Positions 1 to 20,000 of a stretch of 20,000 nucleotides of DNA are shown here, piece after piece. This stretch comes from an uncultured virus (IMG/VR IMGVR_UViG_3300043447_000658) (Duplodnaviria > Heunggongvirae > Uroviricota > Caudoviricetes). The notes below the pieces were generated by a model. It did not search any database. It was not told where the DNA came from and worked only from the letters and a program-made list of their open reading frames with translations. The stretch is taken from the IMG/VR virus record IMGVR_UViG_3300043447_000658, positions 52,795 through 72,794 of that record. The stretch is one strand, 5' to 3'. Made by a program: the position numbers and the translations under genes. Numbering within the stretch: position 1 is the first letter of the stretch; each line of letters starts with the position of its first letter.

Positions 1-1
1 T

Positions 2-973
2 TAATGCAGAAACGTATGATTCGTAATCAAGACCAACTATTTGTATGTTCCACCCATCTCGACTTAATGGCCAAGTTGCAAATTCACTTTGTAATTCTGT
101 GACCGCTCCATCATATAAATCTGTTGGTATTCTAAACGCAGCGGTATATTTGGGGGTCGATTCTCTATCTAATAATACGGTCTCTAATTCATCAAGACTA
201 TTGAAAAATTCTTCAGTTACACCGTTATTTGGTCTAATTAAATAATTGTCAGTGTAGATTGAATATCCACCGAAACAATATCCTTTTACTTTTAATGTGA
301 TAAAACCATCATTATCCGGTTCTTCGTATGAAACAATTTCATATGTTGAACCGCTAAGGTTATCTACTACATATTTTGTATATGATGAATAAAAATCTCT
401 ATACGAATTTGTTGATTGTAAAACTTCAACCCCTTGAGGTCTTTGAATAACAATATCAAATGGGTTATAAATTAAAGATTTTTTAAATTGGAATTGTGTG
501 GTGTTTGAAATTGGGTCGTAACCAAGAGTTGCTCCCGTTAATACCGCACTAACATTCGTAGATGAAACCGGTGAATCAACATCAACTAATAATGCTGCAG
601 GGAAACTTTCAATAATATTCCCAACCGCACCATTTAATCTTGTTGATAAGGAACCAAATAAAGATTTTGACGCATCGTTTTTAGAATTATGAAATTTAAT
701 CTTTTTACTTCTATCAGGTAAATTAATACCTGTAGAGTTATTATCATAAATTGAATTCGTTTCTTCTTTTAATGTATCTAAAGTAAGGAAATCAGAAAAT
801 GGTTGTGTGTGAAAAGTCTTACTGTCTTTTTCAGGAATTACTCTATCAATAAGGAATTGGGTATTAGCCAATTGACTAGAACCATCGGTTATTTGTAAAC
901 CGATGAGCTTGTCATTGAACGTTTCACCACCACTAGCCGCCTGATATGGGACCTTTCTTGTTATTTTAGCCAT
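2..973 (-). CDS. Putative virion/baseplate-region structural protein, 3'-partial (runs off the left window edge, at least 324 aa)
   Basis: Absent from the ORF track because it has no stop in the window. ATG at 973-971 overlaps the upstream gene's TAA (TAATG). Manual translation is open to the edge: MAKITRKVPYQAASGGETFNDKLIGLQITDGSSQLANTQF...WNIQIVGLDYESYVSAL. Function inferred from context. Confidence 0.85.
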   Translation of the reverse strand, partial: MAKITRKVPYQAASGGETFNDKLIGLQITDGSSQLANTQFLIDRVIPEKDSKTFHTQPFSDFLTLDTLKEETNSIYDNNSTGINLPDRSKKIKFHNSKNDASKSLFGSLSTRLNGAVGNIIESFPAALLVDVDSPVSSTNVSAVLTGATLGYDPISNTTQFQFKKSLIYNPFDIVIQRPQGVEVLQSTNSYRDFYSSYTKYVVDNLSGSTYEIVSYEEPDNDGFITLKVKGYCFGGYSIYTDNYLIRPNNGVTEEFFNSLDELETVLLDRESTPKYTAAFRIPTDLYDGAVTELQSEFATWPLSRDGWNIQIVGLDYESYVSAL

Positions 974-1881
974 TATTGAGTTATAACATCAAAATTTAAT
1001 GTTTCGTCGATATTATCATTCTTCTCTCTTATTTCGTATAGTGTCTCGTTAATATCGTCTTTAATTTCGTATAAGTTAAACTGCTTATAGATATTATTAT
1101 TTTGGTCATAAATCGTGTAAATTCCATCAACAACTGACTTACTTTGATTACCGTAAAGTGCGTGTGCCAATGTTGTTGCATCGTGTTCTACCATTTCAAC
1201 TTCTAACATAACAGGATTAAAATGTGTATTTGTTAGAATGATATTTTGATTTGGTTGACCAATGAATGGTATGGTATTAGGTCTACTAGACGGTGAAGAG
1301 CTTGGTGTTAATGTCAAAAACATTAAGTTTGTTGTTATATCAGAATATCTGTATCTAATTGCTTTTTGTGATGAATTTGTTAAATTCGATAACACAGGTT
1401 CACAGTAAAAAGATGAGGTAACAATTCTAAAAAAATTAGGAATCTTAGCACCTGAATCATCCAAGTACTCAATTCGGTAACCCACTAATCCTTGAGGAGT
1501 GAATTTGTTAGTATCTGCAGCGTCGATTTGAGAGATGTCAATAATCAATCCTCTTACGGACGGTAATGATGACAAAACACCACAATCAGAAACAACTGTT
1601 CTGATTTGTTTTGGTCTTAAGTACAACGTATATATTCCTAACTCAGAGAATCTTGATGATTCTAATTTTAGATTATACATACCACCTAATAGTTCAGTAC
1701 CTGAATTACCTCCTGTTGAATCATTGTGGAATACGGGTGTTAATATATCTTGTGAGTTATCTATCTTCTCAAATTGAACTTCCGTACTAGCGGTTCTACC
1801 CGAAACGAAGTGATAATATATATCAACATCGGCCGGTGAAACGTCCGCAGGTCTTATAGTTCCGTAACTTCCTACTGCCAT
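973..1881 (-). CDS. Hypothetical phage protein, probably structural (302 aa)
   Basis: Long ORF with an A-rich leader, co-oriented with the baseplate module and coupled to the next gene by TAATG. No catalytic motif recognised. Confidence 0.8.
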   Translation of the reverse strand: MAVGSYGTIRPADVSPADVDIYYHFVSGRTASTEVQFEKIDNSQDILTPVFHNDSTGGNSGTELLGGMYNLKLESSRFSELGIYTLYLRPKQIRTVVSDCGVLSSLPSVRGLIIDISQIDAADTNKFTPQGLVGYRIEYLDDSGAKIPNFFRIVTSSFYCEPVLSNLTNSSQKAIRYRYSDITTNLMFLTLTPSSSPSSRPNTIPFIGQPNQNIILTNTHFNPVMLEVEMVEHDATTLAHALYGNQSKSVVDGIYTIYDQNNNIYKQFNLYEIKDDINETLYEIREKNDNIDETLNFDVITQ

Positions 1882-1897
1882 CTTTTATTATTTATCT

Positions 1898-1904
1898 ATA
1901 AATA
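1898..1904 (-). promoter_or_regulatory. Candidate late-promoter motif TATTTAT upstream of the 302-aa gene
   Basis: Minus strand reads TATATTTATAGATAAATAATAAAAG-ATG. The same heptamer precedes two other structural genes. Confidence 0.4.
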
Positions 1905-1910
1905 TAATTT

Positions 1911-2849
1911 TTATTGTTTTCGTACTTTAAAATATCCATTTCCATAAACATCTAATTCTCCTGTGTTGTCCATTTCGGTCAATCTGAAGTTTCTTTCCAT
2001 AACTCCCATCTGTCCTCTTTCAACAAAAACATCTGAAAAAATTTGTGGGTCGTCCACAAATCCTAAAAAATGTTCATTTCTCGTAATCATTCCGTTGTAG
2101 ATTTCGTCTTGAAAAAATGTTTGTGTGGTTCCTGAAGTCACTCCTGATATATGTGTATATCCATCTGGGTAATCTCTATAAACCAAACCATCAATTGTAT
2201 ATCCTGAATATTCTAAAGTAACTGTTACTCCTGAGTAACCCGCATTTGTTCCATATAATTTTTTCTCATCAATTCTACTTTTGCCAATACCCAAAAAGGT
2301 TACTGTGGTACTATTAGTGGCACCTGTTAAAGTTCTATAGTCTTGTAAATAAGTTTGTGAGTAGGTATCCCCCTCACTATATGGAATGTCAAAAGTTAAT
2401 TCTCCTAAGTCAGTTGGATAACCAAAAGATTGAACAAAAGGTATTTCTATTGTCTTTTGTACCTTTCTAACATCCCAAGGTGAATTTACCGTAACCTCAA
2501 TTGTGTATGTTCCGTTACTTGAATATGTGTGTCCTGTGCTTGGTAAACTCACATTATCAATGTTCATAACCGGCATTGTGAGTGTACTTGTTGCACCATC
2601 TCCCCAATTAACTGTGAAGATTGCATCGATTAATGCTCCGTATCTTGTTGTGTTGACAGTATTATAAACTGTAACTGAATTACCATTACCTTTATATGTA
2701 AAATTACATATCTGTTGTGTTTGACTAATATCACCGTCAAAACCAATCATAATACCTAAATCCTTAATACTTTGTTCTAAAAATATTGGTAGGTTATATG
2801 TTTGACCTGTGTCAGTTTTTAATATTGTGTGTCTAATAGTTGTGTCCAT
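1911..2849 (-). CDS. Putative virion protein with a PKD/Ig-like domain (312 aa)
   Basis: PKD signature FTVNWGDG...GHTYSSNGTYTIEVTV; Thr/Gly-rich; TAATG overlap with the upstream gene. Confidence 0.8.
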   Translation of the reverse strand: MDTTIRHTILKTDTGQTYNLPIFLEQSIKDLGIMIGFDGDISQTQQICNFTYKGNGNSVTVYNTVNTTRYGALIDAIFTVNWGDGATSTLTMPVMNIDNVSLPSTGHTYSSNGTYTIEVTVNSPWDVRKVQKTIEIPFVQSFGYPTDLGELTFDIPYSEGDTYSQTYLQDYRTLTGATNSTTVTFLGIGKSRIDEKKLYGTNAGYSGVTVTLEYSGYTIDGLVYRDYPDGYTHISGVTSGTTQTFFQDEIYNGMITRNEHFLGFVDDPQIFSDVFVERGQMGVMERNFRLTEMDNTGELDVYGNGYFKVRKQ

Positions 2850-3655
2850 TATCCTCCAGATAGTATTTCATAAAATTTTATGGGGTCTCCCGATTCACCA
2901 ATTCTGGTTCCTGTGGTTCCTGAATATCTAAACACTTGATAAGAATAATCTGTCCTGTCTATGGTTACCTTATAATATAAATCTCTATACTCTAAAACTG
3001 AAGCGTTAGTTGCCAATGATGTGTTTGAAAAGTTTAAAACTGTTCCATCTTCACCATTAAAAAATCTAGCCGTCATATAAAATGTTGTTCCTGTTAGCAT
3101 AGTTCCTCTGAACGCATCGTCATCTTGGAACCAAAACAGATACATATTTTCTTTATTTCTGTAATTTGAGCCGTTGAATATTGGTACTTTTATATAATCG
3201 TTAAATCCTGTATAAAAAACTTTCTCACCTAATGGTAATGAAAGATTTTTTGCAAAAACTAATTTTCTATTCGTTCTGTCGGGATTTTCACCATCAGGAA
3301 CAATAAAAAATTCCAATCTAAAAAATGTTTTAGTTGTTTGAATTAATTGTTTAGCATTTTCTTGATGGTCAATACCAATTAAGGAATAGTCCAATCCACC
3401 ACTATGTGTTCCACTCTGATTGTAGAAATAAAAATAAAACCAAATGTCTGATTGAGTATCGGTAGAATGTGATGTGATGCCAGAATAAGGTTTATGTATA
3501 AACCTCATAGTTTCGTAATTATCAACCGGATTAATGATTGTCCTTACTGTTTCATTTTCAAATTGTTCTAAAGCATCTTCTCTCCCTAAATCAGGTTTAA
3601 AGTTGGTTTCCAAATTAAAAAATATATTATCTCTAATGTTTTTTAAAACTTTCAT
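2849..3655 (-). CDS. Hypothetical phage protein, probably structural (268 aa)
   Basis: Aromatic-rich ORF with TAATG overlaps at both ends, inside the structural module. Confidence 0.8.
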   Translation of the reverse strand: MKVLKNIRDNIFFNLETNFKPDLGREDALEQFENETVRTIINPVDNYETMRFIHKPYSGITSHSTDTQSDIWFYFYFYNQSGTHSGGLDYSLIGIDHQENAKQLIQTTKTFFRLEFFIVPDGENPDRTNRKLVFAKNLSLPLGEKVFYTGFNDYIKVPIFNGSNYRNKENMYLFWFQDDDAFRGTMLTGTTFYMTARFFNGEDGTVLNFSNTSLATNASVLEYRDLYYKVTIDRTDYSYQVFRYSGTTGTRIGESGDPIKFYEILSGG

Positions 3656-5454
3656 TAACAGTTTTTACTTGTGTTTGAATTATTTCTATCTAATCTGTTA
3701 TTTTTATTATTATATCTATTAATAAATGCATTAAAATCAAAAATACCATCAGCTTTGTGTTGATAATTTTTTTCATTTCTTATATAGAAATTAATATCGT
3801 TCCTAACATAGTGTGTGTTGTTAAGAAACGGATAGTCTACACCGAATCCTAAGTCATCTGAATATCCGTAATCATACACATCTCTCCATTTCCATACATT
3901 CTCAAACGGGAAGTATCTTGCGTTTTGTGGTAGATTTTCGATGTCGGGTGTTGATGATGTTTCGATGTAAGGTGAAAGTTCTCTAATTTTAACTCGGTAA
4001 TGTGGTTGATATAATACTCCGTACATATTTGTCGAAGTTGCTCCTGAAAACCCTTCAACTGTAACCGATTGGTTAAAATTGAAAATACTTGTTGGGTTTG
4101 TTAATCTATACATCGATTCTGAAATAACCCTTTCTTTTATTGTCGATGGATTATATTCAATAAACGCACCTGTCAATACCGTACCGACAGATATTGTATT
4201 TCCACTGGTGAATGTGATTCCGCTTTTTGTAAATGATGTACCTAATCCTAAACCAGACTCGTACGGTGGTTGAGTTTTAATTGAACCATCAAAGTGGTTA
4301 TCAATCCAAGTATTATGTAGATTAAATTTCCAACCTACTTTTGGTGGATAGTCAAAATAACCATTACCATTTCTAAATAATATTGTTACATATAAATCCG
4401 TAGGTTCATAATTTAAATTGTTGGTTAATCCTGTTAAAACAAATGGTTCTTTAAAATCATAAAGAACTGATTCCATTCTATTTCTTTCAACCAATACATC
4501 ATTAGCTCCTGATATATTCTCAAAAACTAATTTTCTTTCGTCTTCAAATATTGGACTTTCAAATCCTGCCTTATCTAAAATATAATCTGCCGAATTAGTT
4601 GCCGTTTTATGTTTGTGTACATAGTAAGTTGATGTTGTTCCTGAAATGTTTTTGGTGTCGATACATCTTTTACCTGTAATTAAAGTGTTATTAAATGTTG
4701 TAGTACCTGATGGTATTTGGGATTTTAAAATATCTAAAACATATAATTCAGAATTATAATATTCATTACCAATTGAATTTATATAATATGGATATCCATT
4801 TAATATAATAAACTCACCTTCACTCATTCCGTGGTCAACAGGACTTGTCAGTCTATAACTCGCATTATTATCGGTAATTCTAAATGGTATGCCATTACCA
4901 CTAACAAAACTTAATGTTGTATTTCCCGATAAAGTATATTTCATCGGATAGTTTTCATCGTGGTCGTACACATATGATACGTGAATGTTCCAATTGTGAT
5001 ACGGAGCATTCATTGGTGTAATCAATTGGTGAGTTATGTCTCCTGTTTTTGTTACGGTGATTCCTGTAAATGTACTTAAGTCTGAAACATCTATATCATT
5101 AGGTTTTTCTCTGTACACATCATTTCTTAAAAACGCGAATTCGTTATATGGTAAGTAACCATCAAATTCTCCGTCATCACCATCACCAACTAGTGCTAAC
5201 TCTTCAGACAATGGAAGATAACTTGATAATCCACTGTACATATTTCTGAACACCATCTTTATTTTACCATACAACTTATATCTTTTACTGTCATTTCTTT
5301 CTTGACCAAATAATTCATTAATATCTAAAATAATATCTCTATCATCATTAGTTAATAAACTCTTACCTTCCTCAAAATTAACTTGGAGGATTTGGTCTTC
5401 GGAAGATGCTTTGTGAAACCTTTTTTCAGGTAATATAATTTTTCTCTTTTCCAT
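3655..5454 (-). CDS. Putative baseplate/tail-associated structural protein (599 aa)
   Basis: Long Asn/Thr/Tyr-rich ORF with TAATG overlaps at both ends, downstream of the gp25/gp6-like genes. Confidence 0.8.
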   Translation of the reverse strand: MEKRKIILPEKRFHKASSEDQILQVNFEEGKSLLTNDDRDIILDINELFGQERNDSKRYKLYGKIKMVFRNMYSGLSSYLPLSEELALVGDGDDGEFDGYLPYNEFAFLRNDVYREKPNDIDVSDLSTFTGITVTKTGDITHQLITPMNAPYHNWNIHVSYVYDHDENYPMKYTLSGNTTLSFVSGNGIPFRITDNNASYRLTSPVDHGMSEGEFIILNGYPYYINSIGNEYYNSELYVLDILKSQIPSGTTTFNNTLITGKRCIDTKNISGTTSTYYVHKHKTATNSADYILDKAGFESPIFEDERKLVFENISGANDVLVERNRMESVLYDFKEPFVLTGLTNNLNYEPTDLYVTILFRNGNGYFDYPPKVGWKFNLHNTWIDNHFDGSIKTQPPYESGLGLGTSFTKSGITFTSGNTISVGTVLTGAFIEYNPSTIKERVISESMYRLTNPTSIFNFNQSVTVEGFSGATSTNMYGVLYQPHYRVKIRELSPYIETSSTPDIENLPQNARYFPFENVWKWRDVYDYGYSDDLGFGVDYPFLNNTHYVRNDINFYIRNEKNYQHKADGIFDFNAFINRYNNKNNRLDRNNSNTSKNC

Positions 5455-8400
5455 TACGTTAAGTCTGTTGATTTAAATGCACCCTTAGGTCCAAACCTAT
5501 CAATAAATTTATCGAGACCAGTTTTACCAGGTTTTAATCCAAAGTGAAACATAAATGGAGTTGATAGGATTTGTTTAGTTCCACTATAATAATCTTGTGT
5601 TCTTCTAATGAAGAAATCTGTAGATGTTGTCCAAGGAATTCCATCCCAAGTACCTGCATTACCATAACGAGTATATAAAGTTCCTGAAGATGGATTGGCC
5701 AATGTTCCTGAAGTTACTTGTAAAACAGTATACCCAGGATATTGTGAATCGTATTGATGATATTCGTTTCCTGTGATTCCTGAAATAACAGCATCATAAG
5801 CAAACCCTTCATCATCAACGACGTTTAATGTCGATACCGAGGTTCCTGTAAAATTATAAGTTATTGGTAATAACAAATATTTGTCTGAAGAATCGTCAGT
5901 GGTTCCTGTCACATTATATGCGTATGTCATACCTTGTAATGGTTGTACTTGAACGGTTGAGATATCCCAAGATTGGTCGTCGAGAGTTTCAGTATTATAC
6001 GCGCCAAATCCTGTACCTTTTTTATCCCATAAGAAGAATGGTACCGGTTGTGATGATTCAGTTAATCGACCTTGTATTTGTGTTACTCCATCATTTGCAA
6101 TGTGAGTCGGTTCATTTAAACAAGCCCTTACTCTTTCACCATCTTCAGAAAATTCCATAGTGATTGGTAATGGTCCCCAAACTCCGTTTCTTTTAAAAAC
6201 GTCAGGATATAATTCAGGGTCTAATATTTGATAGCTATATCCAATATATTTTGGATTTTGTAAATCAAATTGTTCAATACCCACCTCATTATTGATTGAT
6301 ATTAATTGTAGTAAATCTCCATCGAAAGCACTTCGAATTCCATTATTATAAAATCCATTATTATCAAAGAAACTTCTTAAGTCGAAATTAGCATTACTAA
6401 CATCCATTCTGTAGTTAATTGCCATACCAAGAATCTCACCAAAATCTTTATAAGAAGTTGGTCCTATTTCTCTTGACACAGAGCAGTTAGGGTCAAGATT
6501 TGGGTCTACACATATTTCTCTTATAAATTCATCTCTCGGACCTAAATCAACAATAGTTGTTGGTCTATTGATTCTTTTTCTCGAACCGTTAAATGTTCTT
6601 CCCCATACACCTGTACTATTATTATATGATGTTGCTCGATAATAATAATGTGATTCACTTTGGTTTGTTTCTAAATTAGTTTGTACTGTTCTTCTAATTA
6701 GTTCTTCACAACAAGCCGATTTGGACCAAAATAAAAATCTTTTTTGTGTTTCGAAAGTAAAGAAATATAAAGACCCTGATAACCAATTATCCACAAATGA
6801 ATAGTTAACGACTCCCGAACAAAATAATTTAGACATACGTCTACGTCTTCTATATTCTTTCATTATATTAATCACTCTACGATTTGACATAGTGCCGGGA
6901 ATCATATAAAAAATACCATTGGTAAATTCAGATTGACCCGATGGGGTTCTTGGTGTATAGGTTTCTCCATCGTATATTGTTGGTAGTGGTTTATTACTAC
7001 CATCAACGTCCGAAATTAAAGTTGCTTCTACGTCCATACCGGCAGTATATTGTAACGGTGTTTTTTCGGTTCTATTTGGTGCAACATAATATTTCTGAAC
7101 TAAAGATTCGTCATATGGTGTGTCATAGATTGCACAACCCTCCTCCAATATTGCTGTTGTGGTTGTTTCAACTGATGAGGCATTTTTATCTCTAATTACT
7201 GCAGTGTATGTTATTGTTTCATTAAACAATCCTGCCGTGTCATTAAAAGTTATTGTGGCTCCTGATGTGAAAATAGTTGTACCAGACAAAAGAACCCCGT
7301 TACTACTTGTTGTTAAAATATAATTTGTTTGATTATTTAAAAAATTTGTTAAGTCACTTGGAACTGTTGCTCCTGAACATATTCCTGTTGGGTCAGGGTT
7401 TGAGAATACAAAATTACTTGCAGTTACAGTTCTTGGTGATTCGGTAGACGAACCTTGAATGGTTACCGTACCAACCTGACAAAAGTCAATAGCGTTACCC
7501 AATCCACCCACAGTACCATATTCATTATCTTTATTACATTCAAGGCAAGAAGGATAATCAATTAAAAATAATTCTCTTTGTCCACTATCTTGAATTCCAT
7601 ATGCGTATCTTCTTAACGCCCTACTAACAGACTTAATCGGCCAGAAATTAGTTGCATCTGAAAATCTATGAAATATTTTAGCAACTGTATTGTTAAAAAC
7701 AAAACCAGATACTGTTGATAATTGTTCAAAGAATAACAATATATCAGCAATTAATAATTTAATTGTGTAGTTTCTAAAACCAAAATTAACCGGTGGTGTA
7801 ACGATTGAATTTTCACAATCAGACTCTCTTGGTGGTGCAATTTCTTTCAATCCCAATAATTGACCTGAAAGAGTTGATAATGAATTTTTAAAGTATGAAT
7901 TATGAAATGATGATACCGTAAAAACTTTATTATATGTAAATCTATAAAAATAATCTTGTGGTACGTAGAATCCATCAACAGTATTTAATATTAAACTTAA
8001 CGCTTCCGGTGGGTAATCTTTATAGTTATTGGACCAAGCGTACGACATATCAATTCTTGTGGTGTATTCTCTAATATTCGGTACTAATATTTGAGCAGTA
8101 CCTTGTTGTTGTGTTGTAAATCTAAAACGATAACATCCTGATGTTGGTATACCTTTGTTTGGGTCATTGGAATATTCGTTTTCACCAAATTCATTTGTGT
8201 AAACAAAATCCATATTCATTGGTAATGACACAATAAATGAACCGTCATCGGTAATATCTTCTTTTACATCATACACTTCTAAAATCGGTCTGTTGTTGGA
8301 GTCGTATTCCGCAGTAAAACGAATCATTTCTATTTTACCCGCCTTTGTCGTTAAATCACATTTTTTGTTACTATCTCTTTTAATACTACAATTTGCTTTG

Positions 8401-9200
8401 ACTCCTGCCCTACCGTCAGTATATGTTCCCCCAATAAGATAAGCCTTTGGTTCAATTTTAACTCCTTGGTCTGATAAATCAAAATCGGTTCTTGTTAAAC
8501 CAATTTCACATAAATCTTCAGAACCCCAAAAAGGATAAACCTCAATGGTTTTTCTAAATGTTTTGATTTGTGGAAGTGAGTCAATATCAACACTAGCCTT
8601 AAATTCATAAGCTGATTTAAATTCCTCTAAACCAAAACCTTTTCTTAAGTAATCATCAGGTCTTAATGAGAAACAACTAATATCTGACAAATCCACGTCA
8701 CACACTATGATTTGTTCACCTAATGGTACACCCCAAATCATAAAGTCACCAGCACTATTTGTTTTTACGGTGTATTTGTAATATTTTTCATACACCTCTA
8801 AAACTTCTTCTCTGTCTAAAATATCTGTTTGGTCAGGGAATGTTCCTGTTGCCGCGTGTCCGCTATGTTGTCTTCTTGCAGGTAATAAATTATATCGATA
8901 ATGATTATCGTCTTTAACTGAAACTTCAGTATATGGGTATAACGCCGATATTACAGGGTCGTTTACATCATCATCGTCTAATGGTACGAAAATTGAAACT
9001 CGAGCGTTTGGTACTCCAAAACCATTATTTACGGTAAGTCTACCACAAACAACACCATAGTCAGCACATAACGATGTGTATACATCCCTTTGGGATAATT
9101 TTAAAGACAACAATTCCAATAAATCGAAATCTTGTTTGACTTCAAATTTAATGTATTGGTCTTCTCCAATGTTGGTATGAATTCTATGTTTTTGTATCAT
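5454..9200 (-). CDS. Large Cys-rich putative baseplate/tail protein (1248 aa)
   Basis: Directly follows the gp6-like gene. N-terminal YGVVCGRL..NNGFGVPNARVSIF...VKTNSAGDF resembles a carboxypeptidase-regulatory/transthyretin-like beta-sandwich. About 20 Cys and Thr-rich segments. Confidence 0.8.
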   Translation of the reverse strand: MIQKHRIHTNIGEDQYIKFEVKQDFDLLELLSLKLSQRDVYTSLCADYGVVCGRLTVNNGFGVPNARVSIFVPLDDDDVNDPVISALYPYTEVSVKDDNHYRYNLLPARRQHSGHAATGTFPDQTDILDREEVLEVYEKYYKYTVKTNSAGDFMIWGVPLGEQIIVCDVDLSDISCFSLRPDDYLRKGFGLEEFKSAYEFKASVDIDSLPQIKTFRKTIEVYPFWGSEDLCEIGLTRTDFDLSDQGVKIEPKAYLIGGTYTDGRAGVKANCSIKRDSNKKCDLTTKAGKIEMIRFTAEYDSNNRPILEVYDVKEDITDDGSFIVSLPMNMDFVYTNEFGENEYSNDPNKGIPTSGCYRFRFTTQQQGTAQILVPNIREYTTRIDMSYAWSNNYKDYPPEALSLILNTVDGFYVPQDYFYRFTYNKVFTVSSFHNSYFKNSLSTLSGQLLGLKEIAPPRESDCENSIVTPPVNFGFRNYTIKLLIADILLFFEQLSTVSGFVFNNTVAKIFHRFSDATNFWPIKSVSRALRRYAYGIQDSGQRELFLIDYPSCLECNKDNEYGTVGGLGNAIDFCQVGTVTIQGSSTESPRTVTASNFVFSNPDPTGICSGATVPSDLTNFLNNQTNYILTTSSNGVLLSGTTIFTSGATITFNDTAGLFNETITYTAVIRDKNASSVETTTTAILEEGCAIYDTPYDESLVQKYYVAPNRTEKTPLQYTAGMDVEATLISDVDGSNKPLPTIYDGETYTPRTPSGQSEFTNGIFYMIPGTMSNRRVINIMKEYRRRRRMSKLFCSGVVNYSFVDNWLSGSLYFFTFETQKRFLFWSKSACCEELIRRTVQTNLETNQSESHYYYRATSYNNSTGVWGRTFNGSRKRINRPTTIVDLGPRDEFIREICVDPNLDPNCSVSREIGPTSYKDFGEILGMAINYRMDVSNANFDLRSFFDNNGFYNNGIRSAFDGDLLQLISINNEVGIEQFDLQNPKYIGYSYQILDPELYPDVFKRNGVWGPLPITMEFSEDGERVRACLNEPTHIANDGVTQIQGRLTESSQPVPFFLWDKKGTGFGAYNTETLDDQSWDISTVQVQPLQGMTYAYNVTGTTDDSSDKYLLLPITYNFTGTSVSTLNVVDDEGFAYDAVISGITGNEYHQYDSQYPGYTVLQVTSGTLANPSSGTLYTRYGNAGTWDGIPWTTSTDFFIRRTQDYYSGTKQILSTPFMFHFGLKPGKTGLDKFIDRFGPKGAFKSTDLT

Positions 9201-9239
9201 CTTATAATAAATAGAAACTCAATGGTTTTCTTATAAGAT
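9199..9239 (-). promoter_or_regulatory. mRNA hairpin overlapping the start codon of the 1248-aa gene
   Basis: Perfect 9-bp inverted repeat ATCTTATAA (9199-9207) / TTATAAGAT (9231-9239), plus an inner GAAAC/GTTTTC stem. The 3' arm on the mRNA includes the AU of the AUG. Confidence 0.55.
9207..9213 (-). promoter_or_regulatory. Candidate late-promoter motif TATTTAT
   Basis: Minus strand reads CTATTTATTATAAG-ATG; the motif is 6 nt before the start codon. Confidence 0.4.
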
Positions 9240-9253
9240 AACTAAAAAACAAA

Positions 9254-11083
9254 TTAATATGTAGCCGAAGTTAAAGTTTTTACTCTTACTTTAATATCAC
9301 TTTGTGGGAATCGGATTTGACAAATTTGATTTGATTTCATATATATGGTTGAATCAAATTGTAATATTTCTTTTGTAATATTATCCTTGTAAGCTTGGGA
9401 TATTTCGGCTGATGAATATTTTCCACCGATTTTGTTGAATACTCTAACATCCACGACGTTCACAACCCCAGTTACGTTACCAATTTCTCTCATTAAGTCA
9501 CCAACAAACAACGGGTCACCCATTTTTCTTTTGTCGATAGCGAAGAAGTTTGTTACAGTATTAACAGTTTCTTTTAATACATCACTTTGACTTTCGTTTT
9601 TATTTACCACTAAATCAACCTCTAAACCTAAATCGATAACCTCACCACTCATAATGTCTAAGAAGTCATTTAACATTCTAAATTTAGACAAATAGTTCAA
9701 TACGTTATTCTTAAGTGTGTTAGATACAATATCGGTTAAATTACCTTCACTATCGTATGATAATAATTTAATTCTCACTTTGTTGTCTTCTTCCATCACA
9801 CTAACTTTAGCCGGTGCTCCGTAAGTTGATGGCATCGTTTCAATTAAAGATTTGTAGTCATTTAATGTTACCGCTCTATTTTGTGCTGCAAAGTTATATG
9901 CAACCATATTTCTAATTTCCTCAATAGTCGGTGAATCGGCTCCACCCACTGCAGGTGTTATATTTGTAACTCTTAATGATTGATATACTTGGTCATTTAT
10001 TGTTGAATTTGGACCATTCAATGCAAAATCAATTGTATCTATCGATGTTATCACATTAACCCCGAGATTTGATTCTTTACCACCACCTATACGATATTTG
10101 ATGAATAATGTGGTATTTGCTCTCGGTATGTTACCCAATGAGTTGTTATTAAGGAAAGTTGCAATATTAACTTTCATTGTTCCGTTCATATAGTTATCCA
10201 AATTATCCATTGGGTCTACATTTCCTGAACCGAAAGTAACACTGAAATAACCTTCAGGTGTATACTCAGTAATGAATTTATTATCAACTCTAAGGTAATC
10301 ACCCGATTTAAAATTATCAGTATCTGAAATTGTTGTTGAGTCTTCAATAAAAACTCTATCTTCCATTAATGACTTAACCTCATACCATTTATTCCCGTTT
10401 GTGAATTCATCATATGTAGGATTACTTGCATAGTTTGTTCCTGATTTATGAATCACACTAACAACACCCAATACGTTTTTCTCAGGTAAGTATAATTTTA
10501 AGAATGGTTTTTGGTCAACCTCGTTAATAACTCTTCTATAAATCTTAGTTGTTCCATTTACAACCGCCTCTCTTTTGGTGATTGTATATGATATCAATTT
10601 ACTATTGTTATCAAAATTTGGAATCTTTAATCTATTAGGTTCACCTTTACTATTGAAAGGATTTGAAAAATCGATGTCCTCAAGAGTTTCAAATATCTGT
10701 CCTCCACCCGAAACTTGTGCACCTGCTTTTAAAATACCCTCATATCTTTCATCGTCTTTATCACCCCTAACAGGAACGTTAATTGAGAAGTCACATAATG
10801 CGACTGATGGTCTTAAACCGGGTAGTCTAATACCATAAGTTTTTGCAATATGAAATAATGATTGTCTTTGTTGTGCAAAGTCCAACATCGTTTCCTGCCA
10901 AACTCTATCTATATGGAAATGTAAGTTATCAGCAACCGCAGCATTTAAATCAAGTAATACTGAATAAATTGATGCATCGTTAAAGTTACTTATTAATTCT
11001 GGATAATACTTTTTAGTTAATGAAACTAATTCGTCTCTTAAACCTGCAAAATCTCTTGTTGCGTATGATATTTCTTTTGCCAT
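9254..11083 (-). CDS. Baseplate wedge protein, T4 gp6 / baseplate-J-like (609 aa)
   Basis: N-terminal SY..RDF..LR..L and internal GGAD...EEIR...AQNRAVTLNDY motifs are typical of the gp6/gpJ family; adjacent to the gp25-like gene. Confidence 0.88.
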   Translation of the reverse strand: MAKEISYATRDFAGLRDELVSLTKKYYPELISNFNDASIYSVLLDLNAAVADNLHFHIDRVWQETMLDFAQQRQSLFHIAKTYGIRLPGLRPSVALCDFSINVPVRGDKDDERYEGILKAGAQVSGGGQIFETLEDIDFSNPFNSKGEPNRLKIPNFDNNSKLISYTITKREAVVNGTTKIYRRVINEVDQKPFLKLYLPEKNVLGVVSVIHKSGTNYASNPTYDEFTNGNKWYEVKSLMEDRVFIEDSTTISDTDNFKSGDYLRVDNKFITEYTPEGYFSVTFGSGNVDPMDNLDNYMNGTMKVNIATFLNNNSLGNIPRANTTLFIKYRIGGGKESNLGVNVITSIDTIDFALNGPNSTINDQVYQSLRVTNITPAVGGADSPTIEEIRNMVAYNFAAQNRAVTLNDYKSLIETMPSTYGAPAKVSVMEEDNKVRIKLLSYDSEGNLTDIVSNTLKNNVLNYLSKFRMLNDFLDIMSGEVIDLGLEVDLVVNKNESQSDVLKETVNTVTNFFAIDKRKMGDPLFVGDLMREIGNVTGVVNVVDVRVFNKIGGKYSSAEISQAYKDNITKEILQFDSTIYMKSNQICQIRFPQSDIKVRVKTLTSATY

Positions 11084-11084
11084 T

Positions 11085-11540
11085 TTATATGTTAATAATT
11101 ATAAAGTCTGATACTGAAAATGCTCCGTTATTTACTGTATAATCAAGTTTAACTTTAGCCGTATAAGGTTTACTCGAATAATCAGAAACCCTAAACAATC
11201 TTTCGTCTTCGTCTTGTGTATACGTTTTTGTTTCATCAGGGTCATTTTCCGCTGACATTATGTTTAAAGATTTGATTTCTACATTTGGTATAAATTTTCT
11301 TATACCCTCACGAATCTCCTCCTCAATATGATTGAATGTTACCACATCATTTTGTTCAAATATGTATTCATATAACCTTGTCCCAAAGTCAGGTAAGTAA
11401 TATCTCGTACCCTTTCTTGTTAAAAGTAGGTGTATGAGATTAGCTCTTACTTCTCTTTGTGGAGACTCGGTAGTTTTTAAGTAATCTCCGTATCTACTAT
11501 CTCTAAATGGATAGTCAATTCCATATGATATTAACGCCAT
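11085..11540 (-). CDS. Baseplate protein, T4 gp25 / gpW-like (151 aa)
   Basis: gp25-family signature GIDYPF...NLIHLLLTRKGTRYYLPDFGTRLYEYIFE. Confidence 0.9.
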   Translation of the reverse strand: MALISYGIDYPFRDSRYGDYLKTTESPQREVRANLIHLLLTRKGTRYYLPDFGTRLYEYIFEQNDVVTFNHIEEEIREGIRKFIPNVEIKSLNIMSAENDPDETKTYTQDEDERLFRVSDYSSKPYTAKVKLDYTVNNGAFSVSDFIIINI

Positions 11541-11544
11541 ATCA

Positions 11545-11551
11545 ATAAATA
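11545..11551 (-). promoter_or_regulatory. Candidate late-promoter motif TATTTAT
   Basis: Minus strand reads TATATTTATTGAT-ATG. It lies just downstream of a strong terminator, where the structural operon would need its own promoter. Confidence 0.45.
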
Positions 11552-11571
11552 TAAACTAAACTAAAATGGGA

Positions 11572-11602
11572 ATAAATAAAAAACCCAACCGAAGTTGGGT
11601 TT
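11572..11602 (-). terminator. Intrinsic terminator ending the replication/nrd operon
   Basis: Minus strand AAACCCAAC-TTCG-GTTGGGTTT-TTTATTTAT: perfect 9-bp stem, C(UUCG)G tetraloop and U-rich tail. Confidence 0.9.
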
Positions 11603-11607
11603 AATAT

Positions 11608-11697
11608 GGTGTCTTGATATTCACCCCCTGTATTCTCGAGACCTGGAAACTCAAGGTACGCCTTGACGACATTAGTACTTTGAGGGAGCCTCCCATT
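11608..11697. ncRNA. Putative structured non-coding RNA/DNA element of unknown class
   Basis: About 49% GC (44/90 by hand) against very AT-rich spacers elsewhere. Stems GTCTTGA/TCGAGAC (11611-17/11636-42) and CTCAAGGTAC/GTACTTTGAG (11650-59/11675-84); alternative hairpin TCAAGG-TACG-CCTTGA; possible loop-bulge pseudoknot. Confidence 0.55.
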
Positions 11698-11701
11698 ATC
11701 T

Positions 11702-14128
11702 TTATGAACCACAACCCTCACACTCAAATGGTGAGTCGGTTGGTTTCATACTTAAAGCAGTTTCATTTTGTTCAAACAAAATCGACTTAGTCGGTAATTC
11801 AACATTTTGTGTGTTAGCTGATGTCGTTTCCACTTTTTGTGGTGCTGACATTTCCACACCCAAAGTTTTAATTGCATCAACCGCCGCTCTTGTTCTTAGA
11901 TAGTACATACCCGTTTTTAAACCTGATTTCCATCCAAAGATATGTGCTGCCAATAATTTTGGTTTGGTTACATTATCTATAAACAAGTTTAATGACTGAG
12001 ATTGGTCGATGAAAATAGACCTGTTTGCTGCCATTTGTAAAATTCTCTTTTGAGACATTTCCCAAACCGTCTTATAAACTTCTTTTAACTCTGTAGGTAT
12101 TTCAGGTATGTTTTGTACTGAACCATTTTCAAAAATTAATTTGTTCTTGATTGTATCATTCCACATACCAACTTTTAAAAGGTCATTTACTAAATGTTTG
12201 TTGATTACTACGAATTCACCACCTAATGTTCTTCTAAGATATAGGTTGGTTGTGAATGGTTCAAACGCTTCGTTATTACCCAAAATTTGTGCGGTAGATG
12301 CTGTTGGCATCGGTGCAACTAATAATGAGTTTCTAACACCATAGTTTACCACTTCTTTTCTTAGAGACTTCCAATCCCAACGACCTGATAAATCTTTATC
12401 TGTTTTGTCCCACATTTGGAATTGGAATTTACCTTTCTCAATTGGTGAACCAACAATAGATTCATAAGGACCTAACACTTTAGATAAATCTTTTGAAGAT
12501 GTAAGTGCCGCAAAATAAATTGTTTCAAAGATTTCTGTTTGTAATTTATCCGCTTCCTCACTTTCAAAAGGAATACTTAATAGACAAAATACATCAGCCA
12601 ATCCCTGAACCCCCAAACCAACAGGACGATGTTTGAAATTTGAACGTTTTGTTTCTTCGGTTGGGTAAAAATTTAAATCGATTACGTTATTCAAGTTCTT
12701 TACGACTTGGTAGGTATATTCATACAATAGTTCGTGATTAAACTCACCATTGATAATATACTTAGGTAATGCGATTGATGCCAAATTACAAACCGCTTGT
12801 TCTGTTGGAGAGGAGTACTCAAGTATTTCGGTACATAAGTTTGATGACTTAATTGTGCCTAAGTTCTTTTGATTTGATTTATAGTTTGCAGGGTCCTTAT
12901 ACAACATATAAGGTGTACCTGTTTCAATTTGTGCAGTTAAAATAGCGTCCATTAACTTTCTTGCTTTAACCACTTTTCTTGCCTTTCCTTCTTGTTCATA
13001 TTGTTCATATAAACGAGTAAATGCTTTGTCTTCAGGACTATCATAAGCATCTGATAAACCCGGTGCTTCGTCAGGAGAAAATAGTGACCAATCACCATCA
13101 CTCTCAACACGTTGCATAAACAAATCAGGTGTCCACATAGCCAAGAATAAATCTCTAGCCCTCATTTCTTCCTTACCGTGATTCTTTCTTAAATCGATAA
13201 AATCGAAAACATCAGAATGCCAAGGTTCCAAATATATTGCAAATGAACCTTTACGTTTACCTCCTTGGTTTATCCAACGGGCAACTTCATTGTATGTTTT
13301 CATCATTGGAATTAAACCGTCAGATTCTCCGCCTGTTCCTTTAATATATGAACCTTTAGCACGAACATCGTGTACGTGTAATCCAATACCACCAGCCCAC
13401 TTAGAAATCTTTGCAACGTCTTTGATAGTATCAAACAATCCATCAATATCATCACCTTTGTTACCAATTAAAAAACAAGATGACATTTGTGGTCTACGTG
13501 TACCAGCATTAAATAATGTAGGTGTTGCGTGAGTATAAAAGTGTTGTGACAAGTCATCATAAATTCTTAACGCCATTTGTACATCACCTTTACAAATACC
13601 AACGGCAACCCTCATATACATATACTGAGGTCTTTCTACAATTCTGTCACCAATTTTCAACAAGTACGAACGTTCTAAAGTTTTGAATCCGAAATAATCG
13701 AAATCCAAATCTCTATCCATATTAACCGCACTATCAATAACTTCTCTATTTTCCATTACAAAACTATGAACATCGTCAGAAATCAATGTTGACTCTTTAC
13801 CTGTCTTAGGTTCAATAAAAGAATGTAGTTCTTTGATACATTGTGAAAACTTTCTTGGTGTTGATTTATGTAAATTAGACACCGCTATTCTACCCGCTAA
13901 CTTAGCATAATCAGGGTGAGTTGTAGTCATCTGTGCAGCGGTTTCTGCTGCCAATTTATCCAATTCGATTGTTGATATCCCGTCATAAATTCCTTGAGTT
14001 ACCTTTAAAGTAATATATGTTGGGTCAACGTATTCCATATTTAAATCGTGACATAAAGCACTAATACGTTTAGTGATTTTGTCATATCTCATTTCTTCTA
14101 ATTCACCGTTCCTCTTTTTAACTTTCAT
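11702..14128 (-). CDS. nrdA: Ribonucleoside-diphosphate reductase class Ia, alpha subunit, with N-terminal ATP cone
   Basis: MKVKKRNG ATP cone; ATPTLFNAG, SSCF, SNLCTEI (thiyl Cys), VCNLAS, APMPTAST, GMYYLR; C-terminal CEGC redox pair. Confidence 0.98.
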   Translation of the reverse strand: MKVKKRNGELEEMRYDKITKRISALCHDLNMEYVDPTYITLKVTQGIYDGISTIELDKLAAETAAQMTTTHPDYAKLAGRIAVSNLHKSTPRKFSQCIKELHSFIEPKTGKESTLISDDVHSFVMENREVIDSAVNMDRDLDFDYFGFKTLERSYLLKIGDRIVERPQYMYMRVAVGICKGDVQMALRIYDDLSQHFYTHATPTLFNAGTRRPQMSSCFLIGNKGDDIDGLFDTIKDVAKISKWAGGIGLHVHDVRAKGSYIKGTGGESDGLIPMMKTYNEVARWINQGGKRKGSFAIYLEPWHSDVFDFIDLRKNHGKEEMRARDLFLAMWTPDLFMQRVESDGDWSLFSPDEAPGLSDAYDSPEDKAFTRLYEQYEQEGKARKVVKARKLMDAILTAQIETGTPYMLYKDPANYKSNQKNLGTIKSSNLCTEILEYSSPTEQAVCNLASIALPKYIINGEFNHELLYEYTYQVVKNLNNVIDLNFYPTEETKRSNFKHRPVGLGVQGLADVFCLLSIPFESEEADKLQTEIFETIYFAALTSSKDLSKVLGPYESIVGSPIEKGKFQFQMWDKTDKDLSGRWDWKSLRKEVVNYGVRNSLLVAPMPTASTAQILGNNEAFEPFTTNLYLRRTLGGEFVVINKHLVNDLLKVGMWNDTIKNKLIFENGSVQNIPEIPTELKEVYKTVWEMSQKRILQMAANRSIFIDQSQSLNLFIDNVTKPKLLAAHIFGWKSGLKTGMYYLRTRAAVDAIKTLGVEMSAPQKVETTSANTQNVELPTKSILFEQNETALSMKPTDSPFECEGCGS

Positions 14129-14149
14129 TTTATATAAAAACTTTTAATT

Positions 14150-15124
14150 TTAAAAATCCATATCAGAAAACGCACTATCAAGTTCTTCGTCTGATTTATT
14201 ATGTACCCCTGCTTTTTGATATTCAGCAACTCTTTTCTCAAAGAAATTTGTTTTTCCTTGGATTGCAATGTTCTCCATAAAATCAAAAGGATTTGTGGTA
14301 TTGTAAACCTTAGAACATCCTAAAGCAACTAACAATCTATCCGTTACGAACTCAAGGTATTGAGCCATCAAATCAGAATTCATACCAATTAAACGAACTG
14401 GCAATGCTTCAAGGATAAATTCTTTTTCAATTTCTAATGCCCCACAGATAATATCTTTAATCTTCTTTTCAGATAATTTATTTTCAATATGGTTATTGTA
14501 AAGATGACAAGCATAATCACAGTGCATACCCTCATCACGAGAAATTAATTCGTTTGAAAAGGTAAGACCTGGCATTAAACCTCTCTTCTTTAACCAAAAT
14601 AATGAACAGAATGAACCTGAGAAGAAAATACCTTCAACAGCCGCAAATGCAATTAATCTTTCAACGAATGTACCGTTGTCAATATAGTTCATTGCCCACT
14701 TTGCTTTCTTTTGAATAGCAGGGACAGTCTCAATTGCATTAAATAATTTATTCTGTTCTTCTTTGTCTTTAATATATGTGTCAATCAACAATGAATACGT
14801 TTCACTATGAATGTTCTCCATCATAATTTGAAAACCATAAAAGAATTTAGCCTCAGTGTATTGAACAGAATTAACAAAATTCGTTGCAATGTTTTCATTA
14901 ACAATCCCATCAGACGCCGCAAAGAATGCCAATACGTGTTTGACAAAATGTTGTTCGTCATTGTTCAATTTATTTTCCCAATCTGAGATATCCTGTGATA
15001 AGTCGATTTCTTCAGCGGTCCAAAAACACGCTTCTTGTTGTTTATAAAGTTTCCATAAATCGTGATGTTCGATTGGAAAAAGGACAAATCGTCCAGGATT
15101 TTCTTGCAAAATCTTTTCAGTCAT
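14150..15124 (-). CDS. nrdB: Ribonucleoside-diphosphate reductase class Ia, beta subunit
   Basis: [26 protein letters not shown] (radical Tyr), [26 protein letters not shown]. Confidence 0.98.
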
Positions 15125-15141
15125 CGTTTTAGTTTTTTTGA

Positions 15142-16527
15142 TTAATTAATTAATATTTGTTTTTTTTCTTGGGTCTTCTTGTACACCTCTGCAGCTCTGT
15201 TAGCTCTCTCCTGTGTTTTTTGTTCTTCGAATCCAAGTAGGGTATTTTGACTATCTGTGTCAATGATTAACATTTCATTGTTAAATGTGCAGTTTTGGAA
15301 TATAACACCATCTCTACCAATACGAGATTTCAATAATGTCATAGTTGCTAAGTTGTGTTCTTTTTGTTCCATCGTTTTACCAACTGACATTACTACGTGT
15401 CCAATTTGTGCTTTTTTAATTGAACCACCCATTTGGTCTGTAGTTACAACTTCTGACGAAATTGAGTCTCTATTACCTTGTGTTGCGGTCCAAATGGCAA
15501 TATTAAATTCCGATGTCATCGCCTCTAAACTTCTCATAATTGAACCTTCACCTTTCCATTCTTCACCAAAGGTAGACCTTTCTGGTGAAATACAATCAAC
15601 ATAGTCAATTAGTAACACATCGACAACAAATCCCTCAGAATGTAATTTTCTAATTTTAGATTTGATTTCAGAAATTGTAACTGAATCACTCGGCATCTTC
15701 AAAAGTTTTAACTTACCTTTTGAATTAGCTTCCATTTCTTTAACCTTCTCAATTACTTCTTCTTTTCGTTCGATTTGGTCATCAGGTGCGATTCCACTCC
15801 AAATTGTGTAATGCTTTCTTAAGATGTTAGTAACATTATCTTCAAAGAATATTTGAAGTACGTTTTTACCATCAGCGTGTGCACTATTTGCAATCTTAGT
15901 AAGTAATGTAGTTTTACCCGTTCCTGTAGGTGCCAATACAACGCCTAACTCACCGATACCAAGACCCCCCTTCAATAGATTGTCAATACCCACAATTCCC
16001 AATGGAATTGGTACTCTTGAGTCTTTTTCTAAAGCCGCGGATGGGTTTTCAAACACGTCTCTGATATCGTCTGATGTTGCACCTACTTGTAATGCCTTTT
16101 GAATTATCTGTTCAATCTTTCTATATTCTTCGAAATCACCATTTTCTATAATCTTCTCAACAGTCTTAAGTTCTTTCTTTAATACCTGTTGTTTACAGAA
16201 ATTCATTGCGGTGTCCATAATCCAAGACTCATTAGTTAAGTCGTGTTCTTGGACTCCTTTCAAGGTGTCCATATGGATTGAAGATGTGGTGTCTTTGTTA
16301 TTCTCAACTAAGATTTTCTGAGCTAACGTTTCATAAGACGGCATCTCGCCATATGTGCCATACAATTCTTTAATATTTTCAATAATATATCTGAAATATG
16401 GACCATCAAAGTACTTACTTTCAATTACATCGACAATAGTGACTGCAAATTTTTTGTTTTCTATTATTACCTTAATTAAGGATTTTTGGAAATTCTGACC
16501 AAGTTGACCAAAGTTTTTTTCACTCAT
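15142..16527 (-). CDS. dnaB: Replicative DNA helicase, SF4 DnaB / T4 gp41-like
   Basis: Walker A APTGTGKT, Walker B LLIDYVD, WTATQ motif and KSRIG arginine-finger region. Confidence 0.92.
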
Positions 16528-16559
16528 TAGATGTATATGTTTATATATTAAAAATATTA

Positions 16560-17003
16560 TTAAAGTTCATAACCCAAATAGGTAGTTTCAAGTTCATAAT
16601 CTGACAAAACATCAGTTAACTCTGACAAAATTTTCCTAACTTTAGGTCTAACATCAACCGCGTATCTAGCCTTTGGGTGGTAAACGTGTGCGGGAAATAT
16701 TCTTGAAATAAATACATCGTCATTTAACTTAACTTCCAATAAAAAGTACTCTTCTTTTTGTGGTTCGTTATCTTCCACATTCTCGTTAGACAAGAAATAA
16801 TTTTGATTTTCACACATATAATCGGAACTTTTCATTTTCAAATCTTCAGCAATTTCGTCACAAATATTTTTCACTGTGTAGTGTAAATCTAGTGACCTTC
16901 TAGCCTGTGGATTATATCCCTTTACGTTAAAGAATCTTTGGATAATGAAATTACCTTCAAGGGTTAGAAGGAATTCAAATTTTGTTACGTCTTGATTGTT
17001 CAT
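16560..17003 (-). CDS. Hypothetical protein in the replication operon (147 aa)
   Basis: ATGA overlap with the exonuclease stop codon; fills the gap to the helicase gene. Confidence 0.8.
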   Translation of the reverse strand: MNNQDVTKFEFLLTLEGNFIIQRFFNVKGYNPQARRSLDLHYTVKNICDEIAEDLKMKSSDYMCENQNYFLSNENVEDNEPQKEEYFLLEVKLNDDVFISRIFPAHVYHPKARYAVDVRPKVRKILSELTDVLSDYELETTYLGYEL

Positions 17004-18022
17004 TGTTTATTTTTTTTTAATTTAAAAATGTGTTTATTTTTTTCTTTTCTGGTTAATCTTAGGAATGGATTTAAAAATACTATCCATTTATCATCTGATT
17101 TAGGTAATAGGAGGAATATCCCGTCCTCCATCATCATTTTCATTGTGTTTTTATATGACCTCCCCTCAGTGTCCAAATTTTCATTTATTAATTGAGTGAC
17201 CTGTGATTTAGCTTCATCATCTAAAAATGGAACATCTAAATTCACTATCCTATCATTGATGTCAAAAAATTCTTCACCGAATACACCATATTTGGTGACG
17301 CCAGTTAATAGGTTTCTAACCAACCAATTATTTTTATCTTGTTCAAATAATAGGTTACCTTTTTCTTTAATTTCTGAAAGTGTGAGGGGTGAATGTTTTA
17401 TCTCAGGAAAAAGAGATATGAGTCTTTTAATTCCCATATTCTTTATCCCTGAAATATTGTCTGAAGGGTCACCACATAAAATTTTAATTAATTTTACATT
17501 TTCAATTAAAATTGTTTCGTGGTCGTATTCAATTGTATCCTTTGGTTTGTATAACTTACCGTGTGAAGGATTAAATAATTGAGTGTGTTCATTAACAAGT
17601 TGTGCTAAATCTCTGTCTGAAGAATAAATAATCTTTTTTTCATTAGGGGAGTTTTGAACATAGTATGCAATACAATCATCAGTTTCACAATTTTTGTACT
17701 CACCTTGTCTAACGTAAAGTTCTTCAAGGTATTGTTTTATTCTTGTTCTTTGATAATTGTAATTATCAATCTCCTCTTCGGTCCTTATTCTACTTCGTCT
17801 ATTCTCTTTATATTGATGATATATTTGTTTTCTTAGGATTGCAGAATTTTCTCCGTCCCAAAAAACTACAATTTTATCTAATTGATATATCTCAAACGCT
17901 CTTCTAAGAGTATTGATAAAATGATAAATTCCTCCAATATGTTTGCCCTTATAGTAATGGTTTTTGAGACCATAGAAACCAATCGTAAGTAAATTATCTC
18001 CATCAACAAGTAAAACGGACAT
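17000..18022 (-). CDS. 5'-3' exonuclease / flap endonuclease (T4 RNase H, PolA N-terminal-like)
   Basis: LLVDGDN, FWDG, YKENR, ETDD, SSDRDL and the GDPSDNISGIKNMG helix-3-turn-helix motif. Confidence 0.92.
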   Translation of the reverse strand: MSVLLVDGDNLLTIGFYGLKNHYYKGKHIGGIYHFINTLRRAFEIYQLDKIVVFWDGENSAILRKQIYHQYKENRRSRIRTEEEIDNYNYQRTRIKQYLEELYVRQGEYKNCETDDCIAYYVQNSPNEKKIIYSSDRDLAQLVNEHTQLFNPSHGKLYKPKDTIEYDHETILIENVKLIKILCGDPSDNISGIKNMGIKRLISLFPEIKHSPLTLSEIKEKGNLLFEQDKNNWLVRNLLTGVTKYGVFGEEFFDINDRIVNLDVPFLDDEAKSQVTQLINENLDTEGRSYKNTMKMMMEDGIFLLLPKSDDKWIVFLNPFLRLTRKEKNKHIFKLKKNKQ

Positions 18023-18040
18023 TTAAATTTTTATTATAGA

Positions 18041-19015
18041 TTACTCTTCTTCTGTTACAACTTGTACGTCTGCGATGTCTGTAACGTTAACACCTAATTG
18101 TTTACCGATATACTCACTATTGTCTCGTTTGTATTCTTCGATAGAACGTTTTTCTTCAGTATCGTCTTTACCGTGCATAAATCCTTGTGGAGTTACCAAG
18201 ATACGACCATCCTCATATCCACCACCATTGATATGGTTCTTACTAATAGAGATTTTAGTACGTGTTGCGATTCTGATTTTTCTCTTATCTTTAGTGATAG
18301 AGATTTTAGTAGTTCCCGCACCTTTTTGGTTACCAAATAAGAATACCAATGATGAGTTTAACCAAATGGCTTCTCCACCTTTAGCTTTGATTTTTGGTTG
18401 TCCAAAAGGATTATCAGGTAATTCTACCCAAGGTTGGTTAACAATAACCAATGTACTTGTGTAAGGTTTGTCTGTTCTTCTTGAACCTGCAATACGTTGG
18501 TTGATTCCCATACCAATCTTATCAGCTAAAACTGATGCATTGTGTTGTTTACCACCTTTACCATCAAAGGTCATTTTACAAGGAACTGAACCTACTGAAT
18601 CCCAAAGGAATAATAAGTCGTGTGGAATATCTCCTTTTTGTTGTGCATCTAATAAGTCGTTGATGTACTCAGTAATTTGTTCGATGTATTCGAAATCACT
18701 ATTAAAAAGATAATCACCTTCTTTATCAAATCCCATTAACTCCGCGTGTTCCCAACTCCATTTCTGTTCAGTAATGATGAACACAGGAATGATTCCTTTC
18801 TTTTGAGCGTCGACCGCAGTCTTTACTAATGCGGTTGTTTTACCAGTATCACTATGTCCTAATAACATATTGATGTGACCCATTGCAGGACCCGGTAAAC
18901 CTGTTGCTTCCAAGAAGGCATCGCCCAAATCGAAGAAACGGTCTGGTTTGTATTCGGCTTCTTTCGAGAATTTCTTCTTGATTGCCGAAAAATCTGTTTT
19001 TTTAATACCTGCCAT
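18041..19015 (-). CDS. uvsX: RecA/UvsX-like recombinase
   Basis: Walker A GHSDTGKT, Walker B LFLWDSVG, IVNQ, GGEA and KNH motifs. Confidence 0.92.
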   Translation of the reverse strand: MAGIKKTDFSAIKKKFSKEAEYKPDRFFDLGDAFLEATGLPGPAMGHINMLLGHSDTGKTTALVKTAVDAQKKGIIPVFIITEQKWSWEHAELMGFDKEGDYLFNSDFEYIEQITEYINDLLDAQQKGDIPHDLLFLWDSVGSVPCKMTFDGKGGKQHNASVLADKIGMGINQRIAGSRRTDKPYTSTLVIVNQPWVELPDNPFGQPKIKAKGGEAIWLNSSLVFLFGNQKGAGTTKISITKDKRKIRIATRTKISISKNHINGGGYEDGRILVTPQGFMHGKDDTEEKRSIEEYKRDNSEYIGKQLGVNVTDIADVQVVTEEE

Positions 19016-19027
19016 TGTTTTGTTTTT

Positions 19028-19057
19028 AAAAGTGGGGTGGATATTTCACCACCCCTT
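19028..19057 (-). terminator. GC-rich hairpin between the SSB and recombinase genes (weak terminator or stabilising stem)
   Basis: Minus strand GGGGTGG-TGAAATAT-CCACCCC (stem 19034-40/19049-55) followed only by ACTTTT. Confidence 0.6.
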
Positions 19058-19064
19058 AAATTAT

Positions 19065-19919
19065 TTAGAACGGTAAATCGTCGTTTGATTCTTCCTCATC
19101 TTGTGGGTCAGTATAAGTTACTGACGGTGCTGCGGATGGGGTAGATGTTCCGATAGTTGCTTCACCTGTTGAGTTTGAAACAAATTTCTTTGCTTCGCTA
19201 TCCCAACGTGGAACTTCTCCTCTTGCTACCATTTCAAGATAATCTTCACCTTTTTTAGAATAAACATCTGCCCAAGTTAACTCGTCGTTTGTCCATTGTT
19301 GGGCAATTGATGAGTCTGTGTGTAGTGGAGATGGGTCATCAGGGATTACTGAACTGATTGTTGTGTATTCTTTACCATTACCGGCTTTAGTTAGAGATAA
19401 TGTAAGAATTAAGTCACGACCTTTTTCAACATCTGTAACATCACCTTTAGTTCTGAAAATTGGGTGGATTTTATCCAATACCCCGTCAGCCTTTGTGTTA
19501 TGTTTAAATCTCCAAAATTTTGGTCCGTCTTGTTCGTTATCACGGTCGATAACTTTAACGATGTAGAAACCACGAGAACGATAGCTTCTTGCTAAGTCTC
19601 TGTCTTCTTGTACACCTGTCATCATTAAACTTTCATAAACTTCATTTAATGGTGAACGCTTACCCTCTTGTGCTGGGTCATATAATTTAGTCCATTGTCC
19701 ATCAACCTGAATTTCGTGAAATTTAACAGGTACGAATGGAGTTCCACCATCTGCAGGTGGTAAAATACGAATACGTTTTTCCACACTTCTCACACCTTTT
19801 GGTAAGATTGTTGTGAAATACTTCTTCATTCTATCCTCTTGGGATACTTTGTTTGCACTGCCGCTTGCGGCGTTTTTGGTCTTCTCATACTGAGCAAGTA
19901 CCGAATCTAATACTGACAT
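19065..19919 (-). CDS. Single-stranded DNA-binding protein, T4 gp32-like (284 aa)
   Basis: RIRILP, HEIQ..G.W, YIVKVIDRD, D..KGRDL.L motifs; acidic C-terminal tail EEESNDDLPF; next to uvsX. Confidence 0.85.
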   Translation of the reverse strand: MSVLDSVLAQYEKTKNAASGSANKVSQEDRMKKYFTTILPKGVRSVEKRIRILPPADGGTPFVPVKFHEIQVDGQWTKLYDPAQEGKRSPLNEVYESLMMTGVQEDRDLARSYRSRGFYIVKVIDRDNEQDGPKFWRFKHNTKADGVLDKIHPIFRTKGDVTDVEKGRDLILTLSLTKAGNGKEYTTISSVIPDDPSPLHTDSSIAQQWTNDELTWADVYSKKGEDYLEMVARGEVPRWDSEAKKFVSNSTGEATIGTSTPSAAPSVTYTDPQDEEESNDDLPF

Positions 19920-19953
19920 AATAATTGGGTTTTAAATTAAATAATAATTTATC

Positions 19954-19968
19954 TATACTTAAAGTATA
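19954..19968. promoter_or_regulatory. Perfect 7-1-7 palindrome (candidate operator) over the -10 box and predicted start site
   Basis: TATACTT-A-AAGTATA. Confidence 0.45.
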
Positions 19969-19991
19969 AACAAAAAAAGCCGGATTGTCAA
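19963..19991 (-). promoter_or_regulatory. Sigma70-type promoter driving the SSB/replication operon
   Basis: Minus strand TTGACA (19991-19986), 17-nt spacer, TATACT (19968-19963). Confidence 0.75.
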
Positions 19992-20000
19992 ACCCGGCTT
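19972..20000 (-). terminator. Intrinsic terminator of the upstream (out-of-window) gene
   Basis: Minus strand AAGCCGGGTT-TGAC-AATCCGGCTT-TTTTTG: 10-bp stem with one G-U pair and a 7-U tract. Confidence 0.85.

Follow-up and report, generated by a model that had tools for sequence, protein, structure and literature searches.

A conserved RNA element with a predicted doubly knotted fold in the nrdA–gp25 spacer of an uncultured phage

What does a phage keep in the one long gap of an otherwise tightly spaced gene block? This question is raised by a stretch of 20,000 nucleotides, here called the window, which forms the end of a 72.8-kb record of an uncultured virus (IMG/VR IMGVR_UViG_3300043447_000658; Caudoviricetes) with a completeness rating of 22%. 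The main genes of the window all lie on the minus strand and encode SSB, a UvsX-like recombinase, an exonuclease, DnaB, NrdB and NrdA, followed by baseplate proteins; five large open reading frames behind the baseplate genes (973-9200) have no PHROG match. Relatives of this phage reach 310-324 kb and have tRNA arrays, and ARAGORN finds 0 tRNA or tmRNA genes in the window phage's own record.

The spacer and the predicted fold of its RNA

An earlier reading, made from the letters alone, had singled out an unusually long spacer, given as 160 nt, between nrdA and the baseplate genes, holding a block of about 49% GC next to a terminator. These observations hold. The flanking genes are annotated as nrdA and a gp25-like baseplate wedge gene, and the spacer measures 161 nt (11541-11701), the longest of 13; the remaining 12 gaps among the 14 main genes range from -4 to 53 nt. 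Positions 11608-11697 have 48.9% GC, against 33.4% for the window, and an intrinsic terminator was located beside this block, at 11602-11581 on the minus strand. The setting is as follows.

11702..14128, minus strand: nrdA, large subunit of ribonucleotide reductase (RNR), the upstream neighbour, whose transcript would carry the RNA (gene calls and annotation)
11574..11602, minus strand: intrinsic terminator, separate from the RNA and kept where the RNA is absent (sequence and relatives)
11085..11540, minus strand: gp25-like baseplate wedge gene, the downstream neighbour, with no link to the RNA shown (gene calls and annotation)

The spacer holds a copy of a conserved RNA of about 65-90 nt, for which comparison with relatives predicts a doubly knotted fold composed of these parts, from 5' to 3'.

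11611..11695, minus strand: the whole structured RNA, core plus closing hairpin P3, in wiring form A (covariation in relatives)
11690..11695, minus strand: P1 5' strand, partner 11644-11649 (covariation)
11684..11689, minus strand: PK1 5' strand GCUCCC, immediately 3' of the P1 strand, partner 11623-11628 (covariation)
11680..11683, minus strand: conserved UYAA junction (alignment; partly fixed by the search patterns)
11671..11679, minus strand: P2a, an optional small hairpin present in 47 of 155 cores among the matches listed (inserts of 9-13 nt)
11667..11668, minus strand: PK2 5' strand CG, partner 11659-11660 (pair counts)
11651..11666, minus strand: P2b hairpin of 6 bp; the first two bases of its 4-nt loop supply the 3' strand of PK2 (covariation)
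11650, minus strand: junction G between P2b and P1, a G in 150 of 155 cores among the matches listed (fixed by the pattern in two scan sets)
11644..11649, minus strand: P1 3' strand (covariation)
11636..11642, minus strand: P3 5' strand, partner 11611-11617 (covariation)
11629..11633, minus strand: conserved AUACA linker, in 149 of 155 cores among the matches listed (AUAMA fixed by some patterns)
11623..11628, minus strand: PK1 3' strand GGGGGU (covariation)
11620..11622, minus strand: conserved GAA after PK1 (alignment)
11611..11617, minus strand: P3 3' strand (covariation; one RNA-library contig ends its alignment at 11611, a weak sign)

An alignment of 47 copies from the nrdA slot, modelled with P1, PK1, P2a, P2b and P3, has 96.8% of its cells paired and 10 of its 28 pairs changed on both sides, a level reached by no shuffle. 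Several pairings that the sequence-only reading had drawn for the minus strand reappear in this model. Its outer stem UGGGAG/UUUCCA is P1, which covaries, is 99.6% paired and turns A-U into U-A in 20 rows; its second hairpin GUCUCGA/UCAAGAC is P3 (94.2% paired, both-side changes in four of seven pairs); and the kissing loop or pseudoknot proposed between GGGGU and GCUCC is PK1, 6 bp of GCUCCC/GGGGGU that are 100% paired (A-U 29, G-C 11, G-U 7). Its 10-bp central stem CUCAAAGUAC/GUACCUUGAG, 81.9% paired with both-side changes in one of ten pairs, gives way to the P2b hairpin UCAAGG/CCUUGA, which is 96.5% paired and has such changes in three of six pairs, or five of six in a wider set. Within the twin GAAUA to which it had drawn attention, AUA and GAA persist and the remaining letters are not kept; non-canonical pairing is predicted for the AUACA linker and GAA. 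The optional P2a shows U-A replaced by C-G in 7 of 47 rows. RNAalifold offered an alternative to PK1 (columns 10-12 with 20-22), which was rejected: 9 of 47 rows disrupt its pair 10-22 or have a gap there, and 0 rows do so for PK1.

Wider scans yielded at least 155 distinct cores, parsed from 402 loci that overlap between scans. Further de-duplication left 104 cores, and 76 of these were aligned (59 of the short type, the window copy and 16 of 45 of the insert type). In this core alignment 99.0% of cells are paired, a figure that is inflated, as is the apparent invariance of letters, because the patterns fixed many letters and the parser demanded pairing in P1, PK1 and P2b; 12 of 19 pairs are changed on both sides, in a count that enters shared changes of related sequences more than once. 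As high a level was found in 0 of 500 shuffles, and slid controls were 34-63% paired. PK2 and the identity of compensating partners were under no selection by patterns or parser. This short knot joins the dinucleotide just ahead of P2b to the first two bases of the P2b loop and is paired in 154 of the 155 cores among the matches listed (AG/CU 75, CG/CG 46, GG/CC 29, wobble 4, mismatch 1).

Two wirings of the outer helices surround the one core, with 83 copies in form A, 69 in form B and 3 ambiguous (155 cores among the matches listed), by an automatic assignment in which copies embedded in tmRNA fit neither form well. In form A, to which the window copy belongs, the AUACA-PK1-GAA loop is closed by a hairpin on its 3' side; in form B, the stretch following GAA is paired to the 5' flank, and AUACA is preceded by a small hairpin of its own. 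Model R2 matches the window at 11619-11694 with 66.6 bits, the window copy itself being part of the model's alignment. This copy is slightly drifted: its P1 is topped by a G-U (1 of 76 rows), its P3 contains a C-A, and P2a has a mismatch.

Two checks proposed with the sequence-only reading came out differently. Covariation analysis of nrdA–gp25 spacers found that P1, PK1, P2b, PK2 and P3 covary in relatives, and folding energy, once the terminator is left out, does not go beyond shuffles (z -0.63 on the plus strand, +0.37 on the minus strand). The nested part of the model has -10.8 kcal/mol in the window copy, against -19.2 kcal/mol for the minimum-energy structure computed without pseudoknots. 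The case for the RNA rests on covariation.

The strand is indicated by wobble pairs. Read as minus-strand RNA, the 76 cores give 1261 Watson-Crick, 166 G-U, 3 A-C and 12 other cells, and this excess of G-U over A-C leads to rejection of a three-hairpin cloverleaf that had been drawn for the plus strand. The arm TCCCATT of that cloverleaf occurs in 8 of 40 element-bearing spacers, and its CCATT part in 32 of 37 element-free spacers. Furthermore, 58 of 58 tRNA and tmRNA genes within 600 nt of the element (26 loci) lie on its strand. Strand bias, co-orientation and the 7 cores within tmRNA among the matches listed argue against both earlier suggestions, that of an antisense RNA and that of an ssDNA origin or primase signal. 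A small open reading frame across the element (61 aa) was rejected because indels of 1 and 2 nt occur among relatives. Stop-codon read-through was also rejected: the next in-frame stop lies two codons on in the window, and the spacing varies.

Presence, loss and genomic settings

A gp25 search confirmed 315 stretches, of which the best 80 were used; the 77 of these with enough upstream DNA were compared at the nrdA slot, and 3 were dropped. The module is present in 40 of the 77 and absent from 37 (best 80 of 315), mostly with the terminator intact in the absentees, and a model search of 15 loci picked as element-free gave no match. The RNA is dispensable, as 37 of 77 relatives lack it at this slot. 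On a gp25 tree of 48 distinct rows, presence and absence require 12 changes, at least 7 of them forced by well-supported branches, and one pair of loci with 99.3% identical gp25 consists of L041 without the element and L049 with it. The module is closer to the window copy than the coding flanks are in 37 of 37 loci, with a mean of 87% vs 66% for the nrdA end and 71% for the gp25 start. Three partial records (37-60% complete) without the element at nrdA have none elsewhere either (0 of 3).

Some copies at the nrdA slot are reduced. About 15 variants have lost or replaced P2b and PK2, and P1, PK1 and P3 are retained in some; PK1 is broken as well in L191 and L201, and compensated PK1 pairs are kept in L175, L285, L044 and L211. 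Such copies probably represent, for the most part, decay of an optional gene, and a second, simpler role is also possible; a purely structural role would likewise explain the compensated PK1. A divergent subtype (L044:2816-2924 and L211:423-532) keeps P1, PK1 and P3 but has another hairpin, whose 9-nt loop is common to both contigs and whose stems are exchanged throughout; two scans for this subtype returned only those two contigs.

Several observations concern the slot itself. An AT-rich TATATTTAT-type motif precedes gp25 in the window (11545-11556) and in nearly all relatives, whether the RNA is present or not; this TATATTTAT-type motif is possibly a late promoter or translation signal. In five loci (L016, L017, L023, L051, L087) the terminator is swapped for hairpins of repeated CGACAC/GTGTCG words, sometimes duplicated. 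At least three types of RNR gene, differing in their C-termini, replace one another upstream of gp25 (L018, L020, L053, L060, L345, L729), and the neighbouring genes stay constant. G813 has no match to the window's nrdA or nrdB.

The earlier proposal of an undescribed phage RNA from the nrdA 3' UTR is supported as regards an undescribed structured RNA and fails as regards a tie to nrdA, because the element is found in many uncultured phages and in many other settings. Among the 155 cores of the matches listed, 56 lie closely behind RNR genes, 42 no more than 300 nt from a tRNA or tmRNA gene, 7 inside tmRNA and 50 elsewhere; with 99 of the 155 listed cores in other settings, this is not an nrdA-specific 3' UTR element. 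Its distance to neighbouring tRNAs is not fixed. A Pfam search of 87 of 96 flanking proteins found no family in common; the families met in the flanks include HNH three times, metallophosphoesterase twice and WYL once. The GC content of the flanks spans 24-68% and is at least 45% in 12 of 149 cores among the matches listed, which suggests hosts of several groups.

In three loci (L476, L488, L645) the module lies behind the tag frame of a phage tmRNA. Aligned with related tmRNAs that lack it, it appears as an insertion of about 75-85 nt; it is absent from two of five aligned phage tmRNAs, one of which has the next pseudoknot in common, and it is the most conserved block among the three module-bearing tmRNAs. 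Being the most conserved block there, the module has evidently been kept while tethered at both ends. These three tmRNAs are about 430-475 nt long, with tag frames of very unequal length that end in AA, and ARAGORN misplaces most of the tags. In L588, L607 and L621, ARAGORN reports a second or permuted tmRNA behind a first tmRNA-like start, about 480 nt downstream of the motif. In L698 and L699, the sequence just 3' of the motif begins much as RNase P RNA does at its 5' end, in loci too short for an Rfam match.

The element also occurs in bacteria: 2 of 401 genomes searched in a small-genome phylum (probably Patescibacteria) carry it, as do 3 of 61 and 1 of 41 relatives. Three of these bacterial copies adjoin tRNA-Val and tRNA-Phe genes. 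In one locus (L745:1313-1500), tRNA-Val and the motif are separated by an incomplete second copy of the tRNA-Val 3' half, as at an integration site. Of 401 genomes from the phylum of G002, 0 contained the pattern. A GTDB scan gave 53 pattern matches, only one of which (L316) was scored by the model, and two queries of the INPHARED phages gave no match. Model R2 has one match in each of eight virus records known to carry a copy and one in the window's own record, including one per record in four of four records at least 90% complete, although R2 matches per record do not equal copy numbers. One match per record fits a gene with a diffusible product rather than a repeated cis signal.

Signs of expression come from a promoter-like box and from RNA libraries. 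In 30 of 149 cores, exactly 13 nt separate the end of a TAnnTTTG box from P1, and 40 of 149 have the box within 40 nt, against 6 in a control window (all among the matches listed). TAnnTTTG matches the Bacteroidota promoter consensus, which suggests this host group and a transcript start at the outer helix. In L464, the box is followed by the module and, shortly after, by tmRNA. Seven RNA runs contained small shares of the region, and contigs from four of them were aligned. Contig X1 (181 nt, depth 4.9) covers the end of nrdA and all of the element (11611-11788), with 3 letters unaligned past the P3 end; this is a weak sign of co-transcription with nrdA and of an uncut core, from one study in which DNA carry-over is possible. 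Contig X2 stops at 11690, the end of the P1 5' strand (one study), and X3 and X4 lie outside the element.

Comparison with known RNAs

At the gathering threshold of Rfam 15, a search also proposed in the sequence-only reading, the window has 0 matches, the best E value being 0.5, on the terminator part. In 20 motif loci, Rfam finds tRNA and tmRNA only, and at E up to 5 in five loci it places nothing on the motif. Identity as a tRNA or tRNA-like RNA was rejected: ARAGORN reports no such gene in the record, and the ACCA that follows P3 in the window is not kept, being ACUA or ACAA in most relatives.

In HDV-like ribozymes, the GG after P1 pairs with L3, and a 3-bp P3 carries a 7-nt loop. The new RNA resembles this family in its small size, in a predicted double pseudoknot whose short knot is wired differently from P1.1, and in a similar order of P1, P2, P3, P4 and a linker before the last strand, but it has no linker between P1 and the long pseudoknot, and a 6-bp hairpin with a 4-nt loop replaces the 3-bp P3 and 7-nt loop of the ribozyme. 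Moreover, its 2-bp knot pairs before the hairpin and not with a GG after P1; the bases after P1 vary, with no constant GG, and P1 is 5-7 bp long, the sequence 5' of it being paired in form B. According to PMC10879173, ribozymes of the HDV-like/theta group often lie beside phage tRNA genes, as does the new RNA, and their catalytic C is the first position of J4/2. In the AUACA linker, the C is fourth, not first, and AUAAA or AUAAC stands in its place in 4 of 155 cores among the matches listed.

The pk2-pk4 region of tmRNA (RF00023) is where 7 cores among the matches listed are found in phage tmRNA, behind the tag frame, but the new RNA is an insertion there and mostly stands alone. Its absence from two of five aligned phage tmRNAs, and that of the pattern from 401 genomes of the phylum of G002, speak against a standard tmRNA part. 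The SAH riboswitch aptamer (Rfam RF01057) has a comparable layout: a P1 strand, a pseudoknot strand, a hairpin domain, P1 closure, an A-rich linker and the pseudoknot partner, in about 65 nt. The new RNA differs from it in having no Rfam match, other conserved bases, an extra 2-bp pseudoknot and no expression platform, and in its position, which is 3' of genes or amid RNA genes and not in front of SAH genes. Phage decoy RNAs exist, for instance pseudo-ToxI repeats directed against type III toxin-antitoxin systems. These are likewise small pseudoknotted phage RNAs that would bind a host protein, but the new RNA is not tandem, has no Rfam antitoxin match and occurs in hosts of differing GC.

The candidate viral structured RNAs of Fremin 2023 (PMC10690425) share an IMG/VR intergenic source and the size range, and the motif may be an unnamed entry of that candidate set; it was not found in main-text passages and four supplement files. 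Passages of PMC8040213 hold nothing relevant to it. A literature search, with most subscription papers outside its reach, found no description of the motif. On comparative evidence, this is a real and widespread RNA class that is absent from Rfam. New compact double-pseudoknot RNAs with conserved junction bases are often ribozymes or ligand-binding RNAs.

Possible functions

Comparison of sequences establishes how the RNA pairs, which strand it is on and how far it has spread, and also that it has been inserted into tmRNA and is patchily present. The function that we tentatively favour, with less than even confidence, is that of a trans-acting binding RNA, a decoy for a conserved host factor carried on abundant transcripts. 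It would be an optional phage small-RNA gene, present once per genome searched, with a predicted compact double pseudoknot. The RNA would be made as a passenger of an abundant transcript, namely the nrdA mRNA up to its terminator, tRNA arrays, a tmRNA precursor or tmRNA itself, or alternatively from its own promoter; the lack of a fixed neighbour points to such supply from whichever abundant transcript is at hand or from its own promoter. In the fold, P1 and PK1 would form one stack, against which AUA and GAA would dock, leaving UYAA, PK2, the P2b loop and the junction G to form the binding surface. The outer helices would merely hold the core, and their rewiring would be tolerated. The host factor bound would be a protein or a small molecule. 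That the RNA occurs once per genome, lacks a fixed neighbour and favours highly expressed transcripts may indicate an RNA needed in quantity and acting by binding, a step to which we give the same guarded credence. The dispensability of the RNA at the nrdA slot and the reduced copies without P2b and PK2 weigh against this reading.

The single copy and the tRNA and tmRNA neighbourhood also fit a ribozyme, the main rival. A new small self-cleaving class would trim nrdA mRNA, tRNA and tmRNA precursors and would split tmRNA when embedded. Although we consider this somewhat unlikely, a size of about 65 nt, two pseudoknots and conserved unpaired junction bases agree with it, as does the strand order P1, PK1, P2b, hairpin, AUACA, which is like the HDV order. 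The periphery comes in two wirings, and natural rearranged forms are described for hammerhead and twister ribozymes in PMC10085705; copies adjoin phage tRNAs, as theta ribozymes do (PMC10879173), and single copies stand beside HNH and WYL genes. Cleavage is harder to reconcile with the passage of X1 through the whole uncut core (11611-11788, depth 4.9, DNA carry-over possible), with one match per genome instead of one per tRNA, with variable spacing to the tRNAs, with a linker C that is not the first base and is altered in a few intact copies, and with 0 known ribozymes at the Rfam gathering score in 20 motif loci. The fuller proposal of a new structural ribozyme class with a rewired periphery, occurring behind genes and among tRNAs, whose insertion would yield a two-piece tmRNA without gene permutation, is slightly less probable again, and an RNA sponge for an immune signalling nucleotide is less likely than that.

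A cis-acting stability knot that would block host exonucleases and shield its own transcript is improbable. Such a role would suit the terminator found behind 42 of 47 window-type cores, the reduced forms that retain P1, PK1 and P3, and the pseudoknot position occupied in tmRNA, but a terminator stands behind only 15 of 108 short-type cores (both counts among the matches listed), and the conserved unpaired bases, the 2-bp PK2 and copies that have paired ends and open a transcript, or that lie between tRNAs, would be left unexplained. The patchy presence, with 12 gains or losses on the 48-row gp25 tree, would be natural for a small insert, mobile or neutral, or for a signal in the DNA such as an ssDNA origin or primase site; one match per genome, G-U wobbles kept on one strand, constant co-orientation with tRNAs, occurrence inside tmRNA and conservation above the coding flanks make this very improbable. 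A riboswitch governing read-through from nrdA into the baseplate operon is scarcely credible, even with a strand layout like that of the SAH riboswitch and a terminator directly behind: no RNA strand overlaps the terminator, no expression platform overlaps the aptamer, terminator sequences vary freely and remain where the RNA is absent, and many copies lie beside or within stable RNA genes with no regulated gene behind them.

This short RNA comes with at least 155 natural variants that have built-in compensatory pairs, and is readily testable by in vitro transcription. Copies ahead of phage tmRNA and embedded in it, and others between the tRNAs of small-genome bacteria, suggest that large phages carry, along with their tRNAs and tmRNA, a further RNA that has so far gone unrecognised. 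If catalytic, it would represent a further ribozyme class and offer a new way to make tmRNA in two pieces; if it acts by binding, it would reveal a host target that is titrated by RNA in phages of several host groups.
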